Source: Balneolales bacterium (lineage in GTDB: Bacteria; Bacteroidota; Rhodothermia; Balneolales; HLUCCA01). Taken from it: a stretch of DNA of 62,029 nt. The position numbers and the translations under genes were made by a program. The notes under the pieces were generated by a model, which saw only the letters and a program-made list of their open reading frames with translations, ran no database searches and was not told the origin of the DNA. How positions within the stretch are numbered: the first letter of the stretch is position 1; every line of letters starts with the position of its first letter. The stretch lies in contig JANJTJ010000121.1 in the NCBI GenBank assembly GCA_024711145.1, positions 1 through 62,029 on the forward strand, written 5' to 3'. Shown in pieces: positions 1 through 62,029 of the stretch.

Positions 1-1
1 T

Positions 2-2362
2 CCCGTCATGGATGTGAACAACAACCCCCGCAACCCGGTGATCAACACACGCAGCTATTCCGAAGATCCCGCAACGGTCACCCGGTTCGGTGTCGAATTC
101 CTCAAGGGGGTGCAGGCCACGGGTCTGGTGGCCACCGTCAAACATTTTCCCGGGCACGGAGACACCGACGTCGATTCCCATATCGGCCTTCCGGTCATCA
201 ACCATGACCGGGCCCGTCTGGACAGCGTGGAACTGGTGCCCTTCCGGGCCGCCATCGCCGCCGGTGTGGGCAGCGTGATGAGCGCGCATATCGTCTTCCC
301 GAAACTGGGTAGCGAGCCCGGTTTGCCCGGCACCCTGGACCCCAACATCCTGACCAAACTCCTGCGCGAAGACCTGGGGTTCACCGGTCTGGTGACCACC
401 GACGCCCTGGAGATGGAGGGTGTGTCGGAGCATTTCAGTCCGGGCGAGGCCCTCACCCGCGCCCTGTTGGCCGGCGCCGACATGCTGCTGCTGCCGCCCG
501 ATGTGGCAACCGCACTGGACGGTGCCGTTGCAGCCGTGGAGAGCGGACGCATCCCCATGGCCCGTCTGGATGAAAGCGTGCGGCGCATGCTGGAGTGGAA
601 AGCCCGGTTGGGCCTGTTCGAAAGCGACAACCAGGTGGATGTGCACACCCTGAGCTCGCGCATCGCCACACCCGAATACGAAGCCGCCGCCGACCGCATG
701 GCCGAGGCATCCATGACCCTGCTGAAGAACGACGGCGGCATTCTGCCCATCCGGGCCGACCGCTACCGCCGCATCCTGGCCGTGGTGGTGAGCGACGACC
801 GCAGCGGTACGGCGGGCCAGACCTTCGCCCGCGACCTGCGCGCCATGCATCCCAATGTCAATTTCCAGCTCTATGATCCCCGCACCTCCGAAGTGGAGTT
901 GGACCGCATCATCGCGGCGGCCGACAACGCCGACCTGGTGATCGCCGCCACCTACATGTCGGTCCGCACCGGCTCCGGGTCAATCTCCATGTCGCCCGCC
1001 CAGAACCGGTTCCTCAACCGGCTCGAAGCCAAGGGCAAACCCGTGGTGTTAGTGGCCTTGGGCAACCCCTACGTGGTGGGCGACCTGCCCCAGGCCGAAG
1101 TGCACCTGTTGGGTTGGGCCTCGCACAACCGGCAGAACACGGCAGCCGTGAACGCCCTCTTCGGCGCGTCGGCCATTACGGGCCGCCTGCCCATCAGCTT
1201 GCCCAACACGCCCTACAATCGCGGAGCCGGCATCACCCTGCCGGCATCGCGGCTGCGTACGGCCACCCCGGCCGCCGCCGGCCTCCACGCCGACTCTTTG
1301 GCCGGCATCGGCCGCATCATGGAGCAGGCCGTGCGCGACCGCGTGTTCCCCGGTGGCACCGTCACCGTGGTCAAGGACGGCCGCATCGCCTACTCCCAAG
1401 GCTTCGGGTATTTCGATTACGAGAAGACGCGTCCCGTGCGGACCTCCGACATCTACGACCTGGCCAGCATCAGCAAGGTGATGGGGACCACCCTGGCCGT
1501 GATGAAACTGGTGGATGAGGGCAAACTGCGCCTGGAAGATCCCATCAGCACCTGGATTCCCGAATATGCCACCGGAGAAAAGGCCAAGATCACCGTCTGG
1601 CATTTTCTCACGCATACCTCCGGCCTGCCGCCCTTCCGCGTGTATGTGGACCAATTGCGCACCCGCGACGCCCTCTTCCAGGCCATCCGCAACGAACCCC
1701 TCACCGGCACTCCCGGCGAAGCCTATGTCTATTCCGATCTGGGCCTGATCCTGCTCGGGCAGATCATCGAAACCATCACGGGCAAACGGCAGGACCAATA
1801 CCTCGAAGAAACCTTCTATGCGCCCCTGGGCCTGCGGTCCACCATGTACAATCCCCTACAGCGGGATCCGCGCTTGCTCGATCGCATTCCTCCCACCGAA
1901 AACGACACCATCCATCGGAAAGCCTGGGTGCGTGGCGTGGTGCACGACGAACGCGCCTACTACCTGGACGGAGTGGCCGGGCATGCCGGACTCTTCTCCA
2001 ACGGAGGCGACCTGGCCGTACTGGCCCAGCTCTTCCTGAACGGCGGCACCTATGGCGGAACCCGCTACCTGAGCGAGGCCGTGGTGGACCGGTTCACCGC
2101 CCGCGGTTCCCAACCGGGACGCCGGGGCATCGGGTTCGACATGAAATCGCTCAGTGGTTTCACCACCGCCGGTCGTCTGGCCTCCGATGCCACCTATGGG
2201 CATACCGGGTTCACCGGAACCAGCATCTGGATCGATCCGGAACAGGACCTGACGGTGATCGTGCTCACCAACCGCACCTATCCGTTCCGGGCCAACGCCT
2301 CAGCCGTCAGTCGGGTACGGGCCTCGGTGGCCGAAACCGTATACCGGAGCCTGGTCCGATGA
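2..2362 (+). CDS. nagZ: GH3 beta-N-acetylglucosaminidase (NagZ-type) fused to a C-terminal beta-lactamase-fold serine hydrolase (AmiE-like); 5' end lies outside the window
   Basis: NagZ signature KHFPGHGDTDVDSH and TDAL nucleophile region. GH3 C-domain is followed by SxxK (LASISKVM), YSDLG and HTGFTG motifs. Frame is open to the window edge (PVMDVNNNP is an internal GH3 motif). Confidence 0.9.
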   Translation, partial: PVMDVNNNPRNPVINTRSYSEDPATVTRFGVEFLKGVQATGLVATVKHFPGHGDTDVDSHIGLPVINHDRARLDSVELVPFRAAIAAGVGSVMSAHIVFPKLGSEPGLPGTLDPNILTKLLREDLGFTGLVTTDALEMEGVSEHFSPGEALTRALLAGADMLLLPPDVATALDGAVAAVESGRIPMARLDESVRRMLEWKARLGLFESDNQVDVHTLSSRIATPEYEAAADRMAEASMTLLKNDGGILPIRADRYRRILAVVVSDDRSGTAGQTFARDLRAMHPNVNFQLYDPRTSEVELDRIIAAADNADLVIAATYMSVRTGSGSISMSPAQNRFLNRLEAKGKPVVLVALGNPYVVGDLPQAEVHLLGWASHNRQNTAAVNALFGASAITGRLPISLPNTPYNRGAGITLPASRLRTATPAAAGLHADSLAGIGRIMEQAVRDRVFPGGTVTVVKDGRIAYSQGFGYFDYEKTRPVRTSDIYDLASISKVMGTTLAVMKLVDEGKLRLEDPISTWIPEYATGEKAKITVWHFLTHTSGLPPFRVYVDQLRTRDALFQAIRNEPLTGTPGEAYVYSDLGLILLGQIIETITGKRQDQYLEETFYAPLGLRSTMYNPLQRDPRLLDRIPPTENDTIHRKAWVRGVVHDERAYYLDGVAGHAGLFSNGGDLAVLAQLFLNGGTYGGTRYLSEAVVDRFTARGSQPGRRGIGFDMKSLSGFTTAGRLASDATYGHTGFTGTSIWIDPEQDLTVIVLTNRTYPFRANASAVSRVRASVAETVYRSLVR

Positions 2363-3039
2363 GCGGATGGGACCTGCTCCGGACGCGTGCCTATGTGCCG
2401 TATTCGGGTGTGCCCGAACTGGCGGTGGCCGTCGGCAACGACGGCCGCAGGTACCCCGGGGTACGGGTGGAAAACGCCAGTTTTCCGCTCACCATCCATG
2501 CCGTGCAGGCCGCCCTGTTCGGGTGCATGGCCAACGGGGCCGAACCGGTAGCCGTGCTCCTGCCACCCGGGGTGGACCTCGAAGCGGCCGGCCGGTGGGG
2601 TTGGCCCGTACAGACCGTGGAAACCCTGTCCAGCCGGTTCGCGGAGGTCGTCAAGCCGGAACCGGGCGACCCTCAAGTGCTAAAAACCCGGGCCGTGGTA
2701 CCACATAGCTCCTTTCCCGTGGTGGCCTTCGTGCGCTACGAGGCGGGCTGGATCACCGGTGTGAACATCGAGGTGCCCGATTGGCAGCTCGGCCTGTGCG
2801 CCGAACGCATCGCCATTGCCATCGGCTACGCCCATGGCCTGGGCGCCCCGCTCGAGTGGGACATCCACGCCTTCCGGGGCGACTTCATCTCCCCATGCGG
2901 GGCATGCCGACAGGTGTTGGCCGAACACGGCCGCAACAACCGGGTACGCCTGCACCATCCCGACGGCAGCATGAGCGACCACTCCGTGGCCGACCTCCTT
3001 CCCCACTCCTTTTCGGGCTCGCACCTGCGAATCGGTTGA
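2359..3039 (+). CDS. cdd: Cytidine deaminase with a tandem-duplicated domain (N-terminal copy degenerate)
   Basis: RAYVPYS...VENAS in the N-half; CAER and PCGACRQ zinc motifs in the C-half; ATGA overlap with the upstream gene. Confidence 0.85.
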   Translation: MSGWDLLRTRAYVPYSGVPELAVAVGNDGRRYPGVRVENASFPLTIHAVQAALFGCMANGAEPVAVLLPPGVDLEAAGRWGWPVQTVETLSSRFAEVVKPEPGDPQVLKTRAVVPHSSFPVVAFVRYEAGWITGVNIEVPDWQLGLCAERIAIAIGYAHGLGAPLEWDIHAFRGDFISPCGACRQVLAEHGRNNRVRLHHPDGSMSDHSVADLLPHSFSGSHLRIG

Positions 3040-3040
3040 C

Positions 3041-3586
3041 ATGACCCTCCTGCTCGTGCTCGATGCCGCCCATGCGGCCAGTCCCTTGTTCATGAAAGCC
3101 TTCGGCCAGGCCTTGCAAGGTCTGAAAACCTATCAGGTGGCCATTGTACACACCGGTGGCGCCTACACCGAGCAGCTCATCCAAACCGGCCTCATGCGCC
3201 GCGAAGCCGAAGTGCGCGCCCAACGCGAAACCAACCGCAAGCTCATCACCTGGTTGGCCGATTACGGCCTGGCCTGCAGTGGCCTGCATGGAGACCAACG
3301 CGGGTTGGTCCGCCGGACACCGACCGGCATCCAGGTGAATGCCCTTGCCCTGGGGCCGGCCCATGCCGGGGTGGTCCGCATCTGTTCCACCCTCATCGTG
3401 GGTGCCGATGGCGGCTCGGAGCCGCTTCCGCTGGCCGAAGCCGTGCGCCTTTGGGAAACCCATCTGCCCGCCGATCAGGTCGTCGTTTACCGCCTCACCG
3501 GCGATGCGGGGAACCCCGTTCCCGAAGAAATGAGGGCCTACGCGCACCCTTACCGCCTCACCGACCCCTTCCAAACAGCCGTTTGA
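3041..3586 (+). CDS. Amino-acid-kinase-fold (ArgB-like) protein, probably degenerate
   Basis: VAIVHTGG...RETNRKLITWL...SGLHGDQRGL resembles the VVVHGGG/N-x-x-L/GLSGxD segments of acetylglutamate kinase, but only 181 aa; starts 1 nt after cdd. Confidence 0.5.
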   Translation: MTLLLVLDAAHAASPLFMKAFGQALQGLKTYQVAIVHTGGAYTEQLIQTGLMRREAEVRAQRETNRKLITWLADYGLACSGLHGDQRGLVRRTPTGIQVNALALGPAHAGVVRICSTLIVGADGGSEPLPLAEAVRLWETHLPADQVVVYRLTGDAGNPVPEEMRAYAHPYRLTDPFQTAV

Positions 3587-3588
3587 AT

Positions 3589-3619
3589 GAAAAAAACGGG
3601 GTTGAAACCCCTTTTTTTC
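3589..3619. terminator. Intrinsic terminator (bidirectional type) ending the nagZ-cdd operon
   Basis: GAAAAAAAC-GGGGT-TGAA-ACCCC-TTTTTTTC hairpin with A- and T-tracts right after the stop at 3586. Confidence 0.75.
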
Positions 3620-3641
3620 GTTAGAATCGGGTGGTCGGCTA

Positions 3642-3670
3642 TTGACCGGACAAAGCCGTATCGGTAGTTT
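3642..3670 (+). promoter_or_regulatory. Putative sigma70-type promoter of the Hc1-like gene
   Basis: TTGACC (3642-3647), 17-nt spacer, TAGTTT (3665-3670), 62 nt upstream of ATG 3733. Confidence 0.45.
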
Positions 3671-3732
3671 GACCGCAGTAACCGCCACGGTTGTCAATTT
3701 TTTCCATCATTCAAACCAATCGGAGCACCATA

Positions 3733-3903
3733 ATGAGTCGTTTTGCCGAAGTAAAAGCACTGGTCGATCAACTGGAAGGGGACCTCGACAAATTCTACAA
3801 CAAAGGGAACAAAACGGCCGGTACCCGCGCCCGCAAAGCCCTGCAGGACCTGAAGAAAGTTGCCCAGGACATCCGCCTGGACATCCAGAACAAGAAGGCC
3901 TGA
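3733..3903 (+). CDS. Small basic histone H1-like (Hc1 N-terminal domain-type) nucleoid protein, 56 aa
   Basis: MSRFAEVKALV...DKFYNKGNKTAGTRARKALQDLKKVAQDIRLDIQ matches the short FCB-group Hc1 family pattern; GGAG upstream; flanked by promoter and terminator. Confidence 0.85.
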   Translation: MSRFAEVKALVDQLEGDLDKFYNKGNKTAGTRARKALQDLKKVAQDIRLDIQNKKA

Positions 3904-3920
3904 GGTTGAAGAACCACAAC

Positions 3921-3948
3921 GAAAAAGGCTCCCTCGGGAGCCTTTTTC
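3921..3948. terminator. Bidirectional intrinsic terminator between the convergent Hc1-like and M42 genes
   Basis: GAAAAA-GGCTCC-CTCG-GGAGCC-TTTTTC perfect hairpin. Confidence 0.9.
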
Positions 3949-3951
3949 GTT

Positions 3952-5007
3952 TCAAAGAACCGAGAACCGTTGATGACGGTCCAACGCCAGCACCGCCTCG
4001 GTCATGAGGGCCACCAGATGGTCCACATCGGTGAGCGAGGCCGTCTCCACTGGTGAATGCATGTAGCGCAGCGGCAACGACACCAACGCGCTCGGAATAC
4101 CCTGCCGGGTGAAGAAGATGCTGTCGGTATCGGTACCGGTCCGCACGCTGCTGGCTTCGTGCTGGTGCGGTATGGCCCGGGCTTCGGCCACCGCCACCAG
4201 GTGCGCCACCAGCTTCGGGTGGCAGGACGTACCGTGCTGGATGGCAGGCCCCTCGCCCAGCACCACTTTGCCATGCTCGCGCTGGTTGATGCCGGGCGTA
4301 TCGGTGGCATGGGTCACATCCGTCACGATGGCGCAATCCGGGTTGAACCGGTAACTCATCATCCGGGCGCCGAACCCGCCGATCTCCTCCTGCACGGCGT
4401 TCAAGGCAACCACATTCACCTTCAGTTCGGCCCGGCGGGCGGCCAGGTTCTCGAACACCCGGGCGATGGCGTATCCGCCGATGCGGTTGTCCAAGGCCCG
4501 ACCCGTGATGATGTCGTCGGTCAACAGGTCGAAATCGTCGGCATAGGTGATGGGGTCGCCCACACGCACCAGGGCCAGGGCCTCCTCCCGGTTCGCGACA
4601 CCGATATCCACGAACAGGTCTTTCCAGGCGAAGGGCTTGTTCTGGTCTTTGTCCTGGATGTGGATGGCGGTGTGGCCGATCACCCCACTCACCACTCCGC
4701 TACCGGTATGGATGCGCACCCGCCGTGCCCGGGCAATGGTGGGGTCGCTGCCACCGATGCGCTGCACCCATACGAACCCCTGCTCATCCACATGCTGCAC
4801 CACCATGCCGATTTCGTCGGCGTGGGCTTCGATCATTACGGTGATGGCCTCGTCCGACACATTGAGCATGGCCGCGGCGGACCCGTAGGCGTCGGTAAGG
4901 GTTTCATCGGCCAACGGGGTTACGAATTTGAGCCATTCGGCCTGCCCGGCCGATTCATACCCCGTGGGGCTGGGTGTGATCAGCAGCGTTTCGAGTAGTG
5001 GGTGCAT
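3952..5007 (-). CDS. M42 family metallo-aminopeptidase
   Basis: AHADEIG, ALDNRIG, QEEIG, VTDVTH and LRYMHSP metal-ligand motifs; 351 aa. Confidence 0.9.
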   Translation of the reverse strand: MHPLLETLLITPSPTGYESAGQAEWLKFVTPLADETLTDAYGSAAAMLNVSDEAITVMIEAHADEIGMVVQHVDEQGFVWVQRIGGSDPTIARARRVRIHTGSGVVSGVIGHTAIHIQDKDQNKPFAWKDLFVDIGVANREEALALVRVGDPITYADDFDLLTDDIITGRALDNRIGGYAIARVFENLAARRAELKVNVVALNAVQEEIGGFGARMMSYRFNPDCAIVTDVTHATDTPGINQREHGKVVLGEGPAIQHGTSCHPKLVAHLVAVAEARAIPHQHEASSVRTGTDTDSIFFTRQGIPSALVSLPLRYMHSPVETASLTDVDHLVALMTEAVLALDRHQRFSVL

Positions 5008-5010
5008 CTG

Positions 5011-5066
5011 TGGGTGGTGGGTGGTGGGTGGTGGGTGGTGGGTGGTGGGTGGTGGGTGGTGGGTGG
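5011..5066. repeat. Perfect heptamer tandem repeat (TGGGTGG)x8
   Basis: Read directly; begins 3 nt from the M42 start codon. Confidence 0.97.
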
Positions 5067-5073
5067 TAAATTA

Positions 5074-5137
5074 CCCAAAGTCCCAAAGACCCATAGTCCC
5101 AAAGTCCCATAGTCCCAAAGTCCCATAGTCCCAACGT
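5074..5137. repeat. Octamer tandem repeat (CCCA[A/T]AGT)x8
   Basis: CCCAAAGT CCCAAAGA CCCATAGT CCCAAAGT CCCATAGT CCCAAAGT CCCATAGT CCCAACGT; the last unit overlaps the GTG start at 5136. Confidence 0.95.
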
Positions 5138-6371
5138 GAACCAATACAAAGTCTTTACCGATCCGGTGCACGGGTTCGTGCATGTGCCCAAAGGCTTGCT
5201 GCTCCGGTTGGTAGACCACCCCGTGGTGCAGCGGCTGCGGCGTATCCGGCAGTTGGGCCTGGGGTACCTGGTATTCCCCGGCGGCGAACACTCCCGTTTC
5301 TCCCATGCCCTGGGAGCCTTGGGCCTGATGCAACGCACCTTGGCCAGCCTGCGCGAAAAGAACACCACCATCACCAACGCCGAAGCCGAAGGCGCCATGG
5401 CCGCCATTCTGCTGCATGATGTGGGGCACGGTCCGTTCAGCCATACGTTGGAGCATGTGCTCATCCGCGATTTCCATCATGAGCAGATGACCTTGGCCCT
5501 CATGCGGCACCTGGACGAGGAGATGGATGGTGCGCTCCGCACGGCCATCGACATCTTCATCGGTACCCATCCCAAGCCCTTCCTCCATCAGCTCATCTCC
5601 TCCCAATTGGATATAGACCGCCTCGACTACCTCAAGCGCGACGCCTTCCATACCGGCGTGCAGGAGGGTGAAATCGGGGTGGACCGCATCCTGCGCACCA
5701 TGCGCGTCATCAAGGGACACATCGTGATCGAGCGCAAAGGCATCTATGCCGTCGAGAACTATGTGACCGCCCGTCGCCTCATGTACATGCAGGTGTATCA
5801 GCACAAGACCGTACTGGCGGCCGACCAACTGCTCAAGTCGGTCATGCACCGCATAGGCGACCTCACGGATGCCGGCAAACCGCCCTTCACCCCCTCGCCC
5901 GTGCTCGAGTGGTTCCTCAAGGAACGGCCATCGGCCAAACGGGGCATCTCCAAAACCCTGAGGGACCGATTCCTGATGGTGGACGACGACGACTTCCTCC
6001 TCAGCCTGAAATATTGGGCCCGAGAGAAAGACCCCATCCTACGCGACCTGGCCAAACGCTTTCTCGAGCGGCGGTACCTGCGAACCACCTTCCTGCGCGC
6101 ACCCCTGGACGAAGACCGGCTGGATGCGCTCCGCATGCGCACGGCCGAGGCCTGCGGCGGCCGCGAAGATGCCGTACCCTACTACCTGCATACCGGCACC
6201 TTGCACAACGAGGCCTACCGCTTCGAGAACGACAGCATCTGGGTGATGGATGAAACCGGAACCGCCGTCGAGTTCTCCAAGGCCAGCGAAACACGCAATA
6301 TCGCCGCGCTCACCCAGCCGGTGGTCAAACCCTATGTGGTGCATAGGAAGGATGTGGAGCTTCCATTGTAA
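5136..6371 (+). CDS. HD-domain phosphohydrolase (dNTP triphosphohydrolase/YwfO-like)
   Basis: DPVHG, QRLRRIRQLG, HSRFSHALG, LLHDVGHGPFSH and DIDRLDY motifs; GTG start. Confidence 0.9.
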   Translation: MNQYKVFTDPVHGFVHVPKGLLLRLVDHPVVQRLRRIRQLGLGYLVFPGGEHSRFSHALGALGLMQRTLASLREKNTTITNAEAEGAMAAILLHDVGHGPFSHTLEHVLIRDFHHEQMTLALMRHLDEEMDGALRTAIDIFIGTHPKPFLHQLISSQLDIDRLDYLKRDAFHTGVQEGEIGVDRILRTMRVIKGHIVIERKGIYAVENYVTARRLMYMQVYQHKTVLAADQLLKSVMHRIGDLTDAGKPPFTPSPVLEWFLKERPSAKRGISKTLRDRFLMVDDDDFLLSLKYWAREKDPILRDLAKRFLERRYLRTTFLRAPLDEDRLDALRMRTAEACGGREDAVPYYLHTGTLHNEAYRFENDSIWVMDETGTAVEFSKASETRNIAALTQPVVKPYVVHRKDVELPL

Positions 6372-6380
6372 ATTCGTCGC

Positions 6381-7658
6381 ATGATGCGTAAAGAACTCTT
6401 GCTGATCGGGGGACTGGGTATTTTCTGTCTGGGATTGATATTCTGGTTCATCTTTTCAGAATCGTCGCCCTTCGCCCCGAAATCGGAACCCGTCTCACCG
6501 GCCACTTTGGCCAATACCACCGGCATCGTGGAAATCCGCCGGGCCGGCCAACCGCATTGGACCAACGCCGAACCCGGCGATTCGCTCCTGCTCGGCGACC
6601 AATTGCGCACGTCCAACCACGCACAGGCGTTGCTGCGGTTCAGGGCTTCGGCCTGGATATTGGTGGATTCCTCGACCACCCTGACACTGTCCCAGTCCAC
6701 CGGACGCGACCCGGCCCATATCGATCTGGAGACCGGCGCGGTCACCTACAACCGCCTGGTGAGCAAAAGGAACGTGCCCGTCGGTGTCAAAACCGCGGAA
6801 GGCACCTTCTTGAGTGCCCGCCTGGACGAGGTGGACCTGCCGGCCCAGGTCCGCGAAGAATCGTATGTGTCCCGTTACCGGGGCACCACGCGGGCCACGG
6901 CCGACATGGGCGCCTTCCGATGGGTGGTGGGCACCACCACCGTCGACGTACCCGAAACCAACATGCTTACCGCATCCTCCGGGGCGCCGGTGGTCAGGCC
7001 GCTCAAACCCGCCGTGGCCATCCGATACCCGGCCCAGGAAGCCGAATATCCGGCCGGCTACATGTCGCGCGGCTTCAATGTGCTTTGGGGGGCCGATGCG
7101 GCCGCCACTGGCTACCGTGTGGAATGGATGCGTATGGATTCCATACCCCAGTTGGCCAGCGCCCGCGAAGTGGACGAAACCGGTTTCCGCGTGCGGCTGC
7201 TTCCCGAGGGCGTGTACCGGTTCCGGGTACGCACCCGCCTGGCCGACGGACACAGCCTTTGGTCGGAGCCCCTGTCGGTACGGATCGGCGGCACCCGGTA
7301 CCTGTCGGATGTGCCCAAGCCCGATGCCGACTCCGAACCCATCCGGTTCACACACAAACCCTTCGAGGAGAGTTGGATCGTGGGTGGGTACGTGCGCCAG
7401 GACCTGGTGGCCGACCATGAGGTCGTCGTGTATCTGCAGGCGGACGTATGGTACCGGCAACCGGCGGTGGAACCGTTCCGCATACCGCTTCAGCCCGACG
7501 GCTATTTCGAAACCGTGACGCCCAAGGGCCGCGGGTTGTATGTATCCCTGGTGCGCCAGGGTGCCGGCACCTGGCCCGAACTGGTATCCCATCTGCGGTT
7601 GTTGCCCATCCCCGACGGGGAATCGGTGCGGTTCAACGTCGAGCGGCGGATCCACTGA
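6381..7658 (+). CDS. Single-pass membrane protein with FecR-like domain, fibronectin type III-like domain and a C-terminal beta-rich domain
   Basis: N-terminal TM (LLLIGGLGIFCLGLIFWFIF); GD-x-LRT...IDLETGAV FecR pattern; W...GYRVEW...YRFRVR...WSEP FN3 pattern. Confidence 0.7.
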   Translation: MMRKELLLIGGLGIFCLGLIFWFIFSESSPFAPKSEPVSPATLANTTGIVEIRRAGQPHWTNAEPGDSLLLGDQLRTSNHAQALLRFRASAWILVDSSTTLTLSQSTGRDPAHIDLETGAVTYNRLVSKRNVPVGVKTAEGTFLSARLDEVDLPAQVREESYVSRYRGTTRATADMGAFRWVVGTTTVDVPETNMLTASSGAPVVRPLKPAVAIRYPAQEAEYPAGYMSRGFNVLWGADAAATGYRVEWMRMDSIPQLASAREVDETGFRVRLLPEGVYRFRVRTRLADGHSLWSEPLSVRIGGTRYLSDVPKPDADSEPIRFTHKPFEESWIVGGYVRQDLVADHEVVVYLQADVWYRQPAVEPFRIPLQPDGYFETVTPKGRGLYVSLVRQGAGTWPELVSHLRLLPIPDGESVRFNVERRIH

Positions 7659-9067
7659 TGCGCACCCTTCTGGCCTTGCTGCTGTTGGCGGCCCTGGGTA
7701 CCCCCCGGGTTGCCGCCCAGACCGATTCGGTGGCGGTGTATCGGCACCGTGCGGAAATAGCGGTCGATTTCGGCGATTTCACCGGCGCCCTGGCCGAATA
7801 CCGGCATGCCGCACGGCTGGCCCCGGCCGACAACGACCTCCGGTTCCGCATCGGGTTGGTCTTGGGATGGATGGGCAAGTATGAAGCGGCCATCGCCGAA
7901 CTGCGCCCATTGCTCGCGGCCGACCCCGACAACCGGGACGTCCTGGCCGCCTTGGCCCGGGTGCTCGCATGGTCGGGCCAAGGCGGCCGGGCCGAAGCCT
8001 TGGTCGCCGAGGCGCGCTCTCGCGCGCCCGGCGACCAAGGCCTGCTGGGCCTCATGGCCCAGCTCCGGTATTTCGCCGGCGACCTGGGCGGAGCCCGGCG
8101 GTGGGCCGACCAGGCTCTGGCCATCGACCCCGCCGAACCCACCGCCCTCAGCATCGACGCCGGCATCCGGTCGGCCATGGCGGTCCGCTCAACCACGTCC
8201 TCGCTCAACCCCTGGGATAGCGACGACACCTACGCGCGTGTGACCCGCCAACACGTACGTTGGGGCCTGGCTCCCGACCGGTTCCTGGCTATAGACGCCT
8301 CCGCCACCCGAAGCGGCAACCGCACCACCTCGGCCAGCGAAACTGCCTTCACCAGCGGGGCCCGGTTCGAAGCCGATCCTTTCGGCCCCTGGAAATGGAC
8401 CGCCGGCTTGTCGGTGGCCTTCCTGCCCGACGGACTCCGACCCGGCCTGAACGCGTCCGCCGCCTGGGTGGACCATGCGCATACGGTTTCCTTGTTCAGC
8501 AGCCGCTATCCCCTGCTCGACACTCCCTTCCTCATCGCAAGTGGTTCGCACATCTGGGAGAACGGTGTGGTGTATGCCCATACCGGCACCCTGCGCACCG
8601 TGGTGGATGTCGGCTTCGCCGCCTTGCCCTCCACTCGGCGCCTCAGTATGAACGCCCAAGTGAGCCGTGCTTGGAAATGGGGAGCCCTCGAAATGGAACC
8701 CGGCCTGCGGCTACGCGTGGCCGATTTCACGAAGGATGCCACCGGTAGCGGATTTTTCGCGCCGGATTTCTCCCATCAGGAAACGGTACGCCTGGACCTT
8801 CGGACCGCCCCCGTGGGTCGCTATCGGTTCGGAGCCGGGGTGGAAGCGGGTCGACAGCAGTACAAGCGGTTCAACGCGGCCGCAGGCGACCCCACGTTGA
8901 CCTGGGCCGCCGACGTCCGCCTCGGCATACAGCCTACACCCGCTTTCGATGTGGAAGTGGCCTATCTGTACAGCACCCTGCTGAGCGCCAGCACCCAAGA
9001 CCGCCTAGCAGGTGACTATTGGGTACGGTCGGTGGAAGTGCGGATCCGCCTACGGTTCGGATCCTGA
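7658..9067 (+). CDS. Signal peptide + TPR repeats + C-terminal outer-membrane beta-barrel (PgaA/BcsC/YaiO-like export porin)
   Basis: Start placed at 7658 (TGATG overlap) giving signal MRTLLALLLLAALGTPRVAA-Q; TPR-like helices (ALAEYRHAARLAP, GKYEAAIAELRPLLAADP); alternating beta-strands with GFFAPDF and terminal IRLRFGS. Confidence 0.75.
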   Translation: MRTLLALLLLAALGTPRVAAQTDSVAVYRHRAEIAVDFGDFTGALAEYRHAARLAPADNDLRFRIGLVLGWMGKYEAAIAELRPLLAADPDNRDVLAALARVLAWSGQGGRAEALVAEARSRAPGDQGLLGLMAQLRYFAGDLGGARRWADQALAIDPAEPTALSIDAGIRSAMAVRSTTSSLNPWDSDDTYARVTRQHVRWGLAPDRFLAIDASATRSGNRTTSASETAFTSGARFEADPFGPWKWTAGLSVAFLPDGLRPGLNASAAWVDHAHTVSLFSSRYPLLDTPFLIASGSHIWENGVVYAHTGTLRTVVDVGFAALPSTRRLSMNAQVSRAWKWGALEMEPGLRLRVADFTKDATGSGFFAPDFSHQETVRLDLRTAPVGRYRFGAGVEAGRQQYKRFNAAAGDPTLTWAADVRLGIQPTPAFDVEVAYLYSTLLSASTQDRLAGDYWVRSVEVRIRLRFGS

Positions 9068-11119
9068 CCCGGCCGGAGCCACCACCACCGGCTCCTGTTC
9101 CACCCAGTCGGCGGGCAGCCAGGTCCGCATGGCCAAAGCGGTGTCGTAATCCGAAAAACATCCGACCTCCCGGTCGGCGGCCACCCGGATGCGGTAGCAA
9201 TCGGTGCGGGTGGCGGTGGTGTCGAAGGCGGCCGCCTGGGTAGCCGGCACGCGCCAAGGGAAGGAACCCGGGAAGGTCTCCCGTTCGAGCCCCAGCTCCC
9301 GGAGCATCTCCCTATAGGATAGGTCCCGCGGGAAACGGCCCACACCCACTTGCCACCAGATTCCGCCGGTGTGGTTCGGGTCCGGCACCACGTTCACATG
9401 GTCGAACCGGGTGGCGAGGTACTCGGCGAACGCCAAGGCGCCCACTCGGCTGCGGAACGTGCCTACCACCCAATGCCGGTACCCGTCCGGGAAGGGCGGC
9501 GAATAGACATACGGCGGCGGTGGCGGTGCTTGCACCAGGGTGCGGCCCGCGTCGACGTCCGGATCGTGGACGTACCGCAGCAGGTCGTACCGCGTGACCA
9601 CCAGGTACAGGGCCAGCACACCCATCACCAGCCAGCCCCAAGGCATTTTCCGGGCCGGTGCGGCCGGTTTGGGCTTGGGAGCGGTGGCGGCGTTACCGGC
9701 CGCGGCTCCCAGGCCTTTGCGGGTCATGGCTCCCCATTCCTTGTTCCCCTTCAGGAAATCCCATAGCCCCTGCAGCCGCCACCAGGCATGCCGCTGCCGG
9801 TAGCCGATGTTTTCCAGAAACGCATAGGCGATCATGACCACCACATGTTTGAGGCGGGGGTACCGGCGGTAGGTGAATTCTTCGCACAACACGCTGGCGA
9901 CGCTCAATACCATGCCCAGCAATACCGCCGATGCCAGGAACAGGATGGTGAATTCCATATTCAGCGCATCCACCCACCAGGCCAGGATGAACAGGGCGAA
10001 CCCGCCGAATTCCACGATGGGACCGAGCAGTTCGAAGAAGACGAAGAAAGGAACCGCCACGAATCCCAACCGCCCGTAGGTGGGATTCATGAACATTTTG
10101 CGATGGCGCCAGAGGGTATCGGCCAGGCCGCGCTGCCAGCGATTGCGCTGCCGCGACAATACGGCGGGGTCTTCGGGCACTTCGGTCCAACACACGGGTT
10201 CGGGTATGAACCGCACGCGGTACGGAATCTTACGCTCCCGATGGTACCGGTGCAGGCGCACCACCAGCTCCATGTCCTCGCCCACCGTGTCGTGCAGGTA
10301 CCCGCCCACGGCCAACACGGCTTTGCGGTCGAAGATGCCGAACGCGCCGGATATGATGAGCAGGGAATCCAGGTAATCCCACCCCACCCGGCCGAAGAGG
10401 AAGGCCCGCAGGTATTCGACCACCTGGATGCGCGCATAGTAGGATTTCGGGATGCGCACTTCCTTCAGCTCGTTGTTCTCGAACACGCAGTCGTTGGCCA
10501 CACGCACGATCCCACCCACGGCGATGGTGGTCTCATCCTCGATGAAGCACCGCAGCATGTTCTGCAACACCAGGGGCTCGAGCACGGAATCCGCATCGAT
10601 GGCGCAGAAGAGGTCGTTGCGCGAGACGTTGATGCCGGCGTTGAGGGCGTCGGCCTTGCGCCCGTTCACTTTGTCCACCACGACCAACTCCGGATACAGC
10701 TCCGATTTGTACACGGTCTTGATGGGCTGATGATGGAGCACCAGGGGCACGTAGCGGTCCACGGGTTTGAGCCTGAAATGCTCGATGAGCACGTCCATGG
10801 TGCGGTCCTTGCTCCCGTCGTTGATCACGATGATCTCGTAGTTGGGGAACTGCAACTGCAACAGGGATTTGACCGAGGCCACCACGGTGCTTTCCTCGTT
10901 GTAGGCCGGTGCCAATATGCTGATGGGATTGTACAGGTTGGAACTGAACAACCCCTTTAGGGAATACACCTGCTTCTGGCGCAGTTGCTTGCGGATATGC
11001 AGGAAACTGATCGCGATGAGGGCCAGATACACGAAATTGAGCCCGATGAAATACGCCAGGATCCACACGTCCAGCGTTTCCAACAGCCGCAGTACCGGTT
11101 CTCTCAGGAATTCACGCAT
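9050..11119 (-). CDS. Processive family-2 glycosyltransferase (IcaA/PgaC/NodC-like) with a C-terminal extra TM helix and SPOR-like domain(s)
   Basis: APAYNEE, INDGSKD, KADALNAG, IDADS (DxD), GEDMEL and QRNRW motifs; C-terminal TM helices; WGAMTRKG followed by about 215 additional residues. Confidence 0.88.
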   Translation of the reverse strand: MREFLREPVLRLLETLDVWILAYFIGLNFVYLALIAISFLHIRKQLRQKQVYSLKGLFSSNLYNPISILAPAYNEESTVVASVKSLLQLQFPNYEIIVINDGSKDRTMDVLIEHFRLKPVDRYVPLVLHHQPIKTVYKSELYPELVVVDKVNGRKADALNAGINVSRNDLFCAIDADSVLEPLVLQNMLRCFIEDETTIAVGGIVRVANDCVFENNELKEVRIPKSYYARIQVVEYLRAFLFGRVGWDYLDSLLIISGAFGIFDRKAVLAVGGYLHDTVGEDMELVVRLHRYHRERKIPYRVRFIPEPVCWTEVPEDPAVLSRQRNRWQRGLADTLWRHRKMFMNPTYGRLGFVAVPFFVFFELLGPIVEFGGFALFILAWWVDALNMEFTILFLASAVLLGMVLSVASVLCEEFTYRRYPRLKHVVVMIAYAFLENIGYRQRHAWWRLQGLWDFLKGNKEWGAMTRKGLGAAAGNAATAPKPKPAAPARKMPWGWLVMGVLALYLVVTRYDLLRYVHDPDVDAGRTLVQAPPPPPYVYSPPFPDGYRHWVVGTFRSRVGALAFAEYLATRFDHVNVVPDPNHTGGIWWQVGVGRFPRDLSYREMLRELGLERETFPGSFPWRVPATQAAAFDTTATRTDCYRIRVAADREVGCFSDYDTALAMRTWLPADWVEQEPVVVAPAGSGSEP

Positions 11120-12200
11120 CGAGTTCGGCCATCACATGGTGGACAAGATCCTGCAGGTCGGCCGTGCTGGCCGATACCCGGTCCAGACCGGCTTTGCCGG
11201 CTTCGCCCAGGCGGGCCAGGGCGAACACGGCCGCCATGCGCACCATGAGCTCGGTGTCGGCGGCCAATACTTCCAATGTATCGATGGCTGCGGCATCGCC
11301 GAGCGCTTCCAGGGCCTTGGCGACAGCCTGGCGCACGCGGGGCGACGGATGCGAGGCGTACCCGGCGATCCGCTCGCCGGCCGGGTCGAACCCGAATCGG
11401 CCCAAGGCATAGCAATACGCCTCGAGGATGCGGTCCGAGTCGGTCCGGTAGCCCGCTTCGAACAGCTCGTACAGCGCTACGGCTTCGCCCACATACCCGA
11501 TGTCGGCCATGGCCTGGATCAGAATGGCCACATGCGACTCCGGCAGGTCGGGTTGGGCGATCAGGGCCATCAGCAGGGCGCCCTCTTCTTCCATCTGGTC
11601 GTTCCGGCTGCTGTGGAAACGGTAGAGCAGCTCCAACAGGGCCAAACGCGACACCCGCTCCCGCCGGGCCATGGCCGCCACGGCCTCCACGCGAACGGCC
11701 GCCGACGGATGCGCCACCAGGGAGGTGGCGGCCGCATGGGCCAACAACCGGTTGCCATGGTCCAGTATGGAACGCAGACGGTCGGTTTCGTCGGTGGTCA
11801 GGTTGTCCACCCAGGCATAATACATACAGGCCTCGGCCTCGTCCGATTCGTCGCCCTTGAATAGTTTCTGATGGAAATGGGCCCGTATGGCCGGCACCGC
11901 CATCAGGTGCCTCAGCCGTTCGGTCTCCTCCCCCTGCACCTGGTTGAGCAGGTCGGTGATCAGGTCGGTGTAGGGGATCACGTCTTCGGGCACCTTGAGT
12001 TGGGCGGCCACGGCATCCAGATCGTCCGAATCGCCCAGGGTGTAGGCCAGAATGGACGGCGTGAGCGCATCGCGGCGCGCGGCGGCGAACCGGGCGCGGC
12101 GTTCCTGCCAGGTGCGCACGATCAGGGAAGTGACGAACAGATACACCGTGACCAGCACCAAGGCGGTTGTGACCAGCCAGATGAACCGGATGGCCAGCAT
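11112..12200 (-). CDS. Membrane-anchored HEAT-repeat protein
   Basis: N-terminal TM; repeats such as HPSAAVRVEAVAAM, HPSPRVRQAVAKALEAL, DTELMVRMAAVFALARLG. Confidence 0.85.
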   Translation of the reverse strand: MLAIRFIWLVTTALVLVTVYLFVTSLIVRTWQERRARFAAARRDALTPSILAYTLGDSDDLDAVAAQLKVPEDVIPYTDLITDLLNQVQGEETERLRHLMAVPAIRAHFHQKLFKGDESDEAEACMYYAWVDNLTTDETDRLRSILDHGNRLLAHAAATSLVAHPSAAVRVEAVAAMARRERVSRLALLELLYRFHSSRNDQMEEEGALLMALIAQPDLPESHVAILIQAMADIGYVGEAVALYELFEAGYRTDSDRILEAYCYALGRFGFDPAGERIAGYASHPSPRVRQAVAKALEALGDAAAIDTLEVLAADTELMVRMAAVFALARLGEAGKAGLDRVSASTADLQDLVHHVMAELDA

Positions 12201-12203
12201 GGC

Positions 12204-12575
12204 TCAGCGCCCGAGGATGCGGTTCACCCGCATGAGCAATTCACCCACTTTGAAGGGTTTGCCCATGTATTCCTTCACCCCGAGGTCGAAGCCGCGTTTG
12301 AGGTCTTCCTCCCGGTTCTTGGAGGTAAGCATCATGACGGCCATGCCGGCGGTGTCGGGGTCGTCGCGGAGGGATTGCAGCACGTCGAACCCGCTCATAC
12401 CGGGCATCATCACGTCCAGGATCAGCAGGTCCGGTTTCCAGGACCTGGCACGGCTCAGGCCGTCCACTCCGTTGTCGACGACCTGGAAATCGAAATCCTC
12501 ACGGGCAAGTTTGTATTCGACCAATTTGGAGATGCTGGGGTTGTCTTCCACCAGCAGGATTCGCGGACGGCTCAT
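12204..12575 (-). CDS. Stand-alone (single-domain) response regulator
   Basis: ILLVEDN, LILDVMMPGMSG, MLTS, KPF; no output domain; start at 12575 (alternative 12584). Confidence 0.92.
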   Translation of the reverse strand: MSRPRILLVEDNPSISKLVEYKLAREDFDFQVVDNGVDGLSRARSWKPDLLILDVMMPGMSGFDVLQSLRDDPDTAGMAVMMLTSKNREEDLKRGFDLGVKEYMGKPFKVGELLMRVNRILGR

Positions 12576-12580
12576 GCGGG

Positions 12581-13687
12581 TCAAGTTAGCGAAAAGCGGA
12601 CCTCGAAACGGGTACCCCTACCGGTTAGAGAATCCACATGGATCGTACCACCATGCGCATCCACATACTGTTTGATGAGTGCCATGCCCAATCCGGTCCC
12701 TTTTTCGCCATCGGTTCCGCGACGTTGATGTGAGAATTTCCGAAACAAGTCGGGAATCATGTCGGGCGACATGCCGATGCCCTCGTCCTCCACTTCCACA
12801 CAGGCCTGGCCCTCGCATTTCCGCACGCGGATGACCACCTTCTTTCCGGCGGGGGTGAATTTCACCGCATTGGACACCAGGTTGCCGATGATCTGGGGAA
12901 ACCGCAAGGGATCCACCTGGGCCACAACGGGTTCGGGCACTTCGAGCAGCAGGTCCACCCCCTTGTTCTTGGCCGTAACGGTATGCAGATGCAAGACCTC
13001 GGCGATGGCCTGCCCCAGGTCGGTCGGTACGATGTTCAACTGCACGGTTCCGCTCTCGATCACGGTGACATCCAGCAGGTCGTTCACCAGAGCCAACAGG
13101 CGTTCGGCGCTCTGTTCGATCAGAGCCAGCATCTGCCGCATCTCATCGGGATCCTCGATGGTGTCGGTCTGAAGGAAGTTGGCGATGCCGATGATGCCAC
13201 CTATGGGGTTGCGCATGTCGTGCGAGACGATGCCCAGGATTTCGTCCTTCTCCTGGTTGAGCCTTCGCAGGGATTCTATGGCCCGCATCTGCTCGGCTTC
13301 CAACTGCTTGAGGCGCAAATGGTGGGCCAGGCGGGCCAACACCTCCTGCTGATGGAAGGGCTTGGTGATGTAATCGGCGCCTCCCATTTCGAAGGCGCGC
13401 ACCTTGGCCTCCACGTCGTTCAGCGCACTGAGGAAAATGACGGGCACGTCGTTGTACTCGGGTTGGGCCCTCAAGCGGGCACAGGTCTCGAACCCGTCCA
13501 TTCCGGGCATCATCACATCCATGAGAATGAGGTCGGGTTTGCGCCGTTTGACCAGCTCCAGCGCATCGGTACCGTTGAAGGCGGCCAGCACCTTGTATTT
13601 CTGGTCGCGCAACATCTGACTGAGCACCTGCACGTTCTGCTGGGTGTCGTCCACAACCAGAATGGTAGGCGCTGTCTCTGTACTCAT
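12581..13687 (-). CDS. Receiver-histidine kinase hybrid (REC-HisKA-HATPase)
   Basis: VVDD...LMDVMMPG...KPF; H-box SHDMRNP; NLVSNAVKF, DEGIGM, GTGLG; ATGA overlap with the upstream gene. Confidence 0.92.
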   Translation of the reverse strand: MSTETAPTILVVDDTQQNVQVLSQMLRDQKYKVLAAFNGTDALELVKRRKPDLILMDVMMPGMDGFETCARLRAQPEYNDVPVIFLSALNDVEAKVRAFEMGGADYITKPFHQQEVLARLAHHLRLKQLEAEQMRAIESLRRLNQEKDEILGIVSHDMRNPIGGIIGIANFLQTDTIEDPDEMRQMLALIEQSAERLLALVNDLLDVTVIESGTVQLNIVPTDLGQAIAEVLHLHTVTAKNKGVDLLLEVPEPVVAQVDPLRFPQIIGNLVSNAVKFTPAGKKVVIRVRKCEGQACVEVEDEGIGMSPDMIPDLFRKFSHQRRGTDGEKGTGLGMALIKQYVDAHGGTIHVDSLTGRGTRFEVRFSLT

Positions 13688-16600
13688 AACCATTTGTGCA
13701 AACGGGTGATCTGGATGAAATCGACGTCTTCGGCGATCTGGCGCAAGAGGAATCCGAGTTCGAGATGTGCTTCCGTCTCAATCAGTAAAATGCCCAATCG
13801 GTCGATTTCCTCCAAATCCTGGGTGGCCAAGGCATCGGCCAGTTGCTGGCGTATGGGTTCGTCCAACCGGGTGAGCGATTCGCGGAGCACACCCTCGTTG
13901 GTCGGATGCGGGTCGGAGTCGGTCTCGTCGCCGAATTGGAAGCGCAGGCCCGCCAGGTTGGCCAGGGCTTCGAAGATCTCGGTGTCGCGGAACGGTTTGA
14001 GGATGTAGGCGGAAAACCCGGATGCGATGAGCTCTTCGCGGCGGTCGTCCAGGCCGGAGGCCGTAAGCGCGATGATGGGGATGTCGGTTCCGCCGGGAAG
14101 CTGCCGGATTTCCCGCATGGCTTGCTGGCCGTCCATCACGGGCATCACGATGTCCATGAGCACGGCGTGCGGTTTGAAGGTGAGGGTTTTCATGATCGCA
14201 TCCTGCCCGTTGACCGCCTCCTCGATGGTGATGCCGACCTGCTCGAGGCGTAGGCGGGCCACCTGCCGGTTGTGGTCGATATCGTCCACCACGAGCACGC
14301 GGAACGGCTTGGGGCTCAGGATGCCCTCCACCCGGGCGTAGGGGGTGTCTACCCGCGCCTGCATGGTGTCGGCCCGGAGCACGGGAATCTCGATGGTGAA
14401 GGTGGACCCCACGTCCAACTGGCTGGTGACCCGTATGGTACCGCCCATGAGCTCCACCAACTTCCTGGTGATGGCCAGGCCCAGGCCCGTGCCCTGGCCC
14501 GACGTGTTCCGGGCCTGTACGAAGGGTTCGAATATGGATGCCAACTGGTCTTCGGGTATGCCGCGGCCGGTGTCGGCCACTTCCACCCGAATGATGCTCC
14601 GCCCGGTATGGGGTTCGGGGCGTTCGCTCATCGCCACCCGGACCGTGCCCGAATCGGTGAATTTGACCGCATTCCCGACCAGATTGATGAGGATCTGATC
14701 GAATTTGCCCCGGTCCGCGATCACGTATGGCCACATCAGGTCGGACCCGTGGATCTCCAACCCCACCTGTTTGTCCTGGCAGCGCCCCCGGAACAGGTCT
14801 TCCAGGTCCCGGGTGAGTTCGAGCAGGTTCATCGGTTCGGGCCGCAGTTCCATGCGGCTGGCTTCGATCTTGGACAGGTCCAGGATGTCGTTGATCATGC
14901 GCAGCAGATGTAGCCCGCTCCGGTACATGGTATCCACGTGCCGTTGATGGGTTTCGGGCAGGGTCTTGTCTTTGAGCAGGATCTGCGAGAACCCGAGTAT
15001 GGCGTTCAGCGGGGTGCGCAGTTCATGGGTGATGCGCGCCAGGAACCCGGATTTGGCCTCGTTGGCCGATTCGGCCTCTTTGCGCGAGCGTACCAACTCG
15101 TCGATGCGCTCGGCCACGATGACGATGCCTTTGGGGATTTCGGGCCGCTCGCTCCACGGATGTACCGCCAACCGCAACGAGGCGGTGGTGCCGTCGGGCA
15201 TGGTCAGTTCGGTCTCCGACAACTGATGCGCGATCCCCGCCAACGCGTTGCGGCAATATGCCAACCAGTCTTCCGGCACGAACGGATACACGTCCTCCAT
15301 GCGGCGTTTTTCCAGATTGGCCCGGCGGGGCCCATAGGTGCGCACCCAACTGTCGGACCAGGTCACGAAGCGCAATTCCTCATCCAGCATGGCGATGGGA
15401 ACCGGTGTGTTCTTCACGATCTCGCGCAGTAGCAACCGCTCCCGCTCCAAGGCCTGTTGGTAGCGTTTCTGCTGGCCGATGTCGTGCCCGACCACGAAAA
15501 TCAGCTCCCGGTCGCCCTGGCGTACCGGCGATGCCGACACCCGCACATCCACCACTTCGCCGTCTTTCCGGCGCCATTGCCGCTCGCCCAGGATGCGCCC
15601 GCCCGAGTCGATGATGGCCAATGCGAAACTGCGGATACCTTCCATCTCATCCATGATGAATTCGGTGACCGGCAGGCCGATGGTTTCGCCGTCGGCATAC
15701 CCCAGCAGTTCGCGGAAGGCCGGGTTCGATTCGACCACGGTCCACGTGGCCGGGTCCAGCATGTACACGGCATCCACGCTGTTCAGGATGGCGGTGCTGT
15801 ATTTCTGGGCGTTCTCTCGCGAGGCCTGTTCGGCCTGCTTGCGCTGGGTGATGTCGCTGGTGATGCCCTCGATGCGGATGCCACCGGTTTCCGGGTCGGT
15901 GCGGCGTACGCTTCGGGTCCGCAACCAGCGGGTTTCGCCGTCGGCACGCAGGATGCGGTATTCGTAATCGGCCCGGCCTTTCTCCAGGGTGGCGCGGCCG
16001 GCTTGTTCCAACAGGGCCATATCGGCCCCATGCACGATGGCCTGCCAAAGCTTCGGATCCTTCTTCACGGCATCCAGGGGATAGCCGGTCAGGGTTTCTA
16101 TGGCCTTGTTGGCATATACGAAATTGCCATCGGTATCGGTGAAATGCACCACGTCGTCCAGGCTGTTGAGCAGGTCGTCCAGGCGGGATTCGGTCTGGCG
16201 CAAGGCCTTGCGGATGCGGATGGCTTCCGTCTCATCCCTGAGGATGCGGATCACCGCGTCCGGATGGCCTTCGTTGTCGGTCAGTACGGAGCGCGAGACC
16301 GACACCGGAAAGCGGCTGTCGTCGGCACGGCGCATCTGGATGTGCGCCACCTGCCCTTCATCCAGACTCAGAAAAGCCTCCAGATCCGATTCGGGCACCA
16401 GATCCCGGATCGACCGCTCCCGCAGGTCGTCCAATTTGTAGCGGAAGGTGCGCTCGAAGGCCGGATTCACATAGATGAACCGGTCTTCCAGATCGGTCAC
16501 GGCCATGAGGTCCGTGGCCGATTCCACGGCCCGGGTGAGCAGCCGCCGGAAGAACCGGTTGTGGCGGGTCTGCATCACCTTGCGGATGGTGAAGGGCAGC

Positions 16601-16944
16601 ACGTTCAGGTAGGACCGGTCCAGATCTTTCACCAGATAATCGTAGGCACCGGCCTTGAGGCTCTCCACCGCCAGGCTCACATTGGTGCTGCCGCTGGCCA
16701 CCACGAACGGGGTTTCCACGAACTCGGCAACCAGGTCTATGGCGGTATGGTTGCCCAGGAAATACTCGCAGTACACCAGGGAGAATCCGCCCCCGTGCAG
16801 GGCCGCAACGGCTTCGTCGTAGGAGGTGGCATAGGTGATGCGTAACTCGGGCGACGACATCCGCATGGCCCGTTTCAGGGCGAGTTGGTCCACCGGGTCG
16901 GGTTCGACCACCAACAGGTGGATGTCCGGGTTCTGGATCACCAT
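13684..16944 (-). CDS. Cytoplasmic hybrid histidine kinase: pseudo-REC, 4 PAS, HisKA, HATPase, REC, helical tail
   Basis: Start MVIQNPDIHLL at 16944; four PAS-like repeats; THELRTPLN, NLVGNAVKF, DTGRGI, GTGLG; C-terminal VVDD...MDIVMP...KPF. Confidence 0.9.
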   Translation of the reverse strand: MVIQNPDIHLLVVEPDPVDQLALKRAMRMSSPELRITYATSYDEAVAALHGGGFSLVYCEYFLGNHTAIDLVAEFVETPFVVASGSTNVSLAVESLKAGAYDYLVKDLDRSYLNVLPFTIRKVMQTRHNRFFRRLLTRAVESATDLMAVTDLEDRFIYVNPAFERTFRYKLDDLRERSIRDLVPESDLEAFLSLDEGQVAHIQMRRADDSRFPVSVSRSVLTDNEGHPDAVIRILRDETEAIRIRKALRQTESRLDDLLNSLDDVVHFTDTDGNFVYANKAIETLTGYPLDAVKKDPKLWQAIVHGADMALLEQAGRATLEKGRADYEYRILRADGETRWLRTRSVRRTDPETGGIRIEGITSDITQRKQAEQASRENAQKYSTAILNSVDAVYMLDPATWTVVESNPAFRELLGYADGETIGLPVTEFIMDEMEGIRSFALAIIDSGGRILGERQWRRKDGEVVDVRVSASPVRQGDRELIFVVGHDIGQQKRYQQALERERLLLREIVKNTPVPIAMLDEELRFVTWSDSWVRTYGPRRANLEKRRMEDVYPFVPEDWLAYCRNALAGIAHQLSETELTMPDGTTASLRLAVHPWSERPEIPKGIVIVAERIDELVRSRKEAESANEAKSGFLARITHELRTPLNAILGFSQILLKDKTLPETHQRHVDTMYRSGLHLLRMINDILDLSKIEASRMELRPEPMNLLELTRDLEDLFRGRCQDKQVGLEIHGSDLMWPYVIADRGKFDQILINLVGNAVKFTDSGTVRVAMSERPEPHTGRSIIRVEVADTGRGIPEDQLASIFEPFVQARNTSGQGTGLGLAITRKLVELMGGTIRVTSQLDVGSTFTIEIPVLRADTMQARVDTPYARVEGILSPKPFRVLVVDDIDHNRQVARLRLEQVGITIEEAVNGQDAIMKTLTFKPHAVLMDIVMPVMDGQQAMREIRQLPGGTDIPIIALTASGLDDRREELIASGFSAYILKPFRDTEIFEALANLAGLRFQFGDETDSDPHPTNEGVLRESLTRLDEPIRQQLADALATQDLEEIDRLGILLIETEAHLELGFLLRQIAEDVDFIQITRLHKWL

Positions 16945-16945
16945 C

Positions 16946-18145
16946 TCACACCTCGAAGGTCCAACGGAAGACGGCCGTATCCCCTTCATGATCCAGTTCG
17001 AGCCCGATGGAGGCCTGGCGCAGCAGATGCTTTAGCAAGGGGATGGACACCCGCTGGGTGGTTACGGCTCCGGCTTCGATGCCCGCCTTGGCGACGGCGA
17101 ACCCGGGGTCGGCGTAGCGGAGCTCCAGGGCGGGCCCTTCGCCCGAATCGGTGGCCTGCAACCGCATGTCGGCGGCACGGCCACCCAGGCGCTGCAGCAC
17201 CAGGTCCAGCACCAGTTCGAAGGCCTGATAGAGCCGTTCGGGGTCGGTACGCACCACCGGCCAGGTTTCGGGTGCGTGGATGCGCACCGTGTCGGGCACC
17301 AGCATGGCACCGGTCATTTCAGCCCACACCATGCCGGTATCCACATGCACGAATTGGGGCGGGCGGGAGCTCACGGTGGCGAATTCCTCCAACCGGTCCA
17401 ATTGCCGCACCAACTCCTCCGCCCGCGACTTGAGCAATTCCAACGATTCGAGGGCTTCCCCATCCAGACTTTCGGCGAAATCGGTATGCAGCCAGTCGGC
17501 CAGGGTGGCCATGCCGCGGATGGGGGTCCTCAATTCGTTGCTGACCGACTGGAACAGATGGGAAACCTCCCGGTTGCGCTGGTCCAACTGCTGGTTGAGC
17601 AAGCCGATTCTGGCCTCGGCGCTGCGCACCTCGTCGATGTATTTCTTCTGGATCTGGATGGTGCGTTTCTGCTCGATCATGGCCACGGCCTGCTTGCGAA
17701 GCGCATCGAGCATGTCCAACTGTTCGGGCGAGAGCTGCCGCGGTTTGTCGTCGATCACGCACAAGGTTCCCAGACCGTAGCCGTCGTGGGTCATGAGGGG
17801 CGCACCGGCATAGAAACGCACGTTCGGATCGCCCAGGACGAACGGATTGTCCCTGAAACGGGCGTCGTGGGTGGGGTCGTCCACCACGAGGATGTCCGGT
17901 TTGCCCAGGGCATGGGCGCAGAAGGCGTCGCGGCGGTCGGTACCCTCCCCATCCAGGCCTTTTTTGGCTTTGAAATGCTGGCGGTCCTCATCGATCAGGG
18001 TGACCAGGGCCATGGGTGTGCCACAGATATGGGAGGCCAGTTTGACCAGTTCGTCGAACGCCTGATCCGGACCGGATTCGACCAGATCGAGCTGGTGCAG
18101 AAGCTCTACCCGTTCGTGTTCGTTCGATGGAATGGGGATGGTCAT
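16946..18145 (-). CDS. GAF-domain histidine-kinase-like protein with a degenerate catalytic core (pseudokinase)
   Basis: Typical GAF (P.NEHERVELL...FCAHAL...VRFYAGAPL...GTLCVID); H-box reads SNELRTP; N, G1 and G2 boxes not recognisable. Confidence 0.8.
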   Translation of the reverse strand: MTIPIPSNEHERVELLHQLDLVESGPDQAFDELVKLASHICGTPMALVTLIDEDRQHFKAKKGLDGEGTDRRDAFCAHALGKPDILVVDDPTHDARFRDNPFVLGDPNVRFYAGAPLMTHDGYGLGTLCVIDDKPRQLSPEQLDMLDALRKQAVAMIEQKRTIQIQKKYIDEVRSAEARIGLLNQQLDQRNREVSHLFQSVSNELRTPIRGMATLADWLHTDFAESLDGEALESLELLKSRAEELVRQLDRLEEFATVSSRPPQFVHVDTGMVWAEMTGAMLVPDTVRIHAPETWPVVRTDPERLYQAFELVLDLVLQRLGGRAADMRLQATDSGEGPALELRYADPGFAVAKAGIEAGAVTTQRVSIPLLKHLLRQASIGLELDHEGDTAVFRWTFEV

Positions 18146-20547
18146 GTGGTCAACCGTTTGGTGATCATATCCAGCGGATAGAATTCGCCACGCCGCAAGA
18201 GGGCTTGCAACTGACGGTTTTCGGCGGAATCGGGCATGGTGGTCAAATGGTCGGCCAAGATGTCGAATTCCTGTGTCAACAGGAGGTTCCGGACGAGGCC
18301 GGCGTCGGATTCGGGCAGCGACGCGATGAACCCGGCGATGGCGTCGTGGTCGGGTGGTGCGGCTTGGGCGGCCGGTACGGCATCGCCGGCATACCGGTAC
18401 CGGATGCCGGCCAGCCGGCCGATGATGTCCAACAGATACCGTTCCTGGAACGGTTTGCGCACATATTCATCGAACCCGAGCGCGATGAGCTCCTGGTTCT
18501 TGCCGTCGAATCCGCTGGCGGTCAAGGCGATGATGACCACCGGATCGACCGCTTCGGCCCGTATCGCCTTCATGCAGGAAACCCCGTCCAGAACCGGCAT
18601 GACGATATCCATGAGCACGACGGCCGGTTGCAGTTCGCGCCACCGTTCGATGCCTTCGCGCCCGTCGGCGGCTTCGTGTACGTCGAACCCGATGCGCTCG
18701 AGCAAGATGCGCGCCACTTCCCGATTGGGTGCGATATCGTCCACGATGAGGACCACGGGCCGGGCATCGCCTTCGAGTGCGACCGGTTCGGGCAGATGGC
18801 TGTCGGCCCAGGTGGGCTCCTGGTCGGACGGCTGCATGGTGACGGTGGCCGTGAAGACGGAACCTTCACCCACGATGGACTGCACCGAGAGTTCTCCATC
18901 CATCAGATGGGCCAATTTCAACGAGATGGCCAGGCCGAGCCCGGTACCTTCGGAATACCGTCCCTTCACCTGGGCGAACGGTTGGAACAAGTGGTCCAGC
19001 GCATCGGGCGGAATGCCGGGACCCGTGTCGGCCACGTCGAACCGGAGCCGGATGCCCGTTTCGGTTTCGTCGAACGCGAATCGGATGGTGACGGTACCGG
19101 CTTGGGTGAATTTGACCGCGTTGCCCACCAGGTTGATGAGCAATTGCCGCAGTTTCTGGGCGTCGCCATACAAGGCACCGGGCATGGGATCCTGGAATTC
19201 GCTCACCAGACGGATGCCCTTCTCGCGGCACCGCAGGTTGAACATGCTCTGCAGGTCGTGCAGGAGCTCCTGCATGGCGAAATGCGTCGGATTCAGCTCG
19301 ATCTTGCCCGCTTCGATCTTCGACAGGTCCAGGATGTCGTTGATCATGTTGAGCAGGTGGTTGCCGCTGCGGAACATGGTGTCGATGTATCCCTGTTCCT
19401 CCGGCGCCAGGTTGGTGCTTTTCTTCAGGATCTGGGCATAACCCAGCACCGCATTCAACGGGGTGCGCAATTCGTGGCTCACCCGGGCCAGGAAGCCGCT
19501 TTTCGCGTCGCTGGCTTCGATGGCCTTCTGTCGGGCCTCTACCAACTCGTTGATGCGGTAGGCCGCCAGGATCACCCGGTACCCGCCCGAACCGTTGGCC
19601 AACGGATGCATGTGCCAGGAGATGACCGATACGTGGCCGTCACCGAAATCCACATGGTCTTCCGCATTGGAGACGTCCGACCCGCCGCGAACCTGTTCCA
19701 TGCCCGCCTTCAGATGCGTGCACAGGATCGGATGGCATTCGGGAAACGAGGCCCCTATGCGCAGGTCGGCCGCATGCTCGTTGAACTCCTGCTTCCACCG
19801 CCGGCTGAAACTGATGATGCTGCCGTCCGCTTCGAACAGGATGAGCGGTATGGGCGCGTTCCGGATGAATTCCTCCACCTGTGCCCGCTCCGTACGCAAC
19901 TGCGATTCCGCTTTCCGCCGATGGGATATGTCGCGCAGGAGCACGATGCTGATGATGAGCAGCAAGGTGCCGGCCACCATGCTCTGCCAGATCATGATCG
20001 TGGCCGATCGGCGGTAGGTGCGGTCGTACGAACGCAAGCGGTTGTTCAGGGCGGTTGATTCCAGCACCTGGATGCGGGATGCGTAGTTCCGGACCACACC
20101 CATCTCCTCCCGACCCACACCCGATTGGATCAGGGCCAGCGCCGCCTCGCGGCCCTGGCTGTCTCTCAGGTCCAACGACTGCTGCATGAAGTCGATCTTG
20201 TGCCCCACATGCGCTTCGAGCGAGTCGGCCAATTCCCGGATGTGGGTCTCCATGGCCACCTGGCTCAACAGGGCCAGGTCCTTTTCCACCTGGACGGCTC
20301 CCGACCGGTACCCCTCGAGGAATTCGGGATTGCCCGTCACCGCATAGCCCCTCTGGTCCGATTCCATGCGGGTCAGGGCGGATTGTAACGATTTGAGGGC
20401 ATCCACCACGCCTTGTGTGGTGGTCACATCCCGGAAGGCGGTTTCCAAACGGGACGAGCCCGTGTAATTGGCCCACGCACTGAACCCCAATACCAGCAGA
20501 GCGGCAAAGAGGCCCAGCTTGACCCGAACGTCAGTGATTGGTTTCAT
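18142..20547 (-). CDS. Membrane hybrid histidine kinase: CHASE3, PAS, HisKA, HATPase, REC, helical tail
   Basis: TM-CHASE3 ([20 protein letters not shown])-TM; [29 protein letters not shown]; IVDD...MDIVMP...KPF; start MKPITD at 20547. Confidence 0.9.
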   Translation of the reverse strand: [801 protein letters not shown]

Positions 20548-21034
20548 CCATGTGTACTTGAACCGGAATATACCGGTCGTACACGACCACATCGAATCCG
20601 TCGCGGAGTTCTCTGCCTACCAACCGCCAAACCGACCCGACCTGGGCCCGGTAGTCCGGAAAACGGGTGTCGCCGGGATGCGAACCGGGTATTTCGGATA
20701 TGATCATGCGGTCGACCCGGGGCAACAAGGCTTCATACAGTCGCGCACCCCCGATGAGGCACACCTCCTCATGGTCCTTGAGGTGATCCAAGGCCTCTTC
20801 GGGCGTGGGAAAGGTGGCTACCCCCGGCTGCGGACTGGAAGAAACCACCACATTCAACCGGCCGGGCAAGGGGGTGCAGCCGATCTCCTGCCAGGTTTTC
20901 CGCCCCATGAGTACCGGTTTGCCCATGGTCACCGCTTTGAAATGCTTCAGGTCTCCGGGTATGCGCCAGGGCAGGGTCCCATCCTTACCGATCACCAGGT
21001 CCTCGTCGTGGGCCACCACCAGGGTGAGCCTCAT
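20531..21034 (-). CDS. folA: Dihydrofolate reductase
   Basis: LVVAHD...VIGKDGTLPW...DLKHFK...MGRKTW...LPGRLNVV...IGG...GDTRFP; ATGA overlap with thyA. Confidence 0.95.
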   Translation of the reverse strand: MRLTLVVAHDEDLVIGKDGTLPWRIPGDLKHFKAVTMGKPVLMGRKTWQEIGCTPLPGRLNVVVSSSPQPGVATFPTPEEALDHLKDHEEVCLIGGARLYEALLPRVDRMIISEIPGSHPGDTRFPDYRAQVGSVWRLVGRELRDGFDVVVYDRYIPVQVHMDETNH

Positions 21035-21843
21035 ACCGCGACCTCGAAGCGGATGCCGGGATGCGGATCGTACCCGTCGAGCACGAAATCTTCCAATGTG
21101 AGGGCATCCAACGGTTTGCGGGCGATGGTGAGCCTGGGCAAGGGGCGGATGTCGCGCTCCAATTGCGCTTTCAAGCCGTCCACATGGTTCACATAGATAT
21201 GGGCGTCCACGATGGTGTGGGCGAACACGCCGGGCTCCAAGCCCACTTCCTGGGCAATGGCCATGGTGAGGGCCGAATAACAGGCCAGATTGAACGGTAT
21301 GCCCAGGGCGATGTCGCCCGAGCGCTGGGTGAGGTGGCAATGCAGGCGCCCGTTGCTCACGTTGAAGATGAACATGAGGTGGCAGGGAGGCAACGCCATG
21401 CGGTGCAGCAGGCCCGGATGCCAGGTATTGACCACGATGCGGCGGCTGTGCGGATCGGTCCTGAGCAGGTGGATGGCGTTCTTGAGCTGGTCGATGCGGG
21501 GCACGTCCCCATCGCCGGCATAGGGGTCGCCCATGGGCCAGTTGCGCCACAAGACGGGATAAATGGGCCCCACGAAACCGTCTTCCTTGGCCCAGGCATC
21601 CCAGATATGGCAATCGTTCTCGTCGCGCAGCCAACGGATGTGGTCTTCACCCCTCAGGTACCAGAGCATTTCCAGGATCACCGATCGGAATTGCACTTTT
21701 TTGGTGGTGAGCAGGGGAAACCCCTCCGCCAGATCCACTTTGTAGTGCTCGGCGAAGGAACTGATGGTGTCGGTACCGGTACGGTTGGCCTTGCGGACTC
21801 CGTTCTCCAGCACATTCCGGACCAGGTCGTGGTACACGCGCAT
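21031..21843 (-). CDS. thyA: Thymidylate synthase
   Basis: RTGT, FPLLTTKK, LPPCH, QRSGD, PFN, DAHIY motifs; start MRVYHDLV at 21843. Confidence 0.97.
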   Translation of the reverse strand: MRVYHDLVRNVLENGVRKANRTGTDTISSFAEHYKVDLAEGFPLLTTKKVQFRSVILEMLWYLRGEDHIRWLRDENDCHIWDAWAKEDGFVGPIYPVLWRNWPMGDPYAGDGDVPRIDQLKNAIHLLRTDPHSRRIVVNTWHPGLLHRMALPPCHLMFIFNVSNGRLHCHLTQRSGDIALGIPFNLACYSALTMAIAQEVGLEPGVFAHTIVDAHIYVNHVDGLKAQLERDIRPLPRLTIARKPLDALTLEDFVLDGYDPHPGIRFEVAV

Positions 21844-21851
21844 GGCAGGGC

Positions 21852-22913
21852 TCAGATCAGATGGCACCAGCCACCCGGATCGGGCGCCAGGCCGTGGTGG
21901 ATGTCGGTGATGGCTTTGTGGAAACGTGCGGCTACCGGACCCATGCGGTCGTGGTCCAGGTCCAGGGTGCGGCCCGCATGATGGATGTGCCCGATGGGCG
22001 ACACGACGGCCGCCGTGCCGGTGGCGAAGGCTTCGGATAGGGCACCGCTGCGGCCGGCTTCGAGCACTTCGTCGATGGAAATGGGCCGTTCTACCACGGG
22101 CATGTCCCAAGCGCGGGCCAGCTCCAGGGTGCTGTGGCGGGTTACGCCGGCCAGGATGGTGTCGCCCAGGGGCGGAGTGACCAGCAAGCCGTCGATCACG
22201 AAGAAGATGTTGGAGGTTCCCACTTCCTCCACCCAACGCCGTTCGGTGGCGTCCAACCAGAGTACCTGGGTGTACCCCAGGGCCATGGCTTTCTGGCTGG
22301 GCATCATGGCGATGGCGTAGTTGGCCAAGGTTTTGGCACTGCCGGTGCCGCCGGGCATGCTTCGTGCGTTTTCGGGCATGGTGGTCAGTTTCACCGGCCG
22401 TACACCCTCCGAATAGTAATCGCCCACCGGTCCGCCCATCATGTAGTACCGGTAGCGGCGGGCAGGCCTCACTCCCAGCACCTGCTCCGTGGCGATCATG
22501 AACGGCCGCATGTAGTAGGATTTGTAGGTGGCTTTCGGCACCCAGGCCGCATCCTGCTTCAGCACGCCCTCGATCGAGGCATACCAGTCCGCTTCGGCCA
22601 AAGGCGGCATGTGCATGCGCTCGGCCGAGCGCACGAACCGGCGGTAGTGCAGGTCGGGCCGGAAGACATTGATGCGCCCATCCGCATACCGGAAGGCTTT
22701 CAGGCCTTCGAATATGCCCTGCCCGTAGTGGAAAATGCTGGCCGCGGGCGTGAGCGAGATCTCACCGAAGGGTTTGATGAGGCCCTCGCCCCAGGCTCCG
22801 TCCGCATACAGTTGTTCGGCCATGTGGTCGGAAAACACCTCGCCGAAACGAAGCCGGTCGAAATCGACCGAACCGATCCGGGACCGGTCGGCGATGTGAA
22901 GCTGGTAACCCAT
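21852..22913 (-). CDS. ilvE: Branched-chain amino acid aminotransferase
   Basis: FHYGQGIFEGLKA, AKTLANY, EEVGTSN, ILAGVTR, GTAAVVSP. Confidence 0.95.
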   Translation of the reverse strand: MGYQLHIADRSRIGSVDFDRLRFGEVFSDHMAEQLYADGAWGEGLIKPFGEISLTPAASIFHYGQGIFEGLKAFRYADGRINVFRPDLHYRRFVRSAERMHMPPLAEADWYASIEGVLKQDAAWVPKATYKSYYMRPFMIATEQVLGVRPARRYRYYMMGGPVGDYYSEGVRPVKLTTMPENARSMPGGTGSAKTLANYAIAMMPSQKAMALGYTQVLWLDATERRWVEEVGTSNIFFVIDGLLVTPPLGDTILAGVTRHSTLELARAWDMPVVERPISIDEVLEAGRSGALSEAFATGTAAVVSPIGHIHHAGRTLDLDHDRMGPVAARFHKAITDIHHGLAPDPGGWCHLI

Positions 22914-22928
22914 GGTTGCTATCTGGTA

Positions 22929-23672
22929 TCAAACGTTTCCGAGCAGTTGCCAGGCCATCTCGGCGGCCCGCTGCTCGGCTTTCTTCTTGCTCTTGCCGGT
23001 TCCGGTGCCCCGGACCTCATTCGCAATCACAACCTCGACGGTATAGTTCCGCTCATGGTCGGGCCCTTCGATCCGTGCCACACGGTACGACGGTGCTCCC
23101 AATTTCCGGGCTTGGGCGTACTCGAGCAAGAGACTTTTGAAATTGTCGCGCTCGTCTTCCATCTGGCGGAAATCGATCTCTCGGGATATGACCCGGTCGA
23201 CGAAGGTGAAGGCGGCATTGAAGCCGCGGTCGCGGTACAAGGCTCCGATGAGGGCTTCGAACACATCCGACAGGGCGTTCACGCTGGTTTCGATGCCCTG
23301 GTCGCGCACGCGGTCGCCCACTTCCATGGCATCGTGCAGGCCCAGGCGCTCGGCCAGCTCGGCCAGGGTTTCGGCCCGCACGATCCGCGAACGCATCTGC
23401 GTCATGAAGCCTTCGTCTTTGTCGGGGTAGCGGGCGAAAATCATCTCCCCTACGATCAGATCGAGTACGGCATCGCCCAGGAACTCCAACTGCTCGTAAC
23501 TCTCGTGGTCCTTCAGGTTGCTTTCGGCCAGTTTGGACCGATGCCTCAGGGCCCGGAAATACAGCACGGGTTCCACCATGCGGAACCCGGTAAGCGCTTC
23601 GATCTGACGGATGCGGCGGCGGGTACGGGGGTCCAAGCCCCGTTTGGCGAACCAGGCCCGAACAAGGGCCAT
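22929..23672 (-). CDS. rnc: Ribonuclease III
   Basis: YEQLEFLGDAVL signature, SDVFEALIGA, C-terminal dsRBD (NFKSLLLE...GPDH...SKKKAEQRAA). Confidence 0.97.
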   Translation of the reverse strand: MALVRAWFAKRGLDPRTRRRIRQIEALTGFRMVEPVLYFRALRHRSKLAESNLKDHESYEQLEFLGDAVLDLIVGEMIFARYPDKDEGFMTQMRSRIVRAETLAELAERLGLHDAMEVGDRVRDQGIETSVNALSDVFEALIGALYRDRGFNAAFTFVDRVISREIDFRQMEDERDNFKSLLLEYAQARKLGAPSYRVARIEGPDHERNYTVEVVIANEVRGTGTGKSKKKAEQRAAEMAWQLLGNV

Positions 23673-23682
23673 CAACCCTGCT

Positions 23683-24927
23683 TCAGCCTTCAAATGCCTT
23701 GAAAACGACCGATGTGTTGTGCCCGCCGAAGCCGAACGCATTGTTCATGGCGTACTTCATCTTCCGGTCTTGGGCTTGGTTGAACGTGTAGTTCAGGTCG
23801 CAACCGGGATCGGGCGTGGTGAAGTTGATGGTGGGTGGTACCAGGGCATGGTACAAGGCCAGGATGGTGGCGACCGACTCGGCCGCACCGGCGGCGCCCA
23901 GCATGTGGCCCGTCATCGACTTGGTCGAGTTCAGGTTCAGCTTGTAGGCGTGGTCGCCGAACACCTTCTTGATGGCGTTGGTTTCGGCCACATCGCCCAA
24001 GGGCGTGGACGTACCATGCATGTTGATGTGCCCGATGTCTTCGGGACGGATGCCGGCGGCCTTGAGGGCCTCGGTCATGGCCAGGGTAACCCCGTTGCCG
24101 TCCGGATCGGGAGCGGTGATATGGTAGGCGTCGGCCGAGAACCCGTACCCAACGATTTCGCAATAGATGCGGGCACCGCGGGCAACGGCATGTTCATAGG
24201 GTTCCAGGAACAGCATGCCGGCCCCTTCGCCCAGCACGAAGCCGTCGCGTTGGGCGTCGAACGGCCGCGAGGCGTGCTCGTGGTCGTCGTTCCGGGTGCT
24301 CATGGCTTTCATGGCGTTGAAACCGGCCACACCCATTTCGAAAACGGGTGCTTCGGTGCCGCCGCACACGGCGAAATCGGCCGTGCCGTAGCGGATGGCG
24401 TCAAACGCCAGGCCGATGTTGTGCGAACCGGTGGCGCAAGCCGACACGGCGCAGAAGTTGGGGCCGCGGAACCCGTGTTTGATGGACACCTGCCCTGCGG
24501 CGATGTCCGGTATCAGCATGGGAATGAAGAACGGGGACACGCCGCGCGGTCCCCGTTTGTCCAATTCCAGACATTGACGGAAAAAGACCTCGAACCCACC
24601 GATCCCCGTGCCGATCATCACCGCCACCCGGTTGCGGTCGATCGCATCCAGGTTGATGGCGCTGTCGGCCAACGCTTCGTCGGCGGCTACAATGGCATAT
24701 TGGGTGAACTTGTCCATGCGTCGGGCTTCCTTCGCATCGAAATAGTCCTCCGCCTTGTAGCCGTCAATCTGACCGGCGAATTTCGTGGCGTACTGGGACA
24801 CATCGAAATGGGTGATGGGGCGCACGCCGTTGCGGCCGTGCGAAAGCCCATCCCAGAACTCGCCCAGGTTTTTGCCCACGGGTGCCAACGCACCCATTCC
24901 GGTCACAACGACGCGTCTCGGGGTCAT
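23683..24927 (-). CDS. fabF: 3-oxoacyl-ACP synthase II
   Basis: RRVVVTGMG, SACATG, HGTST, GHMLGAAG, NAFGFGGHN. Confidence 0.97.
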   Translation of the reverse strand: MTPRRVVVTGMGALAPVGKNLGEFWDGLSHGRNGVRPITHFDVSQYATKFAGQIDGYKAEDYFDAKEARRMDKFTQYAIVAADEALADSAINLDAIDRNRVAVMIGTGIGGFEVFFRQCLELDKRGPRGVSPFFIPMLIPDIAAGQVSIKHGFRGPNFCAVSACATGSHNIGLAFDAIRYGTADFAVCGGTEAPVFEMGVAGFNAMKAMSTRNDDHEHASRPFDAQRDGFVLGEGAGMLFLEPYEHAVARGARIYCEIVGYGFSADAYHITAPDPDGNGVTLAMTEALKAAGIRPEDIGHINMHGTSTPLGDVAETNAIKKVFGDHAYKLNLNSTKSMTGHMLGAAGAAESVATILALYHALVPPTINFTTPDPGCDLNYTFNQAQDRKMKYAMNNAFGFGGHNTSVVFKAFEG

Positions 24928-24932
24928 GCGGA

Positions 24933-25172
24933 TCAGCCCAGTTTGCCGGTCACGTAATCGATGGCGGCACCTACGGTGGAGATGCTCTCGGCATCTTCGT
25001 CGGGGATGCTCACACCGAACTCTTTCTCAAGTTCCATGATCAGCTCGACGGTATCGAGCGAGTCTGCGCCAAGGTCGTTGGTGAAGCTGGCTTCGGGCGT
25101 CACCATGCTTTCGTCCACGCCGAGTTTGTCGACGATGATGGCTTTTACTTTGGCGGTGATATCAGTGGCCAT
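24933..25172 (-). CDS. acpP: Acyl carrier protein
   Basis: [20 protein letters not shown]; start [10 protein letters not shown] at 25172. Confidence 0.98.
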
Positions 25173-25275
25173 GCGTTGTTTCCCTAAGGATTTGGATTGG
25201 ATGAAGAAAAGATGGTGAGAAAACGGGAAGCCCAAAAATAGGGATTGCGCCCCCCCTTTCCAACGGAGTGGGGGG

Positions 25276-26025
25276 TCACATGACCATCCCGCCGTCGACG
25301 TGGAGCACCACGCCGGTGATGTAACGGGCTTCGTCGGATGCCAGGAAGTGAACGGCGGCGGCAACGTCATCGGTCTCTCCGGCACGGCCGAGCGGTATTC
25401 CGGCGGTGATGGCGGCCAAGGTGGCCTCGGGCAACTTGTCGGTCATGTCCGATTTGATGTACCCCGGCGCCACCACGTTCACCCGCACGCTGCGCGATCC
25501 CAGCTCTTTGGCCAACGACTTGGTGAAACCGATCATGCCGGCTTTGGAGGCCGAGTAGTTCGTCTGGCCGGCGTTTCCGTTCACCCCGACGATGGATCCG
25601 ATGTTGATCATGGACCCGCTGCGCTGTTTCATCATGGGTTTGACGGCGGCCTTGCTATAGTTGAAGACACTCTTCAGGTTGGTGTCGATCACGTCGTCCC
25701 ACTGCTGCTCACCCATGCGCAGGATGAGGGTGTCTTGCGTGATGCCGGCGTTGTTGACCAGGATGTCCAACCGGCCCCATTCGGCCACGATGGCGGTGAT
25801 GACGGCCTCGGCGCGGGCGCCGTCCACGGCGTCGGCCTGGAAGGTGAGGGCTTTGCGGCCCATGGCCTCCACGGCCTGCTTCACTTCCAGGGCGGCGGCT
25901 TCGCTGCGTGCGTAGGTGATGGCCACATCGGCACCGGCTTCGGCCAGATGCAGGGCGATGGCCCGACCGATTCCACGGCCGGCACCGGTCACCAGGGCGG
26001 TTTTTCCAGCAAGAGAGAAGGACAT
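25276..26025 (-). CDS. fabG: 3-oxoacyl-ACP reductase
   Basis: [30 protein letters not shown]. Confidence 0.97.
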
Positions 26026-26038
26026 GTTGACTCCGATA

Positions 26039-26929
26039 TCAGGAATGACCCAGCAGTTCCACGCCGGTCACGGTTCGTTTGAGGAGACCTTGAAGCACGC
26101 TGCCCGGACCCACCTCCACAAAGGTGGTGGCGCCGTCGGCCTGCATGGCCAATACGGATTGGGTCCAGCGAACCGGGTTGAGCAGTTGGTCGAGCACGTT
26201 GGTGCGCAGCGCTTCGGGATCGCTCACCGCCGTGGCCGTCACGTTCTGGTACACGGGGCACCGGGGTGCCGCTATGGCCAGGCTCTCGAGACCGGCGCGC
26301 AGGCCGTCCAGGGCGGGTTGCATGAGGGGCGAATGGAAGGCGCCGCTCACGGCCAGCTTCTTGGCGATCTTGCAACCGGCCGCCTTGAGCCGTTCGATGG
26401 CTTCGTCGATGGCGGTTTCATGCCCCGAAATGACCAGCTGGCCGGGCGAGTTGTAGTTGGCCGGTACCACGATGGCTCCGGTTGCGGCCGACGCTTCGGC
26501 GCAGATGCGCTCCACGTCCGCATCGGCCATGCCGATCACGGCGGCCATGGTACCCGGATTGATGCTGCCGGCCTCCTGCATGAGCTGCCCCCGGCGCCGC
26601 ACGATGCGCAAGGCGTCTTCGAAGGCGACGGCTCCAGCCGCCACCAAGGCCGAATATTCGCCCAGGCTGTGCCCGGCCACCATGTCGGGGCGGGCGTCCA
26701 GGGTTTCGAACAGGGCCACCGAATGCAGGAAGATGGCCGGCTGGGTATGTTCGGTCTGCCGGAGCACCTCGTCGGGGCCCTCGAACAGGATGCCTTTCAG
26801 GTCATACCCGAGGATCTCGTTGGCCTGGTCCACCCGACGGGCGAAGGCCGCGTTGCCTTCATAATGGGCTTTCCCCATCCCGACGGATTGCGAGCCCTGG
26901 CCCGGAAACACGTAAGCGGTACGACTCAT
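26039..26929 (-). CDS. fabD: Malonyl-CoA:ACP transacylase
   Basis: FPGQGSQ, GHSLGEY, VSGAFHS; start MSRTAYVF at 26929. Confidence 0.97.
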   Translation of the reverse strand: MSRTAYVFPGQGSQSVGMGKAHYEGNAAFARRVDQANEILGYDLKGILFEGPDEVLRQTEHTQPAIFLHSVALFETLDARPDMVAGHSLGEYSALVAAGAVAFEDALRIVRRRGQLMQEAGSINPGTMAAVIGMADADVERICAEASAATGAIVVPANYNSPGQLVISGHETAIDEAIERLKAAGCKIAKKLAVSGAFHSPLMQPALDGLRAGLESLAIAAPRCPVYQNVTATAVSDPEALRTNVLDQLLNPVRWTQSVLAMQADGATTFVEVGPGSVLQGLLKRTVTGVELLGHS

Positions 26930-26933
26930 GCGG

Positions 26934-27920
26934 TCACCACTTGATATAGATGGCACCGGCCGTGAACCCGCCCCCGAAGGCCGATAGCACGATGTTGTCG
27001 CCGGCCTGCAGCTTGTTCCGCCAATCGTACAGGCACAGCGGAATGGTGGCGGCGGTGGTGTTACCGTATTTCTCGATGTTCACCATCACCTTGTCCATCG
27101 ACAATCCCATGCGGTTGGCCGTAGCCGCGATGATGCGCAGGTTGGCTTGGTGCGGCACCAGCCAAGCCACGTCGTCGCCGGTGAGGCCGTTCCGCTCCAT
27201 GATGGCGGCGGAGATGTCGGCCATGGCTTCGGTGGCTTTTTTGAAGACGGTTTTGCCGTCCTGGCGGATGTAATGCCACTTGTTGTCCACCGTTTCGTGG
27301 GTGGCCGGGTTGCGGCTGCCACCGGCGATCTGACAGAGCAGCTGCTGGTCGTCGCCCTCGGTCACCTGCAGGAAATCGACCATGCCGCGGCCGTCGGTGG
27401 AGGGCTCGAGCAGTACCGCGCCGGCGCCGTCGCCGAAAATGATGCAGGTGGCGCGGTCGGTGTAATCCAGTATGGAGCTCATCTTGTCGGCTCCGATCAC
27501 CAACACTTTCCGGAGGCGACCCGATTCGATCATCATGGCGCCGGTGCTCAGGGCGTACAGGAACCCCGAACAGGCGGCGGAGATGTCGAAGCCGAAGGCT
27601 TTGCCGGCACCGATGTTCTTCTGCACCAGGGCCGCCGTAGCGGGGAACAGGTAATCGGGGGTTACGGTGGCCACCAGGATGGCATCCACCTCGGAGGCGT
27701 CCACGCCGGCATGGGCCAGCGCTTCTTTGGCCGCCTCGGAAGCCATGTAGGAGGTCGCTTTCTCGGGGTCGCGCAGGATCCGGCGTTCCTTGATGCCGGT
27801 ACGCGTGGTGATCCACTCGTCGTTGGTGTCCACCAGTTTTTCCAGATCGGCGTTGGTCACGCGTTCTTCGGGCAGGAAATGCCCTACTCCGGTGATCCGG
27901 GCGCGAACGGGATTCGACAT
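26934..27920 (-). CDS. fabH: 3-oxoacyl-ACP synthase III
   Basis: AACSGF, PHQAN, GNTTAA, FGGG. Confidence 0.97.
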   Translation of the reverse strand: MSNPVRARITGVGHFLPEERVTNADLEKLVDTNDEWITTRTGIKERRILRDPEKATSYMASEAAKEALAHAGVDASEVDAILVATVTPDYLFPATAALVQKNIGAGKAFGFDISAACSGFLYALSTGAMMIESGRLRKVLVIGADKMSSILDYTDRATCIIFGDGAGAVLLEPSTDGRGMVDFLQVTEGDDQQLLCQIAGGSRNPATHETVDNKWHYIRQDGKTVFKKATEAMADISAAIMERNGLTGDDVAWLVPHQANLRIIAATANRMGLSMDKVMVNIEKYGNTTAATIPLCLYDWRNKLQAGDNIVLSAFGGGFTAGAIYIKW

Positions 27921-27932
27921 GCGAAAATCAGA

Positions 27933-28922
27933 TTAGGTGAGCGCCGCTACGATTTTGTCGTTGACCTGATGGGTCACCATGCGTGCGGCGTTGTGGATCA
28001 TGTTGCGGATGGCCAGCGGAGTGCTCCCCCCGTGACCCACAAAAGATACGCCGTTGACTCCCAGGAAGGGCACACCGCCCACAGCCTGGTAATCGAACGG
28101 AGCGAATGCCTGTTTGAGCACACCCATTACCGGTTTCACCGTTTCGGGTGGCAACGGATTGTGCTGCAAGGCTTTGGCGATGAGCGCCTGAACCGCTTCG
28201 GGTATGGATTCGCCGAATTTCAGGATGATGTTACCCACCAGCCCGTCGCAGACGAACACATCGGCATGGCCGCCGAGAATGTCGCGGCCTTCGATGTTGC
28301 CGACGAACCGGGGATGCGCCCGGAGCAACTCGTGCGCTTTGCGCAGGGTCTCCGTACCCTTTTCCTCCTCTTCGCCCACGTTGAGCAACCCGATGCGCGG
28401 ATCGGATATGCCCATCACGTGTTTGGCGTACACCTCGCCCATCAACCCGAACTGATAGAGCATTTCGGGCTTCACTTCGAGGTTGGCACCGGCATCGACC
28501 AGAATGCGGAACCCGTCCACCGTGGGGTACACCGTGGAGATGGTGGGGCGCAACACCCCGGGCAAACGGCCCAGGATGAAGGCGGAAGCGGCCAACAAGG
28601 CACCAGTGTGGCCGGCACTGATGAAGGCGTCGCACTTGCCCTGGGCATGCAGGCCCAGACCGACCACGATCGACGACTTCTGCTTGGCTTTGACCGCCGT
28701 GGCGGCGCTGTCCTCCATGGTGATCACCTCGGGGGCATCTACCACGGTAACCCGGCCGCCCGTGTAACCGGTGGCCTTGAGGGCCTCGGTTACCAGTGCT
28801 TCCGGGCCGACCAGCAGAATGTGCAGGTCGGGGTCGGCGTTCAACGCGTCAACAGCTCCTTGGACGGGATGCTGAGGGTAGAAGTCCCCTCCTGCGGCAT
28901 CCACGGCGATGCGTACGGCCAT
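27933..28922 (-). CDS. plsX: Phosphate acyltransferase
   Basis: IAVDAAGGD, SAGHTGA, LLNVGEEEEKG, CDGLVGN, GHGGS. Confidence 0.96.
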   Translation of the reverse strand: MAVRIAVDAAGGDFYPQHPVQGAVDALNADPDLHILLVGPEALVTEALKATGYTGGRVTVVDAPEVITMEDSAATAVKAKQKSSIVVGLGLHAQGKCDAFISAGHTGALLAASAFILGRLPGVLRPTISTVYPTVDGFRILVDAGANLEVKPEMLYQFGLMGEVYAKHVMGISDPRIGLLNVGEEEEKGTETLRKAHELLRAHPRFVGNIEGRDILGGHADVFVCDGLVGNIILKFGESIPEAVQALIAKALQHNPLPPETVKPVMGVLKQAFAPFDYQAVGGVPFLGVNGVSFVGHGGSTPLAIRNMIHNAARMVTHQVNDKIVAALT

Positions 28923-28948
28923 GGTCGGTCGGTTTGAAATGGGTGGAA

Positions 28949-29131
28949 TCAGGCGGTTTTCACATCCAGCACCTGACGGCCGCGGTAATGGCCGCAGGAC
29001 GGGCAGGCGTGGTGGGCCTGATGCGTGGCTCCGCAGTTACCGCAGCTCGAAAGGGCTACAGGCTCCAATTTATGGGTGGAGCGGCGGGTAGCGGTACGGG
29101 TTTTGGAAAAGCGGCGTTTTGGATTCGGCAT
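28949..29131 (-). CDS. rpmF: 50S ribosomal protein L32 (zinc-ribbon form)
   Basis: MPNPKRRFSKTR...CGNC...HHACPSCGHYRG. Confidence 0.98.
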   Translation of the reverse strand: MPNPKRRFSKTRTATRRSTHKLEPVALSSCGNCGATHQAHHACPSCGHYRGRQVLDVKTA

Positions 29132-29141
29132 GGGTTGAACC

Positions 29142-29642
29142 TCAGTTCTTCGATACGTGTTGTTTCAGGATGGCCAGGGCGGCCCAGCGGGGATCGGTTC
29201 GGTCTTCTCCCTCGGTGGGCGCTTCGAACGGGAGTTCGTTCCCGTCCGCGTCCAGAAACCGCGGATGCAGCTTCCGGGTCGGAATGTCTAGCAGGATGGT
29301 GTCTCGCACTTCCCGCGTCAGATCGATCTCGTTGGACGACCACACCAGATTCCGCAGGGCGGTCTCCTCGTCGTCCGTGTCTTCTTCCACACCGGGTTTG
29401 AACAACACCGTGTAGGCGGCTTCGATATCCATCAGGAACGGCTCCAGGCTCCGGTCGCACACCACTTCCACCTCTCCGGAGACCTCGAAACGGGCTTCTA
29501 TCATGAACGGGGTGCGTGTGAAGATGAAATGGACATCGAATCCGGTAGCCGAAGGCAATCCAAGATCCAGGTCGGCGGCACCCACCTTGCGGCGTTCCTC
29601 CGTTTTCCCTTCCAGAATCTCGTTCAGTTTGAATTTCAGCAT
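29142..29642 (-). CDS. yceD: YceD/DUF177 family 23S rRNA accumulation protein
   Basis: CDRSLEPF, IDL...VRDTILLDIP, DPRWAAL; conserved position upstream of rpmF. Confidence 0.9.
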   Translation of the reverse strand: MLKFKLNEILEGKTEERRKVGAADLDLGLPSATGFDVHFIFTRTPFMIEARFEVSGEVEVVCDRSLEPFLMDIEAAYTVLFKPGVEEDTDDEETALRNLVWSSNEIDLTREVRDTILLDIPTRKLHPRFLDADGNELPFEAPTEGEDRTDPRWAALAILKQHVSKN

Positions 29643-29685
29643 ACCGGCGTAAAGCCTGTGAAATTACGGGATTTCAATTCCCCGT

Positions 29686-30327
29686 TCAACCTTCGTCGAA
29701 CAGACCGAACAACCGTTGCTCGATCAGCTCGACCACCTGGCCCAGGTGGTCCCGGTTGTTCACGAAATCCAGCTCGTCGGTCTCGATGATGAGTTTCGGA
29801 TACGGATAGGCCTCGATCCAGGTCTCGTACAGGTTGTTGAGCCGCTCGAGGTAATCGATGCGGATGGAATTCTCATAAGCCCGCCCCCGCTGCTGGATCT
29901 GCCGGACCAGGGTCGGCGTTTGCGCCCTCAGGTACACCAACAGGTTGGGCGGCTTGAGGTAATCCGACATTTCGGTGAACAGGGCCCGGTAATTGTGGTA
30001 ATCCCGTTCGCTCATGAGCCCCATTTCGTACAGGTTCTTGGCGAAGATCTCCACATCTTCGTAGATGGTGCGGTCCTGGATGAAGTTCCGGTCCACCTGG
30101 AGCATGCCTTTCATGGAGCGGAAGCGGGCCGACAGGAAGTAGATCTGCAGGTTGAAGCTCCAACGCCGCATGTCCTCGTAAAAATCGGCCAGGTAGGGGT
30201 TGTCGTCCACACTTTCGTAATAGGCCTCCCACCCGAAATGTTTGCTCAACAGGCCGGTGAGGGAGGATTTGCCGGCGCCGATGTTGCCGGCGAGGGCGAT
30301 ATAGCGGAGGTCGGGATGCGGATTCAC
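29686..30327 (-). CDS. Deoxynucleoside kinase
   Basis: GNIGAGKSS P-loop, QDRTIYED, RGRAYE. Confidence 0.92.
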   Translation of the reverse strand: MNPHPDLRYIALAGNIGAGKSSLTGLLSKHFGWEAYYESVDDNPYLADFYEDMRRWSFNLQIYFLSARFRSMKGMLQVDRNFIQDRTIYEDVEIFAKNLYEMGLMSERDYHNYRALFTEMSDYLKPPNLLVYLRAQTPTLVRQIQQRGRAYENSIRIDYLERLNNLYETWIEAYPYPKLIIETDELDFVNNRDHLGQVVELIEQRLFGLFDEG

Positions 30328-31592
30328 GGTTTCCCCATGAGCCGGAACATGGCCTTCTTGTAGGCTTCCACTCCGGGTTGGTCGAAAGGATTGACGCCCA
30401 GGCCGTAGCCGTACAGGGCGGTGGCGAGCTCGAAATAATAGATGAGTGCCCCCAGGGTGGGTGCGTCCAGCCGGGCGATGCCGATGTCGAGCACGGGAAC
30501 CCGGCCGTCCGAATGGGCCTGTCGGGTGCCGGCATAGGCCGCTGCGTTCACTTCCTGCAGGGTGCGGCCGGCCAACCAGTTCAGCCCGTCGAAATCGTCG
30601 GCGTCGGTACCGATGGTGAGTGTACCGCCCGGTTCGGCCACGGTGAGGAAGGTTTCGATGATGTTGCGCTCTCCGTCCTGGACCATCTGCCCCAGGCTGT
30701 GCAGGTCGGTGCTGTAGGCATGCACGGCCGGATAGAGGCCCTTGCCGTCTTTGCCTTCCGATTCGCCGAAGAGCTGCTGCATCCAGCCACCGAACGCTTT
30801 CAGCTCGGGTTCGAAGGAGGCGAGCACGTCCACCCGGTAGCCGGCCTCATACAAGGCCAGGCGGGTGGCGGCGTAGGCGGCCACCGGAGCCGGTTCGGCC
30901 TCATACATTCGATAGGCCTCCACCGCGCCATAGAACAGGCTGCGGATGTCGATACCGGCCACGGCGATGGGCAACAGCCCGACCGGTGTGAGCACGGAGA
31001 ACCGACCGCCCACATCGTCGGGCAGTACGAATTTGGTGTACCCGGTGGCGTCGATCACCCGGTTGAGGGCTCCACCCGATGCCGAGGTGGTGCACAGGAT
31101 GCGGTTTTTGGCCTCGGCACCGTAGGTCTTTTCCATGAAGGCCCGCAGCACCCGGAAGGCCAGGGCGGTTTCCAGCGTGGTGCCCGACTTCGAGATCACG
31201 TTGAGCCACACCCGTTTGCCTTCCAGATGGCGAACCAGTTCGTTCAGGTAGCGGCCGCTCATGTGATGCCCGGCATACACGATTTCGGGACCTTTTCCGC
31301 CAAAGAAGGGCCCCAGGGCCTCGATGACGGCGCGGGCGCCGAGGTAGGACCCCCCGATGCCGGCCACCACGAAGACATCGCAATCCTGCCGGATGCGGGT
31401 GGCCAATTCGTCGAGGCGGTTGAGGAGGGCATCGTCGGGCGTGGCCAGTATGCGGCGCCAGCCCAGCCATTCGGGGCCGGCACCGGTGCCGGTGCGCACC
31501 TGCCGCACGGCCGCGTCTATGCGGGCGGTAGCGGCATCCAAGGCACCCGACGGAAGGAATCCGGTGGCCCCGGACGCGTCGAAACGGATCAT
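30324..31592 (-). CDS. pgi: Glucose-6-phosphate isomerase
   Basis: GIGGSYLG, ISKSGTTLE, VGGRFSVLT, QLFGESEGK, NPFDQPGVEAYK. Confidence 0.96.
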   Translation of the reverse strand: MIRFDASGATGFLPSGALDAATARIDAAVRQVRTGTGAGPEWLGWRRILATPDDALLNRLDELATRIRQDCDVFVVAGIGGSYLGARAVIEALGPFFGGKGPEIVYAGHHMSGRYLNELVRHLEGKRVWLNVISKSGTTLETALAFRVLRAFMEKTYGAEAKNRILCTTSASGGALNRVIDATGYTKFVLPDDVGGRFSVLTPVGLLPIAVAGIDIRSLFYGAVEAYRMYEAEPAPVAAYAATRLALYEAGYRVDVLASFEPELKAFGGWMQQLFGESEGKDGKGLYPAVHAYSTDLHSLGQMVQDGERNIIETFLTVAEPGGTLTIGTDADDFDGLNWLAGRTLQEVNAAAYAGTRQAHSDGRVPVLDIGIARLDAPTLGALIYYFELATALYGYGLGVNPFDQPGVEAYKKAMFRLMGKP

Positions 31593-31593
31593 G

Positions 31594-32571
31594 TCAGCTC
31601 AGGATTTTGGCGAGCTCGAGCAGCTCGTAGTTGATGCTTTTTTTCTTGGACCAGACGTTCCGCATGGGCGTGATCTTGATCTGGTTGTCGATCACTCCGA
31701 CCATCACGTTGGTGTGGCCATCCACCAGGGACTGCACGGCGGCCGAGCCCAGCCGCGAGGCCAGCACGCGGTCGCGGGCGGTTGGAGAACCGCCCCGCTG
31801 GATATGCCCCAGGATGCACACGCGCATTTCATAGCGGGAGAAATCGTCCTTGAGGTTTTCCGACAATTTGTAGGCACCGCCGGTCTCGTCGCCTTCGGCC
31901 ACCACCACCAGGCTGGAACGCCGTTGGAAACGGAACACTTCGCCCAACTGGGCCTTGATGTCCTGGATTTCGGTGAGGGCTTCGGGCAGGAGGATGAGCT
32001 CGGCGCCGCCGGCGATACCGGTTTCCAACGCGATGAAGCCGGCTTCGCGCCCCATCACTTCCACCAGGAAAAGGCGTTCGTGGGCATCGGCCGTGTCGCG
32101 GATCTTGTCGATGGCCTCCATGGCCGTGTTCAGGGCCGTGTCGTACCCGATGGTCTCGTCGGTACCGGAAAGGTCGTTGTCGATGGTGCCGGGAATGCCC
32201 ACCACGTGCACGCCGTGCTCTTCGTTGAGCTTGGATGCGCCCTGGAAGGAGCCGTCGCCCCCGATCACCACGAGGGCGTCGATGCCGGCCGCTTTGGCGT
32301 TGGCGGCGGCCTTGGCACGGCCCTCGGCCGTACGGAACTGCTCGGAACGGGCCGATTTCAAAATGGTACCACCCAATTGGATGATGTTGGAAACGGAGGT
32401 GCTGTCCATATCGACGAAATCACCCCGGATCAACCCCTCATATCCGTATCTCACCCCGATGACGGCCAGATCGTTGTAGCGGGCCGAACGCACCACGGCG
32501 CGGATCGCCGCGTTCATCCCTGGGGAATCCCCACCACTGGTGAGTACCCCGATCTTCTTGATCGATTTCAA
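31594..32571 (-). CDS. pfkA: ATP-dependent 6-phosphofructokinase
   Basis: IGVLTSGGDSPGMN, IGGDGS, GTIDND, EVMGR, GHIQRGG; start inferred at TTG 32571. Confidence 0.96.
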   Translation of the reverse strand: MKSIKKIGVLTSGGDSPGMNAAIRAVVRSARYNDLAVIGVRYGYEGLIRGDFVDMDSTSVSNIIQLGGTILKSARSEQFRTAEGRAKAAANAKAAGIDALVVIGGDGSFQGASKLNEEHGVHVVGIPGTIDNDLSGTDETIGYDTALNTAMEAIDKIRDTADAHERLFLVEVMGREAGFIALETGIAGGAELILLPEALTEIQDIKAQLGEVFRFQRRSSLVVVAEGDETGGAYKLSENLKDDFSRYEMRVCILGHIQRGGSPTARDRVLASRLGSAAVQSLVDGHTNVMVGVIDNQIKITPMRNVWSKKKSINYELLELAKILS

Positions 32572-32677
32572 TGGTCTGCGTGCTATGATTATTGAAGCGG
32601 AATTGCGATTTTCAGCCGTATTTACGGGGTTTCGCCGCTTCATCCGAAGAGCCCCTAATTTGCACAGAATTCCGCCC

Positions 32678-33655
32678 GTGTCCAACGTCACACTCGACCA
32701 GATCCAGGCTCCTATCGGGGACGACTTGGACCGTTTCCGCCGCTACTTCCGCCGGGCGGTGCGTACCGATGTCTTTTTGCTCGACCAGATGCTCCGCTAC
32801 CTGCTGCGCACCAAAGGCAAGGAACTGCGGCCATCGCTGGTGTTCCATGCGGCGCGGCTTTGCGGCGGTGTGAACGAACGCGCCTACCTGGGCGCCACCA
32901 TGATCGAACTGCTGCATACCGCCACCCTCATCCACGACGATGTGGTGGACGAGGCCGACGAGCGCCGCGGGTTCCTGTCCATTTCGCATATCTGGAAGAA
33001 CAAGGCCGCCGTCCTGTTGGGCGATTTCCTGTTGGCCAAGGGGTTGCTGGTGGCCCTCGACCGCGACGAGTTCGACCTGCTGAAGGTCTTGTCGACCACG
33101 GTGAAACGCATGAGCGAGGGCGAGTTGCGTCAGCTCAAGGCCTCCAAATTGCAGAACATGAATGAGGAACGGTATTTCGCCGTGATCGGCGGTAAAACCG
33201 CCAGTCTCATCTCGGCCTGTTGCGAATGCGGTGCCATCGCCGCCGGCGCCGATGCCGATTTGCGCGCCCGCATGCGGCGCTTCGGCGAAGCCATGGGAGT
33301 GGCCTTCCAGATCCGCGACGACCTGTTCGATTACGAAACCAACGCGACCGGCAAATCGGTGGGCAACGACATCCTCGAGGGGAAAATGACCTTGCCCATG
33401 ATCTATGCCCTGCAGCAGGCCGGCCTGCGCGAGCGGCTGCGGCTGAGGCGGCTGTTCCGGAACCGGCGCAAAACGCCGGAAGAGGTTGCCGATGTGGTCG
33501 CATCGGTCACCCGCCTGGGCGGTGTGGACCGCACCCGCGACCGCATGAACGCCATCGCCGACGAAGCCCGTGCCGAACTGGACGCCTTCCCCCCTTCCGA
33601 TGCCCGCGACACGCTCCATGCCTTCCTCACCTTTGTCGTCTCCAGGACCAAGTAG
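32678..33655 (+). CDS. Long-chain polyprenyl diphosphate synthase (IspB-like)
   Basis: GKELRP, HDDVVD..RRG, KTA, FQIRDD; start inferred at GTG 32678. Confidence 0.93.
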   Translation: MSNVTLDQIQAPIGDDLDRFRRYFRRAVRTDVFLLDQMLRYLLRTKGKELRPSLVFHAARLCGGVNERAYLGATMIELLHTATLIHDDVVDEADERRGFLSISHIWKNKAAVLLGDFLLAKGLLVALDRDEFDLLKVLSTTVKRMSEGELRQLKASKLQNMNEERYFAVIGGKTASLISACCECGAIAAGADADLRARMRRFGEAMGVAFQIRDDLFDYETNATGKSVGNDILEGKMTLPMIYALQQAGLRERLRLRRLFRNRRKTPEEVADVVASVTRLGGVDRTRDRMNAIADEARAELDAFPPSDARDTLHAFLTFVVSRTK

Positions 33656-34406
33656 GCGGCAAGCCCTCTTCCTGGCCGATGCCCACCTGGGCGGGTTCGA
33701 TGCGGCCACCAACGCCCGGATACAGGCCGATGTGATCGCGGTGGTGCGCCATTGCCGGGCCTCGAACACCACCCTGTACCTCCTGGGCGACCTCTTCGAC
33801 CATTGGATGGAGTGGCCGGGCAAAGCACCCGCCTTCGGAAACGCCCTGCGTGCCGAATTGCGGAATTATGTGGCCGAAATGGGTCCGGTACTCACCATAA
33901 CCGGCAACCACGACAATTGGACCCTGGATGAACTGGCCTCGGACGGCTGCGACATCGAACCCGAATACCGGTACCTCGATCTGGACGGCCTGAAGGTGTT
34001 GGTGCTGCATGGCGACGGCCTGGCCGATCCGGCCATGGGCTTGCCGCGCCCGCGCATGCACCGGTTCCTGCGCCATCCCGTGTTCGTGCGCTGGTACAGG
34101 AGACTGTTGCCCCCCGCCGTGGGTATGGCCGGCATGGCGGCCTTTTCGCGCATCAGCCGGTGTCTGAGCGGCGACCGACCCGATACCGACCGCTTGGATG
34201 CCTGGGTGCGCGCCCATCTACGCGACCGTCGCGCCGATGTGGTCATCGCCGGGCACCACCACCACCTGCGCGACGAGCACCCCGCCGGTGGTCGTTACCT
34301 GAACGCCGGCGCATTTTACCGGCACCGCCGTCTGGTGCTGTATGCGAACGGCTCATTCCGTATCGTTACCGTCAACGAACTCCCCGAAGCACCGCATGTC
34401 CATTGA
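33618..34406 (+). CDS. lpxH: UDP-2,3-diacylglucosamine diphosphatase
   Basis: ADAHLG, LGDLFD, GNHD, HGD, GHHH calcineurin-like motifs; start uncertain (ATG 33618 or TTG 33633). Confidence 0.8.
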   Translation: MPSSPLSSPGPSRRQALFLADAHLGGFDAATNARIQADVIAVVRHCRASNTTLYLLGDLFDHWMEWPGKAPAFGNALRAELRNYVAEMGPVLTITGNHDNWTLDELASDGCDIEPEYRYLDLDGLKVLVLHGDGLADPAMGLPRPRMHRFLRHPVFVRWYRRLLPPAVGMAGMAAFSRISRCLSGDRPDTDRLDAWVRAHLRDRRADVVIAGHHHHLRDEHPAGGRYLNAGAFYRHRRLVLYANGSFRIVTVNELPEAPHVH

Positions 34407-36684
34407 CGAAGAACGCTATCTGAACGACCCCGAGTACCGGAAAACCATCCTCGGTACCCGGAAACGCAAAACAGGCGCCCCCAGGCCGGCCACTGGCGGA
34501 GCCGGTGGCGGCAATTGGCGCAAATGGCTCTGGTATGGTGCCGGTGGGTCGGCCCTGTTCCTGGTCATCTTCCTCATCTACCTCATCCAGGGGTTGCCCA
34601 CCTTCGACGAACTGGAAAACCCCAGGACCGACAACGCCTCCCTCATCATGAGTAGGGACGGTGTGATCCTGGACCGCTTTTTCACCGAAAACCGGACCGT
34701 GGTCCATTATGATGAGATTTCCCCGTATGTGATCGAGGCCTTGGTGAGCACCGAAGACCACCGGTTCGAAGCGCATTGGGGCATCGACCTGGTGCGGTTG
34801 GCGGCGGTACCCTATCACATCCTCACCGGCGATATCCAAGGGGGGTCCACCCTCACCATGCAGCTGGCCCGCAACCTGTATCGGAAAATCGGACGCGAGG
34901 TGAGCATCGTGCGGAAACTGAGGGAGATGATCACGGCCATCCAGCTCGAACGCAGCTACACCAAGCGCGAGATCATCGAGATGTACCTGAACACGGTGGA
35001 ATTCAGCAACTCCGCCTTCGGTATCGAATCGGCCGCCCGCACGCACTACAACAAACCGGCGAAAGCCCTCACCCTGAACGAAGCCGCCACCTTGGTGGGC
35101 AGCCTGAACGCGGTGAGCGCCTACAACCCGCGTACCCGGCCCGAAGCGGCCACCCGCAGGCGCAACACCGTGCTGCGGCGCATGCACGACCAAGGTCTGA
35201 TCACATCGGAGCGATACGAGGCGGAAATCGCCGAACCCATCGCGCTCAACTACCAACCACCGAGCACCAGCAGCCGCAAAGTGCGGTATTTCGCCGAATA
35301 CGTGCGTCAGAAAGTGGACGACTGGGTGCGCGACAACGGCTACGACCTGTACCGCGACGGCCTGCGCATCCACACGACCATCGACAGCCGCATGCAACGC
35401 CATGCCGAGGCGGCCGTGACCTCCCAGCTCGATACCCTGCAGAAAACCTTCGTGCGCGAATGGACCTCCCGCAGCGGCAGCACCGGATACATGGACCGCC
35501 TGTGGAGAGCCTATCCCGGCTTCCTGGACAGCTTCATCAAGGAATCGGGCGAATACCGTGAAGCCCTGAACGAGGGCATGTCGCCTGCGGCGGCCCTGGA
35601 CAGCCTCCGGAAGAACCGGGAGTTCGTGGAACAGATCAAACGTACCCGCACCCGGCTGGAAGCCAGTTTCCTGGCCATCGACCCCCGCAACGGGCATATC
35701 CTGGCGTATGTGGGTGGCGGCAACTACGGGGTGTACCAGTACGACCAGGTGAGCATGTCGCGGCGGCAGGTGGGTTCCACCTTCAAACCCTTCGTGTACA
35801 CGGTGGCCATAGACAACGGCTACTCGCCCAACTACCGCATCTCCCGGCTTCCCATCGCCTTCCGGGATTCGCGGGGCGGCGTTTGGGCACCCAGAGACAT
35901 GGGGGCATCCTCAGGGCCCGAAATGATCACCTTGCGGGAAGGCCTGGCCCGATCCAACAACAACGTGACCGTACGGTTGCTGCCCATCCTGGCCGGCAAA
36001 CCCAATACCAACCGCCTGGAAGACCTGATGCCCGCGGCCCGCAAAATAGCCGCCATGGCACGGAACATGGGCATCACCAGTCCCATGGAGACCTATCCAT
36101 CGATCGCGCTCGGCACGGCGGAAGTGAGTCTTATGGAGATGGTGTCGGCTTATGCCACCTACGCCAACATGGGCGTGCGCATCGATCCGATCGCCGTAAC
36201 CCGCATCGAAGACCGCAACGGCAACATCCTGGTCGAATTCTATCCGGAAGGCCGCAAGGAAGTGCTCTCTCCCGAAACCGCCTACACCATGGTGGACATG
36301 ATGCGCGGAGTGATACGCGGGGGTGGCGGTGCTCCCATGGGCACCGGTGTCCGCCTGCGCAGCATGGGTGTGTACCAGGATGTGGCCGGCAAAACCGGAA
36401 CCACCAACAATTCCGCCGACAACTGGTTCATGGCCATCATGCCGCATGTGGCCATGGGGGCATGGGTGGGTGGCGAAGACCGCAGGGTGCGGTTCCCCAG
36501 CGATACCTACATCGGCCAGGGTGCCCGTGCGGCCCTGCCCATCGTGGGCAAATTCATACAGGGTTGCACCGGCGACAAAGACTGCCCCTGGAGTTACGAA
36601 GGCTTCACCCCGCCGCAGGGCTACGTGCCCTACCCCGACGAGGTGGATGCGCAACCGGCACGTACCGACCGCCGCGGCTGGTGA
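34396..36684 (+). CDS. Class A penicillin-binding protein (PBP1A family)
   Basis: TM; transglycosylase EDHRF..HWGID, GGSTLTMQL, RKLRE; transpeptidase GSTFKPF, SNN, KTG. Confidence 0.95.
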   Translation: MSIDEERYLNDPEYRKTILGTRKRKTGAPRPATGGAGGGNWRKWLWYGAGGSALFLVIFLIYLIQGLPTFDELENPRTDNASLIMSRDGVILDRFFTENRTVVHYDEISPYVIEALVSTEDHRFEAHWGIDLVRLAAVPYHILTGDIQGGSTLTMQLARNLYRKIGREVSIVRKLREMITAIQLERSYTKREIIEMYLNTVEFSNSAFGIESAARTHYNKPAKALTLNEAATLVGSLNAVSAYNPRTRPEAATRRRNTVLRRMHDQGLITSERYEAEIAEPIALNYQPPSTSSRKVRYFAEYVRQKVDDWVRDNGYDLYRDGLRIHTTIDSRMQRHAEAAVTSQLDTLQKTFVREWTSRSGSTGYMDRLWRAYPGFLDSFIKESGEYREALNEGMSPAAALDSLRKNREFVEQIKRTRTRLEASFLAIDPRNGHILAYVGGGNYGVYQYDQVSMSRRQVGSTFKPFVYTVAIDNGYSPNYRISRLPIAFRDSRGGVWAPRDMGASSGPEMITLREGLARSNNNVTVRLLPILAGKPNTNRLEDLMPAARKIAAMARNMGITSPMETYPSIALGTAEVSLMEMVSAYATYANMGVRIDPIAVTRIEDRNGNILVEFYPEGRKEVLSPETAYTMVDMMRGVIRGGGGAPMGTGVRLRSMGVYQDVAGKTGTTNNSADNWFMAIMPHVAMGAWVGGEDRRVRFPSDTYIGQGARAALPIVGKFIQGCTGDKDCPWSYEGFTPPQGYVPYPDEVDAQPARTDRRGW

Positions 36685-37089
36685 TCAGCCGCGGGCGACT
36701 CGGATCCGGTTGATGGCGCGGTTCAGCGCCGCCTCGGCACGGACCACGTCCAGGCCGGGTTCGCGATGGCTCAAGCGGTGCTTGGCGCGGTCGCGGGCCG
36801 CTTCGGCACGGGCCAGATCGATGGCAGCCGCGGTTTCGGCCGATTCGGCCAACACGGTCACCTGATTGCCCCCTACTTCCGCAAAGCCACCTGATACCGC
36901 CAGGTGCACCTTGTGCCCACCCGGCTCGGTGATAACGACCGGGCCCGCCGCCAGGGAGGCCATCAATCGGGCGTGGTTGAACAACACCTCGAACTGGCCT
37001 TCGCTGCCGGGCAACCGGACCGACTCGACAGACCCCTTGTAGGTGGGTCCGTCGGGGGTCAGGATCTGTACATCGAACGATTTGGACAT
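36685..37089 (-). CDS. atpC: ATP synthase F1 epsilon subunit
   Basis: ILTPDG...PGSEGQFEVLFNHA...SGGFAEV...AESAE. Confidence 0.96.
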   Translation of the reverse strand: MSKSFDVQILTPDGPTYKGSVESVRLPGSEGQFEVLFNHARLMASLAAGPVVITEPGGHKVHLAVSGGFAEVGGNQVTVLAESAETAAAIDLARAEAARDRAKHRLSHREPGLDVVRAEAALNRAINRIRVARG

Positions 37090-37096
37090 GGGAAAA

Positions 37097-38698
<1,602 letters not shown>

Positions 38699-38750
38699 TT
38701 ATTTTTCCTGATTCAAGCCCGTTTCTTTCACATCGCCATTTCCCGCCGTT

Positions 38751-40070
38751 TTGGATACCCCGCTCTCCGCCCGCCACGCCTCCGTCCTCGTGCTCACCCG
38801 TTTCGACGAAACGCAGCACCTGGACCTGCACATCCTCGACGAACTGACCGGACCCGACCGAGGCCAAGGCCAGGAGTACGTCCAGGGAATCCTGCGCCGC
38901 CGCAGCAGCCTCGATTTCCTCATCCAGCAATTCAGCTCGGTGCCCTTCGCCGAAATGGACGGGTTCTTCAAAAACGTACTCCGGGTGGGGATCTACGACC
39001 TGTTGTACATGGACAGCACGCCCGATTACGCCGCCCTGAACGAGGCCGTCGAGATCGTCAAGACCCGCATGGGTCAGAAATCGGGTGATGTGGTCAATGC
39101 CATCCTGCGTCGGGTACAGCGCGAAGCGCAGAATCTGCCCAAACCCGACCCCGAAAACCGCACGCATCTGGTTTCGGTCACCTTCTCCCACCCCGAGTGG
39201 TTGGTGGAACGGTGGACCAACCGCATGGGCGAGCGCGACGCGTTCCTGCTCATGCAGGCCAACAACCGCCGCCCCGAGTATTTCCTGCGGGTGAACACCC
39301 TCAAGACCTCGATCGAGAATTTCCGCCTGCGCCTGGAGAAAAGCGGCATCGCCTTCGAAGAGAGCGATTGGTTGCCCGGTTACTTCAAGGTGCAGCAATT
39401 GGCCGAAGTGCGCACCAAAGGCTGGTTCGACAAAGGCCTGGTGCAGGTTCAGGACATCGCCGCCGGGTTCGCCCCCTTCGTGCTCGATCCCAAACCCGGC
39501 GAAACCGTGTACGACATCTGCGCGGCACCCGGCACCAAGACCATCGTCATGGCCGGCATGATGGAGAACCAGGGCAGCATCCTGGCCATCGACATCAACG
39601 GAGACCGGATCTCCAAGATCGCCGAGAATTCCGAGAACTACGGGGCCGACATCGTGAAAATCCGTCGGGCCGACGCCCGCGAGGAGCGCTTCAAGCTGGC
39701 CGATGCCGTCCTGCTCGACGCCCCCTGCACGGGTACCGGCGTGCTGAGCAAACGGGCCGACCTCCGCTGGCGCCGCAGCCCCTCCGACCTGGAGCAGATC
39801 GTAAAGACCCAGGCCGAACTGCTCGACGCCGCCGCCAACATGGTATCGAAGGGCGGCCGTCTGGTGTACACCACCTGCTCGCTGGAACCCGAAGAGAACA
39901 TCGAGCAGATCCACAACTTCCTGAGCGAATACGACAACTTCGAGATGATGCCCTTGGGTGATTATCTGCCCGAAGAGGTATTGGCCGAAGACGGATACGC
40001 CTACCAGACCTGGCCCCACAAACACCATTGCGACGGCCACTTCGGCGTACTTCTGAAACGCGTGGTCTGA
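38751..40070 (+). CDS. rsmB: 16S rRNA m5C967 methyltransferase (NusB-like N-domain + RsmB)
   Basis: DICAAPGTKT, LDAPCTGTG, YTTCSLEPEEN; TTG start. Confidence 0.9.
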   Translation: MDTPLSARHASVLVLTRFDETQHLDLHILDELTGPDRGQGQEYVQGILRRRSSLDFLIQQFSSVPFAEMDGFFKNVLRVGIYDLLYMDSTPDYAALNEAVEIVKTRMGQKSGDVVNAILRRVQREAQNLPKPDPENRTHLVSVTFSHPEWLVERWTNRMGERDAFLLMQANNRRPEYFLRVNTLKTSIENFRLRLEKSGIAFEESDWLPGYFKVQQLAEVRTKGWFDKGLVQVQDIAAGFAPFVLDPKPGETVYDICAAPGTKTIVMAGMMENQGSILAIDINGDRISKIAENSENYGADIVKIRRADAREERFKLADAVLLDAPCTGTGVLSKRADLRWRRSPSDLEQIVKTQAELLDAAANMVSKGGRLVYTTCSLEPEENIEQIHNFLSEYDNFEMMPLGDYLPEEVLAEDGYAYQTWPHKHHCDGHFGVLLKRVV

Positions 40071-40071
40071 C

Positions 40072-42741
40072 ATGGCTGAGATTCCCAAGCAATTCGAACC
40101 GGGGCCGGTCGAACGCCATTGGTATGCCCATTGGGAAACGAACGGCTTCTTCCGGTCCACGCCCGACGACCGCCCCCCGTTCACCATCCTGATTCCGCCC
40201 CCCAACGTCACCGGGGTGTTGCATATGGGCCACATGCTCAACAACACCCTGCAGGATGTGCTGGTGCGCCGGGCGCGCATGCGCGGTTTCAATGCCTGCT
40301 GGGTACCCGGTACCGACCACGCCTCCATCGCCACCGAGGCCAAAGTGGTGCAGAAACTCCGCAAGGAAGGCATCCGCAAGGGCGACCTCACCCGCGACGA
40401 GTTCCTCAAGCATGCCTGGGAATGGACCGAAAAGCATGGCGGCATCATCCTGCAGCAATTGCGCACGCTCGGTGCCAGCTGCGATTGGGACCGCACCCGG
40501 TTCACCATGGAGCCCTCGCTCTACGATGCCGTAATCGATTGCTTCATCGACCTGCACGACCGCGGCCTCATCTACCGGGGCCTGCGCATGGTCAACTGGG
40601 ATCCCGAAGCCCGCACCGTGGTTTCCGACGAAGAAGTGCTCCACAAGGAGACCACCGCTACCCTGTACCACATCCGGTATCCGCTCACCGACGGCAGCGG
40701 CCATGTGACCATCGCCACCGTGCGGCCCGAGACCATCATGGCCGACACGGCCGTGGCCATCCATCCCGATAACCCGAAAACGGCCCATCTGAAAGGGAAA
40801 CGGGTACGCATTCCCCTCATCGACCGGGAAATCCCCATCATCGAGGATGCCTACGTGGATCCGGAGTTCGGCACCGGCGCCCTGAAGGTGACACCCGCCC
40901 ACGACAAGAACGATTTCGAAATCGGCACGCGGCACGGGTTGGAGGTGATCGACATCCTGAACGCCGACGCCACTCTGAACGAAAAAGCCCGCATTCTGGT
41001 CGGGCAAGACCGATTCGCCGCCCGCAAAGCCATCGTTCCCCTGTTGCAGGAAGGCGGGTTCCTGGACAAGACCGAGGAGTACGCCTCCAACCTGGCCCTG
41101 TCGGAACGTACCGAAGCCGTCATCGAACCCCGGTTGTCCCTGCAATGGTTCGTGAAGATGCAGGAGCTGGGCAAACCCGCTCTGGATGCCGTGGTGAACG
41201 GCGAAGTGCGGTTCCACCCCGCCAAATTCACCAACACCTACCGGCATTGGATGGAGAACATCCAGGATTGGTGCATCTCGCGCCAGCTCTGGTGGGGCCA
41301 CCGCATTCCGGCCTGGTTCTATGGTGAGGGCGAACAGGACTATGTGATCGCCCGCACCGAAGCCGAAGCCCTGGAGATGGCCCGCGCCAAAACCGGCAAC
41401 CCGGAGCTGGATGCCATGCGCCTGCGGCAGGACGAGGACGTGCTCGATACCTGGTTCTCCTCCTGGTTGTGGCCCATCAGCGTGTTCGACGGGTTCAAAG
41501 ACCCCGACAACCGGGACATCCGCTACTATTACCCCACGAACGACCTGGTAACCGCACCCGAGATCATGTTCTTCTGGGTGGCGCGCATGATCATGGCCGG
41601 CTACGCCTTCAAAGGGCAGGCTCCCTTCCGGAATGTGTATTACACCGGCATCGTGCGGGACAAGCAACGGCGGAAGATGTCCAAGTCCTTGGGCAACTCG
41701 CCCGACCCGCTGGACCTCATCGCCCAGTACGGCGCCGACGGAACCCGGGCCGGCATGCTCTTCAGTTCGCCGGCCGGCAACGACCTGCTCTTCGACGAGG
41801 GATTGGTGGAACAGGGGCGGAATTTCGCCAACAAGATCTGGAACGCCTTCCGATTCATCACCATGCAGATGGAGGATGGCCGTGCCTATGTACCGAACGC
41901 CGTGTTCGACGAAACCGATCCCACCGACCGCTGGATGCGATCGCGGGTGGCACGCACCTTCGCCGAAATGGACAAGGCCTTCGAGGAGTACCGCATCAGC
42001 GACGCCTTGCACGGCATCTACAAACTGATCTGGGACGACTTCTGCGATTGGTACATCGAGCTGAACAAACCCGCCTACGGCACCCGGATGGCGCCGGCCG
42101 TTGTCGAGAAGCTGCTCGGCGTATTCGAGTTGCTCATGGCCCGGCTGCATCCCTTCATGCCCTTCATCACCGAGGAGATCTGGCACCGTTTGCGCGAGCG
42201 CGGTACCGGCGAAGCCCTGATGATGGCGGCCGAACCGGCCGGCGATCCGGCCTGGATATCGGATGAGGCGGAAACCGCCTTCGCCCTGCAGCAGGAACTG
42301 GTAAGCGTGCTGCGGAACATCCGCGCCGAAAAGGGCGTGGCCAATGCGCACCCCATCCGGGTGGTCATCTCCACGGCCGATGCCGCCACATTGGCAGGCT
42401 TGCAAGCCGGCCGCGCCATCCTCGAACGCCTTCAGAAAACCGAATCGTTGGATATCGGCATCGGGCTGGCCAAACCCAGAGGCAGCACCACCGTGGTTTT
42501 GCGCGGGTTGGAAGTGCATGTCCCCCTGGAAGGATTGGTGGATCTGGATGCCGAACGGGAGCGCATCTCCAAAGAAATCGAGCGGTTGGAAGGATTCCTG
42601 GCATCCGTTCGGACCAAACTGGGCAATGCGTCCTTCGCGGAGCGGGCACCGGCCGCCATCGTGGAAAACGAACGGAACAAGGAACGCGACGCCACCGCCA
42701 GTCTCGGGAAGCTGCGCGCCCTGCTCGACGACCTCGGTTGA
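40072..42741 (+). CDS. valS: Valine--tRNA ligase
   Basis: PPPNVTGVLHMGH, PGTDHA, DWCISRQLWWGH, KMSKS, C-terminal coiled coil. Confidence 0.99.
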   Translation: MAEIPKQFEPGPVERHWYAHWETNGFFRSTPDDRPPFTILIPPPNVTGVLHMGHMLNNTLQDVLVRRARMRGFNACWVPGTDHASIATEAKVVQKLRKEGIRKGDLTRDEFLKHAWEWTEKHGGIILQQLRTLGASCDWDRTRFTMEPSLYDAVIDCFIDLHDRGLIYRGLRMVNWDPEARTVVSDEEVLHKETTATLYHIRYPLTDGSGHVTIATVRPETIMADTAVAIHPDNPKTAHLKGKRVRIPLIDREIPIIEDAYVDPEFGTGALKVTPAHDKNDFEIGTRHGLEVIDILNADATLNEKARILVGQDRFAARKAIVPLLQEGGFLDKTEEYASNLALSERTEAVIEPRLSLQWFVKMQELGKPALDAVVNGEVRFHPAKFTNTYRHWMENIQDWCISRQLWWGHRIPAWFYGEGEQDYVIARTEAEALEMARAKTGNPELDAMRLRQDEDVLDTWFSSWLWPISVFDGFKDPDNRDIRYYYPTNDLVTAPEIMFFWVARMIMAGYAFKGQAPFRNVYYTGIVRDKQRRKMSKSLGNSPDPLDLIAQYGADGTRAGMLFSSPAGNDLLFDEGLVEQGRNFANKIWNAFRFITMQMEDGRAYVPNAVFDETDPTDRWMRSRVARTFAEMDKAFEEYRISDALHGIYKLIWDDFCDWYIELNKPAYGTRMAPAVVEKLLGVFELLMARLHPFMPFITEEIWHRLRERGTGEALMMAAEPAGDPAWISDEAETAFALQQELVSVLRNIRAEKGVANAHPIRVVISTADAATLAGLQAGRAILERLQKTESLDIGIGLAKPRGSTTVVLRGLEVHVPLEGLVDLDAERERISKEIERLEGFLASVRTKLGNASFAERAPAAIVENERNKERDATASLGKLRALLDDLG

Positions 42742-42744
42742 CCC

Positions 42745-45700
42745 ATGTCGGATCTGCATTTCCTCCAACAGCTGAACGGACCCCAGCGGGAGGCGGTCGT
42801 CCACGTGCACGGCCCCCTGCTGCTGGTGGCGGGTGCGGGGTCGGGCAAAACCCGGGTACTCACCTATCGCATCGCGCATCTGTTGGGAGCCGGGCACGCG
42901 CGGCCGTCCCAGATCCTGGCGCTCACCTTCACCAACAAGGCCGCGGCCGAAATGAAGGAGCGTATCGGCCACCTGATCGGCACGGACGCCCGCCATCTGT
43001 GGATGGGCACCTTCCACAGCATCTTCAGCCGAATCCTGCGGGTTGAAGCCGAACATCTGGGATATACCCGCGATTTCAGCATTTACGATACCGACGACAG
43101 CGACAAGGTGGTGAAGGGCATCCTGCAGGAACTGAAGTTGGATGCCAAGGAAGTGAAGCCCTCCCAGATCCGATTCCGCATCTCCGGAGCCAAAAACCGC
43201 ATGGTGGGGCCGGAGGAATATGCCACCGAGTTCATCGGCTCCACCCTCGACGACATCGCCGCGCAGGTGTATCCCATCTATCTGGCCCGCCTCAAAGAGC
43301 GGAATGCCATGGATTTCGACGACCTCCTGCTCAAGCCCATCGAGCTGTTCGAAGCCCGGCCCGACATCCTCGAACAATACCAGGACCGGTTCCGATTCAT
43401 CCTCATCGACGAATACCAGGACACGAACAAGGCCCAATACGTCGTTACCCGCATGCTCGGGTCCAAGCACCACAACGTGTGCGTGGTCGGCGACGACGCC
43501 CAGAGCATCTACTCCTTCCGCGGGGCCGACATCACCAACATCCTCAACTTCCAGGCCGATTATCCCGATGCCACCCGCATCGCCCTGGAGCAGAACTACC
43601 GCAGCACCAAGGCCATCCTGCGCTGTGCCGACAGCATCATCAAGCGGAACACCAAACAGCTCGACAAGACCCTCTGGACCGAGAATCCGGTAGGCAACCC
43701 GATCGTGACCTTCGAGACCTTCACCGAGCGGGAAGAAGCCTACAAAGTGGCCGACACCATCCGCCAGCTGAAGCTGCGCGACGGGTACAGGAACACCGAC
43801 ATCGCCATCCTGTACCGGACCAACCACCAGAGCCGGGTGTTCGAAGACGCCCTCCGCCGGGCCGACATCACCTACCAATTGGTGGGTGGGGTCTCCTTCT
43901 ACCAGCGCAAGGAAGTGAAGGATGTGACCGCCTACCTGCGACTGCTCATCAACCCGGCCGACGAGGAAGCCCTGCTCCGGGTGATCAACGAACCGGCCCG
44001 GGGCATCGGGGGCAAATCGTTGGAGACCCTGGTGGAACTGGCACGTGGCCACCGCACCTCGCTTTGGGAGGTGCTGCACCAGCCCGGCCAGTTGGAAAGC
44101 GTGTACAAGCCCGCCCAGGCCCGCATCCGCGAGTTCACCGAAATCATCCGCGAGACGGCCGGAAAACTGCAGGCCGGCGGTTCGATCGTGGATACCGCCC
44201 GGTTCCTATTGGAAAAGACCGGCTACGTGCGCCAGTTCGTGGAAGAGAACACGGCCGAGTCGCTGGGTCGGCGCGAGAACGTGATGGAGCTGCTCAACTC
44301 CATCGCCTACTTCGAACGGAGCAACGAGCAACCGACCCTCAGCGGATTCCTGCAGGAGGTATCGCTCCTGAGCGATGTGGACAACATGGACACCGACAAA
44401 CCGGCGGTGACCCTGATGACCGTACACGCCGCCAAGGGGTTGGAATTCCCTGTGGTGTTCGTGGTGGGGTTGGAAGAGGAACTCTTTCCCATCGGCGGGC
44501 GGAACGGCGAGGAAGCCGACATCGAGGAAGAGCGGCGCCTGTTCTATGTGGCGGTGACCCGGGCCCGCAAGGAGCTCTTCTTCTCGCACGCCCGCACCCG
44601 TTTCCGGTACGGCGAAGAGAAAACCATGCTGCGCAGCCGCTTCCTGGACGAAGTGGATCCGGCCGTCATCCGCTCGGAAAGCGGCGCCACCCTACGCCAG
44701 CGGAGCGACACCATCCGTCAGACCCCTTCCGGCAACCGCATCGAGTACGATACCCCGAGTCGGAGCGTACGTCCGCCGGTGGCGGCGCGCCCACCTGCCA
44801 GCAACACCCGTGTGGAATACGACCTGGCCGAACCCGGCCAACTGGTACCCGGGGCCAAAGTGCAGCACGAAACCTTCGGCAGCGGCAAGATCATCGCACG
44901 CGAAGGCCAGGGAAGCGATACCAACGTCACCGTCTTCTTCGCCGCACACGGTACCAAGAAACTCCTGCTCCGGTTCGCCAAACTGCGGTTGCTGCCGTTC
45001 CTGCTGCTGGCCCTGCTGGCCGGCAACCTGATGGCCCAACCCACCTTCTCGCCCCGCATGACGGCCATGGGCGGTGCCGCCACCGCCATAGCCGAAGGGG
45101 TACCGGCCGCCTACCTGAACCCGGCCAACCTCATGATCCGCAACCATGCCCAAGGCTTCATGCTGTATGCCGGGCAGGCCTCGTTCTCCTGGTCCGACGG
45201 CCTGTTGGCCGGTGCGGCCGGTACCGAGGCCGGCGACATGACCTGGACCTTCCGGCCGTGGACCGACCGGGCGCCGGCCTATCTGACGGCCGACACCGAC
45301 GCCGCCATCCTGGCCGAACGCTACCCCGGCGGTGCCGGCACGGCCGTTTCGCACAGCACCTTCGACCATCTGGCCTTCGGCATGAGCTGGACCGGGCCGA
45401 ACCTGGGTTGGGCCCTGGGCTGGCGCATCCGCGGCACCAACACCTGGGAGACGGGCCGCGCCTGGTACGAGGGTCCTGCGGCCGCCGCCGCTACCGACGC
45501 CAGCCTGAAACAACGCACCGCGGTATGGCACGAGGTATCGCTCGGCCTGGCCTGGGAGTACACCCTCATCAGCGGATGGCTCACCAATCTGAGCAAGCTC
45601 TTCGTAGGGGTCAATCCCAAATTCATCATTCCGGGCGCCTACGTGGACCGCTCCCTGGTGTCGGTGTACGGTATGGGCGCTGGCGGACCCATCCATACGG

Positions 45701-46404
45701 GCGCCTACAGCCAGCTCTCTTCGGGGCCGACCCGCCCGACCTCCTTGCAGGAATGGCTCACCCCCACCGGATTCGGTGCGGGCATGGACATCGGTGCCAC
45801 CTACATCATCGGGTTGGGCAACGAACAATCCTTGGGATCGGCACGGCGCCGGCCCACGCGCAACTCCATCCGCATATCGGCGGCCCTCACCGACCTCGGC
45901 TTCGTGAGCCATACGGCCGCCCCCATGCGCCTCACCACCGACACGCTGCGCACCGACGCCACCTGGTCGCGCCAGGGCAGCGGCGAGTTCTATGGGGCAC
46001 CCGGCCAGTTCGATGCCTTCGTGTCGGCCCAACCCGTGGAATCCGGCCTCATCGCCACTGCCGATACCGGTGCCACCTCCCCCATCAACCTGCAGATGCC
46101 CACCCGTTTCCAAACCGGTGTGGCCCTTCAGCTCAACCGCATGCTGCTCTCGGCCGACATGGCCATGCCCCTGACCGAAGACGGCATCCGCGGTTCCCAG
46201 CGTTACCTGCGCGCCGGCGCCGAAATCAAACTGCTGCGCGTGTTGCCCGTGCGCGCGGGGTTGGTGCTGCGTGATGGAGACCCGCTCACCTACACGGCCG
46301 GTTTCGGCCTGGACCTGCGCCATCTCGAACTCGCCATAGGCACCCAATGGACCGCTTCCGATCCCATCGGGGTGGCCGTGGGCGGGTTGGTGCTGCGGTT
46401 CTGA
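42745..46404 (+). CDS. pcrA: PcrA/UvrD helicase (aa 1 to about 749) fused in frame to a signal-peptide-like segment and a FadL/PorV/DUF5723-like outer-membrane beta-barrel (about aa 765-1219)
   Basis: AGAGSGKT, DEYQD, GDDAQSIY, NYRS, TVHAAKGLEF, EERRLFYV, Tudor-like CTD (HETFGSG...KKLLLRFAKL); no stop before PFLLLALLAGNLMAQ; then MGGAATAIA...AYLNPANL and a terminal Phe. Confidence 0.85.
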   Translation: MSDLHFLQQLNGPQREAVVHVHGPLLLVAGAGSGKTRVLTYRIAHLLGAGHARPSQILALTFTNKAAAEMKERIGHLIGTDARHLWMGTFHSIFSRILRVEAEHLGYTRDFSIYDTDDSDKVVKGILQELKLDAKEVKPSQIRFRISGAKNRMVGPEEYATEFIGSTLDDIAAQVYPIYLARLKERNAMDFDDLLLKPIELFEARPDILEQYQDRFRFILIDEYQDTNKAQYVVTRMLGSKHHNVCVVGDDAQSIYSFRGADITNILNFQADYPDATRIALEQNYRSTKAILRCADSIIKRNTKQLDKTLWTENPVGNPIVTFETFTEREEAYKVADTIRQLKLRDGYRNTDIAILYRTNHQSRVFEDALRRADITYQLVGGVSFYQRKEVKDVTAYLRLLINPADEEALLRVINEPARGIGGKSLETLVELARGHRTSLWEVLHQPGQLESVYKPAQARIREFTEIIRETAGKLQAGGSIVDTARFLLEKTGYVRQFVEENTAESLGRRENVMELLNSIAYFERSNEQPTLSGFLQEVSLLSDVDNMDTDKPAVTLMTVHAAKGLEFPVVFVVGLEEELFPIGGRNGEEADIEEERRLFYVAVTRARKELFFSHARTRFRYGEEKTMLRSRFLDEVDPAVIRSESGATLRQRSDTIRQTPSGNRIEYDTPSRSVRPPVAARPPASNTRVEYDLAEPGQLVPGAKVQHETFGSGKIIAREGQGSDTNVTVFFAAHGTKKLLLRFAKLRLLPFLLLALLAGNLMAQPTFSPRMTAMGGAATAIAEGVPAAYLNPANLMIRNHAQGFMLYAGQASFSWSDGLLAGAAGTEAGDMTWTFRPWTDRAPAYLTADTDAAILAERYPGGAGTAVSHSTFDHLAFGMSWTGPNLGWALGWRIRGTNTWETGRAWYEGPAAAAATDASLKQRTAVWHEVSLGLAWEYTLISGWLTNLSKLFVGVNPKFIIPGAYVDRSLVSVYGMGAGGPIHTGAYSQLSSGPTRPTSLQEWLTPTGFGAGMDIGATYIIGLGNEQSLGSARRRPTRNSIRISAALTDLGFVSHTAAPMRLTTDTLRTDATWSRQGSGEFYGAPGQFDAFVSAQPVESGLIATADTGATSPINLQMPTRFQTGVALQLNRMLLSADMAMPLTEDGIRGSQRYLRAGAEIKLLRVLPVRAGLVLRDGDPLTYTAGFGLDLRHLELAIGTQWTASDPIGVAVGGLVLRF

Positions 46405-46513
46405 CCGACGGATTGGCAGAATCGGACGTCGGGTTCTGACGATTTGCGGAGTCGGCTTACCTTGGCGGATTCCTTGCCTTGGTTGGCCGCATAACCAAAC
46501 AACCGTACCACTC

Positions 46514-48958
46514 ATGCGCGCTTCCCATCCGTTCCGCTTCTCCGAAGAAGAATTCTCCGATTTCGAGCAGGCCATCCCCTTGTTGTCGGAAGAAGAGGAA
46601 CGCCGCCTCGACGAATCGGGTGTGCCCGACGAACTGCCCATCCTTCCCCTCAAGAACACCGTGCTGTTTCCCGGTGTGGTCATTCCCATCACCGTGGGCC
46701 GCGACCGCAGCCTGGAGCTCGTGAAACGGGCCTTCGAGAGCGACAAAGTGATCGGTATCGTGACCCAGAAGAAGAAGAACCAGGAAGATCCGGGGCCGGA
46801 CGACCTCTACCGGGTCGGTACCGTGGCCCAGATCCTCAAGCTCATCAAGATGCCCGATGGTTCGAAAAGCATCGTGATCCAGGGCAAATCGGTCTTCTCC
46901 ATCGACGAATTCACCCAGACCGAACCGTATTTCAAAGCCAAAGTGAGCCGGTTCCGGAACATGCAGGACATGGACGCCCTGGAGTTGGATGCCGCCATGC
47001 GCAGCGTGAAGGAGACCGCCGTTCAGATCGTCAACGCATCGCCCCAGTTGCCATCCGAAGCGGCCATCGCCATCCACAACATCACCTCGGCCACCTTCCT
47101 GCTCAACTTCATCGCCTCCAACCTCAACATCCCCAACGAGGAGAAGCAGAAACTCCTGGAGATGGCCAGTTACCGGGAGCGCCACGGCCGCATCATGGAC
47201 CATCTGAACCGGGAGCTGCAGGTCATGAACCTGAGCCAGGAGATCCGGTCCAAGGTGAAGACCGACATCGACCAGCAGCAGCGCGATTTCTACCTGCGCC
47301 AGCAGCTCAAAGTGATCCAGGAAGCCCTGGGCGACGAAAGCGAGCAGGAAGTGGTGCAGAAACTCCGCGAGAAAGCCGCCACCAAGAAATTGCCCGACCA
47401 CGTGGCCAAAACCTTGGACAAAGAGCTCACCCGCCTGGAACGTACCCCGACCAGCGCCCCCAACTACGGAGTGATCCACAACTACGTGGAGTGGATCATG
47501 GATCTGCCCTGGTTGGAATACAGCCTGGACAAACTGGACCTGAAGTATGCGGCCAAGGTGCTGGACGAAGACCATTACGGCCTGGAGAAAGTCAAAAAGC
47601 GCATACTGGAGTATCTGGCCGTCCTGAAACTGAAGGGCGACATGAAAGCGCCCATCCTGTGCCTGTACGGCCCGCCCGGCGTGGGCAAAACCTCCCTGGG
47701 CAAATCGATCGCACGGGCGCTGAATCGCGAATTCACCCGGTTCTCGTTGGGCGGCCTGCAGGATGAGGCCGAAATCCGCGGCCACCGGCGCACCTACATC
47801 GGCGCCCTTCCCGGCCGCATCGTGCAGAGTCTGAAAAAGACCGGCACGGCCAACCCCGTCATGATGCTCGACGAGATCGACAAAGTGGGTGCCAGCTACC
47901 GCGGCGACCCCACCTCCGCCCTGCTCGAAGTGCTCGATCCCGAGCAGAACCACGCCTTCCACGACAACTACATGGAGCTGGACATCGACCTGAGCAAGGT
48001 GCTGTTCATCGCCACGGCCAACAGCTTGGACACCATCCCCGGCCCCCTGCGCGACCGCATGGAGATCCTGAACCTGAGCGGCTACACCCTCGAGGAGAAA
48101 CTGCAGATCGCCAAAACCTATCTGGTACCCAAGCAGATCACCGAAAACGGGTTGGTCAAAAAACAATTCCGCATCAGCGATGCGGCTGTTACGGCCATCA
48201 TCGACGGGTACACCCGCGAGTCGGGCGTACGGAACCTGACCCGCGAAATCGGGTCGGTGGTGCGGGGCGTGGCCGCGAAAATCGCGGCCGAAGACATCAC
48301 GGCCGCCTCGGTCGGGGTGGACGACATCGAAGGCTACCTGGGGCAGCGCAAGTATTTCAGCGATGTGGCCGAGCGCACCACGGTACCCGGTGTGGCCACC
48401 GGCCTGGCCTGGACCCCCTTCGGTGGCGACATCCTCTTCATCGAAGCCGGTGCCACACCCGGCACCGGCAAAATGACCATCACCGGGCAATTGGGAGATG
48501 TGATGAAGGAATCGGCCGTGCTGGCCCTCTCCTACCTCAAGGCCCATGCCGATGACCTGAAGATTCCGCAGGACGCTTTCACCAAATGGGACCTGCACCT
48601 GCACGTGCCGGCGGGTGCCGTGCCCAAAGACGGCCCATCGGCCGGTGTGAGCATGTTGTCGGCCATGACCTCCCTGTTCACCCAGCGCCCGGTCAGGAAT
48701 ACCGTAGCCCTCACCGGCGAAATCACGCTGCGGGGATTGGTGTTGCCCGTGGGCGGCATCAAGGAGAAAGTACTGGCGGCCCGGCGGGCCGGCATCACCC
48801 ACGTGCTGCTTCCCAAAAAGAACCAGAAGGACGTGGCCGAAATCGAAGCCGATGTGATCGACGGGTTGCAGATCTCCTATCTGGAGCGCATGGACCAGGT
48901 CTTCAAGCTGGTCTTGGAACCCAAAGCCGTGGCCGACCCGGCCCGCATGTTCACATGA
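46514..48958 (+). CDS. lon: ATP-dependent protease La
   Basis: LPILPL N-domain, GPPGVGKTS, MLDEIDK, PKDGPSAG, GGIKEK. Confidence 0.98.
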   Translation: MRASHPFRFSEEEFSDFEQAIPLLSEEEERRLDESGVPDELPILPLKNTVLFPGVVIPITVGRDRSLELVKRAFESDKVIGIVTQKKKNQEDPGPDDLYRVGTVAQILKLIKMPDGSKSIVIQGKSVFSIDEFTQTEPYFKAKVSRFRNMQDMDALELDAAMRSVKETAVQIVNASPQLPSEAAIAIHNITSATFLLNFIASNLNIPNEEKQKLLEMASYRERHGRIMDHLNRELQVMNLSQEIRSKVKTDIDQQQRDFYLRQQLKVIQEALGDESEQEVVQKLREKAATKKLPDHVAKTLDKELTRLERTPTSAPNYGVIHNYVEWIMDLPWLEYSLDKLDLKYAAKVLDEDHYGLEKVKKRILEYLAVLKLKGDMKAPILCLYGPPGVGKTSLGKSIARALNREFTRFSLGGLQDEAEIRGHRRTYIGALPGRIVQSLKKTGTANPVMMLDEIDKVGASYRGDPTSALLEVLDPEQNHAFHDNYMELDIDLSKVLFIATANSLDTIPGPLRDRMEILNLSGYTLEEKLQIAKTYLVPKQITENGLVKKQFRISDAAVTAIIDGYTRESGVRNLTREIGSVVRGVAAKIAAEDITAASVGVDDIEGYLGQRKYFSDVAERTTVPGVATGLAWTPFGGDILFIEAGATPGTGKMTITGQLGDVMKESAVLALSYLKAHADDLKIPQDAFTKWDLHLHVPAGAVPKDGPSAGVSMLSAMTSLFTQRPVRNTVALTGEITLRGLVLPVGGIKEKVLAARRAGITHVLLPKKNQKDVAEIEADVIDGLQISYLERMDQVFKLVLEPKAVADPARMFT

Positions 48959-49872
48959 GCGAGATCGCCGGCCGCGTACTCAAATCCACCGGAAGCTGGT
49001 ACACGGTCCAACCCGGGTCGGGCCCGGTGGTCATGTGCCGGTTGCCGGGCCGATTCCGCATGGACGTCAAAGAGGAGACTAACCCGATCGCCGTGGGCGA
49101 CCGGGTGGACTTCGTGGTGCAGGAAGACGGCAGCGGCCAGATCGTGACCATCGGCGAACGGCGGAACACCGTAGTTCGCCAGGCCACCCATGGCCGCCGG
49201 GGTTCGCAAGTGCTGGCCGCCAACGTGGACCTGGCCGTGTGCGTGGTATCGGTAGCCAAACCTGTCTACAAAACCGGATTCGTGGATCGCTTTCTGGTCA
49301 CTTGCGATGCCAACCAGGTACCTCCGCTGATCTTCGTGAACAAATACGACCTGGCCCGACCCGAAGACCGGGAACGGTTGGAGGAGCTCACCGAGCTGTA
49401 TGCGGGCCTGGGATACGACTGGATGGTCGGAAGCGCCCTCGACCCCACCACCCTGGCCGCTTTGAACCAACGCATCGGCGACGGCATCGTGATGTTCATG
49501 GGGCCTTCCGGTACCGGAAAAAGCTCCCTGCTGAACGCCCTGGCGCCCGGCCTGCGGCGGGAGACCGCCGAAGTGAGCCGGTTTTCCAACAAAGGCATGC
49601 ACACCACCACCTACGCCGAACTGTTGCCTTTGCCCAACGGTGGCTATGTGGCCGACACCCCCGGCATCCGCGAATTCGGCCTGGTGGACATCGACGCACC
49701 CGGATTGTCCAACTTTTTTCCGGAAATGCGGCATCTGCGCGAAAAATGCCGCTATTACAACTGCACCCACGTCCACGAGCCGGATTGCGCGGTTATGGCC
49801 GCATACGAGGCCGGCGAAGTGCATCCGGAACGCTATATGAACTACCTCCAGATCCTCGAAAGCGTGCGTTGA
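48955..49872 (+). CDS. rsgA: Ribosome small subunit-dependent GTPase
   Basis: NKYDL, GPSGTGKSS, KGMHTTT, DTPG, CRYYNCTHVHEPDC; ATGA overlap with lon. Confidence 0.96.
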   Translation: MSEIAGRVLKSTGSWYTVQPGSGPVVMCRLPGRFRMDVKEETNPIAVGDRVDFVVQEDGSGQIVTIGERRNTVVRQATHGRRGSQVLAANVDLAVCVVSVAKPVYKTGFVDRFLVTCDANQVPPLIFVNKYDLARPEDRERLEELTELYAGLGYDWMVGSALDPTTLAALNQRIGDGIVMFMGPSGTGKSSLLNALAPGLRRETAEVSRFSNKGMHTTTYAELLPLPNGGYVADTPGIREFGLVDIDAPGLSNFFPEMRHLREKCRYYNCTHVHEPDCAVMAAYEAGEVHPERYMNYLQILESVR

Positions 49873-49900
49873 TCGCCCGCTGAAAAAATAGCGGTTGCAT

Positions 49901-49934
49901 TTCGGGGATTATGGAACGGATTTTGGTGATTATG
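49901..49934 (+). promoter_or_regulatory. Imperfect 13-bp direct repeat, 21-bp offset, upstream of the OMP gene
   Basis: TTCGGGGATTATG (49901-49913) and TTTGGTGATTATG (49922-49934), 11/13 identical. Confidence 0.4.
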
Positions 49935-49996
49935 CTTGGACCAGGCATAACGCCATGTCAATCAATCCCTTCCGCAATCGAACACGAGGTAATCTG

Positions 49997-51091
49997 ATGG
50001 TAAAAACCAACAAAATGAAACTTCTGGTGGCCTCCTTGGCCTTTCTGGGAGTCACTTCCACGGCGCATGCGCAGTTGGAAGACGCTGGTGAGATTCTACG
50101 GGCCGGTGCCGCCGATGCCAATGTGCTATTGGGCGAATACCTGAAACCCTTCGGCCGCGGATTCGGCGCCGGTCTGAACTCGGGCTGGGTGGGCGTAGCC
50201 AAACCCCACAGCTTCCTGGGCTTCGACGTGACCATCCGCGCCACCATGGCCCAAGTGCCCACGGCCGACCAATCCTTCGACCTGCAACCCCTGGTGGACA
50301 GCGGCCGGCTCACCAACATCCGGCCCATGAATGCCAACAACACGGTAACCCCGACCATTTCGGGCGATGGCGACGGCGTTCCGGTGGGTCTGTATTCCTC
50401 TGGCGGCCAGCTCCTGGACGATTTCGAAATGCCTCCCGGCACCGAAGTCCCCTATGTGCCTACGCCCATGGTACAAGCCAGCGTGGGTGTGCTCTTCAAC
50501 ACCGACGTGACCCTGCGTTTCGTGCCTGAAACCGAACTGGGCGATGCCGGCACCATCTCGCTCTTCGGCCTGGGCGTGAAACACGACATCGGGCAGTGGA
50601 TTCCCGTGGTCAGCGCCATGCCGATCGATGTGATGGCGTTCTACGGGTTCACGAACCTGAAAACCAGCGCCACCCTCAATGTGCGTCCCGAAAACCCGGC
50701 ACCCGCCAACACCCAGAATCCCTACCCGGATTCCGAATGGGATGGGCAGGAAATCCAACTGGAATCGTCCGGTACCAACATGGGTATCATCGTGGGCAAA
50801 TCGCTTCCGCTGATCTCGGTGTATGGCGGTATCGGCCGTTCCAGCTCCACCACCGACATCCTCACCGTGGGCAATTACCCGGTGATCAAACCCGATCCGG
50901 TAGCCGGCAACCCGACCCGCCGCAGCTACGACAGCATCGCGGATCCGGTGAACCTGTCCATGGACGGTGCCAACAAGACCTATGCCATGGTAGGCGGCCG
51001 CCTGAAACTGCTGTTGCTGACCTTCAGCGCCGATTACACCATCGCCGAGTACAACATGTTGTCGGTAGGCGTCGGGATTTCGTTCCGCTGA
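49997..51091 (+). CDS. Secreted/outer-membrane beta-barrel protein (DUF6588-like)
   Basis: GAGGT RBS before ATG 49997; signal peptide ending AHA-Q; YLKPFGRGFG..LNSGW...AKPH..LGFD, P.PMVQASVG, GLGVKHDI; ends GISFR. Confidence 0.7.
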   Translation: MVKTNKMKLLVASLAFLGVTSTAHAQLEDAGEILRAGAADANVLLGEYLKPFGRGFGAGLNSGWVGVAKPHSFLGFDVTIRATMAQVPTADQSFDLQPLVDSGRLTNIRPMNANNTVTPTISGDGDGVPVGLYSSGGQLLDDFEMPPGTEVPYVPTPMVQASVGVLFNTDVTLRFVPETELGDAGTISLFGLGVKHDIGQWIPVVSAMPIDVMAFYGFTNLKTSATLNVRPENPAPANTQNPYPDSEWDGQEIQLESSGTNMGIIVGKSLPLISVYGGIGRSSSTTDILTVGNYPVIKPDPVAGNPTRRSYDSIADPVNLSMDGANKTYAMVGGRLKLLLLTFSADYTIAEYNMLSVGVGISFR

Positions 51092-51111
51092 TTCCGGCCA
51101 CTTGCATGCCT

Positions 51112-51141
51112 GAAAAAAGCCCGCGAAAGCGGGCTTTTTTC
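51112..51141. terminator. Bidirectional intrinsic terminator
   Basis: GAAAAAA-GCCCGC-GAAA-GCGGGC-TTTTTTC perfect hairpin with GNRA loop. Confidence 0.92.
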
Positions 51142-51166
51142 GTTAATGGAGGTCACATCATCATCA

Positions 51167-51640
51167 TCATTTAACACTTGCAGTCAACTGACCCACTTTT
51201 TCCCAGCTCGGATCCGCATCCAACACAACCGTGATCATCAACTGGCTTGAATCGTTTGTTGCAGATGCCATAGTTTTCATATCAGCCGTGATTTGTTCCG
51301 GTTTCAGCATATACATACCACCCGTAGATGCATCAATAACAAGACCGATTAATCCACCAAATACGATATTACCCCAAACCCACCCGGATACAGATCGGGT
51401 TAGGGCTAATTCATATGGATTATAACCTTGCAGTTCTATGCGTACTACATGTGCATCTTTTCTTTTCAATTCTATGACAGCTGGTGTCGTACCACGATTC
51501 TGACCATTTATACTGATTGTTGCTCCAGATGGATTGCTGTTGATTGACACTGATTGTGTGGTTGAATTTATAATAGTTCCACAACTTGTCGTTACTGTAA
51601 TGAAACCTACCAGACAGAGTGTTCTATATATCATAATCAT
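51167..51640 (-). CDS. AT-rich PEGA-domain lipoprotein (probably horizontally acquired)
   Basis: Lipobox-like TTS-C20; SINSNPSGATISING...GTTP PEGA pattern; glycine-rich hydrophobic hairpin; 33-45% GC in sampled 60-nt lines. Confidence 0.75.
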   Translation of the reverse strand: MIMIYRTLCLVGFITVTTSCGTIINSTTQSVSINSNPSGATISINGQNRGTTPAVIELKRKDAHVVRIELQGYNPYELALTRSVSGWVWGNIVFGGLIGLVIDASTGGMYMLKPEQITADMKTMASATNDSSQLMITVVLDADPSWEKVGQLTASVK

Positions 51641-51697
51641 GGCGCATTAAGACTTGTTTACTAGTGATTTATTTGCCCTCGATTGTCGAGTGTTGAC

Positions 51698-51726
51698 AAC
51701 TTATGTAATTACAACTGTTGTGTCAA
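51698..51726 (-). promoter_or_regulatory. Sigma70-type promoter of the PEGA lipoprotein gene
   Basis: Minus-strand TTGACA (51726-51721), 17 nt, TAAGTT (51703-51698). Confidence 0.6.
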
Positions 51727-51736
51727 CTATTGAAAA

Positions 51737-54496
51737 TCAGTGGGCGTCCAGCCAGTTGTCGGCCAGGCCGGTTTCGGCCTTCAGGGGCACGCCGATGTGC
51801 ATGGCCTGCTCCATCTCCTCCAGGATGGCCTGCGGCACGGCGGCGCATTCGGCATCGGGCACTTCGAACACGAGTTCGTCATGTACCTGCAGCAGCATGC
51901 GGGTGCCCCACCCTTCGCGACGGATGCGCTCGTCGATGCGCAACATGGCCACTTTGATGAGGTCGGCCGCCGTGCCTTGGATGGGCGTGTTGATGGCGGT
52001 ACGCTCGGCGAACTGCCGGGCATTGACGTTGGAGGCATGGATGTCGCGGATGGGCCGGCGCCGCCCGCCCAAGGTGCGCACGTAGCCATGCTCCCGCGCG
52101 AAGGCCACGGTTTCCTCCATGTACTTGAGGATGCCCGGGAACCGGATGAAATAGGCGTCGATGAGGGCCTTGCCCTCGGCGTTGCTGATGCCCAGGCGCT
52201 GGGCCAGACCGAAGGCGCTCACACCGTAGGGGATGCCGAAATTCACTTCCTTGGCCTTGCGCCGCGCTTCCCGGTCCACCGGCTCCCCTTCCGGTATGCC
52301 GAACAGCGCACGCGCCGTGCCGGCGTGGATATCCTCACCCGACTCGAACGCGCCTTTCATGTTCACATCGTCGGATATGGCGGCGATCACCCGTAGCTCG
52401 ATCTGGGAATAATCGGCCGAAAGCAGCTTGTAGCCCGGTTCGGCGATGAACGCCTTCCGGATCTCCCTGCCATTCTCGCTGCGGATGGGGATGTTCTGCA
52501 AATTGGGGTTCGAACTGGCCAACCGCCCCGTGGCGGCCACGGCCTGGTTGTAGCTGGTGTGCACGCGCCCGTCCCGATCCAGGATCTGCTTGGGCAGCGT
52601 GTCCACATAGGTGGATTTCAGCTTGGCCAACCCCCGGTACTCGAGTACCAGGGCCGGCAGTTCGTACTGAGGCGCCAGGCGCTGGAGCACGTCTTCCGAG
52701 GTGCTGAACTGGCCCGTCGCGGTCTTCTTGCCGCTGGGGAGTTTCAGCTTGTTGAAGAGGATGTCGCCCAGCTGCACGGGCGAATTGATGTTGAAGGGGC
52801 CGCCCGCCGCCGCGAAGATGCGTTCCTCCAGGGCGATCATCTGGGTACCCAGCTCTTTGGAGAACTCCTGCAGGCGGTCCAGGTCCACCTTGATGCCCAC
52901 CTCTTCCATGCGGGTGAGCACGCGGATGAGGGGGAATTCGATGCGGTAGGCGATGGCTTCCAGATCCTGCTCCTTGAGCAGGGGTTCCAGATGGCGGAAC
53001 AGACGGAAGGTGATGTCGGCATCTTCGGCGGCATAGGTGGCCACCTGCTCCACAGGCACCTCGGCCATGGTTTTCTGGGTGCGGCCGCTGCCGATGAGCG
53101 ATTCGATGGGAATGGGGTCGTACCCGAGCAGATTCCGGCTGAGGGCGTCCATACCCAGGGGCTGACCCGGATCGATCAGATAGGCCGCCACCATGGTATC
53201 GAACAGGTCACCGACGGGATCGATACCGTACCGGCGCACCATCTGCAGGTCGTATTTGGCGTTGTGGGCCACCCAGAGGCGGGGTCGGGCGAAGAGCGGG
53301 CGCAAGGCGTCGAGCACGGCGGGGTCGGCCACCGACACGTACCAGGCGGTTCCTGGCCCGGCGCAAAGCGAAATGCCCAGCAAGGCGGCCGTATGGGCAT
53401 CCACACCCGTGGTCTCCGTGTCGAAACAGAGCACGGGCTCGGCATCGAGCCGGGCGGCCAGGGCCGCGGCGGCGGGCGCGTCGGCAATCAGGGTGTAGGC
53501 GACCGCCGCCGCGTCGTAGGTGGCCCAAGGCGAACCGGAAGGCGCCGGCGCACCACCGGGAGCGGCGCCTTGGGCCACCCCGAACAGGTCGGCCTGGCCG
53601 CTTTCGGTGGCGCCACCACGGGCCGCTTCGGTGAACTGGCGCGTGAGGGTCTTGAACCCCATGCGCCCGAAGAACGCGGCCAGGCCGGCCGCATCCGGCC
53701 CGGGCCAGGCATAGGTTTCCCAGGTGCCCAGGTCTTCGCAATCGGTCTTGATGGTGACCAACTGCTGCGACAGACGCACCCGGGCCGGGTCAGCCGTCAG
53801 GCCCTCACGCACCCGCTTCTGCGGAATGTCGGGCGCGGCGGCCAACAGGGCGTCCAGGCTGCCATATTGCAGGATGAGTTCCGGTGCGCCTTTCTTGCCG
53901 ATTCCGGCCACACCGGGCACGTTGTCGCTGCTGTCGCCGATCAGTGTGAGCACATCGACGACCTGCTCGGGCGGCACGCCGAAATAGGCGATCACCCCGT
54001 CCCGATCGATCAGGTCGAAGCCGTCCTCCTTCTGCTTGGGTTTCATCATGCGCACGTTGCCGCCCACAAGCTGCATGTAGTCTTTGTCGGGCGTTACCAG
54101 ATACACATCCACCTCCTTTCCTTGGGCCTGCACCGCGAGGGTACCGATGAGGTCGTCGGCCTCGATGCCGTCGCGGATGAGGTTGGGGATGCGGAAATGG
54201 CCCAGCATTTCCTGGATGAGCGGAATGCCGGTTTTGATCTCCTCGGGCGTGGGCGGCCGGTGGGCTTTGTAGGCCTCGTCCATCCGGTGGCGGAAGGTGG
54301 GCGCGGAGGTGTCCCAGGCTACCGCCACATGGGTGGGTTTTTCCACCTGGATGAGCCGAACCAAGGCCTGCGCGAATCCGAATACGGGCCCGGTCGCCTG
54401 GCCCTCCGCATTGCGCAGGTTCGCGTTCACGAATGCGAAATGTGCGCGATAGGCCAGCGCGGTACCATCTATCAGAAACAGCCGGGGTCGGGACAT
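51737..54496 (-). CDS. polA: DNA polymerase I
   Basis: 5' nuclease (LIDG...EADDLIG..DKD, GDSSDN), 3'-5' exo (CFDTETT, HNAKYD), polymerase (RLASSNPNLQNIP, ADYSQIELR, KEVNFGIPYG, VHDE). Confidence 0.99.
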   Translation of the reverse strand: MSRPRLFLIDGTALAYRAHFAFVNANLRNAEGQATGPVFGFAQALVRLIQVEKPTHVAVAWDTSAPTFRHRMDEAYKAHRPPTPEEIKTGIPLIQEMLGHFRIPNLIRDGIEADDLIGTLAVQAQGKEVDVYLVTPDKDYMQLVGGNVRMMKPKQKEDGFDLIDRDGVIAYFGVPPEQVVDVLTLIGDSSDNVPGVAGIGKKGAPELILQYGSLDALLAAAPDIPQKRVREGLTADPARVRLSQQLVTIKTDCEDLGTWETYAWPGPDAAGLAAFFGRMGFKTLTRQFTEAARGGATESGQADLFGVAQGAAPGGAPAPSGSPWATYDAAAVAYTLIADAPAAAALAARLDAEPVLCFDTETTGVDAHTAALLGISLCAGPGTAWYVSVADPAVLDALRPLFARPRLWVAHNAKYDLQMVRRYGIDPVGDLFDTMVAAYLIDPGQPLGMDALSRNLLGYDPIPIESLIGSGRTQKTMAEVPVEQVATYAAEDADITFRLFRHLEPLLKEQDLEAIAYRIEFPLIRVLTRMEEVGIKVDLDRLQEFSKELGTQMIALEERIFAAAGGPFNINSPVQLGDILFNKLKLPSGKKTATGQFSTSEDVLQRLAPQYELPALVLEYRGLAKLKSTYVDTLPKQILDRDGRVHTSYNQAVAATGRLASSNPNLQNIPIRSENGREIRKAFIAEPGYKLLSADYSQIELRVIAAISDDVNMKGAFESGEDIHAGTARALFGIPEGEPVDREARRKAKEVNFGIPYGVSAFGLAQRLGISNAEGKALIDAYFIRFPGILKYMEETVAFAREHGYVRTLGGRRRPIRDIHASNVNARQFAERTAINTPIQGTAADLIKVAMLRIDERIRREGWGTRMLLQVHDELVFEVPDAECAAVPQAILEEMEQAMHIGVPLKAETGLADNWLDAH

Positions 54497-54539
54497 GCTT
54501 ACCTTGGGTCGGTTTTAAAAGGGCAAAATAGGAACGGAC

Positions 54540-55634
54540 GTGAAGAACGAAGCCAAGTCGATCTATCGGGAATACACACAGGGCATGACCCGCCAGAACC
54601 TGGGACGCGAGTTCCACGCCGATTCCAACCGGCTCAAGGAACTCTACCGGGAGGCCATCGGCGACCCGTTGGACGACGAGGGCAAACCGGTTTCGCTCGG
54701 TACCAAGATATCCCGGTTGGTGGGTGCGCTCAGCGTGCGCATGAGCCCGGTACGGCGGCTCATTTTCGCCGGCTCCCTCACCGGTTTCCTCTATCATTAC
54801 ATCAGCAGCAACGGCATCCTGCACGATCTGGCCATGCCGTTGGCATTCGCCGGGGTGGTCATGATCCTGTTCGTGGAATTGTTGGAGAAACTGGATGTGA
54901 AGAAGGAGATCGATCTGGCGCGCGACATCCAGCTCAGTCTGCTCCCATCTCCCCAGTTCCAGCAGAACGGCTTGCAGATCGTGAGTTTCGCGAACACGGC
55001 CAACGAGGTGGGTGGCGATTATGTGGATGTGGTGGCCACCGAAAAAGGCACCTATCTGGTCATCGCGGATGTGTCGGGCAAGGGATTGTCGGCCGCCTTG
55101 TACATGTTGCGCATGCAGGCCATGGTGCATCTGCTCATCAAGAAATTCCATCCCACTCCGAAAGACCTGTTCCTGGAACTGAACGAATACATCAAATCCG
55201 GCAAGGACGACAAGACCTTCGTAACGGCCTGTTGCGCCTTCTTCCCGAAAGGGGCCGACCATTTCATGATGGTTCGTGCCGGGCACAACGCCCCCATGAT
55301 CTACAAACGGGAGCAGGATGCCGTGCTCGACCTGAAAACCACCGGGTTCGCCCTGGGCATGACCACCAATTCCCGCCTGGAGGTTTTCATGAAAGAAGCC
55401 AAGATCTCGTTCGCCAAGGGCGATTCCCTGCTCATGTACACCGACGGGCTGAACGAAGCCCGTTCCCCCGAGGGCGAGGAATACGGAGACACCCGCCTGC
55501 GCACCTTGTTGGAGCTCTATGGTGCGCTCGAAACCCGCACCATCGCCAAGAAGATCCAGCATTCGCTGGAGCAGTTCATCGGCGAGGAGAAACCCGCCGA
55601 CGACATCACCTTCAGCGTGATCAAGCGCGTGTAG
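54540..55634 (+). CDS. Membrane-anchored SpoIIE/RsbU-type PP2C phosphatase
   Basis: Two TM helices then [26 protein letters not shown] motifs; GTG start. Confidence 0.9.
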
Positions 55635-57609
55635 CGGCGGCCACCACGGCCTCTACCGTGAGCCCGAACTCCTTGTACAGGGTCTGGTAAGGTGCCGAAG
55701 CGCCGAAATGGTCCAGGCCGATGGCGGTACCGGCATCGCCGGTCCAACGGCTCCAGCCGAAGGTGGAGGCCGCTTCGATGGACACCCGGCGTTTGACCGA
55801 GGCCGGCAGCACCGATTCGCGGTAGGCGGCCGGTTGTGCCGAGAACAACTCCCAACTGGGCATGCTCACCAGGCGGGCGGCGGTACCGGCTTCGGTGAGG
55901 CGGCGCCAGGCGGCGTATGCGATCTCCACTTCCGAACCGGTCGCCATCAGGAGCACTTCGGGCTTGCCCCCGGGCGCATCGGCCAGCACGTAGGCGCCTT
56001 TGGCCACCAGATCCCAGGGACGGGCCGTTTCGGCCATGGTGGGCAGGTTCTGGCGGGTGAGCACCAGGCAGGTGGGGCCTTCGGTACGCTCCAGGGCCAC
56101 TTTCCAGGCGGCCGAGGTTTCGTTGGCATCGGCCGGCCGCAGCACCAGGTTGTTCGGAATGGCACGCAAGGCCGCCAGATGTTCGATGGGTTGATGGGTG
56201 GGGCCGTCTTCGCCCAGGCCGATGGAGTCGTGTGTGAAGACGTAGATGACCCGGATGCCCATGAGGGCGGCCATGCGGATGGCCGGGCGGCAGTAGTCGC
56301 TGAAGACCAGGAAGGTGCCGCCATAGGGCACCACGGACCCATGCAGGGACATGCCGTTCATGATGGATCCCATGGCATGCTCCCGCACCCCGTAGTGTAC
56401 GTAGTTGCCGGAAAGGTCGCCGGGCACCAAGGCCTTGAACCCCTTGAAGTTGGTGAGGTTGGAACCGCCCAGGTCGGCCGTACCGCCCATCACGCCCGGT
56501 ATGCGGGGACCGGCGGCGTCCAGCGCGTTGCCGCTGGCTTTCCGAGTGGCCATGCCTTTGGCATCGGCCGCGTAGGTCGGCAATACCGCGGTCCAATCCA
56601 CGGTTTTGCGGTTCATGCAGGCGTCCAGGTAGGCGGCCCGCTCGGGCGCTTCCGATTTCAGCCCCTCCAATTCGGCTTCCCAATGGGTGCGCAGGTCGCG
56701 GCCTTTGTCCAAGGCCTGGCGGAAGTGCGCCGCCACATCGGTCGGAATATGGAACGTGGCGTCGGGGTCCCACCCGTAGGCCTCTTTGGTAAGGCGCGCT
56801 TCCGTTTCGCCCAGGGGTGAGCCGTGCGATTCGTGCGAATTCTCCTTGTTCGGGCTTCCGTACCCGATGCGGGTGCGGCAAGCGATGAGCGAGGGTTTGT
56901 CGGATACCAGCTGGGCCTGGGCGATGGCCGCCCGGATGGCGTCGCGGTCGTGGCCGTCCACGGCGGCGGTGTGCCATCCGTAGGCTTCGAACCGGGCCAA
57001 CACATCTTCGGTGAAGGCCAGGTCGGTGGATCCGTCGATGGTGATCTTGTTATCGTCGTACAGGTAGATCAGATTGCCCAGCTTCAGGTGGCCGGCCAGG
57101 GAGGCCGCCTCCTGGCTCACCCCTTCCATGAGGTCGCCGTCCGAAACGATGGCATAAATGGTGTGGTCAACCGGTTTGCGGGTATCCGTGTTCACCTGGG
57201 CGGCCAGATGGCCGGCGGCGATGGCCATGCCCACGCCGTTGGCGAACCCCTGGCCCAGGGGACCCGTGGTGGTTTCCACGCCGGCCGTATGGCGGAACTC
57301 GGGGTGACCCGGGGTTTTGCTGCCCCACTGGCGGAACCGCTTGATCTCGTCCAGGCTCAGGTCGTACCCGGTGAGGTGCAGCAGGCTGTACAGCAACATG
57401 CTGCCGTGCCCGGCCGACAGGATGAACCGGTCGCGATCGAACCAATCGGGCCGGGCGGGGTCGTGCCGCAGGAATTCGGTCCACAGCACGAAGGCCGCGT
57501 CGGCCATACCCATGGGCATGCCCGGATGGCCCGAATTGGCCTGGTTCACGGCATCGATGCTCAGGGTTCTGATGGTGTCTACACAGCGTTGGTCCAAGGT
57601 GCGGGACAT
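55621..57609 (-). CDS. tkt: Transketolase
   Basis: [38 protein letters not shown]; start MSRTLDQ at 57609. Confidence 0.98.
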
Positions 57610-57653
57610 GGGAAAAACCGGATTGGTGAATGGGTGGCCCAAGATACGGACAC

Positions 57654-57687
57654 AAAAAAAGCCGGACGGGGAAGCGTCCGGCTTTTT
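57654..57687. terminator. Intrinsic terminator after the TPR gene
   Basis: AAAAAAA-GCCGGACG-GGGAAG-CGTCCGGC-TTTTT; gives a U7 tail on the minus strand. Confidence 0.88.
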
Positions 57688-57711
57688 CGGAGGATGATGC
57701 TCAGTCGGGCA

Positions 57712-58692
57712 TCAGGTACCGCATTTCAGTTCGTGCGTCATGGCGTGTTCCGAAGAGGCGCGGAAGTCGCCGTAGCTGGCGTTCTTGTAGGCTTCGCAGG
57801 CGGCCGACACGTTGCCTTTGAATTTCTGGGCGGTGCCAACTTCGAACCAGATGCGGGCGCGGTCCACCGGGCCGCCCTGTTCGAACGTGAGCGCCTTGTT
57901 GGCACTTTCCAGGGCCAGGTCGAACTCGGCGCGCACATTGTAGATCTCGGCCAGGCGGTAGTGCAGCTCGGCATCTTCAGGCTGATACTGCAGGGCCTGT
58001 TTCAGGTACTGGATGGCGTCGTCGAAGCGTTTGGCTTCCTTCTCGCGGGCGGCCAGAAGCAGCAGGAAGTTGCGGGCGGCGGAGGTGGCGGCTTCGCCGA
58101 CCTGGCGGTTGCGGCCGGTGCCGAGCTGGATGGCCCGGTCGAAATTGGCCAGGGCCTGTTCCAGATTGTCCAGGTTCCGGTAGGCCAACCCTTTGTTGTA
58201 GTATGCGGCGGCATAATTCTGCTGGATACCCAGGGCCTTGTCGAACAGGGCGATGGCCGCTTCATTGTCGCCGGCCTGCAGGGTTTCGGTGCCATGCCCC
58301 ACATACACCTGCATCAGGAATTGTTCGGCGCGTTGGGCGATCTGCTGGTTGTTGTATTTCCGGGCTTCGGTAATCGTACGCTGGAACTCCACCTCGGCGG
58401 CGGCCCAGTTCTCGGCACGGGCCGATTGGATGCCGATGGCCATGTACAGCTGGGGAATCTGGCCTTCGGCGCGGCGACGGATCTCGGCGCCCTGCTCGCC
58501 CAGGCTTCCGCTGATGTTCACCACCCGCTCGAATGCGGCGATGGATTCGCGGTAGCGGTTCTGTTTGGCCAGTTCGTCGCCCTGGTTGTAGGCGGTAACG
58601 GCATCCTCGTAGGTCTGGGCCGCAGCCGGTACGGCCAAGGCGACCATCGTGACCACGAAGAATGCCCGGATGGCGGTAGTGAAGCGTTTCAT
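57712..58692 (-). CDS. Secreted tetratricopeptide-repeat protein
   Basis: Signal peptide ending AAA-Q; repeated TPR helices (AYYNKGLAYRNL...ALANFDRAI, LHYRLAEIY). Confidence 0.85.
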   Translation of the reverse strand: MKRFTTAIRAFFVVTMVALAVPAAAQTYEDAVTAYNQGDELAKQNRYRESIAAFERVVNISGSLGEQGAEIRRRAEGQIPQLYMAIGIQSARAENWAAAEVEFQRTITEARKYNNQQIAQRAEQFLMQVYVGHGTETLQAGDNEAAIALFDKALGIQQNYAAAYYNKGLAYRNLDNLEQALANFDRAIQLGTGRNRQVGEAATSAARNFLLLLAAREKEAKRFDDAIQYLKQALQYQPEDAELHYRLAEIYNVRAEFDLALESANKALTFEQGGPVDRARIWFEVGTAQKFKGNVSAACEAYKNASYGDFRASSEHAMTHELKCGT

Positions 58693-58708
58693 GATGCGTT
58701 CGTCGGTT

Positions 58709-58752
58709 GGGTTGGTGGTTCTCTATCTGGTAAAGGAACGGGTTGGTGGTTC
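58709..58752. repeat. Exact 13-bp direct repeat GGGTTGGTGGTTC x2, 31-bp offset
   Basis: 58709-58721 and 58740-58752, in the leader of the TPR gene. Confidence 0.8.
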
Positions 58753-58803
58753 CTATGGTATCGCGGCAGCCCTACCACGAAGATGTGAGAGGGCGAAAAT
58801 ACA

Positions 58804-59487
58804 TCAAAAATTCGGGGTCAGCACCCGATCGCGATAGAAGCTGTCTATGATGCGGATCACCTCGTCCAGATCGTCGGTCACATGGAACAGATCCAGATCG
58901 GTCGGGCTGATGGTGCCTTCGGCCACCATCTTGGTGCGGATCCACTCCACCAAACCGCCCCAATACTCGGTACCCACCAGAATGACCGGAAACCGGGAGA
59001 TCTTGCGGGTCTGGATGAGGGTGAGCGATTCGAACAGTTCGTCCAGGGTGCCGAACCCGCCCGGAAATACCACGAAACTCTGGGCATATTTGATGAACAT
59101 GACCTTCCGGGCGAAGAAGTAGTTGAAATCGACCCGGTACTTGTGGTCCACGTAGGCGTTGGCGGCTTCCTCGAAGGGCAGTTTGATGCACAGACCTACC
59201 GATTTGCCCCCACCCTGCCGGGCGCCTTTGTTGCCGGCCTCCATGATGCCGGGGCCACCGCCGGTGATCACACCGAAGCCGAGGCCGGTGATCATTTCGG
59301 CCAGACGGACGGCTTTCTCATAATATTCCGTTCCCGGTTTGAGGCGCGCCGATCCGAATACCGAAACACATGGACCGATACGAAGCATGGTGTCGTAGCC
59401 ATCGACGAATTCGCCCATGATTTTGAAAACGCTCCAGATATCGCGTTCGAATCCGTCGGCGTAATGCAAGTTGAAGTCCTGGGTCAT
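58804..59487 (-). CDS. LOG family nucleotide phosphoribohydrolase (TIGR00730-like)
   Basis: VSVFGSAR, TGGGPGIMEAGN, FFARK, PGGFGTLDE. Confidence 0.92.
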   Translation of the reverse strand: MTQDFNLHYADGFERDIWSVFKIMGEFVDGYDTMLRIGPCVSVFGSARLKPGTEYYEKAVRLAEMITGLGFGVITGGGPGIMEAGNKGARQGGGKSVGLCIKLPFEEAANAYVDHKYRVDFNYFFARKVMFIKYAQSFVVFPGGFGTLDELFESLTLIQTRKISRFPVILVGTEYWGGLVEWIRTKMVAEGTISPTDLDLFHVTDDLDEVIRIIDSFYRDRVLTPNF

Positions 59488-59543
59488 GGGTTCGGGGTTC
59501 GGGGTTCGGGGTTTGAAGTTTGAAGTTTGAGGTCGGGGGTTTA
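59488..59543. repeat. Degenerate 7-bp tandem repeat: (GGGTTCG)x3, GGGTTTG, (AAGTTTG)x2, AGGTCGG, GGGTTTA
   Basis: Read directly; fills the spacer between the DUF5683-like and LOG genes. Confidence 0.85.
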
Positions 59544-60098
59544 GGGGATGTATAGGCGCAGGCGGGCCGATGGTGCAAGCATGGGACCTCTGCCGGGTGC
59601 GGCCGGAACAGGTTCCGCTCCCACGCCGATGCGGGCGGAAAGATCGTCGCTCACGTCGAAATCGCGCAAGTGCGCGAAAATGTAGGCATCAACTGCGTTC
59701 AATCCCCAGGCCACACCGGTCATCACCCAGGTCAGATCCCTCTGGTTGCGGAAATAATCGCGGTTGGTGCGGTAGATCTGGGCGGGTTGCCCCGATGGCA
59801 CCCAGGTGGGTGTGGGGCCGAACCGTTGGTCGGCATTGATGGCGTTGTAATAGGCGGCACGGTAGCCCTTGTAGCGGCTGTCGGCCCAGAGGGCGTAACC
59901 GGCAAAACCGGCCAGGGTGCCGTACACGATGGGGATCTTCCAATGCTGGCGGTTCACGGCCTGGCCCCAGCCCGGCACCATCAGGCTCTTTCGCATCACG
60001 ATCCGCGGTTCGGGCACGGTATCGCGCACTTGGGCCAGGGCGGGTGCGGCGGCAAGCAGCACCCAGGCCAGGGTCAGGATCTCACGCCGAAGGTTCAA
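59541..60098 (-). CDS. DUF5683-like membrane protein
   Basis: KSLMVPGWGQAVN..HWKIPIVYG...YRxxRD...NAVDAYIFAHL..FDVSDDL; directly downstream of parB. Confidence 0.75.
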   Translation of the reverse strand: MNLRREILTLAWVLLAAAPALAQVRDTVPEPRIVMRKSLMVPGWGQAVNRQHWKIPIVYGTLAGFAGYALWADSRYKGYRAAYYNAINADQRFGPTPTWVPSGQPAQIYRTNRDYFRNQRDLTWVMTGVAWGLNAVDAYIFAHLRDFDVSDDLSARIGVGAEPVPAAPGRGPMLAPSARLRLYIP

Positions 60099-60996
60099 GC
60101 AGCGCGAGGATGCGGTCGAGGTCGTCGTTCGAATAGTATTCGATCCGGATTTCGCCGCCCTGCTGCTTGCGGCGGATGGACACCTTGGTGCTCAACCGCT
60201 GACGTATGCGGTTGGACAGCTGGATCAGCTCCAGGTCTTGCTGTTCCTTTTTGGACAGCACCTTGTTTTTGGCGGCTTTGCGGGCGGTGAGCCCGCGCAC
60301 GTGGTCTTCCACCTGCCTGACCGACCAATCCCCTTCGATGATCTTGGCCATCAGGTCTTCCTGCAGGCGTTCCGATTCCACGGTGATCAGCGCACGGGCA
60401 TGCCCTATGCTGATGCGGCCCGACTTCAGCGCTTGCTGCAACACGGGGGGCAGTTGCAACAGACGCAGCATGTTGGTCACGGTGGTGCGGTTCTTGCCCA
60501 CCCGATCGGCCACTTCCTCCTGGGTGAGGGCGCATTCCTCGAGCAACCGTTGGTACCCGTAGGCCACTTCGATGGGGTTGAGCTGCTCCCGCTGCACGTT
60601 TTCGATGAGCGCGAACGTGATGCTCTGCTCGTCGTCGGCCTCGCGGATGTAAGCCGGTATGCTGTCGATGCCGGCCATGCGGCTGGCACGCAGCCGCCGT
60701 TCACCCGAGATCAGTTCGTACCGGTCTTCGCCCACATACCGCACCGTCACCGGTTGGATGAGCCCGTGCTGGCGGATGGAATCGGCCAGTTCCTGCAACC
60801 GGAGTTCGTCGAATTCCTTGCGGGGTTGGTGCGGGTTGGGACGGATGTTCCGTACCGGCACCATGAGTACCACATTCACACGGACGGTGGGGTCCATCAG
60901 GCGGATCTCGTCGGGGCTGGTGGCCACGGGCGGGGTCGGCGCATCGCCGAAGTACGCGCCCAAGCCACGCCCCAGCACTTTCTTGCCCTGGTTCAT
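60082..60996 (-). CDS. parB: Chromosome partitioning protein ParB
   Basis: [41 protein letters not shown]. Confidence 0.97.
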
Positions 60997-61808
60997 GCCT
61001 CGCCTCCCTCGGCTTCCTGGAAGATGGGGCTACCCGGGAACCGGTCCTTGTTGCGCGTGATCAGCTCCCGGGCCAAACTCAGGTAATTGCGGGTGCCTTG
61101 GCTCACGCTGTCGTAGAGCAGGGCGGGTTTGCCGAAACTGGGCGCTTCGGCCAGGCGCACGTTCCGGCTCACGATGGTCCTGAAGGTCTTGTCGCCGAAA
61201 TACCGCTGCACTTCTTCGGCCACCTGGTTGCTCAACCGGGTACGGGTGTCGAACATGGTGAGGGCCACGCCTTCGATCTCCAACGAGGGGTTGAGATGCT
61301 GGCGCACGATCTTGATGGTGTTGAGCAGTTGGCCCAGACCTTCCAGCGCGAAATATTCGCATTGTACCGGAATGAGGACCGAATCGGCCGCGGTGAGCGC
61401 GTTGATGGTGAGCAGCCCCAGCGATGGCGGACAGTCGATCACCACGAAATCGTACTTCTCGCGGTAGGTCTCCAGCGCTTTGCGCAGGATCTTCTCCCGG
61501 TTGGGGCGTTCCACCATCTCGATCTCGGCACCCACCAGATTGATGTGGGATGGGATCAGGTCAAGAAAGGGCAGTTCGGACGACCGTATGGCATCCTGGG
61601 TATCGATGCCGTTGACCAGAATCTCATAGACCGAAGCCGAAACGCTGTGCGGTTCGATGCCCAGGCCGCTGGTCGAGTTGGCTTGCGGATCCATGTCGAT
61701 CAGCAAGGTCGGATGCTCGATGGCCGCCAGGGAGGCCGCTAGGTTGATGGCGGTGGTGGTTTTGCCCACACCGCCTTTCTGGTTCGCTATGGCGATTACT
61801 TTACCCAT
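60993..61808 (-). CDS. parA: Chromosome partitioning ATPase ParA/Soj
   Basis: [30 protein letters not shown]; start MGKVIA at 61808. Confidence 0.97.
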
Positions 61809-61844
61809 TTCCCGGTTCAAAGATGGACGGGAAAATACGATGGG

Positions 61845-62029
61845 TCACCTGTTTTTCGGCGCACCGGCCAACTGCACCGGTTTGGTGGGCAGAATGGCAC
61901 GGGATGCGTTCTCGGGCAGGGGTATGAGTTTGCCTGCGGTATCGGAGGGATTGTCCACGGCGGCGGTTTGCCCCAGGCGGATCACCTCCTGGCGGTCCAC
62001 CCAGGGTTCGGCGGCGGGCAGGCTGTCGG
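61845..62029 (-). CDS. 3' end of an unidentified protein running off the window
   Basis: Open minus-strand frame DSLPAAEPWVDRQEVIRLGQ...AGAPKNR-stop (TGA at 61845-61847). Confidence 0.45.
   Translation of the reverse strand, partial: DSLPAAEPWVDRQEVIRLGQTAAVDNPSDTAGKLIPLPENASRAILPTKPVQLAGAPKNR

Follow-up and report, generated by a model that had tools for sequence, protein, structure and literature searches.

A divergent intergenic region made of two tandem repeat arrays is a probable ORF-less example of a genome-wide repeat module in a Balneolales bacterium

Introduction

In a Balneolales MAG (2.3 Mb, 90%-complete), the intergenic region between divergently oriented genes for an M42-family aminopeptidase and an HD-domain phosphohydrolase consists almost entirely of two abutting tandem arrays of short repeats, which raises the question whether these arrays are a switch dedicated to the flanking genes or belong to something broader. 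The original prediction, made from the 62,029-nt stretch of DNA analyzed here (the window; contig C96 of the MAG), favored a slippage-prone contingency locus or a structural switch that tunes surface-glycan export. SSR contingency loci of this general kind are described in Haemophilus and Neisseria and for UspA1/UspA2 of Moraxella (PMC4679880, PMC12721329). Here we conclude that the M42-HD spacer is probably an ORF-less example of a repeat module spread across the genome and no dedicated sugar-export switch.

Organization of the M42-HD intergenic region

The gap comprises positions 5008-5135 (128 nt), from the M42 ATG at 5007 on the minus strand to the HD GTG at 5136, and both direct reading of the sequence and TRF confirm that it is filled by two abutting tandem arrays (Table 1). 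The left array, located by TRF at 5010-5067 (8.3 copies, 100% matches), lies 3 nt from the M42 ATG and, read on the minus strand, is (CCACCCA)n, a C-rich leader up to that start codon. The right array (7.6-8 copies of an 8-nt unit) consists, in order, of CCCAAAGT, CCCAAAGA, CCCATAGT, CCCAAAGT, CCCATAGT, CCCAAAGT, CCCATAGT and CCCAACGT, an alternation of A and T that implies a 16-nt higher-order unit; its last GT provides the first two bases of the HD GTG start. Each array has eight GGG tracts, which lie on the plus strand for the left array and on the minus strand for the right one, as the original prediction had it. As a measure of chance, 40 dinucleotide-shuffled versions of the window (2.48 Mb in total) were searched for arrays of period 7 or 8 with 3.5 copies or more; 5 were returned, the top TRF score among them being 70, against 116 for the left array and 94 for the right one. 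The window contains a second module of this type (Table 1), the C-rich side of which, on the minus strand, reaches the ATG of a LOG-family gene. An Rfam search of positions 4500-5700 gave no family match.

Table 1. Features of the window, with positions in the 62,029-nt stretch
Feature	Positions	Strand	Basis or description
M42-family aminopeptidase gene	3952..5007	-	Pfam Peptidase_M42, E = 8.7e-81
Left array (TGGGTGG)x8	5011..5066	.	zero mismatches
Junction TAAATTA	5067..5073	.	AT-rich, 7 nt separating the two arrays
Right array (CCCAWAGW)x8	5074..5137	+	C-rich leader running into HD GTG
HD-domain phosphohydrolase gene (dGTPase-like)	5136..6371	+	Pfam HD + HD_assoc_2
425-aa FecR-like/fn3-like protein gene	6381..7658	+	both domains sub-threshold
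TPR-barrel export porin gene (predicted)	7658..9067	+	signal peptide, five TPR pairs, ~16-strand barrel
Processive family-2 glycosyltransferase gene (PgaC/IcaA-like)	9050..11119	-	Glycos_transf_2 + Chitin_synth_2
LOG-family gene	58804-59487	-	Pfam Lysine_decarbox/LOG
Second module, (GGGTTCG)x3.7 abutting (GTTTGAA)x2.9	59488..59530	.	

The loose TGGG/CCCA fold-back that had been suggested for the spacer does no better than shuffled sequence: folded as ssDNA, the spacer reaches -20.3 kcal/mol compared with -17.6 +/- 2.5 for shuffles (z = -1.1), and 25 of 200 shuffles equal it. Complementary arms do exist elsewhere in the genome (C132 69520-69621, C135 1111-1201, C7 2803-2873 and the PF05635 cassettes described below), but in the M42-HD gap the two periods differ, 7 vs 8, no terminator-like site is present, and transcripts should not run into a gap between divergent genes. 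A cruciform or hairpin through which TGGG/CCCA pairing insulates or terminates transcription is thus highly improbable.

The HD-porin operon

Both start codons that the arrays approach are backed by homology, the M42 one by tblastn alignments that extend to the N-terminus and the HD GTG by relatives that have GTG or TTG four codons ahead of a conserved YKVFT. The divergent pairing of the two genes is kept across Balneolales, where the HD orthologues are 57-70% identical; the HD protein shows weak dGTPase NCBIfam matches. The nearest genomes compared belong to other genera (protein identity at most 70%). Exact-protein look-ups with the HD and M42 proteins found no other contig, and when metagenomes were scanned for GGGTGGTAAATTACCCAAAG, the array junction, the three matches obtained were unrelated and attributable to chance.

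Downstream of the HD gene, the spacing originally read as 9 nt and -1 nt holds: the HD stop at 6371 is followed by the next ATG at 6381, and the TPR gene start at 7658 overlaps the preceding stop (TGATG). The FecR-like region in the 425-aa product of the gene between them, originally labeled "FecR", scores 19.5 bits, below the cut-off of 24, and the fn3-like match falls short as well (20.1 bits, cut-off 25); the gene is syntenic with HD in family relatives. The AF2 model of the next protein (pLDDT 82, pTM 0.72) has ten TPR helices and approximately 16 strands, and its best Foldseek matches in the PDB are BcsC (E = 2.9e-14), PelBC (1.9e-8) and PgaA (TM 0.68); in sequence searches, TPR Pfam matches are present and the family cut-offs are not reached. 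The predicted fold therefore supports the proposed identity of this product as a BcsC/PelB/PgaA-like exopolysaccharide export porin. Porins of this type join periplasmic TPRs to a 16-18-stranded outer-membrane barrel and occur beside a processive GT2 synthase, a description that the gene fits: it is convergent with the PgaC/IcaA-like glycosyltransferase gene, the product of which matches TIGR03937 PgaC_IcaA with 133 bits, under the 422-bit cut-off of that model. The claim that the arrays head an operon with an export porin is accordingly upheld, given that they lie directly upstream and the third gene is modeled with such a fold.

Period-7/8 arrays across the genome

Arrays of the same kind are dispersed throughout the MAG. 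Counting those with 3.5 copies or more, the 2.3-Mb genome contains 98 period-7/8 arrays, compared with 5 in 2.48 Mb of shuffled sequence; 76 of the 98 fall outside called genes, where the gene calls behind this and the other genome-wide statistics come from a crude codon-usage caller made for this analysis. Gaps of all three kinds, divergent, tandem and convergent, harbor arrays, and the repeat sites number about 80, the M42-HD gap being one among them. Many 7- and 8-nt unit families coexist, and about two-thirds of the arrays have no G3 tract (e.g., ACGGCTG, ACCGTAGT, AACATTC and AAGGATG). A pattern of three consecutive CCCAWAGW units matches the MAG 83 times and neither 150 other Balneolales genomes nor a reversed control even once; the octamer forms about 20 further arrays in the MAG and none in those 150 genomes. 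Pfam scans of 20 genes abutted by arrays revealed no common function, most of the products being of the housekeeping type, and the neighbors include KatG, Aldedh, Fe-ADH, DeoC, Dus, LOG, RmlA, RmlB, OMP and AraC. Both units are scattered regardless of gene function, a distribution that the original prediction had itself named as counting against it; a role specific to this locus is not borne out, and neither is a contingency or structural switch specific for surface-glycan export.

These observations bear directly on the phase-variation reading, under which slippage in a contingency locus would shift promoter geometry and thereby switch or tune the HD-FecR-like-porin operon and exopolysaccharide export. 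Several features are compatible with it: both arrays, a perfect one on the left and a near-perfect one on the right, are slippage-prone; together they fill the whole divergent promoter region; a BcsC/PgaA/PelB-like porin beside a PgaC-like synthase lies downstream; the unit number of the octamer differs among paralogous PF05635 cassettes (6 vs 14, 8.4 vs 12); and 5'-UTR repeats can tune expression, as recounted for the AGAT repeats of Moraxella UspA2 in PMC4679880. Nevertheless, the same units and layout recur at about 80 loci without a functional theme, the HD gene, which opens the operon, and the divergent M42 gene both encode housekeeping-type enzymes, the 7- and 8-nt units lie outside both ORFs and outside any recognizable -33/-7 spacer, and the candidate -7 box discussed below sits between the arrays, not across one. 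Rehm et al., moreover, are equally negative about analogous repeats (PMC4692102). We consider this reading very unlikely.

Polarity of the arrays and the G-quadruplex question

The paired arrays follow a strict order. Among 21 adjacent array pairs, 16 run from G-rich to C-rich, none runs from C-rich to G-rich, and 5 have the same sign on both sides; the 16:0 polarity corresponds to a two-sided binomial probability of about 3e-5. The G-rich-then-C-rich order is one testable regularity that this work adds, and both M42-HD arrays obey it. Its consequence is that arrays abutting a start codon present the C-rich, G-poor strand as the mRNA-sense leader, so that in a divergent gap two arrays of opposite skew result, each running up to a start codon. 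Indeed, of 13-14 arrays that carry G or C tracts and lie no more than 30 nt from a start, 12-13 show the C-tract in the sense strand (p = 0.002-0.003); the start-adjacent arrays consist of 37% C, 28% A, 20% T and 15% G; and the arrays adjacent only to stop codons are mostly G-rich. (CCACCCA)n occurs in five intergenic arrays genome-wide, and each of them stops 0-3 nt short of an ATG, in the sense orientation. The general layout of the module, on either strand, comprises a G/T-rich 7-8-nt array, a short AT-rich junction, which parts most of the G-to-C pairs, and a C/A-rich 7-8-nt array; it is seen again at C100 42185-42270, C134 1262-1359 and C63 27339-27440.

The left array is a G3N4 G-quadruplex (G4) motif on the plus strand and the right array a G3N5 motif on the minus strand, with eight tracts each, so that the original call of G4-type sequences on opposite strands stands at the level of the motif. 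Could a G4/i-motif switch account for the module? In such a switch, (TGGGTGG)8 on the plus strand and (ACTWTGGG)8 on the minus strand would fold upon DNA unwinding and modulate divergent transcription, each G4 lying upstream of the AT-rich promoter element of the opposite gene and on the template strand of its own leader. Both arrays match the canonical G3+N1-7 x4 motif eight-fold, and 28 of the 266 G4-motif regions of the genome lie in 7/8-nt arrays. Oligonucleotides of the repeats GGGAATC and GGGGAYT form G4s in vitro, and their complements form i-motifs (PMC4692102); in GC-rich bacteria, G4PromFinder predicts promoters from an AT-rich element preceded by a G4 motif, although in the control of its own authors the G4 adds little specificity (PMC5801747). 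Against this reading, about two-thirds of the arrays lack a G3 tract and still share the layout and polarity, so that G4 formation cannot be the common principle, and we regard the switch as unlikely.

Leaders and a candidate promoter in the junction

A scan of the spacer for sigma-70 promoters and intrinsic terminators found neither, and no SD-like sequence was found before the M42 and HD starts. The lack of an ordinary promoter or RBS noted originally is thus real, but not as a peculiarity of this locus: SD-like 4-mers precede 13.5% of the starts in the genome compared with 11.4% in a control window, and since the MAG does not use SD genome-wide, their absence at both starts is normal. As RNA, the leaders are unstructured, both that of the left array (-1.8 kcal/mol over 90 nt) and that of the right array. 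The G-rich strand is the template for both genes, and therefore the mRNA leaders would be C-rich, structure-free and devoid of RNA G4s.

The junction reads TAAATT on the plus strand and TAATTT plus TTTACC on the minus strand. The hexamers most enriched upstream of genes in the MAG are TATCTT, TATATT, TATTTT and TTTACC, and TAnnTT, which is -7-like, is the top upstream signal. Judging by this resemblance, TAAATTA is a candidate for two -7 boxes of the Bacteroidota type placed back to back. Its context is imperfect. The distances from TAnnTT to the start are bimodal genome-wide, 0-10 and 30-50 nt, and those in the M42-HD gap, 63 and 60 nt, exceed both main modes; the CCG that is often found ahead of the -7 box is lacking, and no canonical -33 TTTG is read at the required spacing of 19-21 nt. 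A -33 TTTG supplied by the opposite array was considered and discarded because the available spacings are 2, 10 or 26 nt. The octamer as a general promoter element was also rejected: isolated CCCAWAG copies are mostly genic and have no fixed distance to starts.

In relatives that keep the divergent M42-HD arrangement, the promoter region has a conserved, non-repeat core, which is missing from the spacer analyzed here, whereas other relatives carry a different upstream gene; in the relatives L004, L008 and L011 this core holds CCCATAATAGCCAAAGAAAA just upstream of the HD gene. The repeat module may have overwritten the ancestral promoter core that relatives still retain. TAAATTA, the only AT-rich element of the spacer, fits TAnnTT on both strands and would then probably provide two back-to-back promoters, in which case both arrays would end up in the transcripts as leaders of about 55 nt, free of structure and without SD.

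Link to PF05635 cassettes

A second regularity, new here, is the tight physical linkage of the arrays to PF05635 genes, which encode proteins related to Avd, the accessory protein of diversity-generating retroelements (DGRs), and to the 23S-rRNA IVS proteins. The MAG has seven of these 23S-rRNA-IVS/Avd-like, four-helix-bundle genes, all between inverted 7/8-nt arrays; arrays lie within 200 nt of 6 of the 7, compared with a random expectation of 2.8% (P = 3.5e-9), and at 3 of the 5 complete loci they flank the gene on either side (P = 2e-8). The relatives G002, G153 and G156, which, like the MAG, are array-rich and have 7-13 PF05635 copies, show this architecture too, built from other units; in G003, with no arrays in 160 kb, only a PF05635 pseudogene is found. 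Nothing relevant on PF05635 together with repeat arrays was found in the literature that could be searched. A DGR behind these genes was rejected, there being no RVT_1 reverse transcriptase in the 90%-complete genome.

The arms of the cassettes are complementary (e.g., C98, C58 and L159-L168), and the octamer of the M42-HD spacer is among them. In the cassettes on C102 and C104, the 3' arm is built of CCCAWAGW, and the complementary unit makes up the 5' arm on C36 and C136; the latter contigs overlap C102/C104 by 72 nt, joining into two octamer-armed cassettes. The octamer arms of paralogous or allelic cassettes have 6 or 14 and 8.4 or 12 units, which suggests that the unit number changes over time. 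The M42-HD arms are not complementary (TGGGTGG vs CCCAWAGW), and no PF05635 cassette with TGGGTGG in its arms was found, so that the M42-HD module is at most a possible descendant of a cassette; contig C96 has no PF05635 match, and only the 7 nt of TAAATTA separate the arrays. TAAATTA as a relic of a PF05635 stop region was considered and dropped: C102 has GGTAAATAA at that place, a match that is too short and is discounted because its GGT also belongs to the unit of the left array.

The octamer-armed cassettes also bear on the possibility that the right array grew locally, by slippage from ancestral promoter sequence and without relation to the cassettes. The CCCATAATAGCCAAAG of relatives, at the same place, resembles CCCATAGT-CCCAAAGT, and CCCATAATAGCCAAAGAAAA in the core of L004, L008 and L011 resembles two octamer units, but these resemblances are short and could be due to chance. 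The octamer is also present at about 20 unrelated loci and in the arms of two PF05635 cassettes, a family that independent growth from a local seed is unlikely to explain, and isolated CCCAWAG copies show no promoter-like positioning; de novo growth at this site is accordingly quite unlikely.

A further reading, which we advance tentatively and consider rather doubtful, is that the arrays are more than debris of slippage and act as cis-elements of a PF05635-associated cassette system, with ORF-less modules as non-autonomous or decayed derivatives and a PF05635 pentamer that recognizes the arms. The PF05635 gene would occupy the loop of a hairpin with arms formed by arrays of cassette-specific units, G-rich on the 5' side and C-rich on the 3' side; ORF-less modules, such as 5008-5137, would have spread through intergenic DNA; and the pentamer might bind the arms as DNA or RNA, with effects on their processing, their spread or the expression of flanking genes.

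Discussion

The record of dispersed repeats with heptamer and octamer units goes back to 1990 in cyanobacteria, with Xanthomonas and Beggiatoaceae following later; the cyanobacterial STRR heptamers were reportedly described by Mazel et al. in 1990. To our knowledge, no origin or function of such repeats is generally accepted. The M42-HD arrays belong with these dispersed, polarized hepta- and octanucleotide SSRs (of the Rehm 2015 type, LSSR5-11 or STRR-like).

The closest likeness is in the repeats of Rehm et al. 2015, the G-rich heptamers GGGAATC of Xanthomonas and GGGGAYT of Nostoc PCC 7120, in which the G-rich strand is the non-coding one within 50 bp upstream of ORFs and the coding one after stops (PMC4692102). 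Like the arrays of the MAG, these are dispersed, mostly non-coding units of the 7-nt class with the same polarity, with G4-capable units, inverted pairs and neighbors without a functional theme. The MAG differs in having many 7- and 8-nt unit families, most without G3 tracts, in longer arrays (8-14 units) with no preference for four units, and in the link to PF05635 cassettes, which is not reported in PMC4692102. The M42-HD gap, moreover, is divergent, and gaps between divergent ORFs are under-represented for the repeats of Rehm et al., a point against our preferred explanation (PMC4692102).

The LSSR5-11 class, with units of 5-11 nt (Mrazek, Guo & Shah 2007, as summarized in PMC4679880), resembles the MAG arrays in the dominance of heptanucleotides, the occurrence in free-living non-pathogens, the mostly intergenic location and the proposed origin by slippage; the survey, as summarized there, describes no G-to-C pair polarity, AT-rich junction or gene family and does not cover Balneolales. 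The TAACTGA direct repeats of Beggiatoaceae, Cyanobacteria and some Bacteroidetes (MacGregor 2015, PMC4679880) and the STRR heptamers are likewise positioned a few nucleotides upstream of starts in "forward" orientation and are patchy among lineages, with several heptamer arrays per intergenic region and a proposed role as binding sites in the 5' leader; the MAG units differ from them in sequence and are genome-specific, not shared across phyla, and the octamer period and G-to-C pairing are additional. SSR contingency loci are similar to the M42-HD gap in having a slippage-prone repeat in the promoter or 5'-UTR of an envelope-related operon, but comprise 1-5-nt units at surface and virulence genes of small host-adapted genomes, where copy number switches expression, in contrast to the 7-8-nt units of the MAG that are spread over housekeeping genes.

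For the PF05635 cassettes, the nearest known counterpart is in ribosomal RNA. The 23S rRNA intervening sequences of Leptospira and Coxiella carry an S23p/PF05635 ORF and, like the MAG cassettes, form a long hairpin with an ORF for a four-helix bundle in the loop, ORF-less versions existing as well. The MAG cassettes differ in lying between protein genes and in having arms composed of tandem 7-8-nt arrays, and the M42-HD module differs further in lacking an ORF and having non-complementary arms.

With the M42-HD spacer as an example of the genome-wide module, the arrays would grow and shrink by replication slippage, as the perfection of the left array, the 16-nt super-period of the right one and the differing unit numbers of paralogous cassettes suggest. 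Changes in unit number would then shift the leader length and the promoter context and would not amount to a dedicated on/off switch of glycan export.

The M42-HD gap is the cleanest form of this class of repeats, an entire divergent promoter region built from two arrays. For annotation, arrays beside surface-polysaccharide genes should not be called phase-variation switches without population data. If the link to PF05635 is functional, these repeats would gain a protein partner and a logic resembling that of mobile elements; and if the cassette interpretation is true, the M42-HD promoter would be linked in trans to a system of a small protein and repeats common to Balneolales and, possibly, to other array-rich phyla.

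Two opposed arrays between the M42 and HD genes

The sequence of the 128-nt gap between the divergent M42 and HD genes matches exactly the two-array anatomy first described, and both gene starts are supported by homology. The left and right arrays score 116 and 94, respectively, in TRF, compared with a best tandem-repeat score of 70 when the window was dinucleotide-shuffled 40 times. The original observation that no ordinary promoter or ribosome-binding site is visible also held: scans around the spacer gave no Rfam match and no sigma-70 promoter, SD sequence or terminator. A search for a second assembly with this array locus found none.

The annotation of the 469-aa protein as a TPR-barrel export porin is upheld by its AF2 model (pLDDT 82), for which the top structural matches are BcsC, PelBC and PgaA. 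The 425-aa protein gene is located relative to HD as described, but its designation as FecR comes from a sub-threshold match, and its fn3 match is sub-threshold too. A PgaC-like GT2 gene is convergent with the porin gene, and the neighborhood of the HD operon is conserved within the family.

Features of the M42-HD locus and of related arrays and genes (C-numbers denote other contigs of the same genome)
Feature	Location	Strand	Description
M42 aminopeptidase gene	start 5007	-	sequence reading, homology-backed start
CTG			opens the gap, directly before the left array
(TGGGTGG)x8	5011-5066		all units perfect
TAAATTA junction	5067-5073		
(CCCAWAGW)x8	5074-5137		its last two bases, GT, begin the HD GTG
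HD-domain gene	GTG start 5136	+	sequence reading, homology-backed start
425-aa protein gene	9 nt after HD		FecR and fn3 matches sub-threshold
469-aa protein gene	TGATG overlap with 425-aa gene		signal peptide, ten TPR helices, ~16 strands
LOG-family gene	58804-59487	-	
Other abutting array pair of the window	59488-59530		(GGGTTCG)x3.7 + (GTTTGAA)x2.9
Near-copy of the locus layout	C100 42185-42270		CAT-(GTGGGTG-like)x3.5-TAATATCTTCA-(TTCATCC)x5.6-TTG
Near-copies of the locus layout	C134 1262-1359; C63 27339-27440		
Intragenic heptamer arrays (examples)	C52 15317-15349; C24 8178-8283; C120 2213-2242		
PF05635 genes between inverted 7/8-nt arrays	C58 219-720; C98 7075-7660; C27 17730-18206; C3 4088-4596; C62 6380-6870		
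Two further PF05635 cassettes	C36/C136 ends joined to C102/C104 heads		
Arrays at or beside contig ends	C42 109-163; C65 68-129; C36 3019-3077; C136 5633-5742; C120 5033-5065; others		
Homopolymer-like G or C runs	C14 8-105; C76 123-257; C52 17-80; C73 15991-16081		60-135 nt, at or near contig ends
Y1_Tnp genes	C39 1-222 and 312-653; C135 4440-4784		PF01797, RAYT/IS200-like

A genome-wide class of polarized repeats

In the genome, a 2.3-Mb MAG of 138 contigs with 63% GC, whole-genome TRF detected arrays with 3.5 or more copies in about 84 clusters: 64 of period 7 and 34 of period 8. The genome-wide statistics depend on gene calls from a home-made codon-usage method and on a MAG that is fragmented and 90% complete, with contigs often broken at arrays (at least eight end at or beside one), so that the true number of arrays probably exceeds the 98 counted. 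The octamer CCCAWAGW and its variants ACTATGGG, AAAGTCCC and ACCCATAG form about 20 arrays, and a further six consist of the heptamer ACCACCC. A pattern of three CCCAWAGW units in a row has 83 matches here, as opposed to zero matches in 150 other Balneolales genomes and zero in the reversed control. The relatives of the HD protein all come from Balneolales, the closest being 70% identical.

The arrays occupy divergent, tandem and convergent gaps. Among 20 genes with a start codon abutted by an array are those for KatG, aldehyde/alcohol dehydrogenases, DeoC aldolase, Dus, LOG, a metallophosphoesterase, AraC, RmlA, RmlB and an OMP. The units are therefore scattered genome-wide regardless of gene function, which, as far as distribution goes, is the outcome originally named as refuting the proposed switch.

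Orientation, by contrast with function, follows a rule. G3/C3-tract arrays within 30 nt of a start carry the C-tract on the sense strand in 12-13 of 13-14 cases (p ~0.002-0.003), each of the five intergenic (CCACCCA)n arrays stops 0-3 nt short of an ATG, and start-adjacent arrays comprise 37% C and 15% G; arrays that follow a stop, with no start, are mostly of the G-rich version. Adjacent arrays, usually parted by a short AT-rich junction, are ordered G-rich-then-C-rich on the + strand in 16 of 21 pairs and C-rich-then-G-rich in none (the remaining five are of equal sign); because this order survives reverse-complementing, the asymmetry is real. Applied to a divergent gap, this rule gives a pair of oppositely skewed arrays, with a C-rich leader for each gene, which is the M42-HD configuration. 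The same start/stop-relative polarity characterizes the GGGAATC repeats of Xanthomonas and the GGGGAYT repeats of Nostoc, for which phase variation was concluded against (Rehm et al. 2015, PMC4692102). In the other abutting pair of the window, the C-rich strand leads into the ATG of the LOG-family gene.

Of the arrays, 22 lie inside called genes, typically ~4.3 x 7 = 30 nt, frame-preserving and in long ORFs, and are similar to in-frame elements of four heptamers reported from Geobacter. The long G or C runs probably arose as artefacts when the MAG was sequenced or assembled. Of the two Y1_Tnp genes, the one on C39 adjoins tandem repeats of 25 and 45 nt that include the palindrome GGGGCTTCAGCCCC and looks like a REP/RAYT-type system separate from the 7/8-nt arrays.

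Arrays as arms of PF05635 cassettes

The genome encodes seven members of PF05635 (23S_rRNA_IVP / 23S-rRNA-IVS / Avd-like four-helix-bundle family), all above the family cut-off. TRF-detected 7/8-nt arrays are located within 200 nt of six of these genes (random expectation 2.8%, P = 3.5e-9) and on both sides in three of the five complete loci (P = 2e-8); at the seventh gene the arms have decayed. The two arms of a cassette are inverted complements, as in C98, (CGGTACTA)x13.6, ORF, (GTACCGTA)x5.5. The ends of contigs C36 and C136 share 72-nt overlaps with the heads of C102 and C104, and these overlaps join them into two cassettes of the form (GGGACTWT)n - TGTGTCAGGTAG - PF05635 ORF - (CCCAWAGW)n, with arms of 6 or 14 and 8.4 or 12 units of the same octamer as the right array of the M42-HD spacer. 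The (A)TGTGTCAGGTAG motif is conserved 50-60 nt upstream of the PF05635 ORFs, with an eighth copy at the C119 end (8753). The arms of resident cassettes also include four of the most frequent unit families: the octamer, ACGGCTG, ACCGTAGT and ACGACTG. The M42-HD module itself is not a cassette: it has no ORF, its arms are non-complementary, and only the arm unit is shared.

The same architecture, with other units, is found in a genome of the same family (G002, ~9/10 PF05635 loci) and in two Gracilimonas/Balneola genomes (G153 and G156); the upstream motifs of all three also differ (e.g. GCACAGATTTAGGA in G002). G003, a relative poor in arrays (none in 160 kb), has a pseudogene as its sole PF05635 copy. 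Identification of the PF05635 genes as DGR Avd was rejected because no RVT_1 reverse transcriptase is present in the 90%-complete genome. Our literature search found no published account of the link between PF05635 and arrays.

Origin and possible role of the M42-HD arrays

A conserved non-repeat core (AAATAGTACTAAG...CCATAATAGCCAAAGAAAA.TGTATATTG) is common to relatives in which the divergent M42-HD pair persists but is gone in this genome, suggesting that the array module has replaced the ancestral promoter. In the M42-HD intergenic regions of L004, L008, L011, L009 and L032, the divergent-promoter core is conserved as AAATAGTACTAAG..CCCATAATAGCCAAAGAAAA.TGTATATTG. It contains stretches, AGTACTA and CCCATAGT-CCCAAAGT, resembling two array units of the genome studied here; this likeness may reflect a seed or coincidence. 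In Gracilimonas/Balneola, ATCACNNN octamer arrays occur genome-wide (23-104 pattern matches each), nearly always with the GTGAT-arm first in a pair, and inverted (ATCACNNN)n pairs in Gracilimonas surround PF05635 genes and lie upstream of the HD orthologue. At the latter locus, the same across species (L015-L018, L024, L026, L034, L035, L041), inverted (GTGATNNN)n ... (NNNATCAC)n arrays are located ~60-200 nt upstream of HD, with the likely -7 box TTTTTAATATCTTC after them.

SD use is negligible in the genome (13.5% of starts vs 11.4% in the control), and the strongest upstream signal is the Bacteroidota-type -7 box TAnnTT (TATCTT, TATATT, TATTTT), along with TTTACC. In the junction, the + strand has TAAATT and the - strand TAATTT/TTTACC; with TAnnTT-like sequences on both strands, we infer that it could comprise two back-to-back promoters, the arrays being their leaders. 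The candidate boxes are 63 and 60 nt from the two starts, in the upper tail of the genome distribution. Across upstream regions of 620 called genes, with crude start calls, the distance from TAnnTT end to start is 0-10 nt in 78 cases and 30-50 nt in 66, and the motif frequently takes the form tCCGTAtcTT. Leaderless mRNAs may be common in this organism.

The two putative leaders have almost no structure when folded as RNA (-1.8 kcal/mol for 90 nt). The suggested loose TGGG/CCCA fold-back was rejected, the whole spacer folding as ssDNA no better than shuffles (z = -1.1). The G-quadruplex motifs do exist and, for either gene, lie on the template strand, but quadruplex formation fails as a common principle because most arrays, obeying the same rules, have no G3 tract.

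The locus is thus a real, striking but standard member of a genome-wide class of polarized hepta-/octamer repeats that other phyla are already known to have. A dedicated contingency switch that tunes glycan export, as had been proposed, is very unlikely, and the array link to polysaccharide export at this locus does not stand. What the analysis adds is the strict G-to-C pairing rule and the connection of such arrays with PF05635 cassettes.

What the first reader, a model, noticed from the sequence alone, without database searches (positions are those of the whole stretch)
9050..9740. Glycan synthase carries an extra TM helix and SPOR-like domain(s): possible septal or polar targeting
Seen: where this GT2 subfamily normally ends (WGAMTRKG), the protein continues with an Ala/Pro linker (AAAGNAATAPKPKPAAPARK), a hydrophobic helix (WGWLVMGVLALYLVV) and a PPPPP stretch. 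Then come YRHWVVGTFRSRVGALAFAEYL...WWQVGVGRF and a second degenerate unit (YRIRV...VGCFSDYDTALAMR). Established: SPOR domains show the Y-x-V-Q-x-G-x-F...A...W-x-V-x-V-G-x-F pattern and bind denuded septal peptidoglycan. Inference: the synthase is anchored at division sites or new poles, giving localised adhesin-like polymer secretion. I know of no characterised GT2-SPOR fusion.
Basis: partly seen in the sequence, partly recalled or inferred. Interest (0 to 1): 0.75.

Follow-up and report, generated by a model that had tools for sequence, protein, structure and literature searches.

The report
Polysaccharide synthase with fused SPOR tail
A membrane sugar-polymer synthase of an uncultured Balneolales bacterium carries an extra membrane helix and a diverged cell-wall-binding (SPOR-type) domain on its outer side, a rare uncharacterised fusion whose wall-binding ability is doubtful because the key glutamine is missing.

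Summary
The gene at 9050-11119 (-) encodes a 689-aa processive GT2 synthase. Its relatives normally end 2-14 residues after WGxMxRxG.

Residues ~547-624 are a diverged SPOR-family domain:
- Pfam misses it, but orthologous tails in six sister species reach the PF05036 cut-off and align to it (E 1e-8).
- An HMM of 30 ordinary SPOR domains from the same bacterial family scores it 17.1 bits; the best of 5000 shuffles scores 9.0.
- AlphaFold predicts beta-alpha-beta-beta-alpha-beta.

The "second unit" (625-689) has no significant SPOR similarity. Charge statistics and the cytoplasmic gating-loop-like motif place the tail in the periplasm. DNA contigs from other samples confirm the junction.

Septal or polar targeting is untested and weakened. 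The glutamine that contacts MurNAc in characterised SPOR domains is Val551 here. It is absent from 48 of 49 synthase-tail units, but present in 28 of 29 ordinary SPOR domains of the same family.

About 33 orthologous protein clusters with long tails exist in public data. Seven already carry GT2 plus PF05036 hits, and none is characterised. I rate it a new variant of known parts, of moderate interest.

The parts
9050..11119 (-). Whole gene: 689-aa processive GT2 polysaccharide synthase with C-terminal extension (stop codon 9050-9052)
   Evidence: ORF and translation. Pfam Glycos_transf_2 / Glyco_tranf_2_3 / Chitin_synth_2 on aa 67-432. AF2 model pLDDT 80; Foldseek top hits are hyaluronan, cellulose and chitin synthases.
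9713..11119 (-). Synthase core, aa 1-469: TM1, GT-A domain (DAD 175-177, GEDME 280-284, QRNRW 324-328), interface and TM helices. It ends at the WGAMTRKG motif, where most relatives stop.
   Evidence: Invariant columns in a 50-sequence alignment, including W462, G463, M465, R467. Family end point.
9713..9736 (-). WGAMTRKG (aa 462-469): likely counterpart of the cytoplasmic gating-loop motif WGTSGRK/R of hyaluronan synthases
   Evidence: W, G and R are invariant in the family. [quoted passage not shown] The equivalence is an inference from motif similarity and position after the last amphipathic helix.
9644..9712 (-). Basic Ala/Pro linker (aa 470-492), predicted cytoplasmic and disordered
   Evidence: 4 K/R and 0 D/E in the 15 aa before the helix. 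pLDDT below 50.
9593..9643 (-). Extra transmembrane helix (aa 493-509; AF2 helix 494-517), N-in/C-out
   Evidence: Hydropathy peak. Across 12 extension-bearing homologues there are 35 K/R vs 9 D/E upstream and 15 K/R vs 21 D/E downstream.
9482..9592 (-). Periplasmic Pro-rich spacer (aa 510-546, includes PPPPP 533-537)
   Evidence: pLDDT below 50. A strain variant carries an in-frame 6-nt insertion here.
9248..9481 (-). Diverged SPOR-family domain (aa 547-624): b1 547-555, a1 558-569, b2 575-580, b3 588-596, a2 602-609, b4 620-624
   Evidence: AF2 tail model, pLDDT 80-89. BLASTP to orthologous tails E 1e-8 and 9e-9, and those tails pass the PF05036 cut-off. hhalign of tail units vs the genome's own SPOR domains gives 96.6%. 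Canonical-SPOR HMM 17.1 bits vs at most 9.0 in 5000 shuffles.
9467..9469 (-). Codon of Val551, at the position of the conserved SPOR glutamine (FtsN Q251 / RlpA Q270)
   Evidence: Alignments; tally; role of the Gln from PMC6895207.
9350..9352 (-). Codon of Gln590, at the position of the beta3 arginine (FtsN R285 / RlpA R309) of the basic patch
   Evidence: My own hand alignment of WWQVGVGRF to the canonical [FY]-R-V-x-x-G pattern seen in the sequences. The FtsN sequence used for residue numbering is from memory. The role of R285/R309 is from PMC6895207.
9053..9247 (-). Lineage-specific C-terminal 65 aa (aa 625-689), predicted b-b-a-a-b; not demonstrably SPOR
   Evidence: AF2 pLDDT about 68-72. 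hhalign 4-11%. No counterpart in orthologues.
11112..12200 (-). Upstream partner gene: TM + HEAT-repeat protein, overlapping the synthase start by 8 nt
   Evidence: Pfam HEAT_2 1.2e-18. Synteny kept in orthologous loci.
7655..9067 (+). Convergent TPR + beta-barrel outer-membrane gene, overlapping the synthase 3' end by 18 nt (the open frame begins at 7448)
   Evidence: TPR Pfam hits. Conserved next to the synthase in orthologues. The Gracilimonas counterpart is TPR + YaiO barrel; the TPR parts are homologous, E 2e-7.

Best explanation
The gene encodes a membrane-embedded processive GT2 polysaccharide synthase, of the same kind as PgaC, BcsA, chitin synthase and hyaluronan synthase. It belongs to an uncharacterised family that sits in a receiver - TM-HEAT - GT2 operon next to a TPR/beta-barrel outer-membrane gene. 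In one family of Balneolales the C-terminus has been extended. Elsewhere it ends just after a cytoplasmic gating-loop-like WGxMxRxG motif; here it gains a basic cytoplasmic linker, one extra N-in/C-out TM helix and one or two periplasmic SPOR-family domains. The window's protein has one diverged SPOR domain (aa 547-624) plus a private 65-aa C-terminal piece. That much is shown. The following is inferred. The domain acts as a periplasmic glycan-strand-binding anchor that ties the inner-membrane synthase to the sacculus, holding it in register with the wall and its outer-membrane porin. Characterised SPOR domains bind peptidoglycan glycan mainly through backbone atoms of the beta-sheet, so some wall affinity is plausible. 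The two side chains that read the MurNAc lactyl carboxylate (Gln, and the beta3 Arg) are Val551 and Gln590 here. Binding is therefore probably weaker than, or differently specific from, canonical denuded-glycan binding. Septal enrichment is possible but not implied.
For: Anatomy:
- Translation and Pfam.
- Family end point and stepwise extensions: none, then TM only, then TM + SPOR.
- AF2 models; Foldseek of the whole model to HAS, BcsA and Chs at E 1e-17 to 1e-10.

SPOR homology:
- Orthologous tails score 24-32 bits against PF05036 (cut-off 21), confirmed in a whole-genome scan.
- Window tail vs those tails: BLASTP E 1e-8 and 9e-9.
- Profile of tail units vs the genome's own SPOR domains: 96.6%, E 4.9e-10.
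- The same profile's top PDB hit is the CwlC SPOR domain 1x60, E 6e-4.
- An HMM of 30 canonical SPOR domains from the same bacterial family scores the window tail 17.1 bits, with 0 of 5000 shuffles above 9.0.

Topology:
- Mean K+R per loop across 50 homologues alternates 0.4, 3.9, 3.0, 0.04, 2.5, 5.8 (out, in, in, out, in, in), and the flanks of the extra helix are positive on the N side.
- WGxMxRxG resembles the HAS gating loop, which must reach the cytoplasmic active site.

Backbone-dominated glycan binding in SPOR domains: PMC6895207. All characterised SPOR domains bind denuded glycans: bioRxiv 10.1101/2022.07.01.498525. The junction is real and the tail region is seen in a metatranscriptome.
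Against: - Pfam PF05036 does not hit the window's own tail even at E<=1.
- Foldseek of the tail model gives no hit at E<=0.001. SPOR structures (DamX 2lfv, RlpA 6i09) have the highest probability (0.82) and lowest rmsd, but E is 0.14-0.27, among generic ferredoxin-like/ACT folds.
- The conserved Gln is absent from 48 of 49 synthase-tail units, against 28 of 29 ordinary SPOR domains of the same family that keep it. This pattern looks like selection for a different surface, not drift.
- No binding or localisation data exist.
- The tail alignment used for AF2 is shallow (10 rows).
- I could not inspect model coordinates, so I cannot say whether the C-terminal 65 aa cover the sheet face.
Confidence: 0.5

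Rival explanations
1. One reading: the tail is a functional canonical SPOR domain. It binds amidase-denuded septal peptidoglycan and so concentrates the synthase at division sites or new poles, giving localised polymer secretion.
For: The SPOR family assignment of aa 547-624. Periplasmic location. Every SPOR domain tested so far localises to the septum and binds denuded glycan. Phe555 (HMM position 12) and Trp588 (FtsN W283 position) are kept. The genome has ordinary Gln-bearing SPOR proteins, so the ligand should exist.
Against: The Gln (HMM position 8) is Val551 and the beta3 Arg is Gln590. The Gln is missing in 48 of 49 tail units across 32 orthologues. Mutating this Gln in FtsN and DamX reduces septal localisation (PMC6895207). 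There are no localisation data.
Confidence: 0.2
2. The SPOR fold has been repurposed as a periplasmic lectin for the synthase's own nascent polymer. It would be a fused co-polymerase element, analogous to BcsB: single TM anchor plus periplasmic carbohydrate-binding domains sitting over the BcsA channel exit.
For: Loss of exactly the side chains that read the MurNAc lactyl carboxylate (Gln, beta3 Arg), while the sheet scaffold and Phe are kept, is what one expects if the ligand is an uncharged hexosamine-type or other glycan. The extra TM helix appeared first on its own in Balneolaceae, suggesting that it packs on the synthase. The helix follows the gating-loop motif, the same position as TMH5 of hyaluronan synthase. 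No separate periplasmic co-polymerase with a recognised carbohydrate-binding domain lies in the cluster.
Against: No SPOR domain is known to bind anything but peptidoglycan glycan. The polymer is unknown: the best NCBIfam match, PgaC_IcaA, scores 133 bits against a cut-off of 422. AF2 gives low confidence for the helix and linker, so packing against the channel is not shown.
Confidence: 0.25
3. The tail is a protein-protein docking module. It would contact the periplasmic TPR domain of the adjacent outer-membrane barrel protein or the FecR-FN3 protein, to build a trans-envelope conduit.
For: An exposed hydrophobic residue (Val in 23 of 49 units) at a sheet-surface position. Conserved neighbours with large periplasmic domains.
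Against: No co-variation or complex model was obtained. The number of units and the tail length vary widely between orthologues (1 or 2 units, 160-400 aa), while the partners stay similar.
Confidence: 0.1
4. The tail is a decaying, functionless appendage in this lineage.
For: The window's unit is the most diverged (no Pfam hit). Only one unit remains, plus an unalignable end.
Against: AF2 predicts a confident fold. The strain-level indel is in frame. The architecture is kept in at least 6 species and about 33 protein clusters. The region appears in a metatranscriptome.
Confidence: 0.05

Closest known systems
SPOR domains of FtsN, DamX, DedD, RlpA (E. coli, P. aeruginosa) and CwlC (B. subtilis), Pfam PF05036
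   Same: About 75 aa, beta-alpha-beta-beta-alpha-beta, extracytoplasmic, placed after a TM helix and a Pro-rich linker as in FtsN, DamX and DedD. Shares the x-V-x-x-G-x-F beta1 motif with the Phe, and the aromatic-x-V-x-x-G beta3 motif. Profile-level homology.
   Different: Attached to a polysaccharide synthase rather than to a division protein, amidase or lytic transglycosylase. Lacks the conserved Gln (Val551) and the beta3 Arg (Gln590). Below the Pfam threshold. Ligand untested.
PgaC/IcaA poly-beta-1,6-GlcNAc synthase (TIGR03937)
   Same: Best NCBIfam match. Processive GT2 with D, DxD, ED and QxxRW motifs, and a partner TPR + barrel outer-membrane protein as with PgaA.
   Different: Scores 133 bits against a cut-off of 422, so it is not an equivalog. 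There is no PgaB-type deacetylase and no PgaD. The partner is a TM-HEAT protein and the operon carries a phosphorelay rather than c-di-GMP parts. It has the extra TM + SPOR tail.
Class I hyaluronan synthases (XlHAS1 8smn/8smp, CvHAS 7sp6-9)
   Same: Closest solved folds (E 8e-17, TMt up to 0.68). A W-G-x-x-x-R gating-loop-like motif after the last interface helix, followed in HAS by TMH5. The extra helix here occupies that position in the sequence.
   Different: 13-16% identity. Most members of this family stop right after the motif. No periplasmic domain exists in HAS.
BcsA-BcsB cellulose synthase
   Same: Works-like analogy only: a single TM anchor carrying periplasmic glycan-binding domains next to the channel of a GT2 synthase.
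   Different: BcsB is a separate protein with CBD/flavodoxin-like domains, unrelated to SPOR. BcsA is regulated by PilZ and c-di-GMP.
Unnamed MAG proteins P0003, P0006, P0010, P0012, P0014, P0024, P0033 (Balneolales/Bacteroidota metagenomes)
   Same: Orthologues (63-72% identity over the aligned part, which covers 68-91% of the query) with the same GT2-linker-TM-SPOR architecture. Their precomputed Pfam lists already pair GT2 families with PF05036.
   Different: They have two SPOR units, or longer spacers. They are annotated only as 'glycosyltransferase family 2' or 'cellulose synthase/PNAG synthase-like'. None has been studied.

Membership tests
SPOR domain (Pfam PF05036) | Match to the Pfam HMM at or above the gathering score (21 bits) | tested here: not met
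   No PF05036 hit on the window's tail at E<=1 or in the own-genome scan. Orthologous tails do pass: 24.1-32 bits in G005, G011, G002 and G009; G006 scores 14.9.
SPOR domain (Pfam PF05036) | Profile-level sequence homology to bona fide SPOR domains | tested here: met
   hhalign of tail units vs own-genome SPOR domains: 96.6%, E 4.9e-10. Window unit alone: 50%, E 1.6e-4. Canonical-SPOR HMM: 17.1 bits, with 0 of 5000 shuffles above 9.0. Top PDB hit CwlC SPOR, E 6e-4.
SPOR domain (Pfam PF05036) | RNP-like beta-alpha-beta-beta-alpha-beta fold | tested here: inconclusive
   AF2 predicts exactly this order for aa 547-624 with pLDDT 80-89. Foldseek cannot separate SPOR (prob 0.82, E 0.14-0.27) from other ferredoxin-like folds.
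SPOR domain (Pfam PF05036) | Extracytoplasmic location | tested here: met
   Positive-inside statistics over 50 homologues and 12 extension helices, plus the position after a cytoplasmic gating-loop-like motif. This is a prediction, not an experiment.
SPOR domain (Pfam PF05036) | Conserved Gln in beta1 (HMM position 8; FtsN Q251, DamX Q351, RlpA Q270) that contacts the MurNAc lactyl carboxylate | tested here: not met
   Val551 aligns to the Gln. Only 1 of 49 synthase-tail units has Gln, against 28 of 29 ordinary SPOR domains of the same family.
SPOR domain (Pfam PF05036) | Phe at HMM position 12 (RlpA F274) | tested here: met
   Phe555 in VVGTF.
SPOR domain (Pfam PF05036) | Binds denuded peptidoglycan glycan; localises to the septum | not testable with these tools
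   Needs sacculus co-sedimentation, ITC and fluorescent fusions.
Processive membrane GT2 synthases (BcsA/PgaC/Chs/HAS type) | GT-A domain with D, DxD, ED and QxxRW motifs | tested here: met
   D101, D175-A-D177, E281-D282 and Q324-R-N-R-W328 are all invariant in 50 homologues. Pfam GT2 families.
Processive membrane GT2 synthases (BcsA/PgaC/Chs/HAS type) | Membrane channel built from TM and interface helices packed on the GT domain | tested here: met
   AF2 model pLDDT above 85 for aa 60-460. Foldseek to HAS, BcsA and Chs at E 8e-17 to 5e-10 over 540-640 columns.
PgaC/IcaA PNAG synthase (TIGR03937 equivalog) | Score at or above the curated cut-off (422.3 bits) | tested here: not met
   133.5 bits. 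The product cannot be called PNAG.

The most novel reading that the evidence does not exclude
A SPOR fold has been converted from a peptidoglycan reader into a lectin for another polysaccharide. Fused through an added TM helix, it would act as a built-in BcsB-like co-polymerase that receives the nascent chain at the periplasmic mouth of the synthase. This would be the first SPOR domain with a non-peptidoglycan ligand. The systematic loss of the MurNAc-reading Gln in 48 of 49 units would be its signature.
Probability: 0.25. Interest if true: 0.7.

Novelty: new variant of a known kind. Interest (0 to 1): 0.45.

Why it matters
Synthase-dependent exopolysaccharide systems (Bcs, Pga, Alg, Pel, Nfr) are not known to carry a peptidoglycan-reading domain on the synthase itself. 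How inner-membrane synthases are positioned relative to the wall and their outer-membrane porins is poorly understood. A natural GT2-SPOR fusion gives a direct handle on this: either the wall is used as a positional cue for polymer secretion, or the SPOR fold can change ligand. The sharp contrast in the key Gln (28 of 29 against 1 of 49, within the same organisms) offers a ready-made natural experiment on what sets SPOR ligand specificity. The finding is confined to a small clade of uncultured Balneolales, and the polymer is unknown, which limits its immediate reach.

Tried and rejected
1. Direct Pfam and NCBIfam scans of the tail found nothing.
2. The word-indexed search of 5.8 billion proteins with the tail found only itself. 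phmmer of the tail against 1.84 billion representatives found itself plus one spurious low-complexity eukaryote-like repeat protein, P0002.
3. Foldseek of the tail model against the PDB was not decisive. The 'viral' library was not tried, being irrelevant.
4. The second unit as a SPOR repeat was rejected. It has no counterpart in orthologues. The window's single unit aligns to the last unit of two-unit orthologues.
5. The idea that the tail arose by fusion with a neighbouring small TM-SPOR gene has no support. In Rhodohalobacter and Gracilimonas loci the gene after the synthase is a PD-(D/E)XK protein or a TPR + YaiO barrel, not a SPOR protein.
6. The alternative topology (three TM helices after the GT domain, so the tail would be cytoplasmic) was rejected. 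The segment 442-470 carries on average 5.8 K+R. The 346-382 helix pair is broken by a single residue, so it is a kinked helix and not a hairpin. WGxMxRxG resembles the cytoplasmic HAS gating loop.
7. An assembly or frameshift artefact at the core-tail junction was rejected (and orthologues).
8. A paper search for any GT2-SPOR or EPS-synthase-SPOR fusion found none in the library.


Full report
THE OBSERVATION

The longest ORF over the finding is 9050-11119 on the minus strand, 689 aa. 547-568, WWQVGVGRF 588-596, YRIRV 642-646 and VGCFSDYDTALAMR 652-665. Pfam places GT2 families on aa 67-432 and finds nothing in the last 216 aa, even at E<=1.

The organism is an uncultured member of Balneolales: the closest loci are Balneolales and Balneolaceae MAGs from sediment and saline habitats.

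The junction between core and tail is real DNA:
- A 5.2-kb contig of one sediment run covers 9000-9900 with two substitutions and no gaps.
- A contig from an unrelated wastewater study spans 9563-9900.
- A strain variant has an in-frame 6-nt insertion inside the poly-Pro codons.
- Two metatranscriptome contigs cover 9206-9494.

WHERE THE FAMILY NORMALLY ENDS

Among 80 related loci fetched from species-representative genomes:
- About 55 end 2-14 residues after a conserved WGxMxRxG motif.
- Sixteen (Gracilimonas, Fodinibius and other Balneolaceae) add 50-75 residues that hold one strongly hydrophobic helix and a short tail.
- Five, all from the window's own taxonomic family, add a helix plus 160-400 residues.

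Within that family of 12 species genomes, 7 have the synthase. Six of these (the window's genome, G002, G005, G011, G006, G009) have helix plus long tail, and one (G007) has the helix only. The extension therefore looks stepwise: nothing, then a TM helix, then a TM helix plus periplasmic domains.

A search of the 5.8-billion-protein collection with the full protein lists about 33 clusters of orthologues of 620-866 aa. Seven of them (P0003, P0006, P0010, P0012, P0014, P0024, P0033) already carry precomputed hits to both GT2 families and PF05036. The sources name them only as glycosyltransferases.

IS THE TAIL A SPOR DOMAIN?

Direct tests on the window's tail alone are weak:
- Pfam finds nothing.
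- The word-indexed search and an exhaustive phmmer over 1.84 billion representatives find only the protein itself, plus one spurious low-complexity hit.

The indirect and profile evidence is strong:
- The orthologous tails score 24-32 bits against PF05036 (cut-off 21) in G005, G011, G002 and G009, and 14.9 bits in G006. Two of them reappear in an unbiased whole-genome PF05036 scan.
- The window's tail aligns to those tails by plain BLASTP at E 1e-8 (38% identity over 53 aa; also 32% over 94 aa) and 9e-9 (26% over 76 aa, running through to the last strand).
- A profile of nine tail units matches a profile of five ordinary SPOR domains from the window's own genome at 96.6% probability, E 4.9e-10. 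The window's unit alone gives 50%, E 1.6e-4.
- The same profile's best PDB sequence hit is the SPOR domain of B. subtilis CwlC (1x60), E 6e-4, end to end.
- As a test that does not depend on any synthase tail, I built an HMM from 30 ordinary SPOR domains found in the 12 genomes of the family. It scores the window's tail at 17.1 bits (aa 552-608). None of 5000 shuffles of the tail exceeds 9.0 bits.
- AlphaFold2 predicts strand 547-555, helix 558-569, strand 575-580, strand 588-596, helix 602-609 and strand 620-624, with pLDDT 80-89. It was run on the full protein with 50 homologues, and on the tail with 10 tail sequences.

Foldseek against the PDB does not settle the fold. No hit reaches E 0.001. 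DamX (2lfv) and RlpA (6i09) SPOR domains have the highest probabilities (0.82) and lowest rmsd, but sit among ACT, S6 and Rep-type ferredoxin-like folds at E 0.1-0.4.

I conclude that aa 547-624 is a diverged member of the SPOR family.

The last 65 residues (625-689) are a different matter:
- They are predicted as strand-strand-helix-helix-strand at pLDDT about 70.
- They have no counterpart in any orthologue.
- They reach only 4-11% probability against SPOR profiles, over a 19-25 residue stretch.

At most it is a remnant. The window's single unit aligns with the last unit of the two-unit orthologues.

TOPOLOGY

The full-length model is confident (pLDDT above 85) for aa 60-460. It resembles hyaluronan synthases (E 8e-17), cellulose synthase BcsA and chitin synthases.

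Mean K+R counts per loop over 50 homologues are:

| Segment | Mean K+R | Side |
|---|---|---|
| N-terminus | 0.4 | out |
| After TM1 | 3.9 | in |
| 339-350 | 3.0 | in |
| 383-387 | 0.04 | out |
| 418-422 | 2.5 | in |
| 442-470 | 5.8 | in |

The last core helix (423-456) is amphipathic and basic. It is followed by WGAMTRKG, in which W, G, M and R are invariant. This resembles the WGTSGRK/R gating loop of hyaluronan synthases. That loop links interface helix 3 to TMH5 and dips into the cytoplasmic catalytic pocket to contact UDP (PMC11750622). The equivalence is my inference from motif and position.

Around the extra helix, 12 extension-bearing homologues sum to 35 K/R against 9 D/E upstream, and 15 against 21 downstream.

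All of this puts the linker in the cytoplasm and the tail in the periplasm, which is where SPOR domains work. It is a prediction, not a measurement.

WHAT ARGUES AGAINST THE SEPTAL-TARGETING READING

In the RlpA SPOR-glycan crystal structures most contacts come from backbone atoms of the sheet. The few side chains that matter are a Gln in strand 1 and a basic patch:
- The Gln is RlpA Q270, FtsN Q251 and DamX Q351. It reads the lactyl carboxylate exposed when amidases strip the peptide. It is the one residue highly conserved among SPOR domains of known structure and preferred at position 8 of the family HMM.
- The basic patch includes RlpA R309 and FtsN R285.
- Mutation of Q251 and R285 lowers septal localisation of FtsN (PMC6895207).

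In the window's domain the Gln position is Val551 (alignments). The strand-3 Arg position is Gln590. This second assignment is my own hand alignment to the canonical [FY]-R-V pattern visible, with FtsN residue numbers taken from memory. Phe555 (HMM position 12) and Trp588 (the FtsN W283 position) are kept.

The Gln difference is systematic:
- Of 29 ordinary SPOR domains with strand 1 in the 12 genomes of this family, 28 have the Gln.
- Of 49 units found in the tails of 32 long-tailed synthase orthologues, one has it. The others have Val (23), Ala (7), Gly (6), Ser (5) and a scatter of other residues.

The synthase tails therefore form a distinct SPOR subgroup with a changed sheet surface. All characterised SPOR domains bind denuded glycan (bioRxiv 10.1101/2022.07.01.498525), so some wall affinity remains plausible. 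Canonical recognition, and hence septal targeting, cannot be assumed.

MECHANISM

Shown: an uncharacterised PgaC/HAS-type synthase with a lineage-specific linker, TM helix and periplasmic SPOR-family tail, conserved in a small clade.

Inferred, and my preferred reading (about 0.5): the tail is a glycan-strand-binding anchor. It ties the synthase to the sacculus and helps keep it in register with the wall and the TPR/barrel export protein, with altered or weakened specificity.

Rivals:
- A repurposed lectin for the synthase's own product, working like a fused BcsB (about 0.25). This would explain why exactly the MurNAc-reading side chains are lost, and why a TM helix alone came first.
- A docking module for the periplasmic partners (about 0.1).
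- A decaying appendage (about 0.05). This is disfavoured by the confident fold, the in-frame strain indel and conservation across species.

COMPARISON WITH KNOWN SYSTEMS

The core is not a PgaC equivalog: it scores 133 bits against a cut-off of 422. The polymer is unknown.

The cluster has a single receiver, a TM-HEAT protein and several kinases upstream. A TPR + barrel gene converges on the synthase and overlaps its 3' end by 18 nt. In Gracilimonas the corresponding gene is a TPR + YaiO-type barrel directly downstream of the synthase. No neighbouring SPOR gene exists in relatives that lack the tail, so the tail is a domain accretion and not a gene fusion with a former partner.

I found no paper describing a synthase-SPOR fusion in the searchable library. 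That library is incomplete.

VERDICT

The second unit is not supported. The functional claim is untested and weakened by the missing Gln. I rate it a new variant of known parts, of moderate interest (0.45). The Gln contrast is the most useful lead for experiments.

Noticed in passing
window 9713-9736 (aa 462-469) and alignment A3: The family-wide C-terminal motif WGxMxRxG (W, G, M and R invariant in 50 homologues) resembles the WGTSGRK/R gating loop of hyaluronan synthases and the SWGTR motif of chitin synthases (the latter from memory). Most members of this family end right after it, so they would lack the TM helices that follow the loop in HAS.
   Followed up: partly
window 7655-9067 (+) and L028:7599-8915: The TPR + beta-barrel gene converges on the synthase and overlaps it by 18 nt. 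In Gracilimonas amylolytica the equivalent gene lies co-directionally after the synthase and hits Pfam YaiO (PF19413, 3.5e-60). The window's barrel does not hit YaiO, though the TPR parts are homologous (E 2e-7). This hints at a link to the uncharacterised E. coli yaiO-yaiP (GT2) cluster (that cluster is recalled from memory).
   Followed up: partly
L021 (G007), L027-L037, L040, L047, L058, L060, L062, L065: Many Balneolaceae orthologues carry only the extra C-terminal TM helix, with 4-20 periplasmic residues and no domain. The added helix therefore has a role of its own, independent of SPOR.
   Followed up: partly
L124 (G002:C14:107259-107480): The one ordinary (non-synthase) SPOR hit in the family that lacks the conserved Gln reads YGIIVHSLP. 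This resembles strand 1 of the genus-g4 synthase tails (YSIAVHSF). It may be a free-standing relative of the tail subgroup, in a 328-aa frame. G008:C38, in a 331-aa frame, has a similar hit, but its sequence was not fetched or examined.
   Followed up: no
protein P0013 (631 aa, metagenome): This orthologue's tail starts like the two-unit type (HYLVLGTFELELNATR) and then turns into Gly/Ala/Val-rich sequence unlike any other tail. It is probably a frameshift or assembly error in that contig.
   Followed up: no
window 9509-9523 (poly-Pro codons), run X2: A strain variant carries an in-frame CGGCGG insertion after 9511. It should lengthen the Pro run by two residues, and there are several nearby substitutions. 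The spacer length is polymorphic in nature.
   Followed up: no
window 11112-11119: The synthase start overlaps the stop of the TM-HEAT gene by 8 nt. The HEAT gene, the single receiver and the REC-kinase gene are spaced by 3 nt or overlap by 4 nt, suggesting translational coupling along the whole operon.
   Followed up: no

Follow-up and report, generated by a model that had tools for sequence, protein, structure and literature searches.

A helicase gene and the gene for an outer-membrane protein form one open reading frame in the 62,029-nt stretch of DNA analysed here (the window), and we tentatively propose, at rather less than even odds, that the sole PcrA/UvrD-type helicase found in the genome and a beta-barrel are made as one chain that would be split by signal peptidase at the inner membrane. 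The ORF listing showed that the frame at 42745-46404 on the plus strand encodes 1219 aa from an ATG start to a TGA stop, and that it runs on past the pcrA C-terminus, without a stop codon, into the barrel part. The frame comprises, in order, a PcrA/UvrD helicase (aa 1 to about 750), a Sec-type signal segment (L747-A764) and a 455-aa DUF5723 barrel. The DNA at the junction reads AAA CTG CGG TTG CTG CCG TTC CTG CTG CTG GCC CTG CTG GCC GGC AAC CTG ATG GCC CAA CCC, and the junction-spanning peptide of the fused frame is LLPFLLLALLAGNLMAQPTFSPR. The initial annotation had described an in-frame fusion of pcrA, signal and barrel over this interval, which was borne out by the ORF listing, the junction DNA and the Pfam and NCBIfam domain limits; it had also correctly placed CTG 44983 at codon 747, TTG 44989 at codon 749 and the beginning of Q765 at 45037. 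In annotation, the fused frame should not be thrown out as a frameshift or an assembly error, and labelling it a plain 1219-aa helicase would not do either. Its features, including the codon alleles in the public runs with contigs crossing the junction (X1, X2, X3, X5, X6, X7, X9 and X10), are as follows:

42745 to 44994, plus strand: PcrA/UvrD-type SF1 helicase part, aa 1-750, delimited by Pfam, TIGR01073 and relatives' C-termini.
44983 to 45036, plus strand: Sec-type signal segment L747-A764, LRLLPFLLLALLAGNLMA, from orthologue alignment and hydrophobicity; putatively cleaved.
44983 to 44985, plus strand: codon 747, CTG, after AAA; matches the position of the sister genus's TTG start, its use as a start being speculative.
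44989 to 44991, plus strand: codon 749, TTG, the sole canonical in-frame start candidate ahead of the signal h-region.
45004 to 45006, plus strand: codon 754, polymorphic, within the h-region; CTG (Leu) in the window, X1 and X9, ATG (Met) in X2, X3, X5 and X7, CTA (Leu) in X6 and X10.
45037 to 46404, plus strand: mature DUF5723 outer-membrane beta-barrel Q765-F1219 with TGA, from PF18990, homologues, AlphaFold2 and Foldseek.

The pcrA ATG lies 3 nt past the valS stop. Pfam showed that the helicase part carries the SF1A helicase domain set at full length, namely the N-terminal UvrD-helicase domain (PF00580, aa 10-274, E = 5.6e-91), UvrD_C (PF13361, aa 279-617, E = 6.2e-76) and the C-terminal PcrA/UvrD tudor domain (PF21196, aa 703-745, E = 7.4e-9), and the Walker A motif GAGSGKT can be read from the sequence. 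Model positions 1-722 of 725 of the NCBIfam pcrA model TIGR01073 align to aa 6-745, nearly to the model end, implying that the helicase normally ends about 3-5 residues further on; relatives' PcrA C-termini (...FAKLRIL) resemble it as far as L750. Since the scores were under the equivalog cut-offs (826.5 bits against 911.2 for pcrA, 630 against 1144 for uvrD), we assign the protein to the PcrA/UvrD type of helicase and not to a strict equivalog. No other UvrD/PcrA/Rep-type gene was found in the genome, whose completeness is 90%.

The most hydrophobic 15-mer in the entire 1219-aa protein is formed by residues 749-763, and L747-A764 can be aligned position by position to the 18-aa signal peptides at the N-termini of orthologues, MKYILLLYLCGWASIVSA/QP and MKSLSLLFAILTAGMLHA/QP (the slash marks the cut). 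Judged by eye and by homology, the segment has basic K746 and R748 on its N side, a 12-residue h-region, LLPFLLLALLAG, and a c-region N-L-M-A followed by Q, the predicted cut being LMA/Q765; Leu at -3 and Ala at -1 also occur in orthologue P0001 (SLHA then Q). After a cut at A764, the barrel would begin QPTFSPR. Gln at +1 of the predicted cut site is common to all orthologues and agrees with the Bacteroidetes Q-rule (PMC5837995). In position the segment departs from an N-terminal Sec signal, for it occupies ORF residues 747-764 if translation does not begin at TTG 44989 or CTG 44983. A good start codon has been lost: CTG occupies the ancestral start position, and a start at the TTG two codons on would yield MLPFLLLALLAGNLMA before Q, a signal of 16 aa without a basic residue.

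The barrel part consists of 455 aa and ends in Phe (...GGLVLRF). The DUF5723 model PF18990 scored 31.4 bits against a Pfam gathering cut-off of 26.8 in a partial match (201-306 of 376), and a profile search of the genome also put the barrel over the PF18990 cut-off; among 27 stand-alone barrel homologues of 413-596 aa, PF18990 is annotated in 24. AlphaFold2 modelled the part as a beta-barrel (pLDDT 77.6, pTM 0.79), for which the best Foldseek matches were BamG, TodX and FadL at probability 1.0 and TM 0.40-0.54 (TodX, TM 0.44-0.54, probability 1.0), and the barrel profile matched the TodX N-terminus (E = 3e-4). A Pfam search of the fused protein gave no match to Toluene_X (PF03349). From the model, the barrel is predicted to have the FadL/TodX fold, so that the initial label 'FadL/PorV-type' stands at the level of fold but gives way at the level of family to DUF5723, which is neither PorV nor BamG. 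A PorV/PorQ identity was rejected, as NF033709 scored 21.7 bits against a cut-off of 90, through the N-terminal motif only, and PorV chain 6h3i_F gave E = 0.24. BamG was the top Foldseek match (nearest entries 9hiv_F, 9n2d_B and 9hjm_F) with a TM of only 0.41-0.51; this identity was rejected because BamG is a FadL/Toluene_X family member (PMC12578637), the barrel belongs to DUF5723, and the BamG chains gave no sequence match. The barrel shares with FadL/TodX and its Bacteroidota branches BamG and PorV the predicted FadL/TodX-like barrel and a hatch-like N-terminal motif, but unlike FadL/TodX and BamG its sequence family is DUF5723, not Toluene_X. Elsewhere the genome holds a separate PorV-like gene (contig C39) adjoining a putative porU-like gene, and another FadL-like gene.

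A comparison with relatives, which the initial annotation had proposed, showed that pcrA and the barrel gene are separate in all 25 Balneolales relatives in which pcrA precedes the barrel gene, each keeping the pcrA stop (26 loci were examined; at the 26th no pcrA tail was seen). The stop in relatives falls 3-5 codons past the A-x-L motif, and the barrel gene, which comes after pcrA across the whole order, has its own signal. In the sister genus, a spacer of 13-33 nt follows the pcrA stop and leads to the TTG start of the barrel gene, whose 18-aa signal aligns with L747-A764. Compared with the relatives, about 30-50 nt are absent from the fused frame, comprising the last pcrA codon(s), the stop, the spacer and the barrel start codon. 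A single deletion between two short stretches of similar sequence is the probable cause, since the PcrA end (...K-L-R-I/L-L) and the start of the barrel signal (M-K/R-x-L) make a TGCGG-type microhomology possible. No fused form was seen among the best 150 of 347 family matches in 1.84 billion protein representatives, all of which were at most 596 aa, and proteins of 670-2133 aa yielded no barrel-region matches. Open-frame lengths of 1250-1355 aa in several relatives were considered as further fusions and rejected, being read-through lengths with real stops present. On this sequence comparison, the fusion is lineage-specific, occurring in one uncultured Balneolales species.

The explanation that we consider best as a whole has, in our estimate, a probability of about 0.5. 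Its preferred route, to which we give slightly less than that, is that the fusion would insert N-in/C-out by its internal signal and that signal peptidase I would free the barrel. Each ribosome translating pcrA would continue into the barrel, and the emerging L747-A764 would be targeted to SecYEG in the fashion of a type-II signal anchor, with K746 and R748 holding the folded helicase in the cytoplasm while the barrel part is threaded across. Because the h-region has a length of only about 12 residues and the c-region N-L-M-A/Q is like the cut sites of orthologues, signal peptidase I would be expected to cut after A764. The released barrel precursor, starting at Gln at the same aligned position as the orthologues, would then go to BAM, and PcrA would be left with 18 hydrophobic residues at its C-terminus, a tail that would hold it at the inner membrane either transiently or stably. 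This route may be supplemented or replaced by internal initiation at TTG 44989. In Bradyrhizobium, cytochrome b/c1 is made as the polyprotein FbcH, which is cleaved at an internal signal peptide, and type-II (N-in) membrane proteins such as ToxR, CadC and RseA insert routinely although their N-domains in the cytoplasm are large; a literature search on FbcH and bacterial internal signal peptides returned nothing usable. A 746-aa folded domain preceding a signal is only a putative substrate, which counts against the processing route. Tethering the sole PcrA/UvrD helicase to the membrane might be expected to harm repair, and the route is weakened by a DUF5723 paralogue, which could compensate if the fused copy were silent.

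The main rival, which we consider less probable than the processing route but more probable than the other alternatives, is that the barrel is instead made separately by initiation within the frame, at TTG 44989 or, with lower likelihood, CTG 44983, or at ATG 45004 in Met-754 strains. Ribosomes initiating at pcrA would then give PcrA with a 470-aa unfolded tail that is tolerated, degraded or also processed. The sister genus starts its barrel gene with TTG within 13-33 nt of the pcrA stop, TTG makes up about 13% of constrained starts in the genome, and Shine-Dalgarno-like motifs are not enriched at the genome's starts (12.5% versus 13.7% inside genes). Since TTG is the native start type in the sister genus and the genome does without Shine-Dalgarno use, internal initiation would need no special signal; by the same token, Shine-Dalgarno analysis cannot tell the two routes apart. 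No strong RNA structure lies over the site (z = -0.62), RNA folding across the junction showed nothing unusual, codon 754 is ATG in four of the eight junction-crossing runs, and purifying selection on the barrel is equally compatible with a separate start. However, the TTG-started signal would lack a basic n-region, unlike every orthologue (M-K/R...), the pre-sequence of the ATG-754 product would have only 11 residues, and the site lies within a translated GC-rich ORF with no promoter-like site nearby, and no internal promoter emerged from a sigma-70 scan or from searching for the Bacteroidota -7 motif (TAnnTTTG). In addition, as there is no stop codon, the fusion protein would be made anyway even with an internal start, which counts against this route.

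Strain polymorphism showed that purifying selection acts on both halves of the frame. The PcrA part carries 9 synonymous SNPs and 1 non-synonymous SNP (pN/pS 0.04, p = 2e-5), and the 15 SNPs of the barrel comprise 8 synonymous and 7 non-synonymous ones (pN/pS 0.31, p = 0.024). The 455-aa barrel frame is unbroken and indel-free in every strain and retains all 100+ columns that are invariant among its 19 aligned homologues. The initial annotation had offered signal-peptidase processing and an internal TTG/CTG start as two of its three options, between which sequence data do not discriminate; with both halves under purifying selection, one of the two routes, or both, probably works. It is improbable, clearly more so than an internal start, that the deletion silenced the barrel and that the fusion is a fixed neutral or slightly harmful lesion, an early-stage pseudogene, with PcrA functioning despite a useless, degraded tail and the DUF5723 paralogue taking over the lost role. 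Such decay would be consistent with the confinement of the fusion to one lineage, with the normal ATG start and signal of the paralogue (contig C98), and with the higher pN/pS in the barrel than in PcrA; however, the intact frame, the synonymous excess and the retention of every family-invariant residue argue against it, a pN/pS of about 0.3 is usual among outer-membrane proteins, and the strains with the fusion have already diverged by about 0.7%.

The junction is real DNA and not an assembly error. It was found gap-free in assembled contigs of eight public runs from five studies, three of the runs being metatranscriptomes, and contigs from different runs carry different linked strain SNPs. 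In the assembled contigs, no allele other than the fused one was seen in samples of sediment, wastewater and soil; these are Logan contigs, which lose rare variants, hence a minor unfused allele is possible. Low-share soil runs, searched for unfused alleles and closer relatives, returned only fused same-species contigs or unrelated fragments. That the true genome keeps a stop and spacer that were lost by the assembler is hardly credible, for although the genome comes from a metagenome bin of 138 contigs, all runs differ from the window at 44785 and inspection was at the level of assembled contigs, the eight runs were assembled separately, there is no 31-mer repeat at the junction to cause a collapse, and the same-species contigs have no loose ends there. 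The initial annotation had listed a sequencing or assembly error together with a recent stop-loss as one option: the recurrence of the junction across runs and studies contradicts the error, and the stop-loss is right in spirit, although it took the form of the lineage-specific deletion of about 30-50 nt and not of a point mutation.

If the chain is cut by signal peptidase, it would be a clean natural case in which the unfused ancestral state is known in every relative. It would mean that a Sec signal peptide can still be targeted and cleaved far inside a protein, behind a 746-residue cytoplasmic enzyme, that a helicase can gain a C-terminal membrane tether, and that genes adjacent in an operon can become fused almost without cost even when their products belong to different compartments. 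It would also bear on how gene callers and signal-peptide predictors handle such ORFs, and would invite the question whether PcrA/UvrD tethered to the membrane still fulfils its repair and transcription-coupled functions. If the internal TTG start is used, the locus would be a functional gene nested in frame within a longer ORF, and this in a lineage that initiates translation without Shine-Dalgarno sequences.

The two-gene loci of other Balneolales (e.g. MAG JBGTBY010000038, Gracilimonas, Balneola and Fodinibius roseus) have the same gene pair, order and strand as the fused locus, the PcrA end ...FAKLRIL, an 18-aa barrel signal with an A/Q cut motif, and the barrel's MGG...NPANLMIRNH motif and terminal Phe. 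They differ in having a pcrA stop, a spacer (from 13 nt up to about 300 nt, or some 1.5 kb with room for an extra gene) and a barrel start, which is TTG in the sister genus, with ATG, TTG or GTG candidates further out. The route proposed here is that of Bradyrhizobium japonicum FbcH, in which the downstream part of one ORF is freed at an internal signal-like segment. FbcH is conserved and joins two membrane-bound partners of one complex, whereas the present fusion, for which cleavage is predicted, joins a soluble helicase to an unrelated outer-membrane protein in one species.

The ORF listing showed a single open reading frame carrying a PcrA helicase and an outer-membrane barrel, and direct reading of the junction DNA (...GCC AAA CTG CGG TTG CTG CCG TTC CTG CTG CTG GCC CTG CTG GCC GGC AAC CTG ATG GCC CAA CCC...) confirmed that, as the initial annotation had stated, no stop follows the PcrA C-terminus. 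The features are:

42745..46404, + strand: fused ORF, 1219 aa, ATG start, TGA stop (ORF listing)
aa 10-274, + strand: UvrD-helicase domain (Pfam)
aa 279-617, + strand: UvrD_C domain (Pfam)
aa 703-745, + strand: PcrA/UvrD Tudor domain (Pfam)

These domains, together with alignment of positions 1-722/725 of the NCBIfam pcrA model with aa 6-745, show that the helicase part is complete, its expected end lying a few residues past aa 745. No UvrD/PcrA/Rep-type gene other than pcrA was found in the 90%-complete bin. The pcrA ATG lies 3 nt past the valS stop (42741-42745), a spacing that makes it probable that valS, pcrA and the barrel gene form a single transcription unit; lon comes next, at 46514, beyond a 109-nt gap. 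Position 44785 falls in the Pro-rich linker of PcrA (...VRPPVAARPPAS...); here the window reads G (GCG, Ala681) against C (CCG, Pro) in all covering runs (X1, X2, X3, X11), the G probably reflecting a rare allele or a consensus/polishing error of the bin. Long frames overlying valS and pcrA (39691-44079, - strand, 1462 aa; 43479-46274, + strand, 931 aa) were rejected as genes, since they are shadow frames that arise over GC-rich coding sequence.

The bin to which the window belongs, as contig C96, comprises 138 contigs and 2.3 Mb and is 90% complete. Logan contigs of eight public runs were found to cross the junction without a gap.

Public runs whose Logan contigs cross the junction, with the allele of codon 754 (45004-45006)
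X1: sediment, study P1; CTG (as in the window)
X3: sediment, study P1; ATG
X2: wastewater, study P2; ATG
X5, X7: metatranscriptomes, study P4; ATG
X9: metatranscriptome, study P1; CTG
X6: study P5; CTA
X10: soil, study P3; CTA

Linked SNPs differ among these contigs, indicating different strains that were independently assembled, and no insertion, joint or same-species loose end was present at 44983-45036 in any run's contigs. This makes an assembly artefact very unlikely, and the sequencing or assembly error considered earlier was not borne out. As the evidence consists of assembled contigs, a rare unfused allele may exist in the population.

Across 31 genomes from this family and order, the barrel gene invariably lies downstream of pcrA. 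Junctions were read at 26 loci titled Balneolales, Balneolaceae, Balneola, Gracilimonas or Fodinibius, and a PcrA tail was found in 25. In all 25, pcrA and the barrel gene are separate ORFs, pcrA having its own stop 3-5 codons past an A-x-L motif (e.g. ...FAKLRILQ*), which makes the fusion the derived state. The gap from this stop to the barrel gene is 13 to about 300 nt, or about 1.5 kb (room for one extra gene), the pairing being syntenic but sometimes not directly adjacent; the 1.5-kb spacing marks one Balneolales subgroup (L028, L030-L034, L038, L039). In the sister genus (47-49% identity by genome search; L015-L018) a TTG located 13-33 nt past the pcrA stop is the start codon of the barrel gene, which encodes an 18-aa signal (MKYILLLYLCGWASIVSA/QP, MKSLSLLFAILTAGMLHA/QP; slash, cleavage site). 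Gene callers usually miss this TTG, and many database entries begin at an internal MGG, leaving truncated signal peptides in public annotations. No barrel-region match was found among proteins of 670-2133 aa, and the fused form was absent among the best 150 of 347 matches (1.84 billion representatives), all ≤596 aa; within these sets the fusion has no second example in the barrel's family.

No other 15-mer of the protein is as hydrophobic as residues 749-763 (LLPFLLLALLAGNLM). L747-A764 (LRLLPFLLLALLAGNLMA/QP) pairs residue for residue with the sister-genus signals when right-aligned at the cleavage site, CTG 44983 occupying the start-codon position and R748 the K/R position. F744-L750 (FAKLRLL) also matches the relatives' PcrA tail FAKLRIL, and since the two alignments overlap, four junction codons are attributable to either gene. 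About 30-50 nt of the relatives' sequence is absent here, the simplest reading being a single deletion between short similar sequences; this origin is inferred, as no unfused relative is closer (best protein-database homologue 44% identical). Of the recent stop-loss proposed initially, the loss of the relatives' stop stands as a derived change, its origin being read as this deletion. Three alleles occur at codon 754, midway along the h-region; the commonest among the sampled runs is ATG, which provides an in-frame ATG but a pre-sequence of only 11 residues. By a rough estimate, the chance that about 26 SNPs would hit the same codon twice is about 0.27, so the double change is statistically unremarkable.

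Fusion of genes by intergenic deletion is ordinary. What is unusual is the pairing of an outer-membrane barrel with a soluble DNA helicase, and that this leaves the barrel's signal peptide intact mid-protein. At the DNA level the fusion is real and clean; it is known from one species, and its ancestral state is well defined.

SNPs that distinguish the window from other strains were classified. The PcrA part has 9 synonymous and 1 non-synonymous SNPs (pN/pS 0.04; p = 2e-5) and the barrel part 8 and 7 (pN/pS 0.31; p = 0.024, few sites); contigs from the X6/X10 search added one synonymous change in the barrel part. Neither half contains an indel or stop in any strain, and all 100+ columns invariant across 19 aligned homologues are kept in the window's barrel. 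Because the fusion is common to strains about 0.7% apart, these data indicate that both halves have been under selection since the fusion, the barrel test resting on few sites.

Since the junction has no stop, ribosomes started at pcrA must translate into the barrel. The preferred, still tentative, reading (probability about 0.45) is that signal peptidase processes the fused chain. The internal signal would be targeted on emergence from the ribosome, K746 and R748 would keep the N-side cytoplasmic while the barrel part is translocated, and signal peptidase I would cut after A764. This site is predicted from an h-region of ~12 residues, a c-region N-L-M-A/Q like the orthologue S-L-H-A/Q, and a +1 Gln that fits the Bacteroidetes Q-rule (PMC5837995). 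The products would be a barrel precursor beginning at the orthologues' aligned Gln position and PcrA with an 18-residue hydrophobic tail. The deletion would then be nearly neutral, in keeping with its fixation and with continued selection on both halves. Precedents include FbcH, a cytochrome b/c1 polyprotein, and ordinary type-II membrane proteins whose cytoplasmic N-domains are large.

Internal initiation at TTG 44989, a canonical start as in the sister-genus barrel gene, is a less probable source of the barrel: RNA around the junction is not unusually structured and Shine-Dalgarno sequences are unenriched in this genome (12.5% upstream of starts vs 13.7% within genes), but the resulting signal (MLPFLLL...) would lack the basic residue present in all orthologues, and no promoter-like site was found near the junction. 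It can coexist with signal peptidase processing of the fused chain. A silent, decaying barrel copy whose loss is compensated by a DUF5723 paralogue is improbable. This paralogue (L041, G000:C98, 3111-4655, 514 aa) begins normally, with ATG and a signal (MKRILFLLPLLAIATIVTA/QP); directly ahead of it is a 763-aa protein whose N-terminus is lipoprotein-like, their identical frame being due to chance.

The last 473 aa of the fused ORF, ending ...LVLRF and so confirming the terminal Phe noted initially, match DUF5723 (PF18990) above the Pfam cut-off. In a 5.8-billion-protein set, 27 homologues were found, all stand-alone (413-596 aa), and 24 carry the PF18990 annotation. The AlphaFold2 model of the tail (25 input sequences; pLDDT 77.6, pTM 0.79) is a beta-barrel, with top Foldseek matches in the PDB to BamG (9hiv_F, 9n2d_B, 9hjm_F), TodX and FadL (probability 1.0, TM 0.40-0.54). 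The family profile matches the TodX N-terminal hatch region (E = 3e-4) and barely matches PorV (E = 0.24). Family matches, predicted fold and profiles together suggest that the tail is an outer-membrane barrel in family DUF5723 of the FadL superfamily. The initial 'FadL/PorV-type' assignment thus holds for the predicted fold but not for PorV identity, which was rejected because the NCBIfam PorV_fam match is weak and confined to the N-terminal GG...NPAN motif and a separate PorV-like gene exists elsewhere in the genome. That gene and its possibly PorU-like neighbour occupy 844-2052 (- strand) and 2000-3319 (- strand) of another contig (L044, G000:C39); the barrel (weak Toluene_X match; signal MKKILIPTLLTLATAPVLTA/Q) lies immediately downstream of this large neighbour, which by eye looks PorU-like with a T9SS-type C-terminal domain, and a type IX secretion system may be present. 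The genome also has another FadL-like gene. BamG is a Bacteroidota BAM subunit of the Toluene_X family (PMC12578637, PMC12611786); no sequence match between the tail and the BamG chains was found, and BamG identity was likewise rejected. The tail thus resembles BamG, its top Foldseek match, in fold, whereas the two differ in family, Toluene_X versus DUF5723.
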